Assembly (NCBI GenBank): GCA_964360445.1
Contig: CAYHWE010000002.1
Coordinates: forward strand, 1-56,391
DNA length: 56,391 nucleotides
From: an uncultured Gammaproteobacteria bacterium
GTDB lineage: Bacteria > Patescibacteriota > Patescibacteriia > Patescibacteriales > JAKAJF01
Direction: 5' to 3'
How positions within the stretch are numbered: position 1 is the first letter of the stretch; each line of letters opens with the position of its first letter. Shown here piece by piece: positions 1 through 56,391 of the stretch. A model generated the notes under the pieces. That model made no database searches. It saw only the letters and a program-made list of their open reading frames with translations, and had not been told where the DNA came from. The position numbers and the translations under genes are program-made.

Positions 1-2036
1 CTATTCTAAGTCCGCAAGCAACTTCTACTCCGGAAATTCCGAAAAATATCATCCCGGCTCCGGCGCCAAGAAGTTTCACTTCGATTTATAGTAATCCTTA
101 TCTTGAATTGGACACGAAAATATTGTCATCACCTCAGGTAGTATCCAGTTCTACTGTGGCTGATTTTGTTTTTTATTCTACGCAAACTTTTGATTTTGAA
201 TATGATTTGAATGGTATCGGCTGGCGGCAGAGCGGGGAGAATTTGTCTTTAGCTGATTTGACACAAGGGGAAAATGTGATCAAGGTCAGGGCTGTAAAGA
301 ATGGAGAATATGATTCGACGCCATCGGAGTTCAAATGGATTGTCGATTCCGTTTCTCCCCAGATAGGTCTGGCGATAAAACCGGCTTCTTATGTCAGCTC
401 AACTTCCGCTGTTTTCCGGATCGATTCTGATGAAGATGCCGTTTATGAGTGCGGAATCGATGACGCGGGCTGGCAGGCGTGCGAAGAAAATTTTGTTGCC
501 AGCGGATTGCAGGAAGGGGAGCATAGGATGGAGGTCAGGACGGCGGATAGCGCGGGCAATATCGCTTCTACGTCTTATAGTTGGCTGATCGATATTACCG
601 CGCCGACCTCGACATTGTCTTTGGATCAGAACTATTATGAGCCTGATTTTCCGGCCAGCTGGTCCGGCGATGATTCCGGTTCGACAACTCCGAGCGGGAT
701 AGAGAGCTTTAATCTTGATTACAGGTTTGAAAACGGAGATTGGCGGGAATGGCTGCGCGGCTCGACAAGCACAAGCGCCGTATTTGCCGGACATTATGAT
801 GATATTATCTATTTCCGTTTGCAGGCAAAAGATAGGGCGGGCAATTTAAGCGATTGGAGCGAGGAAAAACGTATAGAAATAATCAATCCGATCGCTGACC
901 ACATAGTAATCAGCCAAATAAAAATCGGCGGAAATACGGCGAATGATGAGTTTGTAGAATTGTATAATCCGACTGATAATAATATGAGTTTAGCCGGCTA
1001 TAAGTTAAAAAGAAAAACAGCGGGCGGGCAGGAATATAATCTTGTGTCCGGTTTTGGCGCCGATGCGATAGCGGCAAAAAGTTATTATCTGATCGCGCAT
1101 CCGTCCGGATCCATAAGCTCGACTACGGCTGATATTGTTTATTCTTCAGCGAGTTACAGTATCGCTTCCGACAATGCTGTTATCCTTTATGATGGCGAAA
1201 ATATTATCGACAAAGCCGGTTTCGGATCAGCAAGCGATTATGAGAGCGCGCCATTCGCGTCCAATCCGCCGGACGGACAGAGCATGATCAGAAGAAATCC
1301 GGCCACATCTACGCCGGAATCATCAATGAACAGCAGCGCTTATGATACGGATAACAATAGCAATGACTTCTTGCTGGATGCAGCTCCGATTTACCGAAAT
1401 TCAAATTATTTTAAAACTAGTGTAAGCGTAGATAATATTTCTTCAGCTCAGAATAGCTGGGAATTATCTTTTTCCTGGCAGCATACTGTTGATAAGCCGG
1501 ATTCTGTTTTGTTGGTTCTAGCGCATTCGGATAATGATATCGGGTCAGTTACATATGGCGGGACTGAAATGCTGTTAGTCTCTGAAAATATGCATTATCA
1601 AAGTTTTAACAATATCGGCTCTTATGTTTATATCCTGACAAATCCGCCGCAGGGTTCGAATGCGGTAGTCGTGAATGCTTCGTTCCAAGCGTCAATGAAC
1701 GCGACAGCGATTTCTTTGAGCAATTGCGATACGGCGGATCCGATCGCTTATGTATTTTCAGAATACGGCGCGAAACAGCATGTCGTAAATTCCATAGGGA
1801 CAACCACAAATGGCATAATCATTGATTCAATGACCTATAACCATTATGATCCGGATTTAACGGCTGATAACGGACAAACGGTTTTCTATGGCTCTTTCCG
1901 CAGCGGCCAGACAAACAACCTTCTTTCCGGCGATAGCTATAAGGTAATCAGCTCCCAAAATGAAGCAATGGGATGGAGTATTAGCCGCGAAATGCCTTAT
2001 ACGTACAATATGATAGTAATAAAATCAAAGCCATAA
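1..2036 (+). CDS. Secreted/cell-surface multidomain protein, 5'-truncated by the window edge: tandem Ig-like repeats, a lamin-tail domain (LTD) and an uncharacterised C-terminal module
   Basis: The frame of ORF 108..2036 stays open back to nt 3 (...PAPRSFTSIYSNPYLELDTK), and the listed start is only a TTG. There are three ~65-90 aa repeats ending W(I/L)(V/I)D..(S/T)xP. An LTD-like signature is present: IVISQIKIGGNTANDEFVELYNPTDNNMSLAGYKLKRKT...AVILYDG..IDKAGFG. Confidence 0.6.
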   Translation, partial: ILSPQATSTPEIPKNIIPAPAPRSFTSIYSNPYLELDTKILSSPQVVSSSTVADFVFYSTQTFDFEYDLNGIGWRQSGENLSLADLTQGENVIKVRAVKNGEYDSTPSEFKWIVDSVSPQIGLAIKPASYVSSTSAVFRIDSDEDAVYECGIDDAGWQACEENFVASGLQEGEHRMEVRTADSAGNIASTSYSWLIDITAPTSTLSLDQNYYEPDFPASWSGDDSGSTTPSGIESFNLDYRFENGDWREWLRGSTSTSAVFAGHYDDIIYFRLQAKDRAGNLSDWSEEKRIEIINPIADHIVISQIKIGGNTANDEFVELYNPTDNNMSLAGYKLKRKTAGGQEYNLVSGFGADAIAAKSYYLIAHPSGSISSTTADIVYSSASYSIASDNAVILYDGENIIDKAGFGSASDYESAPFASNPPDGQSMIRRNPATSTPESSMNSSAYDTDNNSNDFLLDAAPIYRNSNYFKTSVSVDNISSAQNSWELSFSWQHTVDKPDSVLLVLAHSDNDIGSVTYGGTEMLLVSENMHYQSFNNIGSYVYILTNPPQGSNAVVVNASFQASMNATAISLSNCDTADPIAYVFSEYGAKQHVVNSIGTTTNGIIIDSMTYNHYDPDLTADNGQTVFYGSFRSGQTNNLLSGDSYKVISSQNEAMGWSISREMPYTYNMIVIKSKP

Positions 2037-2083
2037 ACCATTAAAAAGGGGGATTAAAGAAAGATAATTAGGTGGATTTACGG

Positions 2084-2111
2084 AAAAAAACAGGATTAAA
2101 TCCTGTTTTTT
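2084..2111 (+). terminator. Rho-independent terminator (bidirectional A7-hairpin-T6)
   Basis: Sequence aaaaaaaCAGGAttaaaTCCTGtttttt lies 48 nt after the stop of the LTD protein. Confidence 0.6.
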
Positions 2112-2147
2112 GTTTAAAGTTAGGCAATTTTGATGATTTTTTTTCGC

Positions 2148-2176
2148 TTGATTTTATTGCTCTTTCTCCCTATAAT
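2148..2176 (+). promoter_or_regulatory. Sigma70-like promoter of the + strand glycan operon
   Basis: TTGATT (2148-2153), a 17-nt spacer, then TATAAT (2171-2176), 44 nt upstream of ATG 2221. Confidence 0.45.
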
Positions 2177-2220
2177 TAAGATATAGTCTTTTTTCAAGGC
2201 TTTAGTTTTATTTAGGTTTT

Positions 2221-4791
2221 ATGATGGATAAAAATTTCACCATTACGGCGCATTGCCTTGTTAAAAATGAGGAAAATTTTGTCTGGTATGCGATAAAATC
2301 GGTTATTGATTTTGTTGATCAAATAATCATTTTTGATACTGGATCGACTGATGAGACTATTGATAAAATCAAAGACTTGAAACAGAAGCATCCTGATAAG
2401 ATAATTTTTGAAGAAAGGGGTGAATGTGATAAAAAAAGACATACGGAGCTAAGGCAGGAGATGCTTGATCGTACAACTACGGATTGGTTTATGATTTTGG
2501 ATGGGGATGAAATTTGGACTGAGAGAGGTATTGAGGAGGCGATAAAAAGCATACATGAAAAACCTGAAACGGAATGTCTGATTGCGCCCTTTTATTTATG
2601 CGTGGGCGATATTTTTCATCGTTATTATAAAAACGGTTTATTTGGATTGTTTGGGCAAAGAGGTTTTTTTTCCCCCCGCATTATTAAAAGGAGTGGCATA
2701 AGATGGGGAGGGGATTACGGCGCCGATACTTTATATAATAAGCAAGGAGAAATTTTTTTTAATGAAAAAAACAGTTTATTCTTAAAAAATAAATATTGGC
2801 ATTTGACGCATTTGATGAGATCTCAGTCTGATGATAATGAATACAGCTCAGGAGGAATCAGGGGGGGCAAGAGGAGATTATCTTATTTTATGATTGGAAA
2901 AAAAATAAAAGAAGAAATTCCGGAAATATTTGAGGGAGGCAATTTTGAGATGAGTTTTTCTGACTCTTTTTTTAATTTCTTTTTATTGCTAAAAAATAAG
3001 TTTTTTAACTTTTTTAGAAATAACTTTGTTTTTCCCGGGTTACATGAATCCCTTGTTATTTTAACTTTTTTATTGATCTATGCCGGAATGAATTCATTCG
3101 TAGTTAATGGCGACGGGTCTTATGGGTACGCAATGGTGGAAAAGATTTTGGATAATCAAGCCTTTGCTCCGAATGATATAGTTGTTAATGGAAGCTTGGC
3201 CAGTAATTTTCTTTTTTATAAACTGCTTGCTTATTTCCCGTTTTATCATAGCAACTTCCCTTTATATGATTTTTTATTATCAATTCCCCTGACAATCCTT
3301 TTAGTCTTGGGATGGTATAATATTTTTTATATTTTAACAAAGAACAGGGTTGTAGCGACTGCGTCAATAATTTTTACATTGTTAGTCGATGGAAGATTGT
3401 CGATGGGAGGAACAAGCTTGCCATTTTTTTATCTGACTTCGCTGACCAGCGTTTATTACCTTCAGATTTTCTCTTTTTATTTATTCATAATAGGCAGATA
3501 TTGGCCGAGTATTATTATCGCCAGTTTAACAACCTATTTTCATCCAGCAGCCGGAGTTTTCTTTCTCTCAGTATTTTTCTTAACTTTAATCCTACAGTCC
3601 TATAAAAAGAGACAGGCGTACAGATTGATTTTTAAGTTGATGGCGGTTTCATTGTTGATTTTTATTCCTAATGTTTTTTTATTAAACAAGAATTTGGGTA
3701 TGCCGGTCAATACTGCTGATTTTTTTGAGATTTTTTATGGAATCAAGGGGGGGCATGCTTATCTGGAAGATTATTTTATCAGGGCCTATATATATACCTT
3801 GTCTGCTAGTTTTTTAATCTTTATTTTCTTTAAAAACAAGATCATTGAGTATCAGGATAAGATTCTGATGGTCATATATTCTATCTTTGCAGTTGTTTTT
3901 ATCTGGCTGGTGAATTTGTATTTCATAAAGAATTTAAAAGTTTTTTACCTCTATTCCGCCATGAGATCGACTTATATGATCAAGCCGTTATTTGTTGCCT
4001 TGATCATATTTATTGTTTACAAGCTGGCCATAAAAAATAGCATTTTTTCTAAGATTGTTTCCTTGTCTTTGCTTTTTAGCTTGATTTTGCCAGGCTACAC
4101 AATGCCGGCTGCCTTGGTTTTTTTGGCTGGGCTATTCATGATTTTCCAGGAAAAAATTATACATTTTGAAAAAGAAATTTTTAGCAAATATGAATTATTG
4201 TATAAATTAAAGAGAGATATGGATGGCGTGAAAAATAATAAAAAACTGATTTATTCAGGGATACTGTTGATTGCTTTTATTTGCACCTTCTTATTCATTT
4301 ATCGCTATCATAATAAGCTTTATAAAATTTATAATTTTGCGCGCGGTGAAAATCTTTTTAATTTCAGTTTTAGTCCGGATAAAAATTTCGGGTGGAATAA
4401 AAAAGATCCGTCTTTCGGTGAATTGATTGAGTGGGCGAAAAATTATAAAGGAAAGATGCTTATCGTCCCGCTTCTTAATTCGGACTTTTCTACTGGCTTT
4501 AGATTTTTAACAAAAAATAGCACTTATATAACTTATTATGACATGGGACAGCTATCTTATATACCATCGCTCTATTTGGAGGGATACAAAAGGCTTCAGG
4601 AAGTGGGTTTTAGGCAGGAGGGAAAAAGAGAGTTTGCTCTTGATGGCTATGACAAGCTCGAGATAGAAAAAGTAAAAAAGCTGGATGCTGATTTTATTGT
4701 TTTTGATAAGACATCGGAGGGTTATTTGGATAGGGCTGGATATGAGCCGGTTTTTGAAAATAAAAAATTCATTGTTTATAAATTACGTTAA
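2221..4791 (+). CDS. GT2 glycosyltransferase domain fused to a large polytopic membrane domain and a C-terminal soluble domain (856 aa)
   Basis: The N-terminus (FTITAHCLVKNEENFVWYAIKSVIDFVDQIIIFDTGSTDET...ILDGDE) is a GT-A/GT2 signature with a DxD motif. Residues ~270-700 are a long run of hydrophobic helices. Confidence 0.7.
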   Translation: MMDKNFTITAHCLVKNEENFVWYAIKSVIDFVDQIIIFDTGSTDETIDKIKDLKQKHPDKIIFEERGECDKKRHTELRQEMLDRTTTDWFMILDGDEIWTERGIEEAIKSIHEKPETECLIAPFYLCVGDIFHRYYKNGLFGLFGQRGFFSPRIIKRSGIRWGGDYGADTLYNKQGEIFFNEKNSLFLKNKYWHLTHLMRSQSDDNEYSSGGIRGGKRRLSYFMIGKKIKEEIPEIFEGGNFEMSFSDSFFNFFLLLKNKFFNFFRNNFVFPGLHESLVILTFLLIYAGMNSFVVNGDGSYGYAMVEKILDNQAFAPNDIVVNGSLASNFLFYKLLAYFPFYHSNFPLYDFLLSIPLTILLVLGWYNIFYILTKNRVVATASIIFTLLVDGRLSMGGTSLPFFYLTSLTSVYYLQIFSFYLFIIGRYWPSIIIASLTTYFHPAAGVFFLSVFFLTLILQSYKKRQAYRLIFKLMAVSLLIFIPNVFLLNKNLGMPVNTADFFEIFYGIKGGHAYLEDYFIRAYIYTLSASFLIFIFFKNKIIEYQDKILMVIYSIFAVVFIWLVNLYFIKNLKVFYLYSAMRSTYMIKPLFVALIIFIVYKLAIKNSIFSKIVSLSLLFSLILPGYTMPAALVFLAGLFMIFQEKIIHFEKEIFSKYELLYKLKRDMDGVKNNKKLIYSGILLIAFICTFLFIYRYHNKLYKIYNFARGENLFNFSFSPDKNFGWNKKDPSFGELIEWAKNYKGKMLIVPLLNSDFSTGFRFLTKNSTYITYYDMGQLSYIPSLYLEGYKRLQEVGFRQEGKREFALDGYDKLEIEKVKKLDADFIVFDKTSEGYLDRAGYEPVFENKKFIVYKLR

Positions 4792-4810
4792 TATTTGTTA
4801 AATCATCCAT

Positions 4811-6040
4811 ATGTTTTCATTCAATACTAAGTTATCGATGGCAAAAGCGGTTTTGACCAAGGACTCTCCATTTTATATCCAATTTTATATTTCTAAATAT
4901 TGCAACCAAAAATGCAAAATGTGCAATATTGTTGAGGCAAATGCAGACCTGACTCCGTTTTCAGGCGATAAGATAGAAAAAATTGCCGATAATCTGGTAA
5001 AGATCGGTGCAGGGGTGGTACTTTTGACCGGAGGCGAGCCATTCTTGAGGCCGGATATCGATGAGATCGTAAAGATATTCAAAAAGAAAAAGCTTGATGT
5101 AAGATTGCAGACTGCTGGATCGATAGATAGGAGAGAAAAAATTGCTGAATGCGTAAAGCATGGAGCAAGGGATATAAATGTCAGCATCGATTCGCTTGAT
5201 GAGGAGTTATCTGATTATATAAACGGACTGGACGGTTCATGGAGGAGTGCGATCCAAACTATTTCTTATGTTTCAAATACTTTTCCGCAAAAAGATTCTA
5301 TCTGCGCTTTAGGTTGCGTGCTTTCCAATTATAATATAGATGAAATCGATGCAGTTCTTGATTTTGCAACAAGGATCGGTTGGTGGTTGTCTTTGGTTCC
5401 TGTCCACATCACCACAACAGAAAATCCTTTGAACTTCAGAGGTTATGATGAATATTTCCATTTTAAAAAAGAAGATTATCCGAAAGTGAAAGAATTGATC
5501 GAAGGCTTAAAGAAGAAAAAGCGAGAAGGATATAATTTGTTTGATTCTGACGATTATCTCGATTCTATTTATCATTTTGTTTCGACCGGACAGCCAAGCT
5601 GGAGGCATGACGGCGTATGTGATACGCCCAACCTTTATTTTGCAATTTTGCCGGACGGAAAATTTGCTCCTTGCTGTGATCATAGATTTACAGAAGATCT
5701 TTATGTTTATGATGATAAATTCCCAGAAATTTTCAAATCAAGCGTGTTCAGGGATAAGGTGAAAAGCATTGCGAAGAAATGCCAAGGCTGTAACTTTGGC
5801 AGCTATCCGGAAATGAGCCTTTCTGCGCGTTCATTCTCGACAATCAGGGAGAGATTAACTTTACAAAGAAAGGCGAAGAAGAGCAGTATTAAGCCGATTT
5901 CCGAGGAAGAAATTTTCAAGATCATAGAAGAAATAAAAAATAAATACCCGATTTATAAGAAAGAAAGGAATTTTCATTTCCGGGAACAGAAAAAATGGCC
6001 AAAAGCGCCTAACATACCTAATTATTTATGGCAGGATTAA
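4811..6040 (+). CDS. Radical SAM enzyme with a SPASM/twitch-like C-terminal Cys cluster
   Basis: CX3CX2C motif (YCNQKCKMCNI) and a GGEPFL SAM-binding motif. The C-terminal CDTPNLYFAILPDGKFAPCC fits Cx9-15Gx4C, followed by CQGC. Confidence 0.75.
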   Translation: MFSFNTKLSMAKAVLTKDSPFYIQFYISKYCNQKCKMCNIVEANADLTPFSGDKIEKIADNLVKIGAGVVLLTGGEPFLRPDIDEIVKIFKKKKLDVRLQTAGSIDRREKIAECVKHGARDINVSIDSLDEELSDYINGLDGSWRSAIQTISYVSNTFPQKDSICALGCVLSNYNIDEIDAVLDFATRIGWWLSLVPVHITTTENPLNFRGYDEYFHFKKEDYPKVKELIEGLKKKKREGYNLFDSDDYLDSIYHFVSTGQPSWRHDGVCDTPNLYFAILPDGKFAPCCDHRFTEDLYVYDDKFPEIFKSSVFRDKVKSIAKKCQGCNFGSYPEMSLSARSFSTIRERLTLQRKAKKSSIKPISEEEIFKIIEEIKNKYPIYKKERNFHFREQKKWPKAPNIPNYLWQD

Positions 6041-7701
6041 ATATATTCATAACAGGAGCTTCTGGATTTATCGGAAATCCTGTCCTGAAAAAAATAATTT
6101 CAAAATTGGATAGCGATGACAAAGTCTTTGTCTTGTCAAGGGCTGTATTTGATTTTGAAGATAAAATGATCGTGGTCTTGAGAGGGGATTTGGAGAACAT
6201 TGAAGCATATGAAAATGAAATTTCAGAAAGCGATTATGTTTATCATTTAGCGGCAAATGCAACATTCGGCAGCGGTTGTGATTATGATAAGGTAAACTTT
6301 TTTCCGACAAAAAAAATCGTCGATATCTTAAGGAGGAGCAAGAGGATTAAAAATTTTATTTTTACCAGCACGATCGGAGCGGTTGATAGGCATAAAAATG
6401 ATTTATGCGAAAAACCTTTGAATGCCAATAGCATTCCGGCTCCCACTTCAGCTTACGGAAAATCAAAGCTGAAATCCGAAGACTATATAAAGCAAAGCGG
6501 GATACCATTCACCATATTAAGGCCAACCTGGGTTTATGGACCGAACATGAGAAGCAATTCCCATTTGAATAAATTCGTTTCCATGCTTTATGAAAAAAGA
6601 GATTTTATTTTTAAATTGAATTTCCCTGGAATGGTGTCTTTGGTTAATGTTGATGACTTGTCTGAAGCTTTGGCGAATTGTATCGGCAATGACGATATTT
6701 TGAATAAAACATATTTTGCAGAAACAGAAAGCCTGTCTTTGGGGGGGGTTCTTAGGATCATTTTCGAGAAAGTGCGAGGAGGCGAATTGAGACAAATCAA
6801 AGTCCCCAAATTTAAAATTATTGGCTGGATCCACAACCTTTTGCCTTTGACAATTTCCAATTTATTCATTGATTATCTAAGGGCAGAGGATAGTGATTTT
6901 AAAAAAGATTTCAAGCTTGAACATATAAAAAGGTTGGTTGAAACGGTGGGTGATATCGTGTTTTCGAATATCCATAATGCCGGGCATTGGATTGTTACAG
7001 GTGCGAACAGCGGAATAGGATTTGCTTTGGCTGACCAACTAAGGCAATCGGGTAAAAAAACAATCTTGATCGATAAGGACACAGGCAATATAAGGGATTT
7101 TGATGGAATCATTTTGCAGACTGATCTTTCTGATCGAAATAGCTTGTATGATTTGGGATTGAAATTGGATAAATATAAGATATTCAGGCTTATTAATAAT
7201 GCCGGAGTGGGATTTAAAAAAGATTTTTTAAGTATGGAAGCCGGAGAAATTGTGAAGACAGTTGAGGTTAATGTTCTAGCCCCCTTATTGTTAACAAAGT
7301 TTCTGGCTGGAAATATAATTAAAAATGAGGGGACTATTGTGAATATAGCATCAAGTGCCGCTTTCAATCCTTTGCCAGGCATGAGCCTGTACGCTGCTTC
7401 TAAATCTTTGATCTTGAATTGGTCCTATTCTTTGTGGTATGAAATGAAAGGCAAATGCAATGTTTTGACTTTTTCTCCCTCAGGCACAAGGACTAATTTC
7501 CAAAAGCAAGCAGGAGTTGCAGTTACTGATGATTTATTATCGCCGGATCATGTTGCGAAAGAAATCATAAAAATGATCGAAAAGAAAAAATCTTTTGCGT
7601 TCCTGGGTTTTAAGAATAAGATTGTTTCACGAATCACTAAATTTTTTCCTGAAAAATTGAATGTTATTTTTTGGGGGGAGGTGTTTAAAAAAATGAGATA
7701 A
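6028..7701 (+). CDS. Fusion of an extended-SDR NAD-dependent epimerase/dehydratase (N-terminal) with a classical short-chain dehydrogenase (C-terminal)
   Basis: There are two Rossmann motifs. The first is ITGASGFIG with catalytic YGKSK. The second is VTGANSGIG, NNAG and YAASK. The gene overlaps the upstream stop by 13 nt. Confidence 0.75.
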   Translation: MAGLNIFITGASGFIGNPVLKKIISKLDSDDKVFVLSRAVFDFEDKMIVVLRGDLENIEAYENEISESDYVYHLAANATFGSGCDYDKVNFFPTKKIVDILRRSKRIKNFIFTSTIGAVDRHKNDLCEKPLNANSIPAPTSAYGKSKLKSEDYIKQSGIPFTILRPTWVYGPNMRSNSHLNKFVSMLYEKRDFIFKLNFPGMVSLVNVDDLSEALANCIGNDDILNKTYFAETESLSLGGVLRIIFEKVRGGELRQIKVPKFKIIGWIHNLLPLTISNLFIDYLRAEDSDFKKDFKLEHIKRLVETVGDIVFSNIHNAGHWIVTGANSGIGFALADQLRQSGKKTILIDKDTGNIRDFDGIILQTDLSDRNSLYDLGLKLDKYKIFRLINNAGVGFKKDFLSMEAGEIVKTVEVNVLAPLLLTKFLAGNIIKNEGTIVNIASSAAFNPLPGMSLYAASKSLILNWSYSLWYEMKGKCNVLTFSPSGTRTNFQKQAGVAVTDDLLSPDHVAKEIIKMIEKKKSFAFLGFKNKIVSRITKFFPEKLNVIFWGEVFKKMR

Positions 7702-7702
7702 T

Positions 7703-8584
7703 ATGGATAATTGTTTAATTTGCAATAATATAAATTTAAAACAGGCGGGTGAATATTTGAAATGCGCGGATTGCGGGCATGAAATTTTTGTCGGCAAATT
7801 GAAAGATGATTTTATGATAAATGAGGTGTTGCTTGAGGACAGGGTCAGGAGGCTTGACTCTTTGGACAAATTCAAATTGAAAACAGTCCAGCGGATAATG
7901 ATTGAAAATAAGTTCCTTTTAGACGTCGGGTCGGCATCGGGAAAATTTTTAAATCATTGCAAGGTCTTTTTTGATGGTTGCGCGGGGGTGGAAATAACGG
8001 AAGAGTGTATAAGATTTTCACGGGAAAAATTAGGCTTAAAGATCTATAAAGATATCTCGGAGATCGTGAACATGGTTTCGGTTGCGACATTCTGGCATTC
8101 TTTGGAGCATATACCCTTTACGGAGATTGTAAAGATTTTCGGAATAATCGGGAAAAAGACCGGGAAAAATTCGAAAATTTTGATTTCCGTGCCAAATTCA
8201 AATTCTTTGATGTATAAAATCTTTAAAAAAGATTTTGCTTATTATGACAACAGGAGTCATGCGCACCAGTTTTCAGATGATTCGCTGGATTTATTGATGG
8301 AGAAGTTCTGCTATAAAAAAGATAGTTATCATTTTTCTTTCGCCTATTCTGCATTCGGCTATCTGCAGAGCCTGATGAATAAGTTTAATAAAATCCATAA
8401 CTTTTTATATTTTTACGCTAAAAGAGGAGAGTGTTTCGGGAAGAATAAGGTTGAGCTGGCCTATCTTCTTATTTATAATTCAATTTTGCTTTTCCTTTTC
8501 CTTATCCCTTCTTTATCCTTAGTCTTATTTGATTTTTTCTTTAAAAATAAAGGAGGTGTGATAACAATATGTTACAGCAAATAA
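7703..8584 (+). CDS. Class I SAM-dependent methyltransferase with an N-terminal CxxC..CxxC zinc ribbon
   Basis: CLICNN...CADCGH zinc ribbon, then motif I LLDVGSASGKF and WHSLEHIP. Confidence 0.65.
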   Translation: MDNCLICNNINLKQAGEYLKCADCGHEIFVGKLKDDFMINEVLLEDRVRRLDSLDKFKLKTVQRIMIENKFLLDVGSASGKFLNHCKVFFDGCAGVEITEECIRFSREKLGLKIYKDISEIVNMVSVATFWHSLEHIPFTEIVKIFGIIGKKTGKNSKILISVPNSNSLMYKIFKKDFAYYDNRSHAHQFSDDSLDLLMEKFCYKKDSYHFSFAYSAFGYLQSLMNKFNKIHNFLYFYAKRGECFGKNKVELAYLLIYNSILLFLFLIPSLSLVLFDFFFKNKGGVITICYSK

Positions 8585-9510
8585 AAAAAATAGAAATAAT
8601 CGTTCCTGTTTACAATGAAGAGAAATGCATTGATGAATTTGTCATGCGGATAAATAAGTTAAGGGAACAAACGGACGGAATGGATGTGAATGTGGTTTTT
8701 GTCAATGATGGATCTAAGGATAAGAGTTCTGACCTGTTGAATTTGTATGCGAATAAATATTCTTTTTTGAAAGTGATTGAATTCAGCCGGAATTTTGGCC
8801 ATCAGATGGCGGTTACGGCCGGATTGGACAATGTTGATGCTGATTATGTGGCTATAATTGACGCCGACCTGCAGGATCCGCCAGAATTGATAATTGATAT
8901 GATAAAGAAGGCGGAAGAAGGATTTGATGTAGTGTATGGAAAAAGGTTGACGCGCAAAGGGGAAACTTTTTTCAAGAAAATGACAGCAAGATTGTTTTAT
9001 ACAATTATCAGCAAGATGTGCGATGTCAATATCCCGATCGATACCGGTGACTTCCGCCTGATCAATAAGCAGGTTCTGGATATTTTGAAGCAGATGCGAG
9101 AAAAGCATAGGTTTATAAGGGGAATGGTTCCTTGGATCGGATTCAATAGTTCGCCGATCTATTATCATCGTGATGAAAGATTTGCCGGAGAGACGAAATA
9201 CCCTTTAAAGAAAATGATAAAATTCGCCAAAGATGCGATTTTCTCTTTTTCTGATACTCCCTTAAGAATTGCTAATTTTATAGGTTATTCTATTGTTTTT
9301 ATCGGGATTTTAGGTTCGATTTTGATGCTTTACTTAAAGCTGATGACAGAGTATACTGTTCCTGGAATCACGGCTGTTATTTTGACTGTAATCATAATGG
9401 GTGGTATCCAGATTTTGATGCTGGGAATCATAGGAGAGTATGTCGGCAGGATTTTTGAGGAATCAAAAGAGCGGCCATTATATATCATAAAAAATAAAAA
9501 AAATTTTTAA
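8569..9510 (+). CDS. GT2 polyprenyl-phosphate glycosyltransferase (GtrB/ArnC-like) with two C-terminal TM helices
   Basis: IEIIVPVYNEE..., FVNDGSKD, IDADLQDPPE, RGMVPWIGF, and a C-terminal pair of hydrophobic helices followed by GEYVGRIF. Confidence 0.8.
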   Translation: MLQQIKKIEIIVPVYNEEKCIDEFVMRINKLREQTDGMDVNVVFVNDGSKDKSSDLLNLYANKYSFLKVIEFSRNFGHQMAVTAGLDNVDADYVAIIDADLQDPPELIIDMIKKAEEGFDVVYGKRLTRKGETFFKKMTARLFYTIISKMCDVNIPIDTGDFRLINKQVLDILKQMREKHRFIRGMVPWIGFNSSPIYYHRDERFAGETKYPLKKMIKFAKDAIFSFSDTPLRIANFIGYSIVFIGILGSILMLYLKLMTEYTVPGITAVILTVIIMGGIQILMLGIIGEYVGRIFEESKERPLYIIKNKKNF

Positions 9511-9513
9511 TTT

Positions 9514-10314
9514 ATGCAAAATGAAATTTTAAAAAAAGAAGAAGATTTCCATGATGGCTGGGCTAGTTCAATCAATCTGGACGAGGTTATGGTTGATGAG
9601 TTTTTTGAGGCCTGCACTTCTCCGGAAAATAAATTGATAATGGAAAAATTGGGTGATGTCAGGGGAAAGAAAATCTTGGAATTAGGCTGTGGTGCCGGTG
9701 AAGCCTCGGTTTATTTCGCCAAAAAAGGCGCGACCGTGACTGCTACGGATATTTCCAATGGAATGCTTAAGGTCGTGGATGATTTAGCTGCACGACATGG
9801 CGTTTCTCTTGAGACAAGGCAATGTTACTCTCACACGATCCCTTTCCAGGATGGAAAATTTGATATTGTTTATGCAGCTAATCTTTTACACCATATCGAC
9901 TTGGAGCCGACCTTAAGGGAAATCAAAAGAGTTCTGAAAACAGGGGGGATTTTTGTCGGCTGGGATCCTTTGGCGCATAATCCTTTGATAAACATTTATA
10001 GGAGAAAGGCAAAACTTGTCAGGACAGATGATGAGCATCCTATAAGGATCAATCAACTGGATTTATTCAGGGAAAATTTTTCTGAATTTGAGTATAAGGC
10101 GACTTGGTTTTTTACGCTTTGGATTTTCCTTAAATTTTATCTGGTTGACAGGATTGATCCCAATAAGGAAAGATATTGGAAAAAAATCCTGATTGATCAT
10201 AAAAAGCTAGAAAAAACTTATTCAAAATTAGAAAAGGTAGATAAAACATTGTTGAGGTTTTTCCCTTTTTTTAGAAAGTATTGCTGGAATATTATAATTT
10301 TCGCAATAAAATAA
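9514..10314 (+). CDS. Class I SAM-dependent methyltransferase
   Basis: Motif I ILELGCGAGEASVYFAKKG; the post-I acidic residue is in TATDIS. Confidence 0.7.
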   Translation: MQNEILKKEEDFHDGWASSINLDEVMVDEFFEACTSPENKLIMEKLGDVRGKKILELGCGAGEASVYFAKKGATVTATDISNGMLKVVDDLAARHGVSLETRQCYSHTIPFQDGKFDIVYAANLLHHIDLEPTLREIKRVLKTGGIFVGWDPLAHNPLINIYRRKAKLVRTDDEHPIRINQLDLFRENFSEFEYKATWFFTLWIFLKFYLVDRIDPNKERYWKKILIDHKKLEKTYSKLEKVDKTLLRFFPFFRKYCWNIIIFAIK

Positions 10315-10326
10315 ATATTTAAATTT

Positions 10327-11316
10327 ATGAAAAATATTTTAGTTACGGGCGGGGCCGGCTATATCGGTTCGCATTTCATCAATGCGGTATTGAAAAGAGA
10401 GAGTGATATTTCAATCTTTGTGGTTGATAATTTTTCGCAAGGAGAAAATAATAAAATAAAAGATGGAAAAGTTTTTTATTATAATGCGGATTTGAAAGAT
10501 AAAATAGAAATCGAAAGGATTTTTAGCGAAAATAAGATTGATATCGTAGTTCATTTTGCCGCCTTGGCCAGCGTTCCCGATTCTGTTATGAAACCGCATG
10601 ATTATTATCAAAATAACATAATCGGCGGTTTGAATCTGTTGGATGCCATGCTTAAGAATAAAGTCGATAAGATAATTTTTTCTTCCTCGGCTTCTGTTTA
10701 TGGAGAGCCGATCTCAGAAATTATAACCGAGGATCATCCTAAAAATCCGACTAATCCGTATGGTTATACAAAATTAATTTTTGAAAATATTTTGAAAGAC
10801 TATAAAAAAGCGTATGGCCTTAACTCTATTTCTTTCCGTTATTTCTGTGCATCCGGATGCGATGAGTCTGGCAAGATAGGCGAGTACCATGATCCGGAAA
10901 CCCACATCATACCCTCAATTTTAAATACTTTTCTGGGAAAGAGAAGCGAATTCCATGTTTATGGGAATGATTTTCCTACTAGTGACGGTAGCGGGGTCCG
11001 TGACTATATCCATGTTAATGATTTAGCTGATGCTCATGTTTTAGCTCTAAGTAAGTTATTAAGCGGAGAGAATGCGTGTGCATTTTATAATTTAGGGATA
11101 AATAAAGGATTCTCTGTCTTTGAATTGATTCAGGCAGCTGAAATGATTATCGGTAAAAAATTGAATTTCAAAATAAAGGAAAGGCGCCCAGGCGATCCGT
11201 CCAGACTTATCGCCGATTCATCCAAGGCGCAGGGAGAGTTGAATTGGATGCCAAAATATCTTTCTATCGAGGAGATCATAAAGACAGCTTATAATTTTTT
11301 TAAGTCAAAAATATGA
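10327..11316 (+). CDS. galE: UDP-glucose 4-epimerase
   Basis: ILVTGGAGYIGSH, SSSASVYG, catalytic YGYTK, RYFCASG, GVRDYIHVNDLA. Confidence 0.85.
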   Translation: MKNILVTGGAGYIGSHFINAVLKRESDISIFVVDNFSQGENNKIKDGKVFYYNADLKDKIEIERIFSENKIDIVVHFAALASVPDSVMKPHDYYQNNIIGGLNLLDAMLKNKVDKIIFSSSASVYGEPISEIITEDHPKNPTNPYGYTKLIFENILKDYKKAYGLNSISFRYFCASGCDESGKIGEYHDPETHIIPSILNTFLGKRSEFHVYGNDFPTSDGSGVRDYIHVNDLADAHVLALSKLLSGENACAFYNLGINKGFSVFELIQAAEMIIGKKLNFKIKERRPGDPSRLIADSSKAQGELNWMPKYLSIEEIIKTAYNFFKSKI

Positions 11317-12041
11317 GAGCTTTGATTTTAGCGGCTGGACTTGGAACAAGGCTTAAGCCGATTACAGACGATATGCCAAAACCGCTAGTTACAATCGGAG
11401 GCAAACCTTTGCTTGCATATCACCTTGAAGCGCTGAAAAAATACGGAGTTGACGATGTTTTGATAAATACGCATTATTTGCCGGATAAGATTGCGGAATA
11501 TGTATATAGTTATAAAAAAAATTTTTCAAAACCGGAAATAAAAATTGTTTTTGAAGAAGAGCTTTTAGGCAGTGCTGGCACTCTAAAGGCTAATCGTAGC
11601 TTCTTTGAGAATGAAAGATATTTTTTCGTTATTTATGGAGATAATCTGACAAATTTTAATTATGACAAATTTTTAAAATTTCACATAGATAATGATGGAC
11701 TTATATCAATTGCATGTTATCATGAGTGTAGTCCGGAATCAAAGGGAATTATTGAGTTCGATGATAATAAGTTGATTAAAAAATTCATAGAAAAGCCGAA
11801 AAAAGAAGAAGTTGTAAGTAACTTTGCCAATGCCGGCATTTATATCGTAAATAAGGAAATATTTGATTATTTGGATTTGCTTGACAGGAAGTTCCTGGAT
11901 TTCGGTAAAGATGTTTTTCCATTTTTATTGGCAAGCGGGGCAAAGATGCATGCCTACGAGATGGATGAATTTCTTTTGGACATAGGCACGATAGAGAATT
12001 ATGAATCAGCTAAGGAAAAGATTAAAAATTTAATATTTTAA
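11313..12041 (+). CDS. hddC: Sugar-1-phosphate nucleotidylyltransferase; candidate D-glycero-alpha-D-manno-heptose-1-phosphate guanylyltransferase
   Basis: The N-terminal ALILAAGLGTRLKPITDDMPKPL signature is present, and the start forms an ATGA overlap with galE. The HddC assignment rests on the neighbouring GmhA/GmhB/HddA genes. Confidence 0.65.
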   Translation: MRALILAAGLGTRLKPITDDMPKPLVTIGGKPLLAYHLEALKKYGVDDVLINTHYLPDKIAEYVYSYKKNFSKPEIKIVFEEELLGSAGTLKANRSFFENERYFFVIYGDNLTNFNYDKFLKFHIDNDGLISIACYHECSPESKGIIEFDDNKLIKKFIEKPKKEEVVSNFANAGIYIVNKEIFDYLDLLDRKFLDFGKDVFPFLLASGAKMHAYEMDEFLLDIGTIENYESAKEKIKNLIF

Positions 12042-12045
12042 AAAT

Positions 12046-12747
12046 ATGGAAACAAAAAGCTCATTGCAGGGTGCTCATGATAAGCATTGGAAAGATAGAG
12101 AAATAGATGAATCTTCCAATTTCAGAAGAAATGTCTTGGTTAAAAAAATTTTTTCAAACATAAATAATGAAAGCAGGATCTTAGATTTTGCTTGTGGCAA
12201 TGGTGATTTAACGGAATATTTAGTTAAGTCTGGATTTAAAAATGTTTATTCAGTCGATTTTTCTGATGAAGGCGTGGAGATTACAAGAAAGAGAGGAGGG
12301 CAAAATGTGCTTCAGGCTGATATTTGCGAGCAGCTTCCCTATGAGAGTGAATTTTTTGATTATGTGTTGTGGCTTGATAATATTGAGCATCTTAATTCTC
12401 CTCAAGCAGCTATGGATAATATCCGCAGAACTTTAAAAAGTAAGGGCACCCTTTTGTTATCATTGCCAAATATGGGTTATTGGTTTTACCGCCTTTATTA
12501 TTTAAAAAACGGGACAATCATCGGGACAGACGGGGTTCTTCCTGATGGTCACATCAATCTGCCTTGGGAATATCAGCATATCCGTTTTTTTAATGAAAAA
12601 TATATTAAAATATTTCTAGAAAAAAATGGGTTTGAGGTTGTGCGCATATCATCATATCATAATGAAAATGAGCTTAAAAATATGCTATCAAAATTATACA
12701 GGCGCTTATTTGCGGAAGGATTCCTGGTTATTGCTCAAAAAAGATAA
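12046..12747 (+). CDS. Class I SAM-dependent methyltransferase
   Basis: ILDFACGNGDLTEYL motif I, and LDNIEHL. Confidence 0.7.
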   Translation: METKSSLQGAHDKHWKDREIDESSNFRRNVLVKKIFSNINNESRILDFACGNGDLTEYLVKSGFKNVYSVDFSDEGVEITRKRGGQNVLQADICEQLPYESEFFDYVLWLDNIEHLNSPQAAMDNIRRTLKSKGTLLLSLPNMGYWFYRLYYLKNGTIIGTDGVLPDGHINLPWEYQHIRFFNEKYIKIFLEKNGFEVVRISSYHNENELKNMLSKLYRRLFAEGFLVIAQKR

Positions 12748-12896
12748 ATTATTGGCTAACTTTAGTTAAATATCTGGCAGGGGCAAAAGGCTTTTCTTTT
12801 TAGGGAGAGGTCTTTATTTTTTTAGGATTCTATGTTATATTTTTAAATAGTTTATGCTATTTTTCGTTAAATTTAAGTTATAAATTTTTTATCCAA

Positions 12897-14234
12897 ATGT
12901 TTAATAAAATTAAAATAGCGTCACTGGCAAATGATCTTGGAATCGGAGGGACAGCCAGGCAAATAATAACTATCGACAAATATTTAGATAAGGATATTTT
13001 TGAACATTATATCATATCCCTGAATTCAAAAGATAACGCAAGGGCGAAGTTTCTTTCGAATAAGAATATTTTTTTTGTTGAAAAACCGGAAGATGTTGCA
13101 AGAATATTGGAACAGGAAAAAATTAATATCCTTTATTGCCATCGTCATGGCCGCAACCAGCCTGAGCATGATGAGGTTGCTAAAAATTTACCACCCCATA
13201 TCCCGTTATTGGAGTTAAATACATTCAGTGCAAGGGATAGTGGTTTTTTTGGTAAAAGATGTGATAAGCATATTTTTGTAAGTATGACCAATATTTTAAA
13301 ATATGTGAAACAGAATAGCTTAAAATTTGATTTCAGAAGATTGAAAGTGGTATATGCTTTGATTGACTCTGATAATTATAAGTCTCATATAGATCAGAAA
13401 GAGATTGACGAGTACAGAAAAAAATATGATTTGGATGGTTATTTTGTTATTGGAAGGCTAGCAAGGCCAGTCATGGGAAAGTGGGATGATAAAATGATAA
13501 TTTTTTGGAAGAAAATTTGTAAACTTAATCCAAAAGTTAAATTTTTGATTTATGGAGTTCCAGAAGAAAGAAGACAGCTTATTAGGGAATCGGGTCTAGA
13601 AAAAAATCTTATAATTTTTGAGCCGACATTATCAGATAAGGATCTTGTGCTTTTTTATAGCAGCATAGATGCTTATGTCCATGCCAGTCCGATCGGAGAG
13701 TGTAATTGCGGAGCGATAGCTGAGGCGATGTTGTTTAAAAAACCTATAATTGTCACCTCTACCCCCTTTTCTAGATTTACATTCGGCCGTAGCCATACTA
13801 AAGACAATGGGCAAGTTGAACAAATCGAAAACTATACCAATGGATATATAGTGGAAAGTGCAGAGGCCATGGCAAGGGCGGTTGATTTTCTTTCCAAAAA
13901 TCCAAAAATAGTGGAAAGCATGGGTGACGCAAATCAAAAAGAGGTAGCAGAAAGATATGATGCATCTGTGGGGGTAAAAACGCTAGAAAAAATTTTTATA
14001 GAAAGCGTTATGGACAAGGGTGTTGAAATAGACAATAAGATAAAAGAATATTTTGAAAATTCACATTTTTATCCAAATGAAGATTTTATAAAAAAGTGGT
14101 TTGTGGAATATTATAAAAGAGTGGAGGACACGTATTGTAAAAACTGTAAAGATGGATTTCGGGATAAGATTTTTTATTTCAAAATGGCATTGAAAAGAAA
14201 GTTTAATACCCTAAAAACCAAATTAAAAATATGA
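12897..14234 (+). CDS. GT4 (GT-B fold) glycosyltransferase
   Basis: The N-terminal IASLANDLGIGGTARQ and the C-terminal GECNCGAIAEAMLFKKPIIV (EX7E-type) motifs are present. It follows the only sizeable gap (149 nt) in the + strand block. Confidence 0.65.
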   Translation: MFNKIKIASLANDLGIGGTARQIITIDKYLDKDIFEHYIISLNSKDNARAKFLSNKNIFFVEKPEDVARILEQEKINILYCHRHGRNQPEHDEVAKNLPPHIPLLELNTFSARDSGFFGKRCDKHIFVSMTNILKYVKQNSLKFDFRRLKVVYALIDSDNYKSHIDQKEIDEYRKKYDLDGYFVIGRLARPVMGKWDDKMIIFWKKICKLNPKVKFLIYGVPEERRQLIRESGLEKNLIIFEPTLSDKDLVLFYSSIDAYVHASPIGECNCGAIAEAMLFKKPIIVTSTPFSRFTFGRSHTKDNGQVEQIENYTNGYIVESAEAMARAVDFLSKNPKIVESMGDANQKEVAERYDASVGVKTLEKIFIESVMDKGVEIDNKIKEYFENSHFYPNEDFIKKWFVEYYKRVEDTYCKNCKDGFRDKIFYFKMALKRKFNTLKTKLKI

Positions 14235-15235
14235 TTATCGTGAAAGCGCCATTAAGAATCAGTTTTGTCGGGGGAGGAACAGATCTTTTTGATTTCTATA
14301 AGAACTATCCGGGAAGGGTAATATCAACAACTATAGATAAGTATGTTTATCTTGTAATAAATTCTTCATACAACATGAATGATTTTATTCTGAAGTATCA
14401 GAAGACAGAAAAAGTAAATAATCCCAAGGAGATTGTCCATAATCGTTTTCGGGCAGCCTTTAATGATTATGGTATCACTCGCGGATTAGAGATCGGTTCC
14501 TTTGCTGACATTCCTGCAAAAACGGGGCTGGGTTCATCTTCTAGTTTTTCGGTTGCCTTAGTGAAGGGCTTGAGCGCTTATTTAGGTAAAACGATCGGTC
14601 CTGAAAAAGCTGCGGAAGAGGCGTGTCGCTTAGAGATTGATATTTTAAAAGAGCCCATTGGAAAGCAAGACCAATATGCAGCTGCCTTTGGTGGATTTAA
14701 TATTTTTCAATTTAATCCTGATAATTCTGTTGACGTGGAGCCTGTTTTGATTGATTTCAAGAAAAGGGCTGATCTTGAGAGCCATCTTTTATTATTTTTT
14801 ACCGGAGTTACTAGAAGCGCGTCGGAAGTTTTATTTGATCAAAAAGGAAAAATTGAACATAATCTTGAAACTTATAAAAAAATGTCTGATTCTGTTTTTG
14901 ACTTTAGGGATAGATTATTGGCAGGTGATTTTAAGGGATTGGCGGAAATGTTGCATGAAGGATGGCTCAGAAAAAAAAGCCTTAGCGGCAATGTAAGTAA
15001 TTCTGTTATTGATATGATGTATGAGGCCGGAATAAAAGCTGGGGCTTGGGGCGGAAAGATTCTTGGTGCTGGCGGCGGTGGCTGTCTTTTGTTTATCGCG
15101 CCTCCGGAGAGCCATCAGAGAATTTGCGAATATGTAAATTTGATCTCTGATGTGCAAAGCCTTGCTGAGTTTAAGCAAATTCCCGTAAGCTTAACCCAGT
15201 CTGGTGCAAATATAATTTATAACTCAAAAAATTAG
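14231..15235 (+). CDS. hddA: GHMP sugar kinase; candidate D-glycero-alpha-D-manno-heptose-7-phosphate kinase
   Basis: PLRISFVGGGTD, GHMP motif II PAKTGLGSSSSFSVALV, and GAGGGGCLLF. The start forms an ATGA overlap with the upstream gene. Confidence 0.75.
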   Translation: MIIVKAPLRISFVGGGTDLFDFYKNYPGRVISTTIDKYVYLVINSSYNMNDFILKYQKTEKVNNPKEIVHNRFRAAFNDYGITRGLEIGSFADIPAKTGLGSSSSFSVALVKGLSAYLGKTIGPEKAAEEACRLEIDILKEPIGKQDQYAAAFGGFNIFQFNPDNSVDVEPVLIDFKKRADLESHLLLFFTGVTRSASEVLFDQKGKIEHNLETYKKMSDSVFDFRDRLLAGDFKGLAEMLHEGWLRKKSLSGNVSNSVIDMMYEAGIKAGAWGGKILGAGGGGCLLFIAPPESHQRICEYVNLISDVQSLAEFKQIPVSLTQSGANIIYNSKN

Positions 15236-15238
15236 CAT

Positions 15239-16330
15239 ATGGAAGGTTATATCAAGCAATTTATAAATGAAGCTGATCAGGCTATAAATTCTGTCCAGGC
15301 CAAGGAGATCTCTAGGGCCATAAACATCGTCCAATCTGTTTATGAGAGGGGTGGACGTATTTATATTTTCGGTAACGGCGGATCATTGGCCCTGGCCACT
15401 CATTGGGTAAGTGATTTTAATAAGACTGTTTTTAGCCATGATTTGGAAAAGCACTCAAGGCGTTTTCAGGCTATAAGGTTACCGTCAACAGAAGAAGAAC
15501 TTTCCGCCTGGGCTAATGATGTGGGGTATGATATGGTCTTTGCCGGTCCTTTGCAAAATTATCTTCAGGAGGCGGATTGTATTATTGCTATAAGCAGTTC
15601 TGGGAATTCAAATAATATCATCAAGGCTGTTGAATTGGCTAAATCGCGCCACATACAGGTCGTAGGGCTTTCTGGATTTGATGGAGGAAAATTGAATGAG
15701 CTTGCGGATGCTAAAATTTTAGTGAAAACAGAAAGAGGTAAATATGGCATTGTAGAGGGAGCGCATGCTGTAATCCTTCATTTGATTACGACTTATTTCC
15801 AAGACTATTTTGATCATCTGCAGGCAGATAAAAAAAGTCGGTTGAAAAAAATCTTATTTTTAGATCGAGATGGAGTTATAAATAAAAAGGCTGAAGAACA
15901 TGAGTATGTTGCCAGGGTGGATGATTTTATTTTTAATGAAAAAATTTTTGAAGTGCTTAGAGACCATAAAAAACGCGGGTATGAATTCATAGTTATCACG
16001 AACCAGCGAGGCATAGCTAGGGGAAAAATGCTAGAAAAAGATCTTGAAAAAATCCATGAGCACATGATTGAACGCCTAAAAAGAGAAAATTTAGATATTC
16101 TAGATATTTTTTATTGTCCACATGAAGAGTTTGTTTGTGATTGTCGAAAACCAAAATTCGGATTATTGAACAAGGCTGCAGATAAATATGATATTGACTT
16201 GAACGGCTCGATACTGATCAGCGATTCATGGAAAGATGTGAAAATGGGAAAAGAATTCGGCATAGGTGAAAATATTTTTGTAGAATCTGATACTTTAGAA
16301 ATTTTGAAATACGATGAATATAATAAATAA
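15239..16330 (+). CDS. gmhA: Bifunctional fusion: SIS phosphoheptose isomerase (GmhA) plus HAD D,D-heptose-1,7-bisphosphate phosphatase (GmhB)
   Basis: The N-terminal half has IYIFGNGGSLALATHWVSDF and ISSSGNSNNI (SIS domain). The C-terminal half has LFLDRDGVIN (HAD DxD), ITNQRGIARG and CDCRKPKFGLL (GmhB zinc/HAD signature). Confidence 0.8.
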   Translation: MEGYIKQFINEADQAINSVQAKEISRAINIVQSVYERGGRIYIFGNGGSLALATHWVSDFNKTVFSHDLEKHSRRFQAIRLPSTEEELSAWANDVGYDMVFAGPLQNYLQEADCIIAISSSGNSNNIIKAVELAKSRHIQVVGLSGFDGGKLNELADAKILVKTERGKYGIVEGAHAVILHLITTYFQDYFDHLQADKKSRLKKILFLDRDGVINKKAEEHEYVARVDDFIFNEKIFEVLRDHKKRGYEFIVITNQRGIARGKMLEKDLEKIHEHMIERLKRENLDILDIFYCPHEEFVCDCRKPKFGLLNKAADKYDIDLNGSILISDSWKDVKMGKEFGIGENIFVESDTLEILKYDEYNK

Positions 16331-16952
16331 AATTTATAATAAGGCTTATTTTTTCTTAATGAGGAATCGGCTTGACCGCGGTAACTTTGAGGCAGTAAGG
16401 TCAAGAAAATTTTTGTTAGGAGATTGCATGTCTGATTGTCAGGTAAATATTGGGAGGTGGACATACGTAGATCCTCATTCAAGAGCACATATCTGGACTA
16501 AAAATGATAAAATCAGCATAGGAAAATTTTGTTCCATCGCGGGTGATGTTAAAATTATTGCCGGGGGGAATCATGATCATAATTCAAGGGTTTCTACTTA
16601 CCCTTTTAAAAGTAAGCTCACTGGGCTTAATTTGGTTGAATCAGGAAATAAGGGACCAGTTGTAATCGGCAATGATGTTTGGATAGGCATTGGAGCAACG
16701 ATATTGTCGGGAGTTAAAATAGGAGATGGCTCTATCATAGGGGCTCAGGCAGTGATCAGTAGGGACGTCCCGCCTTATTCTATAGCCGTTGGAAATCCTG
16801 CTAAGATTGTAAGACAAAGATTTGAAAGTGACATTATAGAAAAGCTTTTACAGATTAAATGGTGGGATTGGGATGATGACTTAATTAAAGAAAGGATGGG
16901 TGATTTTTATTTAGATGCAGAAGCTTTTGTTAAGAAATATTCTAATATATGA
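16314..16952 (+). CDS. Hexapeptide-repeat (LbH) acetyltransferase, Vat/CatB-like
   Basis: VVIGNDVWIGIGATILSGVKIGDGSIIGAQAVISRDVPPYSIAVGNPAKIVRQRF. The start is uncertain; an alternative ATG is at 16428. Confidence 0.75.
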   Translation: MNIINKIYNKAYFFLMRNRLDRGNFEAVRSRKFLLGDCMSDCQVNIGRWTYVDPHSRAHIWTKNDKISIGKFCSIAGDVKIIAGGNHDHNSRVSTYPFKSKLTGLNLVESGNKGPVVIGNDVWIGIGATILSGVKIGDGSIIGAQAVISRDVPPYSIAVGNPAKIVRQRFESDIIEKLLQIKWWDWDDDLIKERMGDFYLDAEAFVKKYSNI

Positions 16953-17767
16953 ATGAGAAAATAAAAATTTCCGCATGCATTATCGTTTATAATGAAGAGG
17001 GGTTGATTGATCGATGCTTGAAGAGCATTAAAGATATAGCTGATGAAATAATCATCGTACATGATGGAGAGTGTTCAGATAAGACCTTGGAAATTGCAAG
17101 AAAATATACGAATAAGATATTTACTAAGCCGCATGTCGGTATCGCTGAGCCATTAAGAAGCTTTAGCTATGAGAAGGCGCAAGGGGAATGGATTTTGCAG
17201 GTTGACGCTGATGAGTATTTTGATTTGGAGGATGTTGATAAGGTGAAAGGGTTGATACAAGACAATCAGACAGATGCTTATAATTTTAAATGGGAATTGT
17301 GGAATGGAAGGGAGCCGATTCAGCTTAAGGGCTTGCAAAAAATGGGCTTATTTAGAAGGGGTAAGATTGAATACCAGGGCTTGCCGCAAACAAATGTAAA
17401 AGTTTTAGGAAAAGTTAAATTGGCTGATATTTTTTTGCGACATAGGCCGCTTTACGATAATGTTTCATGGAAGACAGCTGGTAGGAAGAGGAGGTATTGG
17501 ATGGAGGTAAATGCCAGGTATTTTTTCCCGGAATTAGTCAAATATGAGTGTTTTAATACGACAGCTGATTCCTGGATCGAATATACAAAAAAAGTCAGAA
17601 AATATCCTTTGTTTTATTTATTTTTTTATCCTTTGAAAAATTTTTTGGGGCAGCTTAAGAATGGTTTAGGGCTAAGCTGGATCGGCATGAATGCTTTATT
17701 CCAGCAATACGTTTATTATTTTTCTTTATATTGGACAATATGGAAAATGGAAAAAAAATCAAAGTAG
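16949..17767 (+). CDS. GT2 glycosyltransferase
   Basis: ISACIIVYNEEGLIDRCLKSI...IIIVHDGECSDKT...VDADE. Confidence 0.7.
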   Translation: MNEKIKISACIIVYNEEGLIDRCLKSIKDIADEIIIVHDGECSDKTLEIARKYTNKIFTKPHVGIAEPLRSFSYEKAQGEWILQVDADEYFDLEDVDKVKGLIQDNQTDAYNFKWELWNGREPIQLKGLQKMGLFRRGKIEYQGLPQTNVKVLGKVKLADIFLRHRPLYDNVSWKTAGRKRRYWMEVNARYFFPELVKYECFNTTADSWIEYTKKVRKYPLFYLFFYPLKNFLGQLKNGLGLSWIGMNALFQQYVYYFSLYWTIWKMEKKSK

Positions 17768-18918
17768 CCCTAGTCCGCGGGGACAGCTTGAATGAATGGG
17801 AAGGGAAAATCTGGGGTGAATTGGGCGATGATTTCCAGGTCACTGCTTTTTGCAGTAAGAAAAATTTATACAATTCCAAGAATCTGAAATATCCGGTTAA
17901 AAATCTTTTTTCCAGTTCAGATAATTTTTTTGTCCATAATTTTGATAAATATTTGAACGGCCGTTTCCAGAATATGTTCGGATTGGAAAAAGAGCTGGAT
18001 GGTTTTGATATCGCGCATACGGCAGAAATCTCTTATTTTTTCACGACTCAGGCAGTGCGCGCAAAAAAGAAAAATAAAAACTTGAAAGTGGTGGCAACCG
18101 TTTGGGATAATAGCTTCGGCCGGTTCGAATATAATTATTGGCCCGGATTCAAGACCCCGCCTTTATTTTGGCGGAAGAAAATCAATAGCATCATAAAGGA
18201 AAATGTCGGAGGTGTTGATTTGTTTCTACCGGTCACAGAATTTTCCCGAGGGATGCTTTTGGATTATGGCGTGCCGGAAAACAAAATCCAGATTTTGACT
18301 CCCGCAGTCTTGAATAATGACGCTGATGCCAAAGATTTTTTAGAAGAGAAAGGTTTGGCTGGTAAAGAGATCTATATGATGGTCAATAGGATGGTAAAAG
18401 AAAAGGGGATTTATGATGTGTTGTATGGTTGGAGCATGTATTTGAAATCGGTTGGCAATAAAAATAAAATATTGCTGATGATCGGTAATGGTCCGGAAAG
18501 AGAAAATATGATGCGCTTGGCTGGAGATTTGGACGTAAAAGATAATATTTTATTCATCCAGCAGTTGCCGAATGAAAAAGTCAGGGGATTATATAAATAC
18601 GCCAAAACTTTGATTTTGGGCAGTTTGTCGAATCCGATGTGGCAGGAGCAATTCGGTTATGTCCTGGCGGAGGCGATGACGAATGGCTGTCCGGTCGTGA
18701 GCACTTATTCAGGAGCGATTCCTGAAGTTATCGGCGATGCTGGCGTATTATTTGCGCCAGGCAATCCAGTCGAATTGAAAAATGTTTTAGAGAAAATTGA
18801 TGATCAGGAATCTTATAGTCGATTGAAAGCGAATTGCCAAAAAATGAAAGAAAGATTTGCGGCGGAAAAATTCAAGAATAATCTGGTTGATATTTATAAA
18901 AAATTAAAAAATGATTGA
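17740..18918 (+). CDS. GT4 (GT-B) glycosyltransferase
   Basis: EQFGYVLAEAMTNGCPVVSTYSGAIPEVIGDAGVLF (EX7E region). The track start at 17731 and the ATG at 17740 are both possible. Confidence 0.75.
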   Translation: MENGKKIKVALVRGDSLNEWEGKIWGELGDDFQVTAFCSKKNLYNSKNLKYPVKNLFSSSDNFFVHNFDKYLNGRFQNMFGLEKELDGFDIAHTAEISYFFTTQAVRAKKKNKNLKVVATVWDNSFGRFEYNYWPGFKTPPLFWRKKINSIIKENVGGVDLFLPVTEFSRGMLLDYGVPENKIQILTPAVLNNDADAKDFLEEKGLAGKEIYMMVNRMVKEKGIYDVLYGWSMYLKSVGNKNKILLMIGNGPERENMMRLAGDLDVKDNILFIQQLPNEKVRGLYKYAKTLILGSLSNPMWQEQFGYVLAEAMTNGCPVVSTYSGAIPEVIGDAGVLFAPGNPVELKNVLEKIDDQESYSRLKANCQKMKERFAAEKFKNNLVDIYKKLKND

Positions 18919-19870
18919 TTTGATTTGCCCAAAATGCAAGATAAGTTTAAAAAAAGAAAATGATTCTTTTGTTTGTGGCAGTTGTCAATTTATCCTAAAG
19001 AATAATAATGGTGTCTTGGTCGATAATGGCAATGAAGCGGGAAAAGATTTTTATGATAAGATTTATTCCGATGATAAGGGCGCGCATTGGCTTAAGGGGT
19101 TGGAGCGGAATTTTTTCAAAAGCATTTTGGAATTAATCAGCTTGAGTTATCGACGAGAAAGGTTTTTCAAGAGGAATATGCAGAGTGGCAAGGATAATAT
19201 GGTTTTAGATATCGCTTGCGGCGCCGGAAGGGATTATTTCCGTAAATTCGGTTATGTTGTCGGCGTTGATTTATCTTTGAAACCATTAGATATCGCCAAA
19301 AGAAAATATGACCTGATCATTCAGGGCGGGGCGGAGAATCTGCCTTTTGCTGATAATACCTTTGATTATGTGGTCAGTTCTGATTTTTTCGGGCATATAA
19401 AAAATGAAGATAAGGATGCGATCATAAAAGAAGTCTTGAGGGTTTTGAAGCCGGGCGGGAAAACATTGCATGTGATTGAAACGGATAGTGAAAATTTTTG
19501 GTTCAAGATTGCGCATAAGAATCCGGATTTGTTCCAGAAGTATTTCATTGAAAAAATCGGCGGCCATATCGGTTTGGAGATGCCGGATAAGGTTGTAAAA
19601 AGGTGGATGAATAATGGATTTGAAATTTTGAAGGTGAAGAAAATCTGGGGAGTGGTTTGGCCGATCCAGGATTATCAGATGTTTGATAATGAATATGAAA
19701 ACTTATTACGATCAGCAAAAACTTTTGTTATTATTTCTAAAATTTTAAGCAAGGTAAAGTTAGTCCAGGTCGGAGTGAATATTTTATTAAATCCGCTTAA
19801 CTCTATTATTGAGAGTTTGACGCCTATTAACAAGGGACAGGGATTGATGCTTATATGTCAGAAAAAGTAA
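18911..19870 (+). CDS. SAM-dependent methyltransferase with an N-terminal Trm112-like zinc ribbon
   Basis: LICPKCK...FVCGSCQF zinc ribbon, then VLDIACGAGRDY and LKPGG. Confidence 0.7.
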   Translation: MIDLICPKCKISLKKENDSFVCGSCQFILKNNNGVLVDNGNEAGKDFYDKIYSDDKGAHWLKGLERNFFKSILELISLSYRRERFFKRNMQSGKDNMVLDIACGAGRDYFRKFGYVVGVDLSLKPLDIAKRKYDLIIQGGAENLPFADNTFDYVVSSDFFGHIKNEDKDAIIKEVLRVLKPGGKTLHVIETDSENFWFKIAHKNPDLFQKYFIEKIGGHIGLEMPDKVVKRWMNNGFEILKVKKIWGVVWPIQDYQMFDNEYENLLRSAKTFVIISKILSKVKLVQVGVNILLNPLNSIIESLTPINKGQGLMLICQKK

Positions 19871-20511
19871 AATACAATTTCAGTGATGATCCGAGCGGGG
19901 TGCATATGGTTATTCTGGATGAAATCAGGAATAATAGCACGGTCCTAGATATTGGTTGCGCGAGCGGTTATATGGGCGAATTCTTGATCAAGGAAAAAGG
20001 TTGCAAGGTCTGGGGCATTGAACCGGATACAGATTTTGCGGCTAGGGCGAAAAATAGCGGTTATGATGTTGTTATCAATAAAGGAGTGGATGAGGGATTG
20101 AAAGATATCGAGGCGCAATTTGAATATATTATTATGGCTGATGTTTTAGAGCATTTAGTTGAGCCGGAGAGAGTATTGAAAAATGCGAAAAAATTTTTAA
20201 AGCCAGGAGGAAGGATATTCATTTCCCTGCCGAATATCGCCCACTATTCAATCCGCTTAAAGTTATTATTGGGAAAATGGGAGATGCAGGATTGGGGGAT
20301 TTTGGATAAGACCCATCTGCATTTCTACACCCTTGATTCCGCGAAAAAATTGTTGGAAGATGCGGGATTGAAAGTAGAAAAGTTGAGGCCGCGAGGCGAT
20401 TTGGAGAGATGGTTCAGGGGGTTCGGGTTAGAGAAAATCGGTAAAAAAATCTTGTTCTTTTGGCCTGAAATTTTTGCTGTCCAGTTCGTATTCATAACTA
20501 AAGCCGATTAA
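19855..20511 (+). CDS. Class I SAM-dependent methyltransferase
   Basis: VLDIGCASGYMGEF, ADVLEHLVEP, LKPGGRIFISLPN. Confidence 0.7.
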   Translation: MSEKVKYNFSDDPSGVHMVILDEIRNNSTVLDIGCASGYMGEFLIKEKGCKVWGIEPDTDFAARAKNSGYDVVINKGVDEGLKDIEAQFEYIIMADVLEHLVEPERVLKNAKKFLKPGGRIFISLPNIAHYSIRLKLLLGKWEMQDWGILDKTHLHFYTLDSAKKLLEDAGLKVEKLRPRGDLERWFRGFGLEKIGKKILFFWPEIFAVQFVFITKAD

Positions 20512-20512
20512 T

Positions 20513-21208
20513 ATGATTAAAGTTTCAATCATAGTTCCAACTTATAACGAATCAAAAAATCTACCCTTGTTGGTGCAGGAAATTTTTGATGTTATTGATA
20601 AGAATAAGATAGATCTGGAATTCATTATTGTTGATGATAATTCTCCGGATGGGACCGGACAGGTGGCGGAAGAATTAGGAAAACAATATCCGGTCCGAGC
20701 CATCCATCGCGCTGGAAAGTTGGGTTTGGGCAGCGCAGTCATTGAGGGATTCAAATTATCTGATAGGGAGCTTATGGGTGTTATGGATGGTGATTTAAGT
20801 CATGATCCGGCTATTTTGAATGAATTGATTTTGTCTTTGGAGGATAATGATATTGCGATAGGAAGCCGTTTTGTTGAGGGAAGTACCGTCGAGCAATGGG
20901 CTATGAACAGGAAGCTGATATCAGAAGCCGGAGTTTTTTTTGCACGGCTTTTGACTGGGGCAAGAGATCCTTTAAGCGGTTATTTCTTTATAAGAAAGAG
21001 CGTGATATCTGGCATTGATTTAAGGACAAAAGGATATAAAATACTCTTAGAAATTTTAGTGAAAGGCAGTTTTAACCGAGTAAAGGAACTTCCTTATAAA
21101 TTCAGGATAAGGAAATTCAGTTCGTCTAAACTTAATTATGAAGAGTATATTTTATTTTTTAAACAAATATTGCAATATGGTTGGATTAAATTTAAAAATT
21201 TTTTTTAA
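20513..21208 (+). CDS. Polyprenol-phosphate mannosyl/glycosyl transferase (Dpm1/Ppm1-like GT2)
   Basis: VSIIVPTYNESKNL, IVDDNSPDGT, MDGDLSHDP, GSRF..., KGYKILLE. Confidence 0.8.
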   Translation: MIKVSIIVPTYNESKNLPLLVQEIFDVIDKNKIDLEFIIVDDNSPDGTGQVAEELGKQYPVRAIHRAGKLGLGSAVIEGFKLSDRELMGVMDGDLSHDPAILNELILSLEDNDIAIGSRFVEGSTVEQWAMNRKLISEAGVFFARLLTGARDPLSGYFFIRKSVISGIDLRTKGYKILLEILVKGSFNRVKELPYKFRIRKFSSSKLNYEEYILFFKQILQYGWIKFKNFF

Positions 21209-22685
21209 TACAGTAAAAGAAAATAAATTATTTACCTTTCTAATGGGATTTTTTCTTTTAGTTTTGTTTATTTCTGTAAAACAATCAATTTGGCTTGATG
21301 AGAGTTTGAGTATTGATTTTTCTCGTCAGGGCATAAAGGATATTTTTTATATTTCGATGGCTGCCGATTTACATCCTCCGTTATACAATCTTTTCCTTCA
21401 CTATTCAGGGGAGGTATTCGGAAAAGAAATCTGGAGTTATCGTCTTTGGAGCGCAATTTTTTATATTTTAACAGCAGCTGTTTTATTCAATTATTTAAAA
21501 TATAGGGATCGTTTGAAAGATTTCAAGAATAATTCATATCTATTTGTCTCCCTTTTCCTTCTTTCTCCCTTTGCTGTTTACTATGCCAGCGAAGCTCGTT
21601 CTTATATGCTGACTATTTTAATTTCTTTAGTGCAATTCATAGCTTTTGATAAGATTTTTGACGAATCGCAAAATTATAAAAAACAGATATTCGCTTACAC
21701 TTCAATGTCGATAATAGGAATCTATGTTTTTTATCCAATTATATTTTTATTGGCAGCAGAATTTTTTTACGTAATCTTGTATAAGAGAAACTATTTTAAA
21801 AAGTTTATTTTTTCTTGGATTTTAATTTTTGTTTCTTATTTGCCTTGGATATATCTGGTCATTTTAAATAGAATCGGGGAGCAGCCTAGCCATTTTTTGC
21901 CAATCCCATGGTGGCAGATCCCAGCTATTATTTTTATAGGTTTTAGCGGGGGCAGGGTGGCTGTAACAGATGTAAATCATACTCATGATTATTGGCCGAC
22001 TATTTTAATTTCAGGGATTTACGCCCTTAATTTTATTGGATTTTTTTTCTGGCTAAAGGATAAACAAGATAGAGATTACTTTTTAAGGATAATTTTCATA
22101 TTTTTTGGCCCTATTTTAATCAGTCTATTGATATCTTTTTTAAGGTTCCCCGTTTTTGATCCACGTTATTATGCCGAGGTCTTTCCCTTATTTATTTTGA
22201 TTTTAATTTTTTCAAGCATTTATTTATCCAGATATTCCATTAAGATGTGGAAAAATTTTATTTCTTTCTTGATTTTTGTAAATATCTTATTTTTGGGATT
22301 ATATGGATTGAATGCAAACTATCAACGTGAACATTGGAAGTCGGTTGTTGTGGAGTTGGAAAAAGAGCTTCAATCAGGAGATAAGATCGTGTTTATTGGC
22401 CATAAACAGCCACCGCCATCTTATTCATCTTATCAGACGAAGAGTGTTGAGATTGTAAGTACATACCCTGACGATTTAAAAGATGTTCAAGATTATAATG
22501 CCATCGAAAAGACATTGAGGAATAAGTTGGAGGATGCGGAAAGGATTTGGTATTCACAATTTTTAGAATGGCAAAAGGATCCTGAGCATAAAATACGAGG
22601 TATGGTTGAGGACGAGTTTGAATATATTAAGACAATCGGCTTCTTTAAGGTAAAATTTGATTTATATGAGAGGAAGGGCAAATAA
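21138..22685 (+). CDS. GT-C fold membrane glycosyltransferase (PMT_2/ArnT-like, uses a polyprenyl-P-sugar donor)
   Basis: The first loop (WLDESLSIDF...ADLHPPLYNLFLHY) is followed by at least 10 hydrophobic helices and a C-terminal soluble domain. The start is ambiguous; ATGs at 21177 or 21243 are more likely than 21138. Confidence 0.65.
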   Translation: MKSIFYFLNKYCNMVGLNLKIFFNTVKENKLFTFLMGFFLLVLFISVKQSIWLDESLSIDFSRQGIKDIFYISMAADLHPPLYNLFLHYSGEVFGKEIWSYRLWSAIFYILTAAVLFNYLKYRDRLKDFKNNSYLFVSLFLLSPFAVYYASEARSYMLTILISLVQFIAFDKIFDESQNYKKQIFAYTSMSIIGIYVFYPIIFLLAAEFFYVILYKRNYFKKFIFSWILIFVSYLPWIYLVILNRIGEQPSHFLPIPWWQIPAIIFIGFSGGRVAVTDVNHTHDYWPTILISGIYALNFIGFFFWLKDKQDRDYFLRIIFIFFGPILISLLISFLRFPVFDPRYYAEVFPLFILILIFSSIYLSRYSIKMWKNFISFLIFVNILFLGLYGLNANYQREHWKSVVVELEKELQSGDKIVFIGHKQPPPSYSSYQTKSVEIVSTYPDDLKDVQDYNAIEKTLRNKLEDAERIWYSQFLEWQKDPEHKIRGMVEDEFEYIKTIGFFKVKFDLYERKGK

Positions 22686-22695
22686 TTAAATTTAA

Positions 22696-23568
22696 ATGGA
22701 TCGAGTAATTACAACTCCTGTTTCTGTTATAATCGTAAGTTATAATACGCGTGATTTAACCCGCAAGGCTTTATTGTCTTTGCGCGGATCAGCTATGCAG
22801 CCAGCACAAATCATTGTTGTTGATAATAATTCCGGCGATGATAGTGTGCAGATGATAAAAAATGAATTCAAGGAAGTTGTCTTGATTGAAAATAAGGAAA
22901 ATTTAGGTTTTGCAAAAGCGAATAATTTGGCAATCAAGATGGTGGACCAGCCGTATGTCTGGCTTTTGAATAGCGATGCGGAAGCCGGTAAAAATACTTT
23001 AAGAGAGCTTTATGATTATATGGAGAAAAATCCGAAGATCGGCGCGCTTTCTCCTCAACTTGTTTATCCTGATTGCAAACTGCAACCATTCGGCGGTTTT
23101 TTTCCTAGCTGCTTGAATTTATTTTTGTATTTAATTCCGTTATCTTATTTTTTGCCAGTTAGCATTAAAAGAAAGTTAAAAACATTAGCAATCTATCCGC
23201 AGTCGATTCCGGAAAATGGAATTGAGCTGGATTATGCGACCGGAGCCGCTTTGTTTTTGCGTAAAAAAGCCTTGGATCAAGTTGGATCATTGGGAGAAGA
23301 TTATTTCATGTACTTTGAGGAAACGGATTTATGCTGGCGCTTGAAAAAATCAGGATGGAAGGTGATGGCGATAAATACGGAGCCGGTCATGCATGTTTAT
23401 GGCGGCAGCTTCAAAACAAGGCATGATGCTAAGCGTTTGGGATTATTTTTGGAAAGCTTGGAAAAGTTTGTAAAAAAAAATTATAAAGGATTGAAAAAAA
23501 ACTTCATATTGGCAGAAATAATGATATTGGGAAAAATAAGTGTTATTTTTAAAGGTTTTAAAAAATAA
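22696..23568 (+). CDS. GT2 glycosyltransferase (WbbL/rhamnosyltransferase-like)
   Basis: VSVIIVSYNTRDLT, VVDNNSGDDS, NLGFAKANN, FEETDLCWR. Confidence 0.75.
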   Translation: MDRVITTPVSVIIVSYNTRDLTRKALLSLRGSAMQPAQIIVVDNNSGDDSVQMIKNEFKEVVLIENKENLGFAKANNLAIKMVDQPYVWLLNSDAEAGKNTLRELYDYMEKNPKIGALSPQLVYPDCKLQPFGGFFPSCLNLFLYLIPLSYFLPVSIKRKLKTLAIYPQSIPENGIELDYATGAALFLRKKALDQVGSLGEDYFMYFEETDLCWRLKKSGWKVMAINTEPVMHVYGGSFKTRHDAKRLGLFLESLEKFVKKNYKGLKKNFILAEIMILGKISVIFKGFKK

Positions 23569-23569
23569 T

Positions 23570-24529
23570 ATGGCTTTATTGATCACTACAATTTTAAATG
23601 AGCGAGGCAATATTGAAAAATGGCTCGACGGTATTTTGAACCAGTCTGCATTGCCGGATGAAATTATTATTGTTGATGGCGGTTCAAAGGATGGAACATG
23701 GGAATGGTTGTTGGAGCAAGGCAATAAAAATCCGAAAATTAAAGTTTTTCAGGAATCAGGCAATATTTCCCATGGCAGAAATTTTGCTATTAAACAGGCG
23801 CAAAGCGAGGTTATTGTCGCAACGGATGCTGGTTGTGTTTATGATCAGGATTGGTTCAAGGATATTACTGCTCCGTTTTTAAACGATAAAAGCGTGGTTG
23901 TTGCGACAGCTTTTGGCCCCTGGTTAGAGCGAGATGATAGTTTTTTAATTTACTTGCTCGCCGCTGCAACGACGCCAGCCCCAGTTGAGTTCAAGAAAGA
24001 CTGGCTTCCGTCTAGCCGTTCTGTGGCTTTTTTGAAATCAGATTGGGAGAGAGTTGGTGGTTATCCGGAATGGATTCCGATATGTGAGGATATTGTTTTT
24101 GATTTGAAATTAAAGAAGGCGGGAGTGGGATTCGATCATATCCGCGAGCCCTTGGTATTCTGGCAGCCCAGAAAAACCCTTAAGGCTTATTTCCGCCAGC
24201 TGTTCAAATATACGAAGGGTGACGGGCATGGAAAATTGTGGCCAAGGAGGCAATTCGTAAGATATTTCATCTACTCAGCTTCTTTGTTGCTCCTATATCT
24301 TTCTCTGATTAATGCTTTATTTTTAGGGGCCTTGTTCTTGGGTCTGGTTGTTTATATGAGGAAATTTTGGATCAGGTGGTTTGAGTTTTCCCGAAATCTT
24401 GGTATCGTAAAAATGATGGTCGGTTTCATTTTAGTCCCATTCATCATCGCTTTCGGTGATATAGCCAAAATGGCTGGCTGGCCAGTCGGAGTCTATGAAC
24501 GATGGACTGGAAAAATAAAATTTGAATAA
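23570..24529 (+). CDS. GT2 glycosyltransferase with C-terminal TM helices
   Basis: ITTILNERGNIEKWLDGI..IIIVDGGSKDGT...ATDAG. I chose the ATG at 23570 (TAAtATG after the upstream stop) over the GTG at 23540. Confidence 0.7.
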   Translation: MALLITTILNERGNIEKWLDGILNQSALPDEIIIVDGGSKDGTWEWLLEQGNKNPKIKVFQESGNISHGRNFAIKQAQSEVIVATDAGCVYDQDWFKDITAPFLNDKSVVVATAFGPWLERDDSFLIYLLAAATTPAPVEFKKDWLPSSRSVAFLKSDWERVGGYPEWIPICEDIVFDLKLKKAGVGFDHIREPLVFWQPRKTLKAYFRQLFKYTKGDGHGKLWPRRQFVRYFIYSASLLLLYLSLINALFLGALFLGLVVYMRKFWIRWFEFSRNLGIVKMMVGFILVPFIIAFGDIAKMAGWPVGVYERWTGKIKFE

Positions 24530-24533
24530 TTTT

Positions 24534-24563
24534 AAAAAATCCCTACTGAGTAGGGATTTTTTT
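24534..24563. terminator. Bidirectional terminator between convergent operons
   Basis: aaaaaATCCCTACtgaGTAGGGATttttttt, which overlaps the gtrA-like stop codon. Confidence 0.55.
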
Positions 24564-24959
24564 ATCGGCGAAAACCCAGAATTTGTAGAGAAGGAAATTC
24601 CACGAAACCGCTAAGGCGATATTCATGATTCTCGCGACCAGATAATGGACCGATAAATTTTCATTCAATGTCCACATCCAGAGCACGGAAAAAAGATAGT
24701 TTACACCTGCCAGAATATAAAATCTGATCATTTGTTGATGCGTTAAGCCGGCTGCCCCAAAGGACCACTTCTTATTGAGAAAGAAGACGTAATTCAGCAT
24801 GAGCAGCTGGTTGGCTATTACGGCCGTAACGGGGCGCATATCAAAAATTGTTTTTAAGACATACAATGACGCTATGTCAAGCGCAACTCCGCTTATGCCG
24901 ATCAGGAAGTATTTTAGGAATTGTTTAGACAGGAATTGTCTGATGATTTTTTTAAACAT
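24543..24959 (-). CDS. GtrA-family small membrane protein (polyprenyl-P-sugar translocation associated)
   Basis: 138 aa with four hydrophobic helices. Has FLKYFLIGISGVALDIASLYVL and a C-terminal NFLLYKFWVF, typical of GtrA. Confidence 0.7.
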   Translation of the reverse strand: MFKKIIRQFLSKQFLKYFLIGISGVALDIASLYVLKTIFDMRPVTAVIANQLLMLNYVFFLNKKWSFGAAGLTHQQMIRFYILAGVNYLFSVLWMWTLNENLSVHYLVARIMNIALAVSWNFLLYKFWVFADKKIPTQ

Positions 24960-24960
24960 T

Positions 24961-26253
24961 TTAAGCTATATTAATTTCCTCTTTTTTTATCAGATAAGAT
25001 GAACATATTGAATTATACACTATTGAAAAAATGATTCCAAGGCCGAAGGTGAGGCCGGCGCCGATTATGCCAAATTTCGGTATCAATACCAGATTCAGCC
25101 CGACATTTATTATGAGCTGGATAAAGCCGGAAATGGCAATCAATTTTGTCTTATTGAATGTTGTTACTATCAAGGACAAAGGTATATTAAATAAATTCAA
25201 TGCCATGCCGTAGCTCAGGACTAGATAAACAGGCATTGAATCTATATACTTGTCGCCAAAAACAAAAGTAATCAGATATTTGGACGGCGGAATTATCAGG
25301 AATAACAGTATCGTTATCGGTATGAGCCATTTCATCAGTTTTTTAGTTAGAGAAATAATCTCTTCTTTTGAGTGCAGGCTATTGTATTTTGGCATCAAGA
25401 CGGAGGTAATTGATTGTGATGCTATTGAATATAAATAAATGAACTGGAAGGCAATCGTATAAATAGCTACTTTTTCAAGACCCAATAGGTTGCTTAACAT
25501 GATCTGGTCAACCCTGCTTGCCAGTATCGCTGACAAGGACCAGATGGTAAGCCAAAAACTGAAATTGGCAATTTGGCTGTGTAATTTTTCTTTTACCTCG
25601 GCTTCTATCTGTATCTTTTCCAAATTACGAGGCAGGACACGATAGTAGAAGGTCAATAAGATCCAAGGGATCGATATGTAAACAAGAAGGAATAAATAGA
25701 TATCATTGAATCCGCTAAAAATAAATATAGCGGTCAGGGCTAGTCTTGATAAGCCCTTCAGGGATTGTATCAAGGAATTCTTGAAGAATTGCTGGGTTGC
25801 CTGCAAGTAAGTGCTAATAAAGCCAAGCAGGACAACGCCGCCGATGCCAAACAAGGAAAAAGCTAGGTAATTAGTTATTTGCGGCTGATCAAAGACGTAT
25901 TTTGCAATCGGATAGGAGAGGACGATTCCGCCAAGGGTTAAAATAATAGAAAGCCATACCCGCCAGCGCCAAATCGTTCTTATTACCTGCTTTAATTTTT
26001 CCGGCTCATTGCTTTGCTTGTAAAAGGGGATGAAGCGGAGCAAGCTGCCGTTCAAGCCTAAATCAGACATTTCAGCAATCGTGCTCAAGGCTAAAATGGA
26101 TAATGAAAATATGGCAAACCATTCTTTTTCAAGGGAGCGACCCAGGATTACGTTGATTAGGAATAATGAAATTCCATTTGCTAGTAATCCAAAATACGTA
26201 AAACCAAATTCATGCAATGATTTTTTTTTAAAAAAACCTTTAACTGATATCAT
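24961..26253 (-). CDS. Wzx-like MOP-superfamily oligosaccharide flippase
   Basis: 430 aa with about 12 TM helices, positioned within the glycan operon. Confidence 0.65.
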   Translation of the reverse strand: MISVKGFFKKKSLHEFGFTYFGLLANGISLFLINVILGRSLEKEWFAIFSLSILALSTIAEMSDLGLNGSLLRFIPFYKQSNEPEKLKQVIRTIWRWRVWLSIILTLGGIVLSYPIAKYVFDQPQITNYLAFSLFGIGGVVLLGFISTYLQATQQFFKNSLIQSLKGLSRLALTAIFIFSGFNDIYLFLLVYISIPWILLTFYYRVLPRNLEKIQIEAEVKEKLHSQIANFSFWLTIWSLSAILASRVDQIMLSNLLGLEKVAIYTIAFQFIYLYSIASQSITSVLMPKYNSLHSKEEIISLTKKLMKWLIPITILLFLIIPPSKYLITFVFGDKYIDSMPVYLVLSYGMALNLFNIPLSLIVTTFNKTKLIAISGFIQLIINVGLNLVLIPKFGIIGAGLTFGLGIIFSIVYNSICSSYLIKKEEINIA

Positions 26254-27736
26254 AATTATTTTTTCGCCATTTAATTAGTTGCCATAAAGGGTAAGCCATT
26301 ATTGTTATGACCACATAATAAAATATCCAGAGTTGGTGTGTTTTTGTGCTTGTTAGCATCTGAATCGCATAAAAGAATAAGGGGGACAAGCTAAGCCATA
26401 TTAAAATTTTTTCTAAATAAATATTTTTTTTGTGATTGTAAACAATCAGCCCTAGGGGAATGATCCATGTGATGTACCAAGGCCAAAATGACTTCTGCCA
26501 AATAAATAGATATATCAACAAGCTAATGAATATAGCTAAAATATAGTCTGATTCTTTTAATGGAATCTTTTTAAAGAGAACCAAGAATGCCTTTTTAAAT
26601 AAAGGATAAGCAAAGTATATAGCGACTATTAATAATGATAAATGTATTAGCCTTGTTAAAATCCAATGTGACTGGTTAGTAAGCAAAGAGTTGAATGAGG
26701 GCTGAAGGGTGTAGTAGGCAGTGGAAAATATGCTAAAAACTGCCCATTTTGATTGCAGGATTAATGGTTGAAAAACCTTCATGCCTTGCCAAAATGGAAG
26801 CCATGCAAAATAAGTGATTAGGGTGGAGATAGAAATACCAAGAATGGCTTCCATGCTCTTTTTCGAGTAGTTATTTTTATTTAAATCTTGCCACCACCAT
26901 AATATGAACCAAGGTGTTATAAGCAGGGGTATGAATTTGATCCAAATACTTATGGTCAGGAAAATAATCGTCAACCACCACTGCTTTTTATGTGAAAATA
27001 TAAAAGCAAGCAGAATCGGTATAAGCCACAATGCATCAAAATGTCCATTTACGATCCACTCGAATAAAATTAAAGGCTGAGTCAGCCAAAAGAAATAAAA
27101 TATTCTTTTATCACTATCCGGTGAATAAATTTTAATTAATTTAAATATTAAGAAACCAGCTATGATTAATGCTAGTATCATCAGTAGCTTCCATAAAATT
27201 ATAAAAATTAAAGGATTGCCAAGACTTATTTTATATATTACTTTAAATCCAAATAAAATTATAGGACCATACATCACGCCAATAGTCATTGTGTTATTAG
27301 GAGAAAAAAAATAGTTAGCTATAGACCAGCTTTCGGTATAAGGGTTAATGCCATTTTCTACTGCCTTACCAGCATTGAAATAGTAAATAGTATCACCAGA
27401 TCCAAATGGTGCTATGAGGAATGCGCAAATAATAAAAAATATTATCAATAGGTATGCTTTTTTGTTTAAAGTTTCTTGATTTGATTTAAGATAGTTGAAT
27501 ATGTATTTTCCATAAAAAAAGAAAAAAAGAAAAGTGGGCAGGAGTATTAGGCCCTGGATGATATGTTTTGTCGTGGTTATGCTGTATGTGCAAAATGGCC
27601 AGCTTACGCAAAAATAGCAAGAGTTTTTAATGATCTTGGCGTATTCCGAAGCTGAAAAGATGGTTAATAAAACCCAGCCCAGGAGGCCTAAATAAATATA
27701 TTTATACCTGTTTATTTTTTTAAGCATTTTTTCCAT
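26240..27736 (-). CDS. Polytopic GT-C-like mannosyltransferase (GT87/DUF2029/PimE-like)
   Basis: FGSGDTIYYFNAGKAVENGINPY, YGPI, NGHFDALWL, and IKFIPLL embedded in at least 11 TM helices. Confidence 0.5.
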   Translation of the reverse strand: MEKMLKKINRYKYIYLGLLGWVLLTIFSASEYAKIIKNSCYFCVSWPFCTYSITTTKHIIQGLILLPTFLFFFFYGKYIFNYLKSNQETLNKKAYLLIIFFIICAFLIAPFGSGDTIYYFNAGKAVENGINPYTESWSIANYFFSPNNTMTIGVMYGPIILFGFKVIYKISLGNPLIFIILWKLLMILALIIAGFLIFKLIKIYSPDSDKRIFYFFWLTQPLILFEWIVNGHFDALWLIPILLAFIFSHKKQWWLTIIFLTISIWIKFIPLLITPWFILWWWQDLNKNNYSKKSMEAILGISISTLITYFAWLPFWQGMKVFQPLILQSKWAVFSIFSTAYYTLQPSFNSLLTNQSHWILTRLIHLSLLIVAIYFAYPLFKKAFLVLFKKIPLKESDYILAIFISLLIYLFIWQKSFWPWYITWIIPLGLIVYNHKKNIYLEKILIWLSLSPLFFYAIQMLTSTKTHQLWIFYYVVITIMAYPLWQLIKWRKNNYDIS

Positions 27737-27737
27737 A

Positions 27738-28454
27738 TTATTTATATAGTCCTTTCAGCTGATTGATTTTCATCTGTATCAATTCCTGGAATGAGCTGAA
27801 AATAGCTTTAAAAACCTTAACGCGGGAGTCCTGGTCATGCGCCCAGGATACCGGCATTTGTCTTATTTTAAATTTTTTTAGCCTGGCAATGTATAAGATT
27901 TCCGTATCAAATCCCCATCTGTCAATCTGCGCCAAGGAAAAAATCTGTTTGGCGGCATTTTTCGAAAAGCATTTGAAGCCGCAAGTGAAATCGGTTACTC
28001 CAGGCACTAAAACATTGGAAATTTTTGTGAATCCATGTCCGAGAAAAGTCCTTAATTTTGATTCGCTTTTCTTTATGTCGGATCCCTTCAGGCGGCGGCT
28101 GCCGATAATTATTTCGTCTCCCGCATCGATAAATCCCAATAAATTATTAAATTCTTCCAGCGGCGTAGCCAGGTCGATATCAAAGAAAATTATCCAGTCG
28201 CCCTGAGTTGCCATAACGCCTTGTTTCACCGCGTATCCTTTGCCGCGATTTCCGCCATAATCGACAATCTGGAAGTCGTATCTTTTTTTATATTCTTCAA
28301 GAACGTTTTTCGTGCCGTCGGTTGAGCCGTCGTTGACAAAGATGATTTCAATTTTATGCCCGGCCAGTTTGTTGAAAAAGTTAAAAATTTTACCAATATT
28401 CTGAGGAATCCTTTTTTCTTCATTATAAACAGGGATGATTATGCTGAAATTCAT
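27738..28454 (-). CDS. GT2 polyprenyl-phosphate glycosyltransferase (dolichyl-P glucosyltransferase-like)
   Basis: MNFSIIIPVYNEEKRI, FVNDGSTDGT, FDIDLATP, GSRR. I chose the ATG at 28454 because the track start at 28496 is a TTG lying upstream of the G9 tract. Confidence 0.75.
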   Translation of the reverse strand: MNFSIIIPVYNEEKRIPQNIGKIFNFFNKLAGHKIEIIFVNDGSTDGTKNVLEEYKKRYDFQIVDYGGNRGKGYAVKQGVMATQGDWIIFFDIDLATPLEEFNNLLGFIDAGDEIIIGSRRLKGSDIKKSESKLRTFLGHGFTKISNVLVPGVTDFTCGFKCFSKNAAKQIFSLAQIDRWGFDTEILYIARLKKFKIRQMPVSWAHDQDSRVKVFKAIFSSFQELIQMKINQLKGLYK

Positions 28455-28471
28455 AAAATAAATAGGTTTTA

Positions 28472-28480
28472 CCCCCCCCC
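28472..28480 (-). repeat. Homopolymeric G9 (C9 on the + strand) tract in the 5' region of the GT2 gene
   Basis: The sequence accccccccct was counted directly. The tract lies 18-26 nt upstream of ATG 28454. Confidence 0.9.
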
Positions 28481-28517
28481 TGACCTTCTTTACCAAAAGG
28501 GAGGGGTTAGGCCAGGA

Positions 28518-29891
28518 TTATCTTCCGCTTCTGGATAAAACCGTAGAAATAGTTTTTAAGATTATGGACAGGTCAAGATAAATAGATCTGTTCTTTATAT
28601 AGTACAGGTCGTATTGCAATTTTTTCATGCTGTCTTCGCGGGAAGGGGAGTGGTATTCGCCGGAGATCTGGTCCCAGCCGGTAAGTCCCGGCTTCACCAA
28701 CATCCTTTCTTTGTAGAATGGTATGGCTGTTTTCAGCCCTTCGATATATTCCGGCCTTTCCGGGCGCGGACCGACAAAGCTCATTTCTCCCTTTAATATG
28801 TTTATTGCCTGCGGGATCTCATCGATGCGGCTTTTTCTTAAGAATGAACCGAATCTGGTTACGCGCGCGTCATTTTCTTTTGTTGGCGCGAAGTCGTTAT
28901 CCGCTATCGTCATCGTGCGGAATTTCAGTATCTTGAAAGGTTTATTATTTTGTCCGGCCCTGGTCTGCCTGAAAAATACAGGTCCTTTACTTTCTGACCT
29001 GATGATTATCCCGATAATCGGCCAAAGAGGAAGTGTGATCATGAGAATCAAGGAAGCTAATGCCAGATCGTAGATCCTTTTGATAAAATCAAAAATATTC
29101 TTATTGCCCTCGCTTAAATTTTCCAAAAACCACATCTGGTTTATTGTTTCAATCGGCACCCTGCCGGTTATATTCTCATAAAAATTAGGGAAACTGACGT
29201 ATGATATTTTCAGGGGCAGGCAGTTGAAAAGCATAGAGCGCAGTTCCGGAGATTCATGCGGATTAGCGTTCAGCACGATTGTCATGATATTTTCTTCTGA
29301 AATCCTTTCGGCAAGTCCGTCCATGCCGTTGGCTACAGGGATGCCGTTGATTTCATTTTCCATTTTTTCATCCTTGTCATTGATGATAAAAGAAATGCTG
29401 TATCCCAGATGCGCTTTGTTTTCAATCTCCTTGATCAGTTTTTTTGTCTGATCATCCAATCCGATGATGGCGATATTCTCTTTCGGCAGATAAGATTGAA
29501 GCAGCCAATTGAAGCTCCGGCGCCACAGGATGAACAGCATATAGAAAATAAAAACGTAGATCAGGAGATTTGTTTTTGGCGAAATCCCGATATTCGGATC
29601 GGCGTAAAAAAAGGCGAGAGAAAAAAGAATGGCCGCCAAAACGCTTTTGTTGGTGAGGCGGGCGAAATTCTTGTTATTGACGACAGAGCTCAGGTTGTAT
29701 AGATTGCCCAAATAAAATATCACGATCCAGGCCATGAATACGAAAGTAAACGGTCCGATGTGGCTTTCCCAAAGCGTCTTGGCCGGTATCTCAAGATATC
29801 TGAGGGTCAAAGTCAGGAAAAGCGATAAGTATAGGATCGCGATATCGCCCAAAAATAAAAAAACTTTCTTTATTTGCGCCGATTTTTTCAT
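28518..29891 (-). CDS. Polyprenyl-phosphate phosphosugar transferase (WbaP/EpsL 'bacterial sugar transferase' family), the priming enzyme
   Basis: The C-terminal domain has PLWPIIGIIIRSESKGPVFFRQTRAGQNNKPFKILKFRTM, DEIPQ, MSFVGPRPERPE and KPGLTGWDQ. I trimmed the start to ATG 29891 (MKKSAQIKK), because the longer ORF would overlap holB. Confidence 0.8.
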   Translation of the reverse strand: MKKSAQIKKVFLFLGDIAILYLSLFLTLTLRYLEIPAKTLWESHIGPFTFVFMAWIVIFYLGNLYNLSSVVNNKNFARLTNKSVLAAILFSLAFFYADPNIGISPKTNLLIYVFIFYMLFILWRRSFNWLLQSYLPKENIAIIGLDDQTKKLIKEIENKAHLGYSISFIINDKDEKMENEINGIPVANGMDGLAERISEENIMTIVLNANPHESPELRSMLFNCLPLKISYVSFPNFYENITGRVPIETINQMWFLENLSEGNKNIFDFIKRIYDLALASLILMITLPLWPIIGIIIRSESKGPVFFRQTRAGQNNKPFKILKFRTMTIADNDFAPTKENDARVTRFGSFLRKSRIDEIPQAINILKGEMSFVGPRPERPEYIEGLKTAIPFYKERMLVKPGLTGWDQISGEYHSPSREDSMKKLQYDLYYIKNRSIYLDLSIILKTISTVLSRSGR

Positions 29892-29959
29892 AACTATACT
29901 ATAATAATTTTTTCCATAAAAATCAAGTTTTCCCGTGTTTGCCAAGGTTAAAATTCTCA

Positions 29960-29988
29960 TTGCCTTTCTTGTCCGTTGTTGATATACT
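29960..29988 (+). promoter_or_regulatory. Sigma70-like promoter placing the TSS at or next to the holB ATG (leaderless)
   Basis: TTGCCT (29960-29965), a 17-nt spacer, then TATACT (29983-29988). The ATG at 29995 is 6 nt after the -10 element. Confidence 0.4.
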
Positions 29989-29994
29989 ATAAAC

Positions 29995-31017
29995 ATGAAA
30001 AATACCGGTTGGCCGTTGGTCGGCAATGAACATATATCCGCGTTTCTTTCGAAAAGCATAAAAAACAAAAAGATTGCCGGATCTTATGTTTTTTGCGGTC
30101 CGGAAAATTTAGGCAAGGATATCGCCGCGGTTTATTTTGCCAAAGTTTTATCATGCCAGAACAGGAAAGAAGACGCGCCTTGCGATAAATGCGCGTCCTG
30201 CCGGAAATTCAATGTGAATAAAGGCGATTCCCAAACCATGCATAGCGATCTGTATTTTTTGGAAAAAGATGATGAGAAAAAAAATATTTCCATCGAGCAG
30301 GTAAGAGGCCTCATTTCCAGGCTGAGCATGAGCTCTTTCCTGAATTCTTATAAGATCGGCATAATTTACGAAGCTCATTCTTTGAGCACGGAAGCGGCCA
30401 ATGCCCTGCTTAAGACTTTGGAGGAGCCGAGAAAAAATGTCGTTGTGATCCTGATAACCCCGAAGATCGAATCTTTGCCGCAGACAATCGTTTCCCGCAG
30501 CCAGATACTGAAGTTCATCCCGGTGCAAGCCGATAAGATCCATGATTATTTGGTGGAAAAATTTGAGATTACCAGGAGCGCTGCCAAGAATTTCGCACAT
30601 CTTAGCATGGGCCGTCCGATGCTGGCGTTAAAATTTTTAGAAGACAAGGAATTCTACGACGATTATATGAAGAAAGTTAAAATTTTTATCGATTTTTTCG
30701 ATAAAGGCATAAATGATCGTTTTGAGCTTGCCGGCGGATTGAGCAATGAGAAAAAAAGTAACCAAGAAAATGTCGCTCAGATTTTGAAAATCATAAAGAT
30801 CTGGGAGAGCCTGGTCAGGGATCTGTTGCTCTTGGAACTGGAACATAATGATCTTATCAGCAACGAGATCGTGCGCGCCGACCTTTTAAGGATCAGGGAT
30901 AAATGCAGGACGGGCCGATTATTGAAAATTTCCGCCAGCTTGCAGCAGGCCGAAAGATACCTTCTTGCAAATGTGAATCCGAAATTGGTTCTGGATCAGA
31001 TTGTGGTTAATATGTAA
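29995..31017 (+). CDS. holB: DNA polymerase III delta' subunit
   Basis: GSYVFCGPENLGKD (a degenerate P-loop), a CDKCASCRKF zinc module, and EAANALLKTLEEPRKNVVVILIT. Confidence 0.75.
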   Translation: MKNTGWPLVGNEHISAFLSKSIKNKKIAGSYVFCGPENLGKDIAAVYFAKVLSCQNRKEDAPCDKCASCRKFNVNKGDSQTMHSDLYFLEKDDEKKNISIEQVRGLISRLSMSSFLNSYKIGIIYEAHSLSTEAANALLKTLEEPRKNVVVILITPKIESLPQTIVSRSQILKFIPVQADKIHDYLVEKFEITRSAAKNFAHLSMGRPMLALKFLEDKEFYDDYMKKVKIFIDFFDKGINDRFELAGGLSNEKKSNQENVAQILKIIKIWESLVRDLLLLELEHNDLISNEIVRADLLRIRDKCRTGRLLKISASLQQAERYLLANVNPKLVLDQIVVNM

Positions 31018-31064
31018 TATAATCCGAATCTACAAATTAGATTATTTTTTCTAATTTCAAACAT

Positions 31065-32141
31065 ATGCTCAAAAACAAAATTTCAATTTCCGTCTTGCTG
31101 ATAGCATTATCCGTCGCTGTTTCCGGATGCGCCATAAAGGTCAATACCGGAGACGGCAATAGCGATAGCGATGGCGGAATGTTCGTGTCCGCGAATAAGG
31201 GCGATTCCTGGAGTCAGAAAGTCCTTATCCCGACAACATCGGGCGAACCGAAAAGTCTGGGCGGAGTTGACGTCAACGCTTTAAGATTTGATCCGAGCGA
31301 CAACAAAGCTATTTATTTGGGCAGCAAGGATAACGGCCTGTTTTATACTTATGACGGAGGAAGCAATTGGAATATAGCCGAGAGCCTAGGACGTATCAAT
31401 ATTATTGACGTTGCCGTTGACCCTGCCGATAAATGCGTGATTTATGCCGCTTCAGGCAACAAGGTTTTCAAGTCAAAGGATTGCAGCCGTTCCTGGGCGC
31501 AGGTTTATTTTGACAATGACGTGAAAGTAACGGTAAATACCATAGCCATTGATCATTATGACAGCAATAATGTCTATATCGGCTTGTCCAGAGGAGAAGC
31601 GCTTAAAAGTTCGGACAAAGGTAATAGCTGGAATGTGCTGAAAAGATTCGATAACAAGGTTGAAGAGATTGTGATAAATCCGACAGACAGCAGGACTATG
31701 TTTGCCGGTATATCGGGCAAGGGCGTGTTCCGCACTAATGATTCCGGAAAATCATGGATTGATCTCAGCGATAATTTGAAGGATTTCAAGGACAGCAACA
31801 AATTCAGGGATTTTGCGGTATCGCCGAAAGAATCAAATCTGATCATATTGGCAAATGATTACGGCCTGATAAGGTCGTCGGATAACGGAGATACTTGGTC
31901 AAAAATAGAGTTGATTACTCCGGAGAAAGAAGCTATAATAAACGCTGTGGCTCTGAATCCCCAGAATGCCGATGAAGTCTACTATATAACCAATACGACA
32001 TTTTACAGATCGCTTGACGGAGGAAAGAACTGGACGACCAAAAAATTGCTCACCAGCAGGGTCGGAAGCGATTTATCGGTTGACCCTAAGGACGGCAATC
32101 TGATTTATCTGGGGGTTAAAACGGTAAAAAGTAAATTTTGA
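31065..32141 (+). CDS. Lipoprotein with seven BNR/Asp-box repeats (beta-propeller, Ycf48/sortilin-like)
   Basis: Lipobox AVSGC. Repeats of the form SxDxGxxW: NKGDSWS, YDGGSNWN, SKDCSRSWA, SSDKGNSWN, TNDSGKSWI, SSDNGDTWS, SLDGGKNWT. Confidence 0.65.
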   Translation: MLKNKISISVLLIALSVAVSGCAIKVNTGDGNSDSDGGMFVSANKGDSWSQKVLIPTTSGEPKSLGGVDVNALRFDPSDNKAIYLGSKDNGLFYTYDGGSNWNIAESLGRINIIDVAVDPADKCVIYAASGNKVFKSKDCSRSWAQVYFDNDVKVTVNTIAIDHYDSNNVYIGLSRGEALKSSDKGNSWNVLKRFDNKVEEIVINPTDSRTMFAGISGKGVFRTNDSGKSWIDLSDNLKDFKDSNKFRDFAVSPKESNLIILANDYGLIRSSDNGDTWSKIELITPEKEAIINAVALNPQNADEVYYITNTTFYRSLDGGKNWTTKKLLTSRVGSDLSVDPKDGNLIYLGVKTVKSKF

Positions 32142-32143
32142 AT

Positions 32144-32653
32144 ATGAAGAAAAAGAGGGGGTTTACATTGATTGAATTGCTTGTGATCATTTCAATTATC
32201 GGTTTTTTGGCGGTTCTGGCTATTGTCAGTCTGAAAACCACAAGGGCAAAAGCTCGCGACGCAAGAAGAATGGCCGACATAAAGCAGATACAGACGGCGC
32301 TGGAAACATATTATGATGATTTTAACGCATATCCTCCCGGGGGCGCTCCTGACGGAGGAGAGAATGATGCTTATGGAGGGTGGGATGGAAGCGAGCATGA
32401 TGGAAATGGGAATAGTAAATATTTTATAGAAAGTCTGGAAGGATTGAATCCGTTGGGGAAGGTATATATGGCAAAAGTCCCGAGAGACCCTAAGGGCGGA
32501 GCATATGAATATGGGTATTACAGCTATAATACTAATCCCGGATCTTCATGCAGATACAAGCTGATGACGCGGACCGAAACGCAGTCAGGGAACCTGGCGC
32601 CCAGTTGTCCTGGGTGGAATCCAGGCGGCGAATATTATGAGGTTAGAAACTAA
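32144..32653 (+). CDS. Type IV pilin / T2SS pseudopilin-like protein
   Basis: Prepilin leader and methylation motif KKKRGFTLIELLVIISIIGFLA. I chose the ATG at 32144 over the TTG at 32138. Confidence 0.75.
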   Translation: MKKKRGFTLIELLVIISIIGFLAVLAIVSLKTTRAKARDARRMADIKQIQTALETYYDDFNAYPPGGAPDGGENDAYGGWDGSEHDGNGNSKYFIESLEGLNPLGKVYMAKVPRDPKGGAYEYGYYSYNTNPGSSCRYKLMTRTETQSGNLAPSCPGWNPGGEYYEVRN

Positions 32654-32662
32654 TTTAAACAT

Positions 32663-33217
32663 ATGAATAAATACGTACAAGCGAAGCAAGGAGAGTTCCA
32701 GAAAGTTTTAGAATTTTTCAGGAAGGATATTTCTGTCCTGAGGACGGGAAGAGCGAATCCGTCTGTTTTGGACGGCATCTTAGTCGATGCCTACGGATCA
32801 AAAACGCCATTGAGCGGAGTCGGCAGCATAAATGTTTCCGATGCCCGCAGCATGGTGATTTCACCATGGGACAAGAGCGTTTTAAAAGATATTGAAAAGG
32901 CGATTGTAGAAGCTAATCTCGGCTTCGGCGTCGTGAATGAAGGCGATAAGATCCGTCTGACCCTGCCTTTGATGACAGAAGAAAACAGACGCGATCTGGT
33001 CAGGAAATTGAATGAAAAGATGGAGGGATCCCGTGTGAATCTGAGAAAAGTGAGGGATGAGATCAAAGATGACATAGAAAAAGCGGAAGGGGATAAGGAA
33101 ATAAGCGAAGATGATAAATTCAGGTTCCTGAAGGAGTTGGACGAAGAAGTAAAGAGTAAGAACGATGAAGTCAAGAATATAAGAGATAAGAAAGAAGAAG
33201 ATGTAATGACGATATAA
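32663..33217 (+). CDS. frr: Ribosome recycling factor
   Basis: 184 aa with LRTGRANPSVLDGILVDAYG and ISPWD...IEKAI..ANLG. Confidence 0.9.
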   Translation: MNKYVQAKQGEFQKVLEFFRKDISVLRTGRANPSVLDGILVDAYGSKTPLSGVGSINVSDARSMVISPWDKSVLKDIEKAIVEANLGFGVVNEGDKIRLTLPLMTEENRRDLVRKLNEKMEGSRVNLRKVRDEIKDDIEKAEGDKEISEDDKFRFLKELDEEVKSKNDEVKNIRDKKEEDVMTI

Positions 33218-33218
33218 T

Positions 33219-34376
33219 ATGTTAACAATAATCGTATTCATAATAATTTTGAGCTTGCTGGTGTTTGTCCATGAAGTCGGGCATTTTGTTGTAGCGAGAA
33301 AATTAGGGGTGAAGGCGGAGGAGTTCGGTCTGGGGTTCCCTCCGAGAGCTTTCGGTTTTTATAAGAACACGGAAGGGAAATGGAAATTTGTTTTTGGCGG
33401 CAAAGAAGCGGAAAATGCGGCTGATACTGTTTATTCGGTAAATTGGATACCGTTGGGAGGTTTCGTAAAAATCAAGGGTGAAAATGGCGACAACAGCGAT
33501 CCGGACAGCTTTATAAATAAAAAGATCTGGCAGAGAGCGTCCATCCTTGCTGCCGGCGTTTCTATGAATATGATCCTTGCTGCCGCGCTCCTTTCGGCCG
33601 GTTTTATGATCGGATTGCCTCAGGCTTTAGATGGAGTCAATAAGAAGGCGGAAATAACAGATAAGAGGATCCAGGTGCTTGAAGTATTGCCTGAGTCGCC
33701 GGCGGCAAAGTCGGGATTAAAATTCGGCGACACGATCATAAGCGTGGATAATAATGAATTTACAAGCAATTCCGGATTGCAGAGTTTTGTGAATGGAAAA
33801 GTCGATCAGGAATTGGAATATAAGATAAAAAGAGGAGATGAAGAAAAAGTTTTTAAAGTTACGCCGGAGATCATGAAGGAAACCGGCAGGGGCGGGATAG
33901 GGATCGCTATCACTGAAACAGGAACGGTCAGATATCCTTGGTATATGGCGGTCTGGGAGGGCGTTAAGACATCCGTTATACTGACTTGGCTTATCCTTGC
34001 CGCTTTTTATGAGCTTTTAAAAAATCTGATCTTGGGCCATGGCGTTACCGCCGATATTGCCGGGCCGGTCGGCATCGCGACGATGACCGGACAGGCCGCG
34101 CGCATGGGATTGGTCTATGTGATCCAGTTTACAGCCCTGCTTTCCATCAATCTGGCCATAGTGAACTTCTTGCCGATTCCGGCCTTGGACGGAGGCAGGA
34201 TATTGTTCCTGATCATAGAAAAAATCAAACATAGGCCGGTCAGGAGGGAATTGGAAGCCCTGCTTCATAATATCGGCTTTATATTATTAATGGCATTGGT
34301 TGCGCTTGTGACATTCAGGGATATAATGAAACTGGGGGATAAATTCAAGATGATTTTTGAAAAAATAATTAACTAA
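33219..34376 (+). CDS. rseP: RIP metalloprotease RseP (M50 site-2 protease with a PDZ domain)
   Basis: HEVGHFVVARKLGV, PDZ segment PAAKSGLKFGDTIISVD, and NFLPIPALDGG. Confidence 0.85.
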   Translation: MLTIIVFIIILSLLVFVHEVGHFVVARKLGVKAEEFGLGFPPRAFGFYKNTEGKWKFVFGGKEAENAADTVYSVNWIPLGGFVKIKGENGDNSDPDSFINKKIWQRASILAAGVSMNMILAAALLSAGFMIGLPQALDGVNKKAEITDKRIQVLEVLPESPAAKSGLKFGDTIISVDNNEFTSNSGLQSFVNGKVDQELEYKIKRGDEEKVFKVTPEIMKETGRGGIGIAITETGTVRYPWYMAVWEGVKTSVILTWLILAAFYELLKNLILGHGVTADIAGPVGIATMTGQAARMGLVYVIQFTALLSINLAIVNFLPIPALDGGRILFLIIEKIKHRPVRRELEALLHNIGFILLMALVALVTFRDIMKLGDKFKMIFEKIIN

Positions 34377-34385
34377 TCCAAATAT

Positions 34386-34697
34386 ATGAATCTACAAATC
34401 AAGGCAAAAAATATCGAGCTGACAGAAGAGATAAAAGAATATGCGCAGAAGAAGATGGACGCGCTTGAAAAATATCTTGGCGATTTCCCGGTCATCAACG
34501 CCGACTTCGAAGTTGAAAAGACAACCAATCATCATCAGAAAGGAGAATTATACAGAGCAGAGCTGAATTTATCAGTCCCGCAGGAATTATTAAGAGTCGA
34601 AAAGACGGGCGTGGATATCCACGAAGCTATCGATTCGGTCAGGGATCATATGGAAATAGTGATAAATAAATACAGGGAAAAGAGAAAAGGATTATAA
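34386..34697 (+). CDS. hpf: Ribosome hibernation promoting factor (short HPF/RaiA)
   Basis: MNLQIKAKNIELTEEIKEYAQKKMDALEKYL...; 103 aa. Confidence 0.8.
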   Translation: MNLQIKAKNIELTEEIKEYAQKKMDALEKYLGDFPVINADFEVEKTTNHHQKGELYRAELNLSVPQELLRVEKTGVDIHEAIDSVRDHMEIVINKYREKRKGL

Positions 34698-34735
34698 AAA
34701 TAACAAGGCTGCTTATCGCGGCCTTTTCATATAGA

Positions 34736-34764
34736 TTGACAGATCGGGGGTTTTGTCGTATTTT
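34736..34764 (+). promoter_or_regulatory. Candidate promoter
   Basis: TTGACA, a 17-nt spacer, then TATTTT. This is followed by the SD GGAGGG and ATG 34807. Confidence 0.35.
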
Positions 34765-34806
34765 GTAATTCTTATCGGTCCTTTTAACAATTTACGGAGG
34801 GCAAAA

Positions 34807-35634
34807 ATGGAAAGAAGAAGGTGGCCGAGGACTATTCTTCTGCTTTGTTTCTGCTTGATCGCGTTGGTGTATTTTTCTTTAAAGTTCTCAGAAAGGGAGA
34901 GGAGGGATCATGAATTTAACGCGGTGGAGATGGCGTATAAAAACGGCTTTAACGAGCTGGTAAAAAAAACACCGCAAAACAAGAAAGTATCCAAACAGTT
35001 GAAGCAGCTGCAGGAAGTCCGTGACAGTAAGCTGCGCTGGTATGACGAAAATGATTTTGAAAAGCAGAAAGAGGCCCTGAACAGAGGCGAGATAATCCTG
35101 GCGGTGATGGTTCCGCCTGAAATTGAGACATCGGAGCTTTTAAGTTATTCTCAGGGCATTATGTTCATCAAGCCTGAGCCTATAACTGAGGAGTGGGCCG
35201 GAATAGCTATGGCCGGCGTCCTTATCGTGGCTGCGGACGAGAGTGCTCCCGACGACCTGAAAGACGCCAATTTTTTTCTTTTGAGCAGGGCTGTGATAGA
35301 CGAATTCGCCGATGACAGCCTTGATGGCGAGATCGAAAAAATAATTTCAAAGTTCGGCCTAGCCTCGGTTGAAGATGCGCTGTCTTTTAGCGTCAATGAG
35401 CAATTTTTGGGCGCCCTGGAGGAGTTGGATTCCGCAATAATGGAAAAACCAGCTTTAAGCCGGGGGGAACTGGAATTAAGATATGATTTTTATATTACGG
35501 CTCTCTGCTTCTATTTTGAAGAAAAAGAAGCAGGCAATCAGCTCGCGGCGTTTTTGGAGGCCAGGAGCAAGATAGATTCCTTCGTAGAACAGATGCGCAA
35601 GTCCTTGCGCAAACAAAACCGGATGTCTGCATGA
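34807..35634 (+). CDS. Hypothetical N-terminally membrane-anchored acidic protein
   Basis: SD GGAGGG lies 6 nt before ATG 34807, and the track start at 34753 is a TTG inside the promoter. One TM helix (TILLLCFCLIALVYF). I recognise no family. Confidence 0.45.
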   Translation: MERRRWPRTILLLCFCLIALVYFSLKFSERERRDHEFNAVEMAYKNGFNELVKKTPQNKKVSKQLKQLQEVRDSKLRWYDENDFEKQKEALNRGEIILAVMVPPEIETSELLSYSQGIMFIKPEPITEEWAGIAMAGVLIVAADESAPDDLKDANFFLLSRAVIDEFADDSLDGEIEKIISKFGLASVEDALSFSVNEQFLGALEELDSAIMEKPALSRGELELRYDFYITALCFYFEEKEAGNQLAAFLEARSKIDSFVEQMRKSLRKQNRMSA

Positions 35635-35660
35635 ATCCGGTTCTTTTATTTGCTTTTTTC
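35617..35660 (+). terminator. Rho-independent terminator
   Basis: AACCGGAT-N10-ATCCGGTT followed by cttttatttgctttttt. It overlaps the stop codon. Confidence 0.55.
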
Positions 35661-35685
35661 AGCGGAAAAATATATACTGATTATG

Positions 35686-35813
35686 CAATTTTCAATTTCC
35701 AATTCCCAATTTTCAAGTTATATTGTTTCTGAGTTTCAGTTAAGATTAGCTTAAAAATAAAAAATTTGAGCATTGGATATTGTTTAGAAATTAAAAATTA
35801 AAAATTAGAAATT
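35686..35813. repeat. AT-rich structured intergenic repeat, copy 1 (the same family as 54813..54903)
   Basis: 35765-35813 (tttgagcattggatattgtttagaaattaaaaattaaaaattagaaatt) aligns with 54855-54903 at about 42/49 positions. The upstream part shares attttcaatttccaat. Confidence 0.7.
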
Positions 35814-35825
35814 TTATCATAAATT

Positions 35826-38606
35826 ATGTCATTTTTAAATTGGATTTTTGGCGATCCGAACCAAAAGGTAATCGAGTCAATCCAGCCGATAGTCGCGGAA
35901 ATCAATAAGCTGGAAGAGAAAATTTCGAAGATGAATGATGAGGAATTAAGAGGGATGACTTTGGAATTGAAAAAGAGGATCGGCCTGCCTGCGCAGGCAG
36001 GCAGTCCGGAAAGCAAGGAGGAGTTGGATAAAAAATTAGATGAAATCTTGCCGGAAGCATTCGCGGTCGTAAGAGAGGCGGGCAAGAGGGTTTTGGGACA
36101 GAGGCATTACGATGTGCAGCTTGTTGGCGGCATCGTGCTTCATCGCGGCCAGATTGCGGAAATGAGAACCGGTGAAGGCAAGACTTTGGTCGCGACCCTG
36201 CCTTTGTATCTGAACGCTTTGGCCGGAAAAGGCGCGCATCTTGTTACGGTCAATGATTATCTGTCCCGCGTCGGCGCCGGCTGGATGGCGCGTGTTTATC
36301 ATTTTCTCGGACTGACGGCCGGCGTTATCATCCATGATGCCGCCTTTGTTTATGATCCAGAATATACGGATGAATCGCAGTTTGATGAAAGGATGAAAAA
36401 TTTCCGGCCATGCTCAAGACGCGACGCTTACGGGTGCGATGTTCTGTATGGCACTAACAATGAATTCGGTTTTGATTATTTGCGCGACAATATGGCTCCG
36501 AGTCTGGAGAAGCAGGTGCAGCGGGATCTGCATTACGCGATCGTCGATGAAGTCGATTCTATCCTGATCGATGAAGCAAGGACTCCATTGATCATCAGCG
36601 CGCCGGCCGAGGAGTCGACCGACAAATATTATAAATTCGCGCAGCTTGTCGAGCAGCTGAAAGAGAACGAAGATTATAATGTCGATGAAAAGATGCGCGC
36701 CGCGACTTTGACTGAAGCCGGCATCGCGAAGATGGAAAAACTGCTTGGCGTGGAAAATATTTATATCGCCAGCGGAATCCGCGAAGTGCATCATATCGAA
36801 CAGGCTTTGAAGGCAAAAGTATTATTCAAGAATGACAGGGATTATGTCATCAAAGAAGGAGAAATAATCATTGTCGATGAATTTACCGGAAGATTGATGC
36901 CGGGCCGAAGGTATTCGGACGGACTGCATCAGGCGATCGAAGCGAAAGAAGGCGTTGATATCCAGCGCGAATCGCAGACTTTAGCGACCGTCACTTTCCA
37001 GAATTATTTCAGGATGTATGGAAAGCTTTCCGGTATGACCGGAACCGCCTTGACCGAAGCGGAGGAATTCGCAAAAATTTACAATCTGGAAACAGTTTCG
37101 ATCCCGACCCATAGATCAATGGCGAGAATCGATATGAATGACCTTATCTACCGGACGGAAGAAGGCAAGTTTAAGGCTGTGGTCGAGGAAGCGAAGCGCA
37201 GAAGCAGATTAGGGCAGCCGGTTTTGGTCGGTACTATTTCAATTGAAAAAAACGAAGTATTGGGCGAAATGATGGAGCGCGCCGGCGTCAATCCGAAAAT
37301 TTTGAATGCCAAGAACCATGCCAAAGAAGCGCAGATCATTGCGGAAGCGGGCAGGGTGGGCGTAGTTACGATTGCGACCAATATGGCGGGACGCGGAGTC
37401 GATATCATGCTTGGCGGCAGCGAACCCGCAAAAAATGATCCGCAATATGAAGAATGGAAAAAAGAACATGACAGAGTTTTAGAACTCGGCGGCTTGCATG
37501 TGATCGGCACGGAAAGACATGAATCAAGACGTATCGACAACCAGTTGAGAGGACGCGCCGGACGCCAGGGTGATCAAGGTTCGTCCCAGTTTTATGTTTC
37601 GACCGAGGATGATCTTATGCGCATATTCGGCGGCGACAGGATGAAGAATCTGATGAAAACCCTGAACGTTCCGGAAGATATGCCGATTGAGAATAAGATC
37701 ATTTCAAAATCGATCGAGAGCGCGCAGAAGAAAGTCGAAGGCAACAATTTCGATATCAGAAAACATCTGGTTGAATATGATGATGTTTTGAATAAGCACC
37801 GCGAAGCGATCTATCGCCGCAGAAAAGAAATTTTAAAGATTGACAACGGCGGCAAAACACAGCTTTCTGGAATTGTTTTAGAAATGATTGAAAATGAAAT
37901 CGAGCAGGTGGTAAGTTTCCATACGGCATCAAAAGAAATCAGGGAGTGGAATCTGGATGAAATCAAACAGGTCGTTTCAACGATTTTCCCGATAAATAAT
38001 GACATTAAAAAGGATCTGGATCACTTGATCGCGGATGGCGATAAATTGGATAAGGCAAAAGCAAGGACGGAAGTAATTGAATATCTGACAAAAAAAGCCG
38101 GTGAGAAATATGAGGCGATGGTCAAGGAAATTTCCCAAGCGGGAATCAATTGGTCCGAAGTCGAGAAATCAGTATTGCTCCGTTCATTCGATACGCTTTG
38201 GATCGAGCATTTAGAAGCGATCTCTTCTTTAAGGCAGGGAATCGGTTTGCGCGGATACGGACAGCGCGATCCGTTGATCGAATATAAAAAAGAAGCCTAT
38301 CGCTTATTTAATGATTTGAATAGTTTGATCCAGAAAGAAGTCGTTTACAGCATCTTCAAGGTTGGCGAATTGCACGAGTTAACAATTTTAAAAACAGAAG
38401 CAGGCAGGAAAGAACAGCTCTTAGCTCCGGATCTTTTAAGCAGGGCGAAAGAATTTAGCGCGCCTGCAAAAGAGATGGGCGGCAACGCGACAACTTTTGC
38501 GGACGTGAAAAAGAAAGAGAAGAATGAAGAAGGCGAGAAGATCGGCCGCAATGACGCATGCCCTTGCGGAAGCGGGAAGAAGTATAAGAAATGCCATGGG
38601 AAATAG
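35826..38606 (+). CDS. secA: Preprotein translocase ATPase SecA
   Basis: 926 aa with [14 protein letters not shown], the DEAD-like [28 protein letters not shown], and the C-terminal zinc motif [14 protein letters not shown]. Confidence 0.95.
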
Positions 38607-38607
38607 T

Positions 38608-38796
38608 ATGAAAAAAGAAATTTTCGAAAAAGAAATTGCAATGTGCCGTGATTTGTTCCGGAAAAATGGCGGTAAGTGCAATTGGGGTGAGTGTGAAAAA
38701 TGCGGGGTAATTCCATTATTATATAAGTTGGGAAAGGGTAAATTGTATGAGGATAAGAGTGATGTAGAGAAAATAAAAAAGGATATATTGCAATAA
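38608..38796 (+). CDS. Small (62 aa) Cys-containing hypothetical protein
   Basis: The ATG is 2 nt after the secA stop. Sequence MKKEIFEKEIAMCRDLF..GGKCNWGECEKCG. The longer track ORF (38524) overlaps secA and was rejected. Confidence 0.4.
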   Translation: MKKEIFEKEIAMCRDLFRKNGGKCNWGECEKCGVIPLLYKLGKGKLYEDKSDVEKIKKDILQ

Positions 38797-38802
38797 GTAA
38801 AT

Positions 38803-39657
38803 ATGGACAACATAATCATCACAAATCAAGAAAAATTAGATGCAGTAAAAGCGAGGATTATCGCGGATGGGCCGGAAAAGCTCCATGTAGTTTCGGATTT
38901 TGATAAGACTCTGACTTCTTGTTTCGTCAATGGAGCGAAAATCGCTTCCCTGATTTCAATCTTGCGCGATGAAAATTATCTGACTCCTGATTATCCGGAA
39001 AAAGCTAAGGCGCTTTTTGAAAAATATCATCCGATCGAAATTGATCCCTCCGTGTCTTTAGAAAAAAAGAAAAGATGGATGCATGAATGGTGGAATGCGC
39101 ATTTTGAACTGCTTATAAAATCAAAATTGAATAAGAAAGATTTAGAGAAAATTATTAACTCTGAAAATATTTCTTTACGTCCCGGTGTTTTGGAATTATT
39201 GGACTCTTTAAAGGCTAATAATATTCCGTTAATTATTATTTCTGCGGCCGGGCTCGGAACAGAATCTATTTCTTTGTATTTGAATAAATTCAACAGATTG
39301 CATAATAATATCCATATCGATTCCAATGCGTTTATTTGGAATGATTCCGGCCATGCAACCAGTATTGAAGAGCCGATTGTCCATGTTTTCAATAAGGATT
39401 ATTCATCTGTTAAGGCCCATTCTTTTTACGAGCAGGTAAAAGACAGGAAGAATGTCTTGTTATTAGGTGATAGCGAAGGAGATGCGAGCATGATTGACGG
39501 TTTTGATTGTGAAAATGTTATCAAGATCGGATTTTTGAATGAGATTTCAGAAAATGGAGATTCATTAGAGTTATTCAAGAAAAATTTTGATGTCATTATT
39601 TTGAATGATGGACCGATGGATTTTGTTAATGATTTATTGAAAGAAGTGGTAAAATAA
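38803..39657 (+). CDS. HAD-superfamily pyrimidine/7-methylguanosine 5'-nucleotidase (UMPH-1 / cytosolic 5'-nucleotidase III family)
   Basis: VVSDFDKTLT, EKYHPIEIDPSVSLEKKKRWMHEWW, IISAAGLG, HVFNK, LLLGDSEGDASMIDG and IKIGFLNE run collinear with my recollection of animal NT5C3. Confidence 0.8.
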   Translation: MDNIIITNQEKLDAVKARIIADGPEKLHVVSDFDKTLTSCFVNGAKIASLISILRDENYLTPDYPEKAKALFEKYHPIEIDPSVSLEKKKRWMHEWWNAHFELLIKSKLNKKDLEKIINSENISLRPGVLELLDSLKANNIPLIIISAAGLGTESISLYLNKFNRLHNNIHIDSNAFIWNDSGHATSIEEPIVHVFNKDYSSVKAHSFYEQVKDRKNVLLLGDSEGDASMIDGFDCENVIKIGFLNEISENGDSLELFKKNFDVIILNDGPMDFVNDLLKEVVK

Positions 39658-39663
39658 ATTTGT

Positions 39664-39834
39664 ATTGTCATTGCGAGGAGCGGAGCGACGCGGCAATCTC
39701 TGGTTTATCGGAATGAAGATTATTTTAAGTATGAGTATGTAGAAATAGCAAGCTTAAATATTTTGCATAAAAACATTCTTTCGCGCGACTAACCTGAGAT
39801 TGCTTCGCTGCACTCCGTTACGCTCACAATGACA
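39664..39834. mobile_element. MITE/REP-like palindromic intergenic element (about 171 bp) with imperfect terminal inverted repeats
   Basis: The left arm attgtcattgcgaggagcggagcgacgcggcaatctc matches the reverse complement of the right arm gagattgcttcgctgcactccgttacgctcacaatgaca. The core is AT-rich. The element fills the whole gap between the stop at 39657 and ATG 39837. Confidence 0.5.
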
Positions 39835-39836
39835 TT

Positions 39837-40268
39837 ATGAAACAAAAAAGAAAAATTTCAATATTTTTGCCAATTAAATATAATGAAGATGAATTAATGG
39901 TTTATCTTCAAAAACGTTCGGCAGATATGGAGAAGCTTCCAAATTATTTTGGTTTTTGGGGCGGCGGAGCGGAAGGAGATGAAACTGCCGAAGAAGCTTT
40001 AATTAGGGAGATTAAGGAAGAAATGAGTTTTGATATTAATATTAATCAGGTTGAACTTTTTAATATTTACGAATTTATTAGAAGTACAAAATCAATTTTT
40101 GTATTTAAACCAGAAGACGGCTGGGAAAATAAAATTGTAATCGGCGAAGGAGATTACGGTAGATGGTTGACGGCATCGGAGGCTTTAAGATTGGATAGTA
40201 TGATTTTGGAAGACAAAGTTGTTATTAATGACTTAGAAAGAATTTTACTTAAAAAGCCGATCAGGTAA
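39837..40268 (+). CDS. Nudix hydrolase
   Basis: Nudix box GGGAEGDETAEEALIREIKEEMSF. Confidence 0.75.
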   Translation: MKQKRKISIFLPIKYNEDELMVYLQKRSADMEKLPNYFGFWGGGAEGDETAEEALIREIKEEMSFDININQVELFNIYEFIRSTKSIFVFKPEDGWENKIVIGEGDYGRWLTASEALRLDSMILEDKVVINDLERILLKKPIR

Positions 40269-40273
40269 TTGCC

Positions 40274-40600
40274 ATGCAACTACAAGATTTTCAAAATTTA
40301 ATCTGGGGTATATCGGGAAAAGAGGACGGAAAAATGAAATTGGATACGGAAATTGCTTTTGAGAATAGGAAAAATTTTTTTAATAAAATCGGAATTGATT
40401 TTGAGGATACGGTTTCTGCTGGGTTGGTGCATGGAAATAGAATTGAAACAGTTGATGAAGATAGTGAGAGGATAATAAAAGAAGTTGACGGATTGATTAC
40501 GAATAATAAAAATTTATTTTTGACTATTGCCATTATTTTTTGTCTTGCCGGAGGAACGGCCTGGGCGGCTATAATCGATCTTTTTGGTTTAGATAAGTAA
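40274..40600 (+). pseudogene. pgeF: N-terminal remnant of pgeF/YfiH (DUF152 purine nucleoside phosphorylase / peptidoglycan editing factor)
   Basis: ISGKEDGKM...NRKNFF..IGI...VSAGLVHGNRIE.V......EVDGLITNNKNLFLTI matches the first ~85 aa of the family. The expected ADC..P and HAGWRG regions are absent. The shifted frames read DYC and LPLFFVLPEE, and the ORF ends about 150 aa short. Confidence 0.45.
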
Positions 40601-40613
40601 GTTTTTGCAATCA

Positions 40614-40647
40614 GCCACGCATTGTCTATATGCGTGGCATTTTTTAT
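40614..40647 (+). terminator. Hairpin plus T-run after the pgeF remnant
   Basis: CCACGCAttgtctataTGCGTGG followed by cattttttat. Confidence 0.45.
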
Positions 40648-40649
40648 AA

Positions 40650-40680
40650 ATAAAAAGCGGCGAGCTTATCGGCTCGCCGC
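40650..40680 (-). terminator. Rho-independent terminator of the minus-strand two-gene cassette
   Basis: The + strand reads GCGGCGAGCttatcgGCTCGCCGC. On the - strand the hairpin is followed by TTTTTATTTAT. It overlaps the last codons of the 81-83 aa ORF. Confidence 0.55.
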
Positions 40681-40911
40681 GTTTCTTCTTAATTCAGCTC
40701 GCTTGACGTGTATGGCCTGCACCGACCTTCCGATCTGTTTCCCCAGTATTGAATCAGGAAGGTTTTTTTCCGATGTGATGAGAAGGATTTCCAGCTCAGT
40801 CCATCTTTTATTCGAGTTTTTTCGATTGTCGGGATGCTCTCTGTGTTTTTTATAATATCTTTGTTTGTCTTCTTGTCTTTTTTTCGGACTGCGATATTTA
40901 TTCCTGCCCAT
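40666..40911 (-). CDS. Small, very basic protein with a Myb/SANT- or GcrA-like helix-turn-helix
   Basis: A Lys/Arg-rich N-terminus, then RWTELEILLITSEKNLPDSILGKQIGRSVQAIHVKRAEL. SD GGAGG sits 7 nt before ATG 40911, inside the 3' end of the upstream small ORF. Confidence 0.45.
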   Translation of the reverse strand: MGRNKYRSPKKRQEDKQRYYKKHREHPDNRKNSNKRWTELEILLITSEKNLPDSILGKQIGRSVQAIHVKRAELRRNAASR

Positions 40912-41056
40912 TCGCATTACCTCCCGAAAAGCAGGTTTCCGCCTCCGCCCTAAGGGTGAATGTTCCGATCTGGCCGCACTCAGGGCAAATCTCGCCGGCG
41001 TCGGTTGGTTTGATGATGTGGCCGCATTTGCTGCAATGTTTATCCGTTCCTGTCAT
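40898..41056 (-). CDS. 52-aa zinc-ribbon protein (not in the ORF track)
   Basis: Hand translation gives MTGTDKHCSKCGHIIKPTDAGEICPECGQIGTFTLRAEAETCFSGGNANGQE. SD GGAGGAG lies 5 nt upstream. It overlaps the next ORF by about 14-20 nt. Confidence 0.4.
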   Translation of the reverse strand: MTGTDKHCSKCGHIIKPTDAGEICPECGQIGTFTLRAEAETCFSGGNANGQE

Positions 41057-41113
41057 CGCTCTCCTCCTTTAATGAACAAAAGGGGATTGATTCCCCCAGT
41101 TTTTTATAATTTT

Positions 41114-41142
41114 ATTTAATCAATAAAAACACCGCCTGTCAA
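41114..41142 (-). promoter_or_regulatory. Candidate promoter of the minus-strand cassette, divergent from maf
   Basis: On the - strand: TTGACA, a 17-nt spacer, then TTAAAT. Confidence 0.35.
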
Positions 41143-41163
41143 ACTGGCATGATAATAAATTGA

Positions 41164-41172
41164 TGTTATAAT
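41164..41172 (+). promoter_or_regulatory. Extended -10 promoter (TGtTATAAT) of maf
   Basis: TGTTATAAT ends 8 nt before ATG 41181. Confidence 0.4.
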
Positions 41173-41180
41173 GGGTTTAT

Positions 41181-41747
41181 ATGAAAATAATCTTAGGTTC
41201 ACAATCAAAATGGCGGAAGGGGATTTTGGAGGGCATGGGGTATAAATTTGATGTCATGTCGCCGGATATAGATGAGAAAGCGATCAGGGATGATGATCCG
41301 AATGAATTGACTTTGAAATTGGCACGCGCCAAGGCAGAAGCGCTTTTGCCAAGGATCAAGGACGAAGTGATTTTGATTACTTCGGATCAGGTCGTTGTCT
41401 GCAATGGTGAAGTCCGGGAAAAGCCGGAGAGCGAAGAGCAGGCGAGGGAGTATTTAAAAAGTTATGCCAAGTATCCGATTGAAACAGTGACTGCAGTTTT
41501 TGCAATAAACACAAAAACAGGGAAAAGAGCCGAGGGTGTCGATGTTGTTAGCCTTCATTTTGCGCCGATTCCGGAGGATGTTATCGAGAAATTGATCAGC
41601 AGCGGCGATATTTTTACCTGCGCAGGCGGCTTTTCTTTGGAAATAGCTGTTTTGGAAAATTTATTGGGACAAATCGATGGCGAGCGGGAAAGCGTGATCG
41701 GCATGCCAAAGACATTGACCGAGAGATTGATCAAGGAAGTTTCATAA
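41181..41747 (+). CDS. maf: Maf-family nucleoside triphosphate pyrophosphatase
   Basis: IILGSQSKWRKGIL...DVMSPDIDEK, TSDQVVV, EKP, and GGFSLE...VIGMP. Confidence 0.8.
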   Translation: MKIILGSQSKWRKGILEGMGYKFDVMSPDIDEKAIRDDDPNELTLKLARAKAEALLPRIKDEVILITSDQVVVCNGEVREKPESEEQAREYLKSYAKYPIETVTAVFAINTKTGKRAEGVDVVSLHFAPIPEDVIEKLISSGDIFTCAGGFSLEIAVLENLLGQIDGERESVIGMPKTLTERLIKEVS

Positions 41748-41810
41748 GTTTATTGACTTTTTTCCCGAAAAGAATAAACTGGATTAAAGCGAACCTTAAG
41801 GAGGTTAAAG

Positions 41811-42434
41811 ATGAATACCGGACATTTGCTTTCAAAAGAGGCTTTATTTCTTATGGGCTGGTTGAAGGGGCTCGGTATGCAGATGGCCACAAAGGCCATT
41901 TATTTTATGGCGGAGGCGCACAAGGGACAAAAAAGAGATGATGGCAGGGATTATGCCGAACACCCGACAAGAATAGCCAGGATGCTTTTAAGCCTTGGTA
42001 TCCGTGATGAAGCGACTATAGTAGCCGCTCTGCACCATGATACCGTTGAAGATGGCCGTACGACATTGCAGACAATCAGAGAGAAATTCGGAGATGATGT
42101 TGCTCTTCTTGTAGATTTGCTGACAAAAAATAAGAATATGTCAGCAGAGGAGTATCAGAGAAATCTCCGCCGCGATAAGAGGGCGGTTTTGATCAAGGCG
42201 GCGGACAGGCTTTGCAATGTTGAAGATATGGTAGATGTCTTTACTTCGGAGAGGCTGATAAAATACATAAAAGAAACCGAGGAGGTTATAATTCCCATGA
42301 TGAAATGGGCAAGGAGGGAGTTTCCGGAATATGCCAATATCCTGATCATTCTCCGTGACAGCATAAAAGCGATTCTGCGGGTAGCAAAAAAACTTGCGCA
42401 GGTTGAAAATATGAAAGCAGGCGCAGGAGTTTGA
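41811..42434 (+). CDS. Stand-alone HD-domain (p)ppGpp pyrophosphohydrolase (SpoT/Mesh1-like small alarmone hydrolase)
   Basis: AHKGQKRDDGRDYAEHPTRIARML, AALHHDTVEDG and FGDDVALLVDLLTK. SD AGGAGG lies 8 nt before the ATG. Confidence 0.7.
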   Translation: MNTGHLLSKEALFLMGWLKGLGMQMATKAIYFMAEAHKGQKRDDGRDYAEHPTRIARMLLSLGIRDEATIVAALHHDTVEDGRTTLQTIREKFGDDVALLVDLLTKNKNMSAEEYQRNLRRDKRAVLIKAADRLCNVEDMVDVFTSERLIKYIKETEEVIIPMMKWARREFPEYANILIILRDSIKAILRVAKKLAQVENMKAGAGV

Positions 42435-42446
42435 ATCCGTATCATG

Positions 42447-42471
42447 GCCCGAAGAGATTCGGGCTTTTTTT
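42447..42471 (+). terminator. Rho-independent terminator
   Basis: GCCCGAAgagaTTCGGGC followed by T7. Confidence 0.65.
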
Positions 42472-42602
42472 ATTTTTTATGTTTTTGGCTATTTTTTGCT
42501 TATCACAAAATTTTCTCATCTTTTTGTCAATATTGCATATAAATACATAATAGTTTAAAATATCTAATATATTAATTAAATACCTGTAGGGTTCTATTTT
42601 TT

Positions 42603-44693
42603 ATGTCTGACAACATCATTAAAAAACTGTTACAGCCGAGCGCAAAAGGCAAGGTTTGGAGGGCTTTTATCTTGATCATCTTACTTACTTTCATTGCCGG
42701 TTCGATTGTCGGCGGTTCTTATTACAACAAGGGCGTTGACAGTCTGGCGGTAAAGACTGACAACAAAATCAGATTGCCGCATATTAAGGAATATGATTTC
42801 AGATTAGGTTTAGATCTTTTGGGCGGAAGCAGATTGGTATACAAAGCTGATGTGTCTGCCGTGCCTAATAGCGACAGGACAAACGCTTTAGAGGGTGTGC
42901 GCGATGTGATCGAGCGCCGCGTCAATGTATTCGGCGTCAGCGAACCGATAGTCCAGACAAATAGATCGGGAGACGATTACAGGATCATTGTTGAATTAGC
43001 CGGGATCAAAGATGTTAATGAAGCGATCAAGATGATCGGTGAAACTCCGCTTTTGGAATTCAAAGAACAGAATACGGAAAAAAGAGAATTGACTCCTGAA
43101 GAAAAGAAGGAAATGGATGATTATAATAAAAAGGCTGAAGAGAGAGCGGCTACCGTTTTGGGCAAAGTCATATCAGGCGGAGATTTTTCCGCTTTGGCCA
43201 AGGAATTTTCAGAAGATGCGGCAACCAAGGATAACGGCGGAGATTTAGGCTGGATAACGGAAAAAGATAATTCGGAAATCGTAAAGATCGCCCAAAAATT
43301 GAAAAAGGGAGAAGCATCCAAGGAACTGAGCAAAGTTTCAACTGGATTTGAAATCGTAAAATTTGAAGATAAGAGGGTTAAAACGGATCCATTTAATGAT
43401 AAGAGCCAAGAAAAAGAAGTCAAAGCTTCGCATCTCCTGATTTGCTATAAAGATATCGAGGGATGCGAAAGCGGTCTGACAAAAGAAGAAGCTTACGCGA
43501 AGATAAAGAAATTGAAAGAGCAGGCAACGGCTAAAAATTTCAAAGAATTGGTCAAGGCGAATACGACTGAGCCGGGCGGAAAAGAAAGAAGCGGCGATCT
43601 GGGCTGGTTCGGAAAAGGCATGATGGTCAAACCGTTCGAAGATACCGCGTTTTCCATGCAGAAAGGAACAATTTCTTATGTCGTTGAAACGCAATTCGGT
43701 TACCATCTGATTTATAAGGAAGATGAGAAGTTGATCGAAGAATACAAAGTCAGGCATATCGCGGTCAAGACGAAAACCGCGGAAGATATCATCGGGATCC
43801 AGACAGACTGGAAGAATACTGAGCTGACCGGAAAGAATTTAAAGAAAGCGACTGTGCAATTCAATCCTCAGGATAACACTCCGGAAGTTTCTTTGGAGTT
43901 TGACGATGAAGGAGCGAAGATGTTCGAGGAAGTTACAGCCCGCAATATCGGCAATCCTGTCGCCATTTTCTTGGATAATTATCCGATCAGCACTCCGAAT
44001 GTGAATGAAAAGATTACCGGCGGAAAAGCGGTTATCTCGGGAAACTTTGACTTGAAGGAAGCAAAATTGTTGGCTCAAAGGCTGAACGCCGGCGCCCTGC
44101 CCGTCCCTATCTCTTTGGTCAACCAGCAGATAGTGGGAGCGACATTGGGACATGATTCTCTGCTCGCAAGCCTTAAGGCTGGCATCGTCGGTTTTATCCT
44201 GGTCGCCTTGTTCATGATCTTATTCTACAGATTGCCTGGGTTGATAGCTGTGTTCTCACTGGGAATTTATGGAGTTTTAGTGTTGGCGGTATTCAAGATT
44301 TTCTCAGTAACCTTGACTTTAGCCGGACTTGCCGGATTCATCCTGACCATCGGTATGGCCGTGGACGCAAATATTCTTATTTTTGCCAGGCTTAAAGAAG
44401 AGTTGCGCAAAGGCAAGCCGTTTGGCATGGCCCTAGAAGACGGCTTCCAGAGAGCTTGGCCATCGATCAGGGACAGTAATTCTTTCACGATCATCACCTC
44501 TATTATCCTGATCATGTTTACGACCAGCGTTGTCAAGGGATTTGCCGTTACCCTCATCATCGGCGTCATCATCTCGATGTTCTCGGCAATCGTCATTACG
44601 CGCAATTTCCTGAATTTGATTCCGATGGATTGGTTGGAAAGCAAAGGCTGGCTGATCGGCATGAGAAAAAAATCTTCAGAATTAGCTAAGTAA
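42603..44693 (+). CDS. secD: Protein translocase subunit SecD carrying an insertion of two parvulin-type PPIase domains in the periplasmic P1 head
   Basis: SecD core: LGLDLLGGSRLVY, RRVNVFGVSEPIVQ, ELAGIKDV, ...GNPVAIFLDNYPISTPNV..I.GG.AVISG, and the C-terminal TM bundle with GMAVDANILIFARLKEE. Inserted residues ~157-400 contain GGDFSALAKEFSEDAATKDNGGDLGW and ASHLLI...SGDLGWFGKGMMVKPFEDTAFSMQKGTISYVVETQFGYHLIY. Confidence 0.85.
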   Translation: MSDNIIKKLLQPSAKGKVWRAFILIILLTFIAGSIVGGSYYNKGVDSLAVKTDNKIRLPHIKEYDFRLGLDLLGGSRLVYKADVSAVPNSDRTNALEGVRDVIERRVNVFGVSEPIVQTNRSGDDYRIIVELAGIKDVNEAIKMIGETPLLEFKEQNTEKRELTPEEKKEMDDYNKKAEERAATVLGKVISGGDFSALAKEFSEDAATKDNGGDLGWITEKDNSEIVKIAQKLKKGEASKELSKVSTGFEIVKFEDKRVKTDPFNDKSQEKEVKASHLLICYKDIEGCESGLTKEEAYAKIKKLKEQATAKNFKELVKANTTEPGGKERSGDLGWFGKGMMVKPFEDTAFSMQKGTISYVVETQFGYHLIYKEDEKLIEEYKVRHIAVKTKTAEDIIGIQTDWKNTELTGKNLKKATVQFNPQDNTPEVSLEFDDEGAKMFEEVTARNIGNPVAIFLDNYPISTPNVNEKITGGKAVISGNFDLKEAKLLAQRLNAGALPVPISLVNQQIVGATLGHDSLLASLKAGIVGFILVALFMILFYRLPGLIAVFSLGIYGVLVLAVFKIFSVTLTLAGLAGFILTIGMAVDANILIFARLKEELRKGKPFGMALEDGFQRAWPSIRDSNSFTIITSIILIMFTTSVVKGFAVTLIIGVIISMFSAIVITRNFLNLIPMDWLESKGWLIGMRKKSSELAK

Positions 44694-44703
44694 ATTTACA
44701 TCT

Positions 44704-45594
44704 ATGAATTATAAAATTATACAAAAGAAAGGTATTTGGCTCGCTATTTCAATCGTATTATTTATTGCGGCAGTAGCGGCTTTGGCGATGTGGGGATTGA
44801 AATTAGGCATCGATTATACTGGCGGAAGCATGCTTGAGGCCAGGTTTGAACAAAGACCGGATATGGCGACCATAGATAACAAGCTGGGAGATTTGAATTT
44901 GGGAAGCTTGGTGGCGCAGCCGGCAGGAGATAATGAGCTCACCTTGAGATTCCAGGATTCAACAGAAGAAAAACACCAGGCGGTCACATCAAGATTGAAA
45001 GAATTGGATAAGAATGTGGAAGAGATAAGCTTTGAATTCGTCGGTCCGTCGATCGGAGCCGAATTGAAGAAAAAGTCTATCAACGCTATTTTCTGGGTTT
45101 TATTGGCCGTAGTCATTTATATCAGCATCGCTTTCAAGAAAGTTTCCCGTCCGGTAGCGTCCTGGAAATACGGCGTTTCCGCTTTAGTGGCCATGTTTCA
45201 TGATGTCGTCATCACTTTAGGCGTGTTCGCCGTTTTGGGAAAATTTTACGGCACTGAAATCAATACATCATTCGTTGCGGCGATCCTGACAGTATTGGGT
45301 TATTCGATCCATGATACGATCGTGGTATTCGACCGCACAAGAGAAAATCTGCCGAAGAGCAATGAAGATTTTGAGGGAACAGTCAATGCCAGCGTCAATC
45401 AGACTTTAGGACGTTCTATTAACACTTCTTTGACTTCGCTTCTAGCGCTTCTGGCCGTGGTGTTATTCGGCGGAGAATCAATAAGACCTTTTGCCTTGGC
45501 TCTGACTATCGGTATCTTCATCGGCACATATTCATCAATTTTCGTAGCGTCTCCTTTGCTTGTCGTGTGGGAAAAATTAGGCAGAAAAGTTTAA
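44704..45594 (+). CDS. secF: Protein translocase subunit SecF
   Basis: GIDYTGGSMLE, VGPSIG.EL, HDVVITLGVFA, and YSIHDTIVVFDRTRE. Confidence 0.9.
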   Translation: MNYKIIQKKGIWLAISIVLFIAAVAALAMWGLKLGIDYTGGSMLEARFEQRPDMATIDNKLGDLNLGSLVAQPAGDNELTLRFQDSTEEKHQAVTSRLKELDKNVEEISFEFVGPSIGAELKKKSINAIFWVLLAVVIYISIAFKKVSRPVASWKYGVSALVAMFHDVVITLGVFAVLGKFYGTEINTSFVAAILTVLGYSIHDTIVVFDRTRENLPKSNEDFEGTVNASVNQTLGRSINTSLTSLLALLAVVLFGGESIRPFALALTIGIFIGTYSSIFVASPLLVVWEKLGRKV

Positions 45595-45614
45595 CGGATT
45601 TGTTTAGTTTTTCT

Positions 45615-45651
45615 AAAAAAAGAGGCGGGCCATTATGGCTCCGCCTTTTTG
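45615..45651. terminator. Bidirectional terminator between secF and the convergent small gene
   Basis: aaaaaaagAGGCGGgccattatggctCCGCCTttttg. Confidence 0.5.
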
Positions 45652-45986
45652 CTTTCCTCGGGATGGAACATTAAGATTGTTTCCCCCATCCCTTTGCACA
45701 TATTGCTGAACGACTTTATTTCTTCCTTTCCGTCATTCAGGCTGTTGCAGATGATCATCATCAGGTCCATCAGTGAAGAATACTGTGGGTGCTGCGTGTA
45801 TTTTCCCAGGAAGACCGAAGCAGCTTTTTCAAAGAGATAGCGCGGAGATGCTACTTTATCGTAGTTAGCTTCTCCAGCCAAGAGAAGCAGGCCACCGGCT
45901 GCTTTTTCGGCTGTTGTTCCCTCAAGTTTCTTTAATATTTCTTTTATTTGCAGCTCTGTTCCACTCAGTCTGTTATTGTGCATCAT
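45633..45986 (-). CDS. Hypothetical helical protein (117 aa)
   Basis: It is the only long ORF in this gap, with SD ggaggt upstream of ATG 45986. I recognise no family. Confidence 0.4.
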   Translation of the reverse strand: MMHNNRLSGTELQIKEILKKLEGTTAEKAAGGLLLLAGEANYDKVASPRYLFEKAASVFLGKYTQHPQYSSLMDLMMIICNSLNDGKEEIKSFSNMCKGMGETILMFHPEESKKAEP

Positions 45987-46107
45987 CGTACCTCCGTATT
46001 CATTATTTTTTGAACTGACATTTTAATATACCAAATAATCCCGTTTATGTCAAACCGTAAATATGATTTATGTCATATATTAGCCTAAAATATAAAAAAT
46101 ATTTCTT

Positions 46108-46136
46108 TTGACAGTTGATTTTATATAGGGTAAAAT
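46108..46136 (+). promoter_or_regulatory. Near-consensus sigma70 promoter of proS (leaderless geometry)
   Basis: TTGACA (46108-46113), a 17-nt spacer, then TAAAAT (46131-46136). ATG 46145 is 8 nt downstream. Confidence 0.5.
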
Positions 46137-46144
46137 CTATTTAT

Positions 46145-47386
46145 ATGCGACAATCAAAACTTTTTACTAAAACAATAAAAGAATTGCCAAAAGATGAGGT
46201 GAGTTATAACGCTCAAGCCTTGATCAGGGCCGGATTCATAGACAAGCTGATGGCAGGGGTCTATACGATCATGCCGTTGGGATTACGGGTAATCAATAAA
46301 ATTGAAAATATCGTAAGGGAGGAAATCAATGCTATCGACGGCCAGGAAATTTTCATGCCGTCACTCCAGCCAAAAGAAAATTGGACTAAGACCGGAAGAT
46401 GGGAGCATATGGATGATTTATATAAAGTTAAGGATGCGAGTGAAAGAGAGTTTGCGCTCGGTCCAACCCATGAAGAAATTGTCGTGCCTTTGGTTAAAAA
46501 GTTTGCCCAATCTTATAAAGACTTTCCGTTCGCGGCTTACCAGTTCCAGAATAAATTTCGCATGGAATTGCGCGCCAAGTCTGGCATTTTGCGCGGACGC
46601 GAATTTATAATGAAAGATCTTTATTCTTTTCACCTAGCAGAGGAAAATTTGGACGCTTATTATGAAAAAGCGAAACAGGCTTATTTCAGGATATTTGAAA
46701 GGGCAGGGCTCAAGAAAAAAACTTTTTTGACTTTCGCTTCTGGAGGCTCTTTTTCTAAATATTCACATGAATTCCAGACCGTAACTTTAGCCGGTGAGGA
46801 TATTATTTATATCTGCGATAAATGCGATTTGGCCGTTAATAAGGAGATAAAAGATGAAACCGAAAAATGCCCCGGCTGCGGCGGCGCTGATTTCCGTGAA
46901 GAAAAATCGATCGAGGTCGGCAATATTTTCAAATTGATGAATAAGTTCACCAAACCTTTTGATTTCAGCGTGAATGATGAAAAGGGAGAAAAGAGGGAAG
47001 TGATCATGGGTTGCTATGGCATCGGATTGGGAAGATTGATGGGTACGGTTGTAGAAGTGCATCATGATGACAAGGGCATGGTTTGGCCGGAAGAGATCGC
47101 GCCATTCCGCGTGCATTTAGTCGAGGTGAAGAGCAAGGATGAAAAGGTGAAAAAAGAAGCAGAAGCGATTTATGACCAGTTAATAGAAAATGGCATCGAA
47201 GTGCTTTATGACGACCGTGAAATCGGCGCGGGTCAGAAATTTGCAGATGCTGATCTTATTGGTTGCCCGTTCAGGGTTGTGGTGAGTGAAAAAACGTTAG
47301 CGGAAAATAGCGTTGAAATAAAAAAGAGAAATGAGGATAAAGCGGAATTGGTAAAAGTAAAAGATGTAATTAAAAACCTGAAGTAA
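46145..47386 (+). CDS. proS: Prolyl-tRNA synthetase, bacterial-type core lacking the INS editing domain
   Basis: MRQSKLFTKTIKE.P.D....S..ALIRAGFI, motif 2 FRMELRAKSGILRGREFIMKD, motif 3 GCYGIGLGRL, and a C-terminal anticodon-binding domain. At 414 aa it is well short of the ~570 aa usual for the bacterial type. I chose ATG 46145 over TTG 46115. Confidence 0.85.
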   Translation: MRQSKLFTKTIKELPKDEVSYNAQALIRAGFIDKLMAGVYTIMPLGLRVINKIENIVREEINAIDGQEIFMPSLQPKENWTKTGRWEHMDDLYKVKDASEREFALGPTHEEIVVPLVKKFAQSYKDFPFAAYQFQNKFRMELRAKSGILRGREFIMKDLYSFHLAEENLDAYYEKAKQAYFRIFERAGLKKKTFLTFASGGSFSKYSHEFQTVTLAGEDIIYICDKCDLAVNKEIKDETEKCPGCGGADFREEKSIEVGNIFKLMNKFTKPFDFSVNDEKGEKREVIMGCYGIGLGRLMGTVVEVHHDDKGMVWPEEIAPFRVHLVEVKSKDEKVKKEAEAIYDQLIENGIEVLYDDREIGAGQKFADADLIGCPFRVVVSEKTLAENSVEIKKRNEDKAELVKVKDVIKNLK

Positions 47387-47391
47387 GATTT

Positions 47392-47569
47392 ATTGTCATT
47401 GTGAGGAGCGAAGCTCCTATTGTCATTCCCGACTACGATCGGGAATCCAGGGGTAATCAGTAATAAGGTAATTTTTTACGAAGATTCTAGAAATAGATTC
47501 CTTGAAATTTGTATGAATATTCGCCTTCCCACTGACCAACCCTGGATCCCCGCTTTCGCGAGGATGACA
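47392..47569. mobile_element. MITE/REP-like palindromic intergenic element (about 178 bp), related at its left end to 39664..39834
   Basis: attgtcattgtgAGGAGCgaaGCTCCT, then the arm tgtcattcccgactacgatcgggaatccaggg, which matches the reverse complement of ccctggatccccgctttcgcgaggatgaca. The right arm reads WIPAFARMT in one frame. The first 21 nt are shared with the 39664 element. Confidence 0.5.
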
Positions 47570-47596
47570 GATTAAGTTGTCCGCGATAAAAATTAT

Positions 47597-47929
47597 ATGG
47601 CAACAATTGATGACTTTCAAAAATTAGACATAAGGGTCGGGCGGATTATTGAAATTGAAGATTTTCCGGAAGCCAGAAAGCCGTCCTATAAATTACAAAT
47701 TGATTTAGGACCAGAAATCGGCATTAAAAAATCATGCGCACAATTGCCAAAAAATTATTCCAAGGAGGATTTGAAGAATAAAGTGGTTTTGTGTGTTGTA
47801 AATTTTCCGCCGAGACAAATCGGCCCAGCCGTTTCAGAAGTTTTGACCTTAGGTGTGCCAGATGGAAGAGGGGAATGTTTTTTAATAACACCTGACCGTG
47901 AAGTGCCATTGGGAGGAAGATTGTATTAA
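47597..47929 (+). CDS. csaA: tRNA-binding domain protein (CsaA/Trbp111/EMAP-II-like OB fold)
   Basis: IDDFQKLDIRVGRIIEIEDFPEARKPSYKLQIDLG...VVNFPPRQIG..SE.L.LG. Confidence 0.75.
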   Translation: MATIDDFQKLDIRVGRIIEIEDFPEARKPSYKLQIDLGPEIGIKKSCAQLPKNYSKEDLKNKVVLCVVNFPPRQIGPAVSEVLTLGVPDGRGECFLITPDREVPLGGRLY

Positions 47930-47986
47930 TTTTTGATTTTTGAATTGTAATTTTGACTTTTGATTTTTGCATTTTGAATTAATTTA
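47930..47986. repeat. Low-complexity TTTGA-periodic AT-rich tract upstream of mreB
   Basis: ttaatttttgatttttgaattgtaattttgacttttgatttttgcattttgaatt. Confidence 0.6.
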
Positions 47987-49030
47987 ATGTTCAATAAATT
48001 TTTAGGAAAATTCAGCAAGGACTTAGGCATTGATTTGGGTACGACGAGCACCTTGGTTTATGTCCAAGATAAAGGCATTATCATAAATGAGCCTTCGGTT
48101 GTTGCCGTCAATATGCGCACCGATGAGATTTTGGCTGTCGGCGAGGAGGCTAAAAAGATGGTGGGAAAAACTCCCGGACATATCCACGCTGTCAGACCTT
48201 TGGTTGACGGGGTTATTTCCGATTTTGAAGTAACGGAAAAAATGCTTAAATATTTCATCGATAAAGTCCATAATGAAAGTTTTACTTTGATCCCGAGGCC
48301 GCGTGTTGTCATCGGCATCCCTTTGGATATCACTGAAGTGGAAAAAAAGGCGGTAGAAGATGCGGCCAAATCAGCCGGCGCCCGCCAGATATATCTGATC
48401 GAGGAATCGATGGCGGCGGCAATCGGCGCGAGGCTGCCGGTAACCGAAGCGACTGCTAACATGGTTGTTGATATCGGCGGCGGTACGACTGAGATCGCGG
48501 TCATTTCTTTGGGCGGAACCGTAACCTGGAAAACATTGCGCATCGCCGGGAATGAATTGAATAACAATGTGATGCAATATGTCCGCGAAGAATTCAATAT
48601 GCTGATCGGCGAACAGCTTGCCGAAAGCGTTAAGATAAAGATCGGGTCAGCGTCTCCGCTGAAAGAACCGATGGAAATGCAGATCAGGGGAAGGGATCTT
48701 ATCAACGGCTTGCCGAAAGCTATCGTCATCAATGATAGCCAGGTAAGAGAAGCGATTTCAAAAACGATCAATATCATCATAGAGAATATTAAGATAACAT
48801 TGGAAACCACTCCGCCGGAATTGGTGGCGGATATTTATGAACACGGAATTGTCCTTACCGGGGGCGGGGCGCTTCTCCGCAATTTAGACAAAGAAATCGC
48901 CCAGGCCACGAAAATCCCGGTCAGGGTCGCGGACGATCCTCTGACCTGCGTCGTGCGCGGAACCGGAATTCTACTTTCCGACCATGAATTGCTGCATAAG
49001 GTCTTATCTCCCGGAACAGAGGAGTTATAG
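47987..49030 (+). CDS. mreB: Rod-shape-determining actin homologue MreB
   Basis: [37 protein letters not shown], and LTGGGALLRNLD. Confidence 0.95.
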   Translation: MFNKFLGKFSKDLGIDLGTTSTLVYVQDKGIIINEPSVVAVNMRTDEILAVGEEAKKMVGKTPGHIHAVRPLVDGVISDFEVTEKMLKYFIDKVHNESFTLIPRPRVVIGIPLDITEVEKKAVEDAAKSAGARQIYLIEESMAAAIGARLPVTEATANMVVDIGGGTTEIAVISLGGTVTWKTLRIAGNELNNNVMQYVREEFNMLIGEQLAESVKIKIGSASPLKEPMEMQIRGRDLINGLPKAIVINDSQVREAISKTINIIIENIKITLETTPPELVADIYEHGIVLTGGGALLRNLDKEIAQATKIPVRVADDPLTCVVRGTGILLSDHELLHKVLSPGTEEL

Positions 49031-49158
49031 AGATTAATGATTAGGAAAAATCAATCCGAATACAATCGTCCATTAACTCATTACTGATCACTAGCGACAG
49101 CTTGTATCGTATCCATTTGTTATCAGTTTGTATTTATCGTGATCATGATATTAAAGAT

Positions 49159-49968
49159 ATGCCGAAAGTAAATCATATAAAATTATTATTTTTCGTGGCA
49201 GCGGTAGTGCTGCTTATTTTTTTGCATTATCTGAAAGTTTTGGCTCCGGTTGAGAATTTTTTCGTAAGAATGACCAGTCCGATCTTTTCCGGATTCTATC
49301 TGGCCAGCTCATATCTGCGCAATGCCTATGACGAGCAGGCCGGCAGGACTAATCTGGCCGATGAGAATAAAAGATTGGAAGAGCAGGTCAACGGCCTGAC
49401 GGATGAGAATGTGAAACTGAAAATACTGGAAGAGGAAAATAAGATATTGCGCGACCAGCTGGGATTTTTTTCCGGCTATGAAAAAAAATATCTGATAAGC
49501 GATGTCGTGTCGAGAAGCGGATTCGATTCCTCAAGGCCGAATCAGACCCTTATTATCGGCAAGGGCGAGCGGGACGGATTAAGGCCGGGACTGGCGGTAT
49601 TGGGCGGCCGGGGGATCGTAATCGGAAAAATAGTTTCAACCAAGGATCATCTGTCGGAAATATGCCTGACCGTCAATCCGGAATGCAAGCTGGCGGCTGC
49701 CATCCAGAATGAAGATAAGACGAGCGGAATCGCCCAGGGGGATCTCGGGCTGACGATCAAGATGAGCTTTATCCCGCAGACAAAAAAGATAGAAGAAGGG
49801 GATACGGTCATAACTTCCGGCCTGGAGCAGGATATCCCCAAGGGGCTGGTAATCGGCTCGGTATCACAGGTTCACAAAGAAAATAATGAATTATGGCAGA
49901 ATGCGATCATTGAGCCATTGATTGATTTCAATGACATGACGATCGTGTCTGTCCTGCTTCCAAACTGA
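49159..49968 (+). CDS. mreC: Rod-shape-determining protein MreC
   Basis: An N-terminal TM helix, the coiled coil NKRLEEQVNGLTDENVKLKILEEENKILRDQL, and beta domains containing GLRPGLAV....G.VIGKI and GDTVITSGL....PKGL.IG. Confidence 0.8.
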   Translation: MPKVNHIKLLFFVAAVVLLIFLHYLKVLAPVENFFVRMTSPIFSGFYLASSYLRNAYDEQAGRTNLADENKRLEEQVNGLTDENVKLKILEEENKILRDQLGFFSGYEKKYLISDVVSRSGFDSSRPNQTLIIGKGERDGLRPGLAVLGGRGIVIGKIVSTKDHLSEICLTVNPECKLAAAIQNEDKTSGIAQGDLGLTIKMSFIPQTKKIEEGDTVITSGLEQDIPKGLVIGSVSQVHKENNELWQNAIIEPLIDFNDMTIVSVLLPN

Positions 49969-50513
49969 TGTACGGCAAAATAATCTTAAATATTTTTTTC
50001 TCCATTTTTTTGGTAGCTATGCAGCTCTCTTTCGTCAGCGGCCTGCCGTCTGTTTTTAGTAATGTGAATCTCGTCCTTGTTTCGTTGATTTTCATACTGG
50101 CCGTGGGAGATCTTAAATTTTCCATCTGGTGGGTCGCCGGCACCGGACTTTTGATGGATGTTTTTTCCTTTCTGCCGTTCGGCACTTATTTATTGAGTCT
50201 GGCCGCGATCGCGTTATTGATCGATTTGTTCCTGAAAAGGCTTTTCACTAACCGCTCTCTTTATACTTTTTTAGCCTTAACCGCTATTGCTACAGTCAGT
50301 TGCAGCCTGTTCGTAAAATCGGCGAGCTATCTTATGCATTTTTTCAGCAGAGACGGATACCTCCTGATCCTGAGCAGGAAATTTTTTATGAATGAGCTGG
50401 ATCAGCTTGTTTTGAATCTGATATTGGTGGCTGTAATATTTTATTTTTTCAATATTTTAAGCATAAAATTAAAGCCGGTGTTTTTGATGAAAGGGGGACG
50501 GCTCCATAAATAA
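49968..50513 (+). CDS. mreD: Rod-shape-determining protein MreD
   Basis: 181-aa polytopic protein, coupled by a TGATG overlap to mreC and lying between mreC and mrdA. Confidence 0.6.
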   Translation: MYGKIILNIFFSIFLVAMQLSFVSGLPSVFSNVNLVLVSLIFILAVGDLKFSIWWVAGTGLLMDVFSFLPFGTYLLSLAAIALLIDLFLKRLFTNRSLYTFLALTAIATVSCSLFVKSASYLMHFFSRDGYLLILSRKFFMNELDQLVLNLILVAVIFYFFNILSIKLKPVFLMKGGRLHK

Positions 50514-50517
50514 TCAA

Positions 50518-52494
50518 ATGCGCTTCGGATTCAGGAAAAAAGAAAAAAGCTCTGTTGAAAATGATCCTTTTTCCATAAGAGAAGGCAGATTCGGGATGTT
50601 GGACAATTTTTCTTACCGCCTGAATTGGACTGAAGATACTTTCATTTCGGACAGCAGGGGCAGGGAGACGTTGGGCAGAACTTTTGATCTCAAGAGGCTT
50701 TACCCGATAGGCGCGTTTCTGGTCATTTTTATCTTGATTTTATTGAGCAGGGCGGCATGGCTCCAGATTTACAAGGGCGATTATTATTACTCCATGGCGG
50801 AGGGAAACCGTATCCGGTTTGAGCGCCTGGAAGCGAAAAGAGGGATTATTTATGATAGGACCGGAAAACCGATTGTCCGCAATGTCGCTAATTTTTTATT
50901 GTATTTTACGCCCTCCGACCTTCCGGTTGACAAAGATGAATTGGATAAGATCCTAAGCCGCATCGCGGAAATCCTTGGAAATGATCCGGATGAAATGAAG
51001 GACAAGATCGCAAGGATAGGCAGGAAATCCCTGGAGGCGTATAGGCCGCTGTTCATCGCTGATAACATAGAGTATGAAAAAGCGATGCAGCTTTATCTGG
51101 AATCTTCCGGCTGGAGCGGAGTCGTGCTGTCAAGCAAGACAAGGAGAGAATATGATCCGTTCGGCAGCCTGTCTCTGTCGCATATTTTAGGGTATACGGG
51201 AAAAATCAATGAAAAAGAGCTTGATAAATTCGGCAGCGAATATCTGCCGATCGATTATCTAGGGAAAATAGGCGTAGAAAGTTTTTGGGAATCGGAATTG
51301 AAAGGCGTGCACGGTAAAAAACAGATTGAAGTCGACGCGTTAGGCAAAGAGAAAAAAATAATCAGCCAGACGAAAGAAGAAGACGGGCATAACCTGGTCC
51401 TGACTGTAGATGTTTTGGCGCAGAAAAAATTAGAGGAAATAATGATCAGGACATTGGAAAGGATGAAGCTGTCCAGGGGCGTTGCCATAGTCATGGATCC
51501 GAACAACGGTGAAGTCATCGCTTCCGTCAGTTTGCCCGCTTATGATAATAATGTTTTTGCCAAGGGGATCAGCGCGAAAGATTATGGCGATCTGATCAAC
51601 AACCCTGATAATCCTCTGTTCAATCGGGCTGTGAGCGGCGAGTATCCTTCCGGATCAACGATAAAACCGGTTATGGCGGCGGCGGCCTTGGAGGAAGGAG
51701 TGATAACGGAAAAAACCAGTTTTTTAAGTTCGGGCGGGCTTAGGATCGGCGAGTGGTTTTTCCCGGACTGGAAAGCGGGCGGGCATGGCGTGACAAACGT
51801 AAGAAAGGCTATCGCCGAATCGGTAAATACTTTTTTCTATTATATCGGAGGAGGTTTCCAGGATTTCATAGGTTTAGGAATAGAACGTATCGTGAAATAT
51901 GAAAAGATGTTCGGTTTGGGATCGCAGACCGGAGTCGATCTGCCGGGCGAGGCGAGCGGTTTCTTGCCGAGCAAGGAATGGAAGGAAAAGACTAAGAATG
52001 AAAAATGGTATATTGGCGATACTTATCATGTAGCGATCGGCCAGGGAGATCTTACCGCGACCCCATTGCAGATAGCTATGTTCACCGGCTTTTTTGCCAA
52101 TAACGGAAAAATTTACCGGCCGCATTTTGTCAGGGAAATTTTAGACAGCAAGGATAATCCGGCAAAAGAGATCAAAGAAGATCCGATCAGGGAGAATTTT
52201 ATCAGCGATTATAATATAAAAGTCGTAAGAGAGGGGATGCGCCAGACAGTTACGGCCGGAAGCGCGAGAAGCCTGAGCCTTTTGCCTGTAGAAGCCGCCG
52301 GAAAGACAGGAACGGCTCAGTGGTCCTCGAAGAAAGACCCTCATGCCTGGTTCACGGGTTTCGCGCCATATGATTATCCGCAGATCGTTTTTACCATCCT
52401 GATCGAAGAGGGCAGGGAAGGCAGTACTGTTGCCGTGCCTATTGCCAAGGAATTCCTGGAGTGGTATTTTGGAGAAAGGCAAAAATGGCAATAA
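50518..52494 (+). CDS. mrdA: Penicillin-binding protein 2 (elongasome transpeptidase)
   Basis: RG.IYDR.G..I, active site SGSTIKP, ESVN (SxN) and KTGTA. Its position is after mreBCD. Confidence 0.9.
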   Translation: MRFGFRKKEKSSVENDPFSIREGRFGMLDNFSYRLNWTEDTFISDSRGRETLGRTFDLKRLYPIGAFLVIFILILLSRAAWLQIYKGDYYYSMAEGNRIRFERLEAKRGIIYDRTGKPIVRNVANFLLYFTPSDLPVDKDELDKILSRIAEILGNDPDEMKDKIARIGRKSLEAYRPLFIADNIEYEKAMQLYLESSGWSGVVLSSKTRREYDPFGSLSLSHILGYTGKINEKELDKFGSEYLPIDYLGKIGVESFWESELKGVHGKKQIEVDALGKEKKIISQTKEEDGHNLVLTVDVLAQKKLEEIMIRTLERMKLSRGVAIVMDPNNGEVIASVSLPAYDNNVFAKGISAKDYGDLINNPDNPLFNRAVSGEYPSGSTIKPVMAAAALEEGVITEKTSFLSSGGLRIGEWFFPDWKAGGHGVTNVRKAIAESVNTFFYYIGGGFQDFIGLGIERIVKYEKMFGLGSQTGVDLPGEASGFLPSKEWKEKTKNEKWYIGDTYHVAIGQGDLTATPLQIAMFTGFFANNGKIYRPHFVREILDSKDNPAKEIKEDPIRENFISDYNIKVVREGMRQTVTAGSARSLSLLPVEAAGKTGTAQWSSKKDPHAWFTGFAPYDYPQIVFTILIEEGREGSTVAVPIAKEFLEWYFGERQKWQ

Positions 52495-52509
52495 CGCACT
52501 TTTATAACA

Positions 52510-53163
52510 ATGGAGGCATATATGGATTGGCATCTGTCGTACGTGATGTATGTAAAGAATTTCATTTCCAGTCCGGAATTCCAGGAACGGCAGCCGTGGG
52601 TCAGATGGCTTATGCAAAAGCTTTCTATAATCCATCCGCATATCTGGACAGGGAGTAGATTTTTCGGCAGCGTGGCTGTGATTGCGCTGGCAAGCAGGCC
52701 GGCCTTGAGCTTGATCGTCTTTCTTTTTTTTGCCCTTACCGATTGGGTGGATGGCAAGGTGGCGAGGATCAGGAATGAGCAGGGAGGAACAGGAGCCTTG
52801 CTTGACGGGATCGCTGATAAAGTTTTCATAATCCCGATAATCGCTTTTTGGGGGATCCGGTTTTCCCATATCGCGCCGATAGCTATTCTCGCCGCGATAG
52901 AATTCGGAGGGTATCCTCTGATCTGGAGCCTATATAAGAAGGGTTATATAAAAAAAGAAAGAAGAGGAGTGTATGAACACATAATGGCGGGAAAGTATAA
53001 ATTTTCTCTCCAGGTCGCGCTTGTATCAGCCTTGTGGCTTGCTCAGAATCTGGGGGATGGGGGATTGCCATGGATAATAAGCATCAATATTATCCTTGGG
53101 GTTGTAATCTCCCTGGCAGCTCTTTCGGTAGCCGGGAAAATCAACCCGAAATGGGCGATATGA
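52510..53163 (+). CDS. CDP-alcohol phosphatidyltransferase family protein
   Basis: DWVDGKVARIRNEQGGTGALLDGIADK matches D(x)2DG(x)2AR(x)n G(x)3D(x)3D. The start codon is uncertain. Confidence 0.7.
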   Translation: MEAYMDWHLSYVMYVKNFISSPEFQERQPWVRWLMQKLSIIHPHIWTGSRFFGSVAVIALASRPALSLIVFLFFALTDWVDGKVARIRNEQGGTGALLDGIADKVFIIPIIAFWGIRFSHIAPIAILAAIEFGGYPLIWSLYKKGYIKKERRGVYEHIMAGKYKFSLQVALVSALWLAQNLGDGGLPWIISINIILGVVISLAALSVAGKINPKWAI

Positions 53164-53181
53164 TAAAAACAATATAGAAAC

Positions 53182-53215
53182 AGGGCGGACTCTTGCGGTT
53201 CGCCCTTTCATTTTT
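53182..53215 (+). terminator. Hairpin plus T-run terminator
   Basis: AGGGCGgactcttgcggtTCGCCCT followed by ttcattttt. Confidence 0.45.
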
Positions 53216-53240
53216 AGCACTCTTGACACTAGAGTGCTAA
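53214..53240. promoter_or_regulatory. CIRCE operator (HrcA binding site)
   Basis: TTAGCACTC-ttgacacta-GAGTGCTAA is a perfect match to the CIRCE consensus TTAGCACTC-N9-GAGTGCTAA. Confidence 0.9.
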
Positions 53241-53252
53241 TTGAGATACAAT
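53223..53252 (+). promoter_or_regulatory. Heat-shock operon promoter overlapping CIRCE
   Basis: TTGACA lies in the CIRCE spacer (53223-53228), followed by an 18-nt spacer and TACAAT (53247-53252). ATG 53264 is 11 nt downstream. Confidence 0.55.
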
Positions 53253-53263
53253 GAGGCTATATT

Positions 53264-53950
53264 ATGGAAAAAAGAAAAGAGTTGATACTTAAGACAATCA
53301 TCAAAGAGCATATAAAAACAGGGGCGCCGGTAGGGTCCGGAATTTTGGTTGATAAATATAAGCTGGACATCTCGCCAGCCACGGTCCGCAATGAAATGGC
53401 CGACCTGGAAGAAGGGGGTTATATAAAACAGCCGTATACTTCCGCTGGCAGGATTCCGACTGAAAAGGCTTATAGATTATATATCGGGGACCTGAAAGAA
53501 AAGAAATTGAATCGGGAAGAGGAAGAACTTTTGACGGCGATACTCATAGAAAAAAATGAATATAATTTCAAGCAGATTGCGAAATTGATTTCTAAGATTT
53601 CTGATAACGCGGTTTTCTGGGCTTTTGACAGAAGCAGCCTATACTACACCGGAATTTCCAGCCTGCTTTCCCAGCCGGAATTCGTCCAGAATGACCTGAT
53701 TTACGATATTTCCGCGATCATAGACAAGATGGATGAGATCATAGATAAGAGTTTCAACGGATTCGAATTCGGGACGCAGATCCTTTTGGGATCGAATAAT
53801 CCGTTTTCAAAACATTGCAGCGCTATCCTGACTAAATACAAATTGGGAGACAAGATCGGCCTGTTCGGCATTTTAGGGCCGATCAGGATGAATTATGAAA
53901 AAAATCTGACGCTAATAAAATTTATAAGCGATAAGCTAACAGAGAAATAA
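53264..53950 (+). CDS. hrcA: Heat-inducible transcription repressor HrcA (short form, 228 aa)
   Basis: N-terminal wHTH PVGSGILVDKY.LDISPATVRNEMADLEEGGYI.QPYTSAGRIPT.KAYRLY, and a C-terminal GILGPIRMNYEKN. It is about 100 aa shorter than typical HrcA. Confidence 0.8.
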   Translation: MEKRKELILKTIIKEHIKTGAPVGSGILVDKYKLDISPATVRNEMADLEEGGYIKQPYTSAGRIPTEKAYRLYIGDLKEKKLNREEEELLTAILIEKNEYNFKQIAKLISKISDNAVFWAFDRSSLYYTGISSLLSQPEFVQNDLIYDISAIIDKMDEIIDKSFNGFEFGTQILLGSNNPFSKHCSAILTKYKLGDKIGLFGILGPIRMNYEKNLTLIKFISDKLTEK

Positions 53951-53952
53951 AT

Positions 53953-54813
53953 ATGACTTTAGAAAAACAGGAACAAAAAAAAGAAACATATCCAAGAGCG
54001 ATCGTCGGCGCGTTCATTTTTAATGACAAAAATGAATTATTCCTCATGTCCAGCTCTAAGTGGAGCAATAAATTCGTCTGTCCGGGCGGAGGGGTGGAGT
54101 TCGGCGAGAAATTGGAAATCGCCCTGGAGAGGGAAGTGAAAGAAGAGACGAATATGGACATAGAGAATGTCGAATTTTTGGGTTTTATCGATGCTTATGA
54201 TACGGGGAAATCCTATATCAAAGAAGGAAGCCATCTTTTATTTTTCAATTTTAAGGCGCGCGTCAAGGGCGAGCCGGAAATAATCCTGGACGAAGAAGCC
54301 GTCGGCCATAAATGGCTGAAAGCTGAAGACTGGCTGAAAGAAGATTTGGGAGAGTATGTGAAAAATGCGATCGAGAAATATCTGTTGGGAGAAAAAGAAG
54401 ATTTTGAATATTTATACAAGCGCGCTTTGGCGGATTATCAGAATTTATCGAAACAGACCGCGCGCGAAAAGCAGGAATTCGCGAAATATGCGAACGAACA
54501 ATTAATTTTGGAATTTATTCCGGTTTACGACAATTTAAAAACATCGTTGAAGCACGCGGATGAGAAGGCGAACGGATGGCTGGAGGGAGTGAAATATGTG
54601 ACCAAACAATTCGGCGATGTCTTTAAGAATTTTGGAGTAGAAGAGATAAAAACAGAAGGCGAAAAGTTCGATCATAATACGATGGAATCGGTCGACACGG
54701 AAAAGACGGATGACAATGATAAGGACGGGATGGTGGCGAAGGAAGTATCGGCCGGGTATAGGATGGGAGAGAAGGTGATCAAGGCGGCTAGGGTGATAGT
54801 ATATGAAGTATAA
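53953..54813 (+). CDS. grpE: Nudix hydrolase domain fused in frame to the nucleotide exchange factor GrpE
   Basis: Residues ~13-140 carry the Nudix box GGGVEFGEKLEIALEREVKEETNM. Residues ~150-286 are GrpE: YKRALADYQNLSKQTAREKQEFAKYANEQLILEFIPVYDNL, FDHNTMESV, GYRMGEKVIKAARVIVYE. No stop codon or ATG lies between the two domains. Confidence 0.8.
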   Translation: MTLEKQEQKKETYPRAIVGAFIFNDKNELFLMSSSKWSNKFVCPGGGVEFGEKLEIALEREVKEETNMDIENVEFLGFIDAYDTGKSYIKEGSHLLFFNFKARVKGEPEIILDEEAVGHKWLKAEDWLKEDLGEYVKNAIEKYLLGEKEDFEYLYKRALADYQNLSKQTAREKQEFAKYANEQLILEFIPVYDNLKTSLKHADEKANGWLEGVKYVTKQFGDVFKNFGVEEIKTEGEKFDHNTMESVDTEKTDDNDKDGMVAKEVSAGYRMGEKVIKAARVIVYEV

Positions 54814-54903
54814 ATTTTCAATTTTCAAACAATTTCCAATGCTTCAATTTTAAATTTAGTCATTGAAAATTGTTTAGAAATTATAAATTGGAAATTAGAA
54901 ATT
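54813..54903. repeat. AT-rich structured intergenic repeat, copy 2, with an internal 21-bp imperfect inverted repeat
   Basis: 54821-54841 (attttcaaacaatttccaatg) matches the reverse complement of 54861-54881 (cattgaaaattgtttagaaat) at 18/21 positions. 54855-54903 aligns with 35765-35813. Confidence 0.7.
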
Positions 54904-54984
54904 AATAATAGTTGTTTATAAATTATAATTTAATAACTCTTCCCAGCTTTTTCACAAAGAAAAAGTAGGAAGAATATAAATTGT

Positions 54985-55404
54985 ATGTCACCACTGATAA
55001 AATGGACCCCATTTTTAGAGCCTTTTGAGGATATGGAAAAAATGTTTGGCGAAATGATGCCAAGCACGCGCCATGGATTTATGCCGGCGATTGATATGTA
55101 TGAGGATGAAAATAATGTGATCGTTGAGACCGAACTGGCCGGTATCGATCCGGAGAAAGTGGATATTTCGATTGAGAATGATGTTTTGACGATCAAGGGT
55201 GAGAGCGAGAAGAAAAGCGAGGTGGAGGATAAGAATTATTACAGGAAAGAAATCAGGCGCGGCAGTTTTTACAGAAATATCCCTTTACCGATCCATGTTT
55301 TAGGAGACAAGGCAAGCGCTGTCGCGGAAGGCGGAGTATTGAAAATTTCTGTCCCGAAAGCGCAGAAAGCGAAACCGAATAAAATTAAAATCCAGACTAA
55401 ATAA
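54985..55404 (+). CDS. Small heat-shock protein (Hsp20/alpha-crystallin family)
   Basis: PAIDMYEDENNVIVETELAGIDPEKVDISIENDVLTIKGE...RGSFYRNIPLP......A.AEGGVLKISVPK. Confidence 0.9.
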   Translation: MSPLIKWTPFLEPFEDMEKMFGEMMPSTRHGFMPAIDMYEDENNVIVETELAGIDPEKVDISIENDVLTIKGESEKKSEVEDKNYYRKEIRRGSFYRNIPLPIHVLGDKASAVAEGGVLKISVPKAQKAKPNKIKIQTK

Positions 55405-55438
55405 AAGTTAAATTAAAATTTAAAATTAATTAAAAAAT

Positions 55439-56391
55439 ATGGGTAAAATATTGGGTATAGATTTGGGAACAACAAATTCGGCAATGGCGCTCATCGAAGG
55501 TGGCCAACCGAAAATTTTAGAAAATGCGGAAGGCGTCAGGACGACTCCTTCTATGGTTGCGATTTCAAAAAGCGGTGAAAGGTTGGGCGGTTTGCCGGCT
55601 AAACGCCAGGCGGTCACAAATCCGGAAAATACGGTTTTTGAAGTCAAGCGTTTGATCGGCCGCCGTTTTTCTGATCCGGAAGTCGCAAGAGACCAGAAAA
55701 TAATGCCTTACAAGATCGTGCAGGCCGGGGAAGCGGTCAAGATCAAGATGGGGGATAAGGAATATACCCCTCAGGAAGTTTCAGCTATGATCTTATCTAA
55801 ATTGAAAGCTGATGCGGAAGCAAAATTGGGCGAAACGATCACAGAAGCGATCATCACAGTCCCTGCTTATTTCGACGATTCGCAAAGGCAGGCGACAAAA
55901 GACGCGGGCCAGATTGCGGGTTTGAATGTCAAGCGCATCATCAACGAACCGACAGCGGCAGCGCTCGCTTATGGATTCGATAAAAAGAAAGGTGAAAAGA
56001 TTGCGGTTTATGATTTAGGAGGTGGAACATTCGATGTTTCTATTCTGGATATCACTGAAGATACTGTTGAAGTGAAATCAACAAACGGCGACACCCATTT
56101 GGGCGGAGCTGATTTTGACCAGCGCGTTATCAATTGGATCATCGATGAATTCAAGAAAGATCAGGGCATTGATTTAAGCAAAGACACCTTAGCTTTGCAA
56201 AGAATCAAAGAGGCTGCGGAAAAAGCAAAGATCGAATTATCAAGCGCGATTGATACGGAAATCAATCAGCCGTTCATCACGGTCGGAGCAGACGGTCCGA
56301 AGCATCTGGTGATGAAGATGTCTCGCGCTAATTTGGAAGAATTTGTCGGTGATGTGGTTGAAAAAACAATCGAGCCATGCAAACGCGCTTT
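55439..56391 (+). CDS. dnaK: Molecular chaperone DnaK (Hsp70), 3'-truncated by the window edge
   Basis: This ORF is not in the ORF track because it has no stop within the window. Hand translation gives [41 protein letters not shown]...[40 protein letters not shown]...[12 protein letters not shown]. Confidence 0.95.

Follow-up and report, generated by a model that had tools for sequence, protein, structure and literature searches.

A Nudix hydrolase domain fused to GrpE in a heat-shock operon of Patescibacteria

Results

A composite grpE gene in a predicted HrcA/CIRCE operon

The stretch of DNA analyzed here (hereafter “the window”) is the 56,391-nt contig CAYHWE010000002.1 (assembly GCA_964360445.1) from a member of the Patescibacteriota, i.e., a candidate-phyla-radiation bacterium. 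The end of its forward strand carries an operon in the order hrcA, nudix-grpE, hsp20, dnaK. The composite gene is an ATG-started open reading frame at 53953..54813 (+) encoding 286 aa, exactly as placed and sized in an earlier sequence-only reading of this DNA; its product is named plain GrpE in GenBank (MEK7097952.1), and the exact protein is present on 2 contigs. Upstream, hrcA (53264..53950, +) encodes a short 228-aa form of HrcA (PF01628, E = 6.1e-17) that scores 173 bits with TIGR00331, under the 197-bit cut-off; short forms of 226–247 aa also occur in relatives. Downstream lie hsp20 (54985..55404, +; PF00011, E = 7.6e-19), which is kept between grpE and dnaK in this clade, and the 5′ part of dnaK (55439..56391, +), recognized from its translation, with 317 codons before the gene runs off the window. 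The sequence-only reading was right to assign the composite gene to the grpE slot of an hrcA-grpE-dnaK operon, but the gene does not directly precede dnaK, as hsp20 intervenes.

Control of the operon can be predicted from the region ahead of hrcA. A candidate CIRCE operator, i.e., an HrcA binding site, is found at 53214..53240 (+) as TTAGCACTC-N9-GAGTGCTAA with 0 mismatches; it is the sole site in the window, and 0 of 100 shuffles gave any match. It overlaps a sigma-70-like promoter upstream of hrcA (53223..53252, +; TTGACA-18 nt-TACAAT), a consensus match only, at 11 of 12 positions. The locus hence combines a perfect CIRCE at the promoter with an hrcA gene, the two marks of an HrcA/CIRCE regulon. 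Just before it, a terminator-like hairpin (53182..53206, +; 10-bp stem with 6 GC pairs) followed by the T-run TTCATTTTTA probably ends the upstream CDP-alcohol phosphatidyltransferase gene, which would set the heat-shock operon apart.

The C-terminal half is the operon's GrpE

Profile searches back both halves that had been read from the sequence. The C-terminal one matches PF01025 (GrpE) over residues 144–284 (54382..54804, +) at 123.9 bits (gathering cut-off, 25.8; E = 6.9e-36), covering positions 23–164 of the 165 in the profile, and its 140 residues align end to end with the GrpE structures 1DKG (E. coli), 4ANI (G. kaustophilus), 3A6M (T. thermophilus), and 8GB3 (M. tuberculosis) at E-values of 2.5e-14 to 1.7e-7. 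The AF2 model predicts the same stalk/bundle/beta layout as in these canonical proteins, with stalk helices at 151–166 and 170–201, a bundle helix at 207–226, and the strands of the beta domain at 229–285. Confidence along the stalk is just 50–76, as expected when a dimeric coiled coil is modeled as a single chain. The GrpE motifs named in the sequence-only reading are present as IPVYDNL (189–195) and FDHNTME (239–245). In the 1DKG alignment, E. coli N71-L72, P97, position 122, and G177-Y178 correspond to N164-L165, P190, G212, and G268-Y269, and R183 is replaced by K274; all of these residues are invariant or ≥90% conserved in 34 orthologues. Position 122 is G in wild-type E. coli GrpE and the site of grpE280, and 1DKG has the G122D substitution. 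Position 122, R183, and the P97 region are reported to be DnaK-contact or essential positions in E. coli (Harrison et al. 1997).

Lineage-specific GrpE equivalogs of NCBIfam (PRK141xx) all score below cut-off, the best being NF010750 with 86.5 bits against 194; since these models are lineage-specific, this reflects divergence and a short stalk rather than non-membership in GrpE. The alignment to the E. coli protein starts only at E. coli residue 64, and the predicted stalk helix begins at residue 151, six residues ahead of that point. The proposal that the usual N-terminus is swapped for a Nudix domain with an intact box thus stands, but replacement alone does not describe it, as E. coli GrpE also has a longer stalk. 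Compared to canonical GrpE, with which it shares the hrcA-grpE-dnaK context under CIRCE control, the fusion carries a folded 130-aa enzyme domain instead of a disordered N-terminal tail, a shorter stalk, and hsp20 before dnaK. No second grpE was found in the 56-kb window, and relatives were seen as ~20-kb loci. Judged by alignment and position, the GrpE half (~151–285) is the operon's GrpE, which would serve, as a dimer, as nucleotide exchange factor to the DnaK whose gene is the second one downstream.

The N-terminal half is a predicted minimal Nudix hydrolase with a conserved catalytic box

The N-terminal half matches PF00293 (NUDIX) over residues 15–132 at 70 bits (gathering cut-off, 21.1; E = 2.6e-19), and together with a C-terminal helix (134–144) the fold spans residues 15–144 (53995..54384, +). 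An alpha/beta/alpha sandwich is predicted with high confidence: AF2 block-mean pLDDT is mostly 83–97, with a single block at 69 (residues 81–90), and Foldseek returns many Nudix structures at probability 1.00. These include 4KYX, NudI, NUDT15, Ndx1, and AtNUDX1, with target-normalized TM scores of 0.73–0.85; when the Aquifex Ap4A hydrolase is counted with them, the scores span 0.65–0.85 (E ~1e-10 to 1e-8). The Nudix box occupies residues 46–68 (54088..54156, +; GGVEFGEKLEIALEREVKEETNM) and reads G46-x5-E52-x7-R60-E61-V-K-E64-E65-T-N-M, so that relative to the consensus GX5EX7REUXEEXGU the penultimate G is N67; 71% of fused members have N at this position. The complete set of G46, E52, R60, E61, E64, and E65 was found in 133 of 142 fused domains, and 132 of 134 stand-alone relatives have it too; the catalytic glutamates pointed out in the sequence-only reading are therefore conserved across orthologues, and most fused domains are probably active enzymes, judging from these box residues.

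Beyond the box, N24, W37, H94, E115, and W121 are common to fused domains and stand-alone relatives. W127 (codon 54331..54333, +) is Trp in 84% of fused Nudix domains vs 1% of stand-alone relatives, and is a candidate inter-domain or interface residue. Catalytic glutamates have been lost in ~7 fused domains that still keep the domain, with E61K occurring four times. A neighboring stand-alone Nudix as the regular backup of a degraded fused one fits locus L001 and is refuted by the three cases checked (P0102, P0110, and P0075), where no stand-alone copy adjoins the fusion. These degraded-yet-retained domains and the fusion-specific W127 suggest that the Nudix domain may have a structural role beyond catalysis. 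The window also encodes a second, separate MutT-like Nudix protein at 39837–40268.

Relatives of the Nudix half point to triphosphate-type substrates

The best PDB sequence matches of the Nudix half are 4KYX (9e-11), AtNUDX1 (3e-7), and NudI (4e-6), and by sequence it is a member of a small AtNUDX1/NudI/YlgG-like clade of the minimal, single-domain type. Its fold and full box are like those of the minimal hydrolases Rickettsia felis 4KYX, AtNUDX1, NudI, NUDT15, T. thermophilus Ndx1, and the Aquifex Ap4A hydrolase, from which it differs in being covalently joined to a co-chaperone, in carrying W127, and in falling below every NCBIfam equivalog cut-off. The closest equivalog was NudI (PRK15472, 36.3 bits, cut-off 95), and MutT-type 8-oxo-dGTPases (TIGR00586, 31 bits, cut-off 97.9; PRK10776, 32.7 bits, cut-off 148) and the NudB-type dihydroneopterin triphosphate (DHNTP) diphosphatase (PRK09438, 21.4 bits, cut-off 103) were likewise below. 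Since no equivalog passes its cut-off, any substrate assignment is a guess; NCBIfam was thus set aside for naming a subfamily or substrate, as was Foldseek, whose neighbors span many specificities.

Members of the stand-alone clade with 33–44% identity, sharing N24, W37, H94, E115, and W121, are found elsewhere in Nudix-FolB, HAD-Nudix-FolB, HAD-Nudix, Nudix-MazG, and TP_methylase-Nudix proteins. These partners are folate/pterin-pathway or house-cleaning enzymes, which suggests substrate channelling there, whereas the partner studied here is a chaperone cofactor lacking any small-molecule product to pass on. The FolB, HAD, and MazG partners argue for substrates of the NTP or pterin-triphosphate type and against ADP, and triphosphate- or dinucleoside-polyphosphate-type stress and house-cleaning nucleotides would most likely be the substrates of the fused domain, not DnaK-released ADP. 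Arabidopsis NUDX1 acts on DHNTP, 8-oxo-dGTP, and prenyl diphosphates; the possible analogy to DHNTP enzymes rests on similarity to AtNUDX1 and on the FolB fusions of relatives, not on PRK09438, and is without local support because no folate or pterin genes were found in the 56-kb window. By a rule attributed to Dunn et al. 1999, a Pro at ~+16 after the Nudix box is said to mark ADP-ribose pyrophosphatases and a Tyr at ~+17 ApnA hydrolases. In our alignment (A1) neither residue is conserved, and Y82 of the window's protein is not conserved either; the rule is old and imperfect.

The two halves form one old and continuous polypeptide

The junction between the domains is short (residues 145–150, LGEKED; 54385..54402, +), with pLDDT <50 at residues 148–151. 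A low-confidence junction and a monomer pTM of 0.50 mean that the inter-domain geometry is not confidently predicted. Across 132 members the spacing between the last residue of the Nudix match and the xALADY motif is narrowly distributed (median 14 aa, interquartile range 14–16). Ahead of the Nudix domain, the N-terminal tail is short (median 4 aa), and 137 of 142 members have no hydrophobic triplet in it.

As stated from the sequence alone, no stop codon separates the halves and no ATG occurs between M68 and M244. A separate grpE starting at an internal TTG with its own Shine-Dalgarno (SD) motif was looked for in 9 loci: no conserved in-frame start exists at the junction, two loci lack any candidate, the GTG/TTG candidates of the others differ in position, and only 3 of them (in 2 loci) are preceded by an SD-like motif. 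The same continuous reading frame, in the same operon slot, is found in at least 140 fusion protein clusters from independent Patescibacteria assemblies (NCBI, ENA, JGI, and Logan), so that neither a frameshift nor a chimera local to this contig can account for it. Distance matrices of the Nudix and GrpE domains are correlated (Mantel r = 0.51, a value reached in 0 of 500 permutations); on this comparison of sequences, the two halves co-evolve and the fusion is old and inherited as a unit.

The fusion is widespread, and its N-terminal module is exchangeable

Both domains are present in all of the best 120 matches to the protein, down to 47% identity, and 20 further fusion clusters were found among 50%-identity representatives. 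At least one fusion (L001) also occurs among 600 stretches listed from GTDB genomes, beside many stand-alone Nudix and unfused GrpE proteins, a listing unfit for taxonomic distribution or fusion counts. Public databases contain many proteins of this architecture, already annotated with the two Pfam domains, and two JGI entries are titled “GrpE/8-oxo-dGTP pyrophosphatase MutT” (P0106) and “GrpE/NADH pyrophosphatase NudC” (P0391). We found no paper describing a Nudix-GrpE fusion in the literature on GrpE, Nudix, Patescibacteria, and DUF1653, including a 2025 GrpE review. The sequence-only reading had taken the fusion to be undescribed, which agrees with this search; a rare or unseen architecture it is not, given its ≥140 clusters. 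Overall, the fusion is real, widespread, and unstudied.

The neighborhood (mreB-mreC-)PBP2-hrcA-[X]grpE-hsp20-dnaK-dnaJ is identical across GrpE architectures, with mreB/mreC in L081, L084, and L085. In this one slot we observed Nudix-GrpE (L081, L082, L087, and L095), DUF1653-GrpE (L084, protein P0273), and unfused GrpE (L085, P0272; L086, P0303). The latter two forms came to light through a protein search with the GrpE half, which is not a ranking of relatives, as a word index picks the candidates and the Nudix fusions, even the query's own protein, were absent. The GrpE halves of these sister proteins are 62–70% identical to that of the window by tblastn, and up to 75% in a GrpE-domain alignment. 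Their N-terminal modules, either a 60-aa DUF1653 (related to PDB 3BE3) or a 30-aa tail rich in lysine, glutamate, and histidine, are attached at the same point, ~10 residues ahead of the YKRALADYQNL helix. The flanking genes of the window are closest to those of an unfused locus, L085 (HrcA 75%, PBP2 70%, Hsp20 81%). The N-terminal position thus appears to behave as a swappable plug-in site in this clade, holding a Nudix domain, DUF1653, or a plain charged tail, and because the same slot can hold DUF1653-GrpE or unfused GrpE, the Nudix domain would be an accessory and not part of the exchange mechanism.

A neighbor-joining tree of 258 GrpE domains (132 columns) is poorly resolved, and the 56 parsimony changes of N-terminal module on it cannot serve as a count of gains and losses at this resolution. 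The architecture class was shared by 69% of nearest neighbors vs 41% at random, suggesting that GrpE architectures are phylogenetically clustered and not cleanly monophyletic. Given such repeated loss or exchange of the module, the fusion may be under weak selection, its benefit perhaps being no more than co-expression. Some lineages carry hrcA, a stand-alone Nudix gene, and then Nudix-GrpE, and one protein is a Nudix-Nudix-GrpE; these extra copies would be consistent with selection for Nudix activity within the operon.

Discussion

We consider it fairly probable that the protein is a bifunctional heat-shock protein, i.e., a nucleotide exchange factor combined with a stress-co-regulated, dimer-scaffolded Nudix hydrolase whose catalytic competence is predicted. 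Under this explanation, the stalk tip of GrpE would have acquired a Nudix domain, replacing the usual disordered charged tail. As gene order and operator show, the fusion places the hydrolase under HrcA/CIRCE heat-shock control and in fixed stoichiometry with the chaperone; in addition, two Nudix domains would be displayed on the dimeric coiled coil as a scaffold, each joined to it by a short, length-constrained junction. The tail of E. coli GrpE has a pseudo-substrate motif, 17-IIM-19, which binds to the DnaK substrate-binding domain (SBD; PMC12915176). The fusion would remove the tail position that bears this motif, so that any tail-mediated substrate release would either have disappeared or passed to the globular domain. 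A comparable accessory-module logic is seen in All4144 of Anabaena sp. PCC 7120, a GrpE from which residues 1–67, including a helix-turn-helix region, can be deleted with loss of DNA binding and retention of nucleotide exchange activity (bioRxiv 10.1101/2025.04.14.648684). Both proteins carry a second activity in the N-terminal region, a DNA-binding helix-turn-helix in the cyanobacterium and a predicted enzyme in Patescibacteria.

Other explanations were weighed against a bifunctional enzyme. An unlikely one, which takes up the sensor role also raised in the sequence-only reading, is a ligand-gated co-chaperone, in which the Nudix domain would bind or slowly turn over a stress nucleotide (Ap4A, ADP-ribose, an oxidized NTP, or (p)ppGpp) and its occupancy would alter stalk stability or DnaK engagement. 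The constrained junction and the fusion-specific W127 are as expected of mechanically coupled domains, and the E61K variants, in which the putative general base is replaced, still have the domain with its remaining pocket residues, as a binder would. The GrpE stalk is already known as a thermosensor, and Ap4A photo-crosslinks to E. coli DnaK, GroEL, and ClpB, with apaH mutants being heat-sensitive (PMC10148737). However, the full catalytic set of the stand-alone enzymes is unchanged in 94% of members, orthologous GrpEs lacking the domain occupy the same slot, and the classic sequence hallmarks of ADP-ribose and Ap4A enzymes are not conserved in alignment A1.

We also regard as rather improbable that the Nudix domain is a structural cap, i.e., a substitute for the tail that steadies a short coiled coil or touches the DnaK SBD or lid, with catalysis a leftover. 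An unrelated small domain, DUF1653, sits at the same position in sister lineages, domains whose catalytic residues are gone are still retained, the stalk is shorter than that of E. coli, and the few residues ahead of the Nudix domain, unlike the E. coli tail, mostly lack a hydrophobic triplet resembling 17-IIM-19. The strong purifying selection on catalytic and pocket residues in 133 of 142 members would nevertheless be needless for a pure scaffold, and a fused copy can stay intact beside a stand-alone neighbor (L087).

Processing of the ADP (or ATP) released by GrpE, proposed in the sequence-only reading, has an attractive logic, in that joining an exchange factor to a nucleotide hydrolase could make exchange irreversible or recycle the nucleotide, and some Nudix enzymes accept NDPs. 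This role is disfavored and in our view very improbable: the domain lies at the N-terminal stalk tip, its closest relatives are triphosphate or pterin/prenyl-diphosphate enzymes with FolB, HAD, and MazG partners, unfused orthologues fill the same slot, and such hydrolysis would presumably be wasteful beside an ATPase in an organism with little nucleotide synthesis. Finally, a frameshift or mis-assembly joining separate nudix and grpE genes, which the nudix gene directly upstream of a grpE-containing gene in a few lineages might suggest, is refuted by conservation across assemblies, by the identical protein on 2 contigs, and by the lack of a conserved internal start, and even where a nudix gene precedes, the gene that follows also encodes a Nudix-GrpE fusion; the probability of an artefact is negligible.

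GrpE is among the best-studied co-chaperones, and its N-terminus is debated as a pseudo-substrate driving client release from DnaK. The natural variants described here, i.e., one orthologous gene with an apparently active enzyme, DUF1653, or a plain tail, provide a comparative system for the role of this N-terminus, and DUF1653 gains its first functional context. The fusion also brings a predicted nucleotide pyrophosphatase under heat-shock control, in bacteria whose nucleotide metabolism is minimal. More speculatively, and with considerable doubt, the tip of GrpE may be a port that wires small-molecule chemistry into the Hsp70 cycle, where the Nudix domain would act on a DnaK-binding or DnaK-poisoning stress nucleotide (e.g., Ap4A or a damaged ATP analogue) or gate exchange by the level of that ligand, with DUF1653 as an alternative cartridge. 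If true, no nucleotide exchange factor coupled to an enzyme or a ligand would have come before it. Were the Nudix activity linked to DnaK, e.g., through Ap4A clearance, alarmone biology would be tied to the Hsp70 cycle; were it not, the fusion would illustrate how reduced genomes can bring functions under common regulation by fusing genes, and how a database label, “GrpE”, can hide half of a protein.

A Nudix–GrpE fusion encoded as a single polypeptide

The gene at 53953–54813 (+ strand) of the window, whose GC content is 39.6%, runs from an ATG start through 286 codons, and its product is annotated in GenBank (MEK7097952.1) solely as “nucleotide exchange factor GrpE”. Both domain assignments made in the sequence-only reading were upheld by Pfam matches above cut-off: NUDIX at residues 15–132 (70 bits vs 21.1, E 2.6e-19) and GrpE at residues 144–284 (123.9 bits vs 25.8, E 6.9e-36). 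The Nudix box reads G46-x5-E52-x7-R60-E61-V-K-E64-E65-T-N-M, and solved GrpEs aligned along the full GrpE half (4ANI 2.5e-14, 3A6M 6.5e-13, 1DKG 7.7e-10, 8GB3 1.7e-7). Since the first E. coli GrpE position aligned with this half is residue 64, the Nudix domain replaces the canonical first third, i.e., the disordered tail plus the beginning of the stalk. An AlphaFold2 model based on 34 orthologues gave a high-confidence Nudix fold at residues 15–144 (10-residue block means mostly 83–97, one block 69), a six-residue, low-confidence junction (pLDDT <50 at residues 148–151), and a GrpE half comprising a stalk helix (151–201), a bundle helix (207–226), and a beta domain (229–285). These analyses show one polypeptide with an intact Nudix catalytic set and an intact GrpE signature.

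A protein search over about 5.8 billion sequences returned 994 relatives. The best 120 all carried PF01025 and PF00293 (identity down to 47%, 272–389 aa) and came from NCBI, ENA, JGI, and Logan assemblies, with a taxonomic spread, as read from record names, over Patescibacteria, Falkowbacteria, and Parcubacteria MAGs. Exhaustive HMMER searching with the Nudix half as query yielded 20 more fusion clusters within the top 150 representatives at 50% identity. Across 9 loci, no internal start codon was conserved at the Nudix/GrpE junction. Given this recurrence in independent sources and the lack of a conserved start from which a separate grpE could be read, we rejected an artefact and retained the earlier proposal of one continuous ORF. 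The earlier reading was also not aware of any description of the fusion, and our literature search found no publication on it; neither “Nudix”, “fused”, “fusion”, nor “additional domain” occurs in a review of GrpE-like factors from 2025. Sequence databases nevertheless contain many proteins of this architecture, and each half is a member of a well-known family.

Heat-shock operon context

From upstream to downstream, the region carries a terminator-like hairpin (53182–53206) and a perfect CIRCE operator (53214–53240; the sole match in the window, with 0 in 100 shuffles) overlapped by a promoter-like site, TTGACA-18-TACAAT. These are followed by hrcA (53264–53950), the fusion gene after 2 nt, hsp20 (54985–55404), and dnaK (55439 to the window end). 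The gene order of the proposed hrcA-grpE-dnaK operon was thus recovered, except that hsp20 sits between grpE and dnaK. This layout places the fusion gene under predicted heat-shock (CIRCE) control.

HrcA itself scores 173 bits against a TIGR00331 cut-off of 197, in two matching stretches, as if a mid-protein portion were absent. It is short throughout the clade (226–247 aa in the window and in relatives' loci L081–L095, vs about 340), and the perfect CIRCE is kept nonetheless. Between hsp20 and dnaK, one genome with unfused GrpE (L086) carries a CYTH-domain (triphosphate tunnel metalloenzyme) gene at 9090–9683, a second phosphohydrolase recruited to the chaperone operon, and L081 and L082 encode a 288–307-aa protein without Pfam match. 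Directly upstream of hrcA, guaB (IMPDH) was found in two Nudix-GrpE loci, L081 (7503–8966) and L093 (1551–2987, split into two ORFs); IMPDH is reported to bind Ap4A (PMC10148737), and the adjacency may be a coincidence. Elsewhere, the window holds a Lamin-tail-domain protein (108–2036) and a large cell-envelope glycan biosynthesis cluster (2221–30068) with many GT2/GT4 glycosyltransferases, methyltransferases, NDP-sugar enzymes, a flippase-like Polysacc_synt protein, a Bac_transf priming transferase, and GtrA.

A modular N-terminus in an orthologous grpE slot

Relatives share a recurring neighborhood, (mreB-mreC-)PBP2-hrcA-[X]grpE-hsp20-dnaK-dnaJ; mreB and mreC were present in L081, L084, and L085. 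X is Nudix in L081, L082, L087, and L095, DUF1653 in L084, and only a 30-residue Lys/Glu/His-rich tail in L085 and L086, all attached at a common point on a conserved YKRALADYQNL helix. The window's flanking genes are closest to the unfused locus L085 (HrcA 75%, PBP2 70%, Hsp20 81%), with HrcA of Nudix-bearing loci more distant (54–66%). Likewise, its GrpE half is 71–75% identical to DUF1653-GrpE and unfused proteins vs at most 70% to other Nudix fusions, the near-twin P0002 excepted. On a weak NJ tree, the architectures were clustered yet interleaved. Overall, the slot is orthologous and the N-terminus of its GrpE modular, and the Nudix domain is an accessory to GrpE, outside the exchange machine.

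DUF1653 (PF07866)-GrpE fusions of 205–229 aa occupy the same hrcA-X-hsp20-dnaK slot in many sister Patescibacteria and Falkowbacteria (P0273 at L084 8001–8690, P0270, P0271, P0283, P0325, P0334, and others). For DUF1653 we found essentially no literature, and its sole PDB relative, 3BE3, is an “uncharacterized protein”.

The Nudix fusion is not short-lived: over 138 fusions, distances between Nudix halves correlate with those between GrpE halves (r 0.51, reached by 0/500 permutations), and the length of the junction is under tight constraint (median 14 aa, IQR 14–16). In some lineages a second Nudix has been added, either within a 449-aa Nudix-Nudix-GrpE (P0235; L095 7001–8350, in the hrcA-X-hsp20-dnaK slot of a higher-GC relative) or as a gene of its own that lies between hrcA and the fusion (L001, 1071–1508 and 1532–2371; L087, 6001–6441 and 6446–7309). 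These stand-alone copies are 145–146 aa long with an intact REVKEE box; the fused copy's box is degenerate in L001 (RKIKDE) and intact in L087 (REMKEE). The same order also occurs in L088 and L089. SecD (window 42603–44693; also L084 and L085), with two PpiC-type peptidyl-prolyl isomerase (rotamase) domains within its periplasmic region, is another conserved domain fusion of the clade.

Catalytic conservation and likely substrates

All six of G46, E52, R60, E61, E64, and E65 are intact in 133/142 fused domains and in 132/134 stand-alone relatives. N24, W37, H94, E115, and W121 are likewise conserved in both, so the fused domain has most likely kept the same chemistry and class of ligand as its free relatives. 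In about seven fused domains, catalytic residues have been lost, four times through E61K (E61 presumably aligns with the general base E53 of MutT), and all seven keep the domain. An intact stand-alone paralogue lies directly upstream of the degenerate fusion in L001; in three other loss cases, no adjacent stand-alone Nudix copy was found. Conservation of W127 reaches 84% among fused domains vs 1% among free ones. This fusion-specific residue and the domain's persistence after catalytic loss suggest an additional non-catalytic, structural role.

The nearest solved structures by sequence were R. felis 4KYX (9e-11), Arabidopsis NUDX1 (3e-7), and NudI (4e-6), and Foldseek matched minimal Nudix enzymes (NudI, NUDT15, Ndx1 Ap6A hydrolase, Aquifex Ap4A hydrolase, AtNUDX1); no NCBIfam equivalog reached its cut-off against the Nudix half. 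We consider the partner domains of Nudix relatives at 33–44% identity a more telling clue: FolB, HAD+FolB, HAD, MazG, or TP_methylase. HAD-Nudix-FolB would correspond to successive folate-pathway steps, and a Nudix enzyme of this kind reportedly strips pyrophosphate from dihydroneopterin triphosphate, a finding attributed to Klaus et al. in 2005. The clade thus looks like triphosphate-type pyrophosphohydrolases. No folate genes lie within the window. A second, MutT-like stand-alone Nudix (39837–40268) does, inside a small nucleotide house-cleaning cluster (38803–42434) with a UMPH-1-type pyrimidine 5′-nucleotidase (38803–39657), Maf (41181–41747), and an HD_4 domain protein (41811–42434). In L090 (125–1352), a stand-alone Nudix among the closest to the fused one (P0127, 45% identity) overlaps a radical-SAM gene at its start, and an MBL-fold (Apyc1-like) hydrolase comes next.

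Proposed role of the fusion

We propose two independent roles for the fusion, as the nucleotide exchange factor of the operon and as a Nudix pyrophosphohydrolase co-induced with the chaperones, the GrpE dimer carrying two Nudix copies as a pair. Anabaena GrpE All4144 offers a precedent: deleting residues 1–67, which span an HTH motif, abolished DNA binding and preserved exchange activity. The fusion would also remove the position of the disordered tail, which in E. coli uses 17-IIM-19 to bind the substrate site of DnaK and thereby favors the release of clients (PMC12915176). The tail ahead of the Nudix domain has a median length of 4 residues, and hydrophobic triplets are almost never present in it; tail-mediated release would therefore be either absent or performed by the globular domain.

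A possible alternative is a Nudix sensor coupled to the chaperone, somewhat attractive because Ap4A is reported to crosslink to DnaK, GroEL, and ClpB, and Nudix enzymes to degrade Ap4A (PMC10148737). Hydrolysis of the released ADP, also suggested earlier, is disfavored by the domain's stalk-tip position, Nudix type, and dispensability, and sequence, fold, and fusion-partner comparisons revealed no link of the fused form to plain ADP.

The modular N-terminal port on GrpE, accepting Nudix, DUF1653, or a tail, outranks the lone fusion in interest, and DUF1653 gains a first functional context as a module on the GrpE N-terminus.
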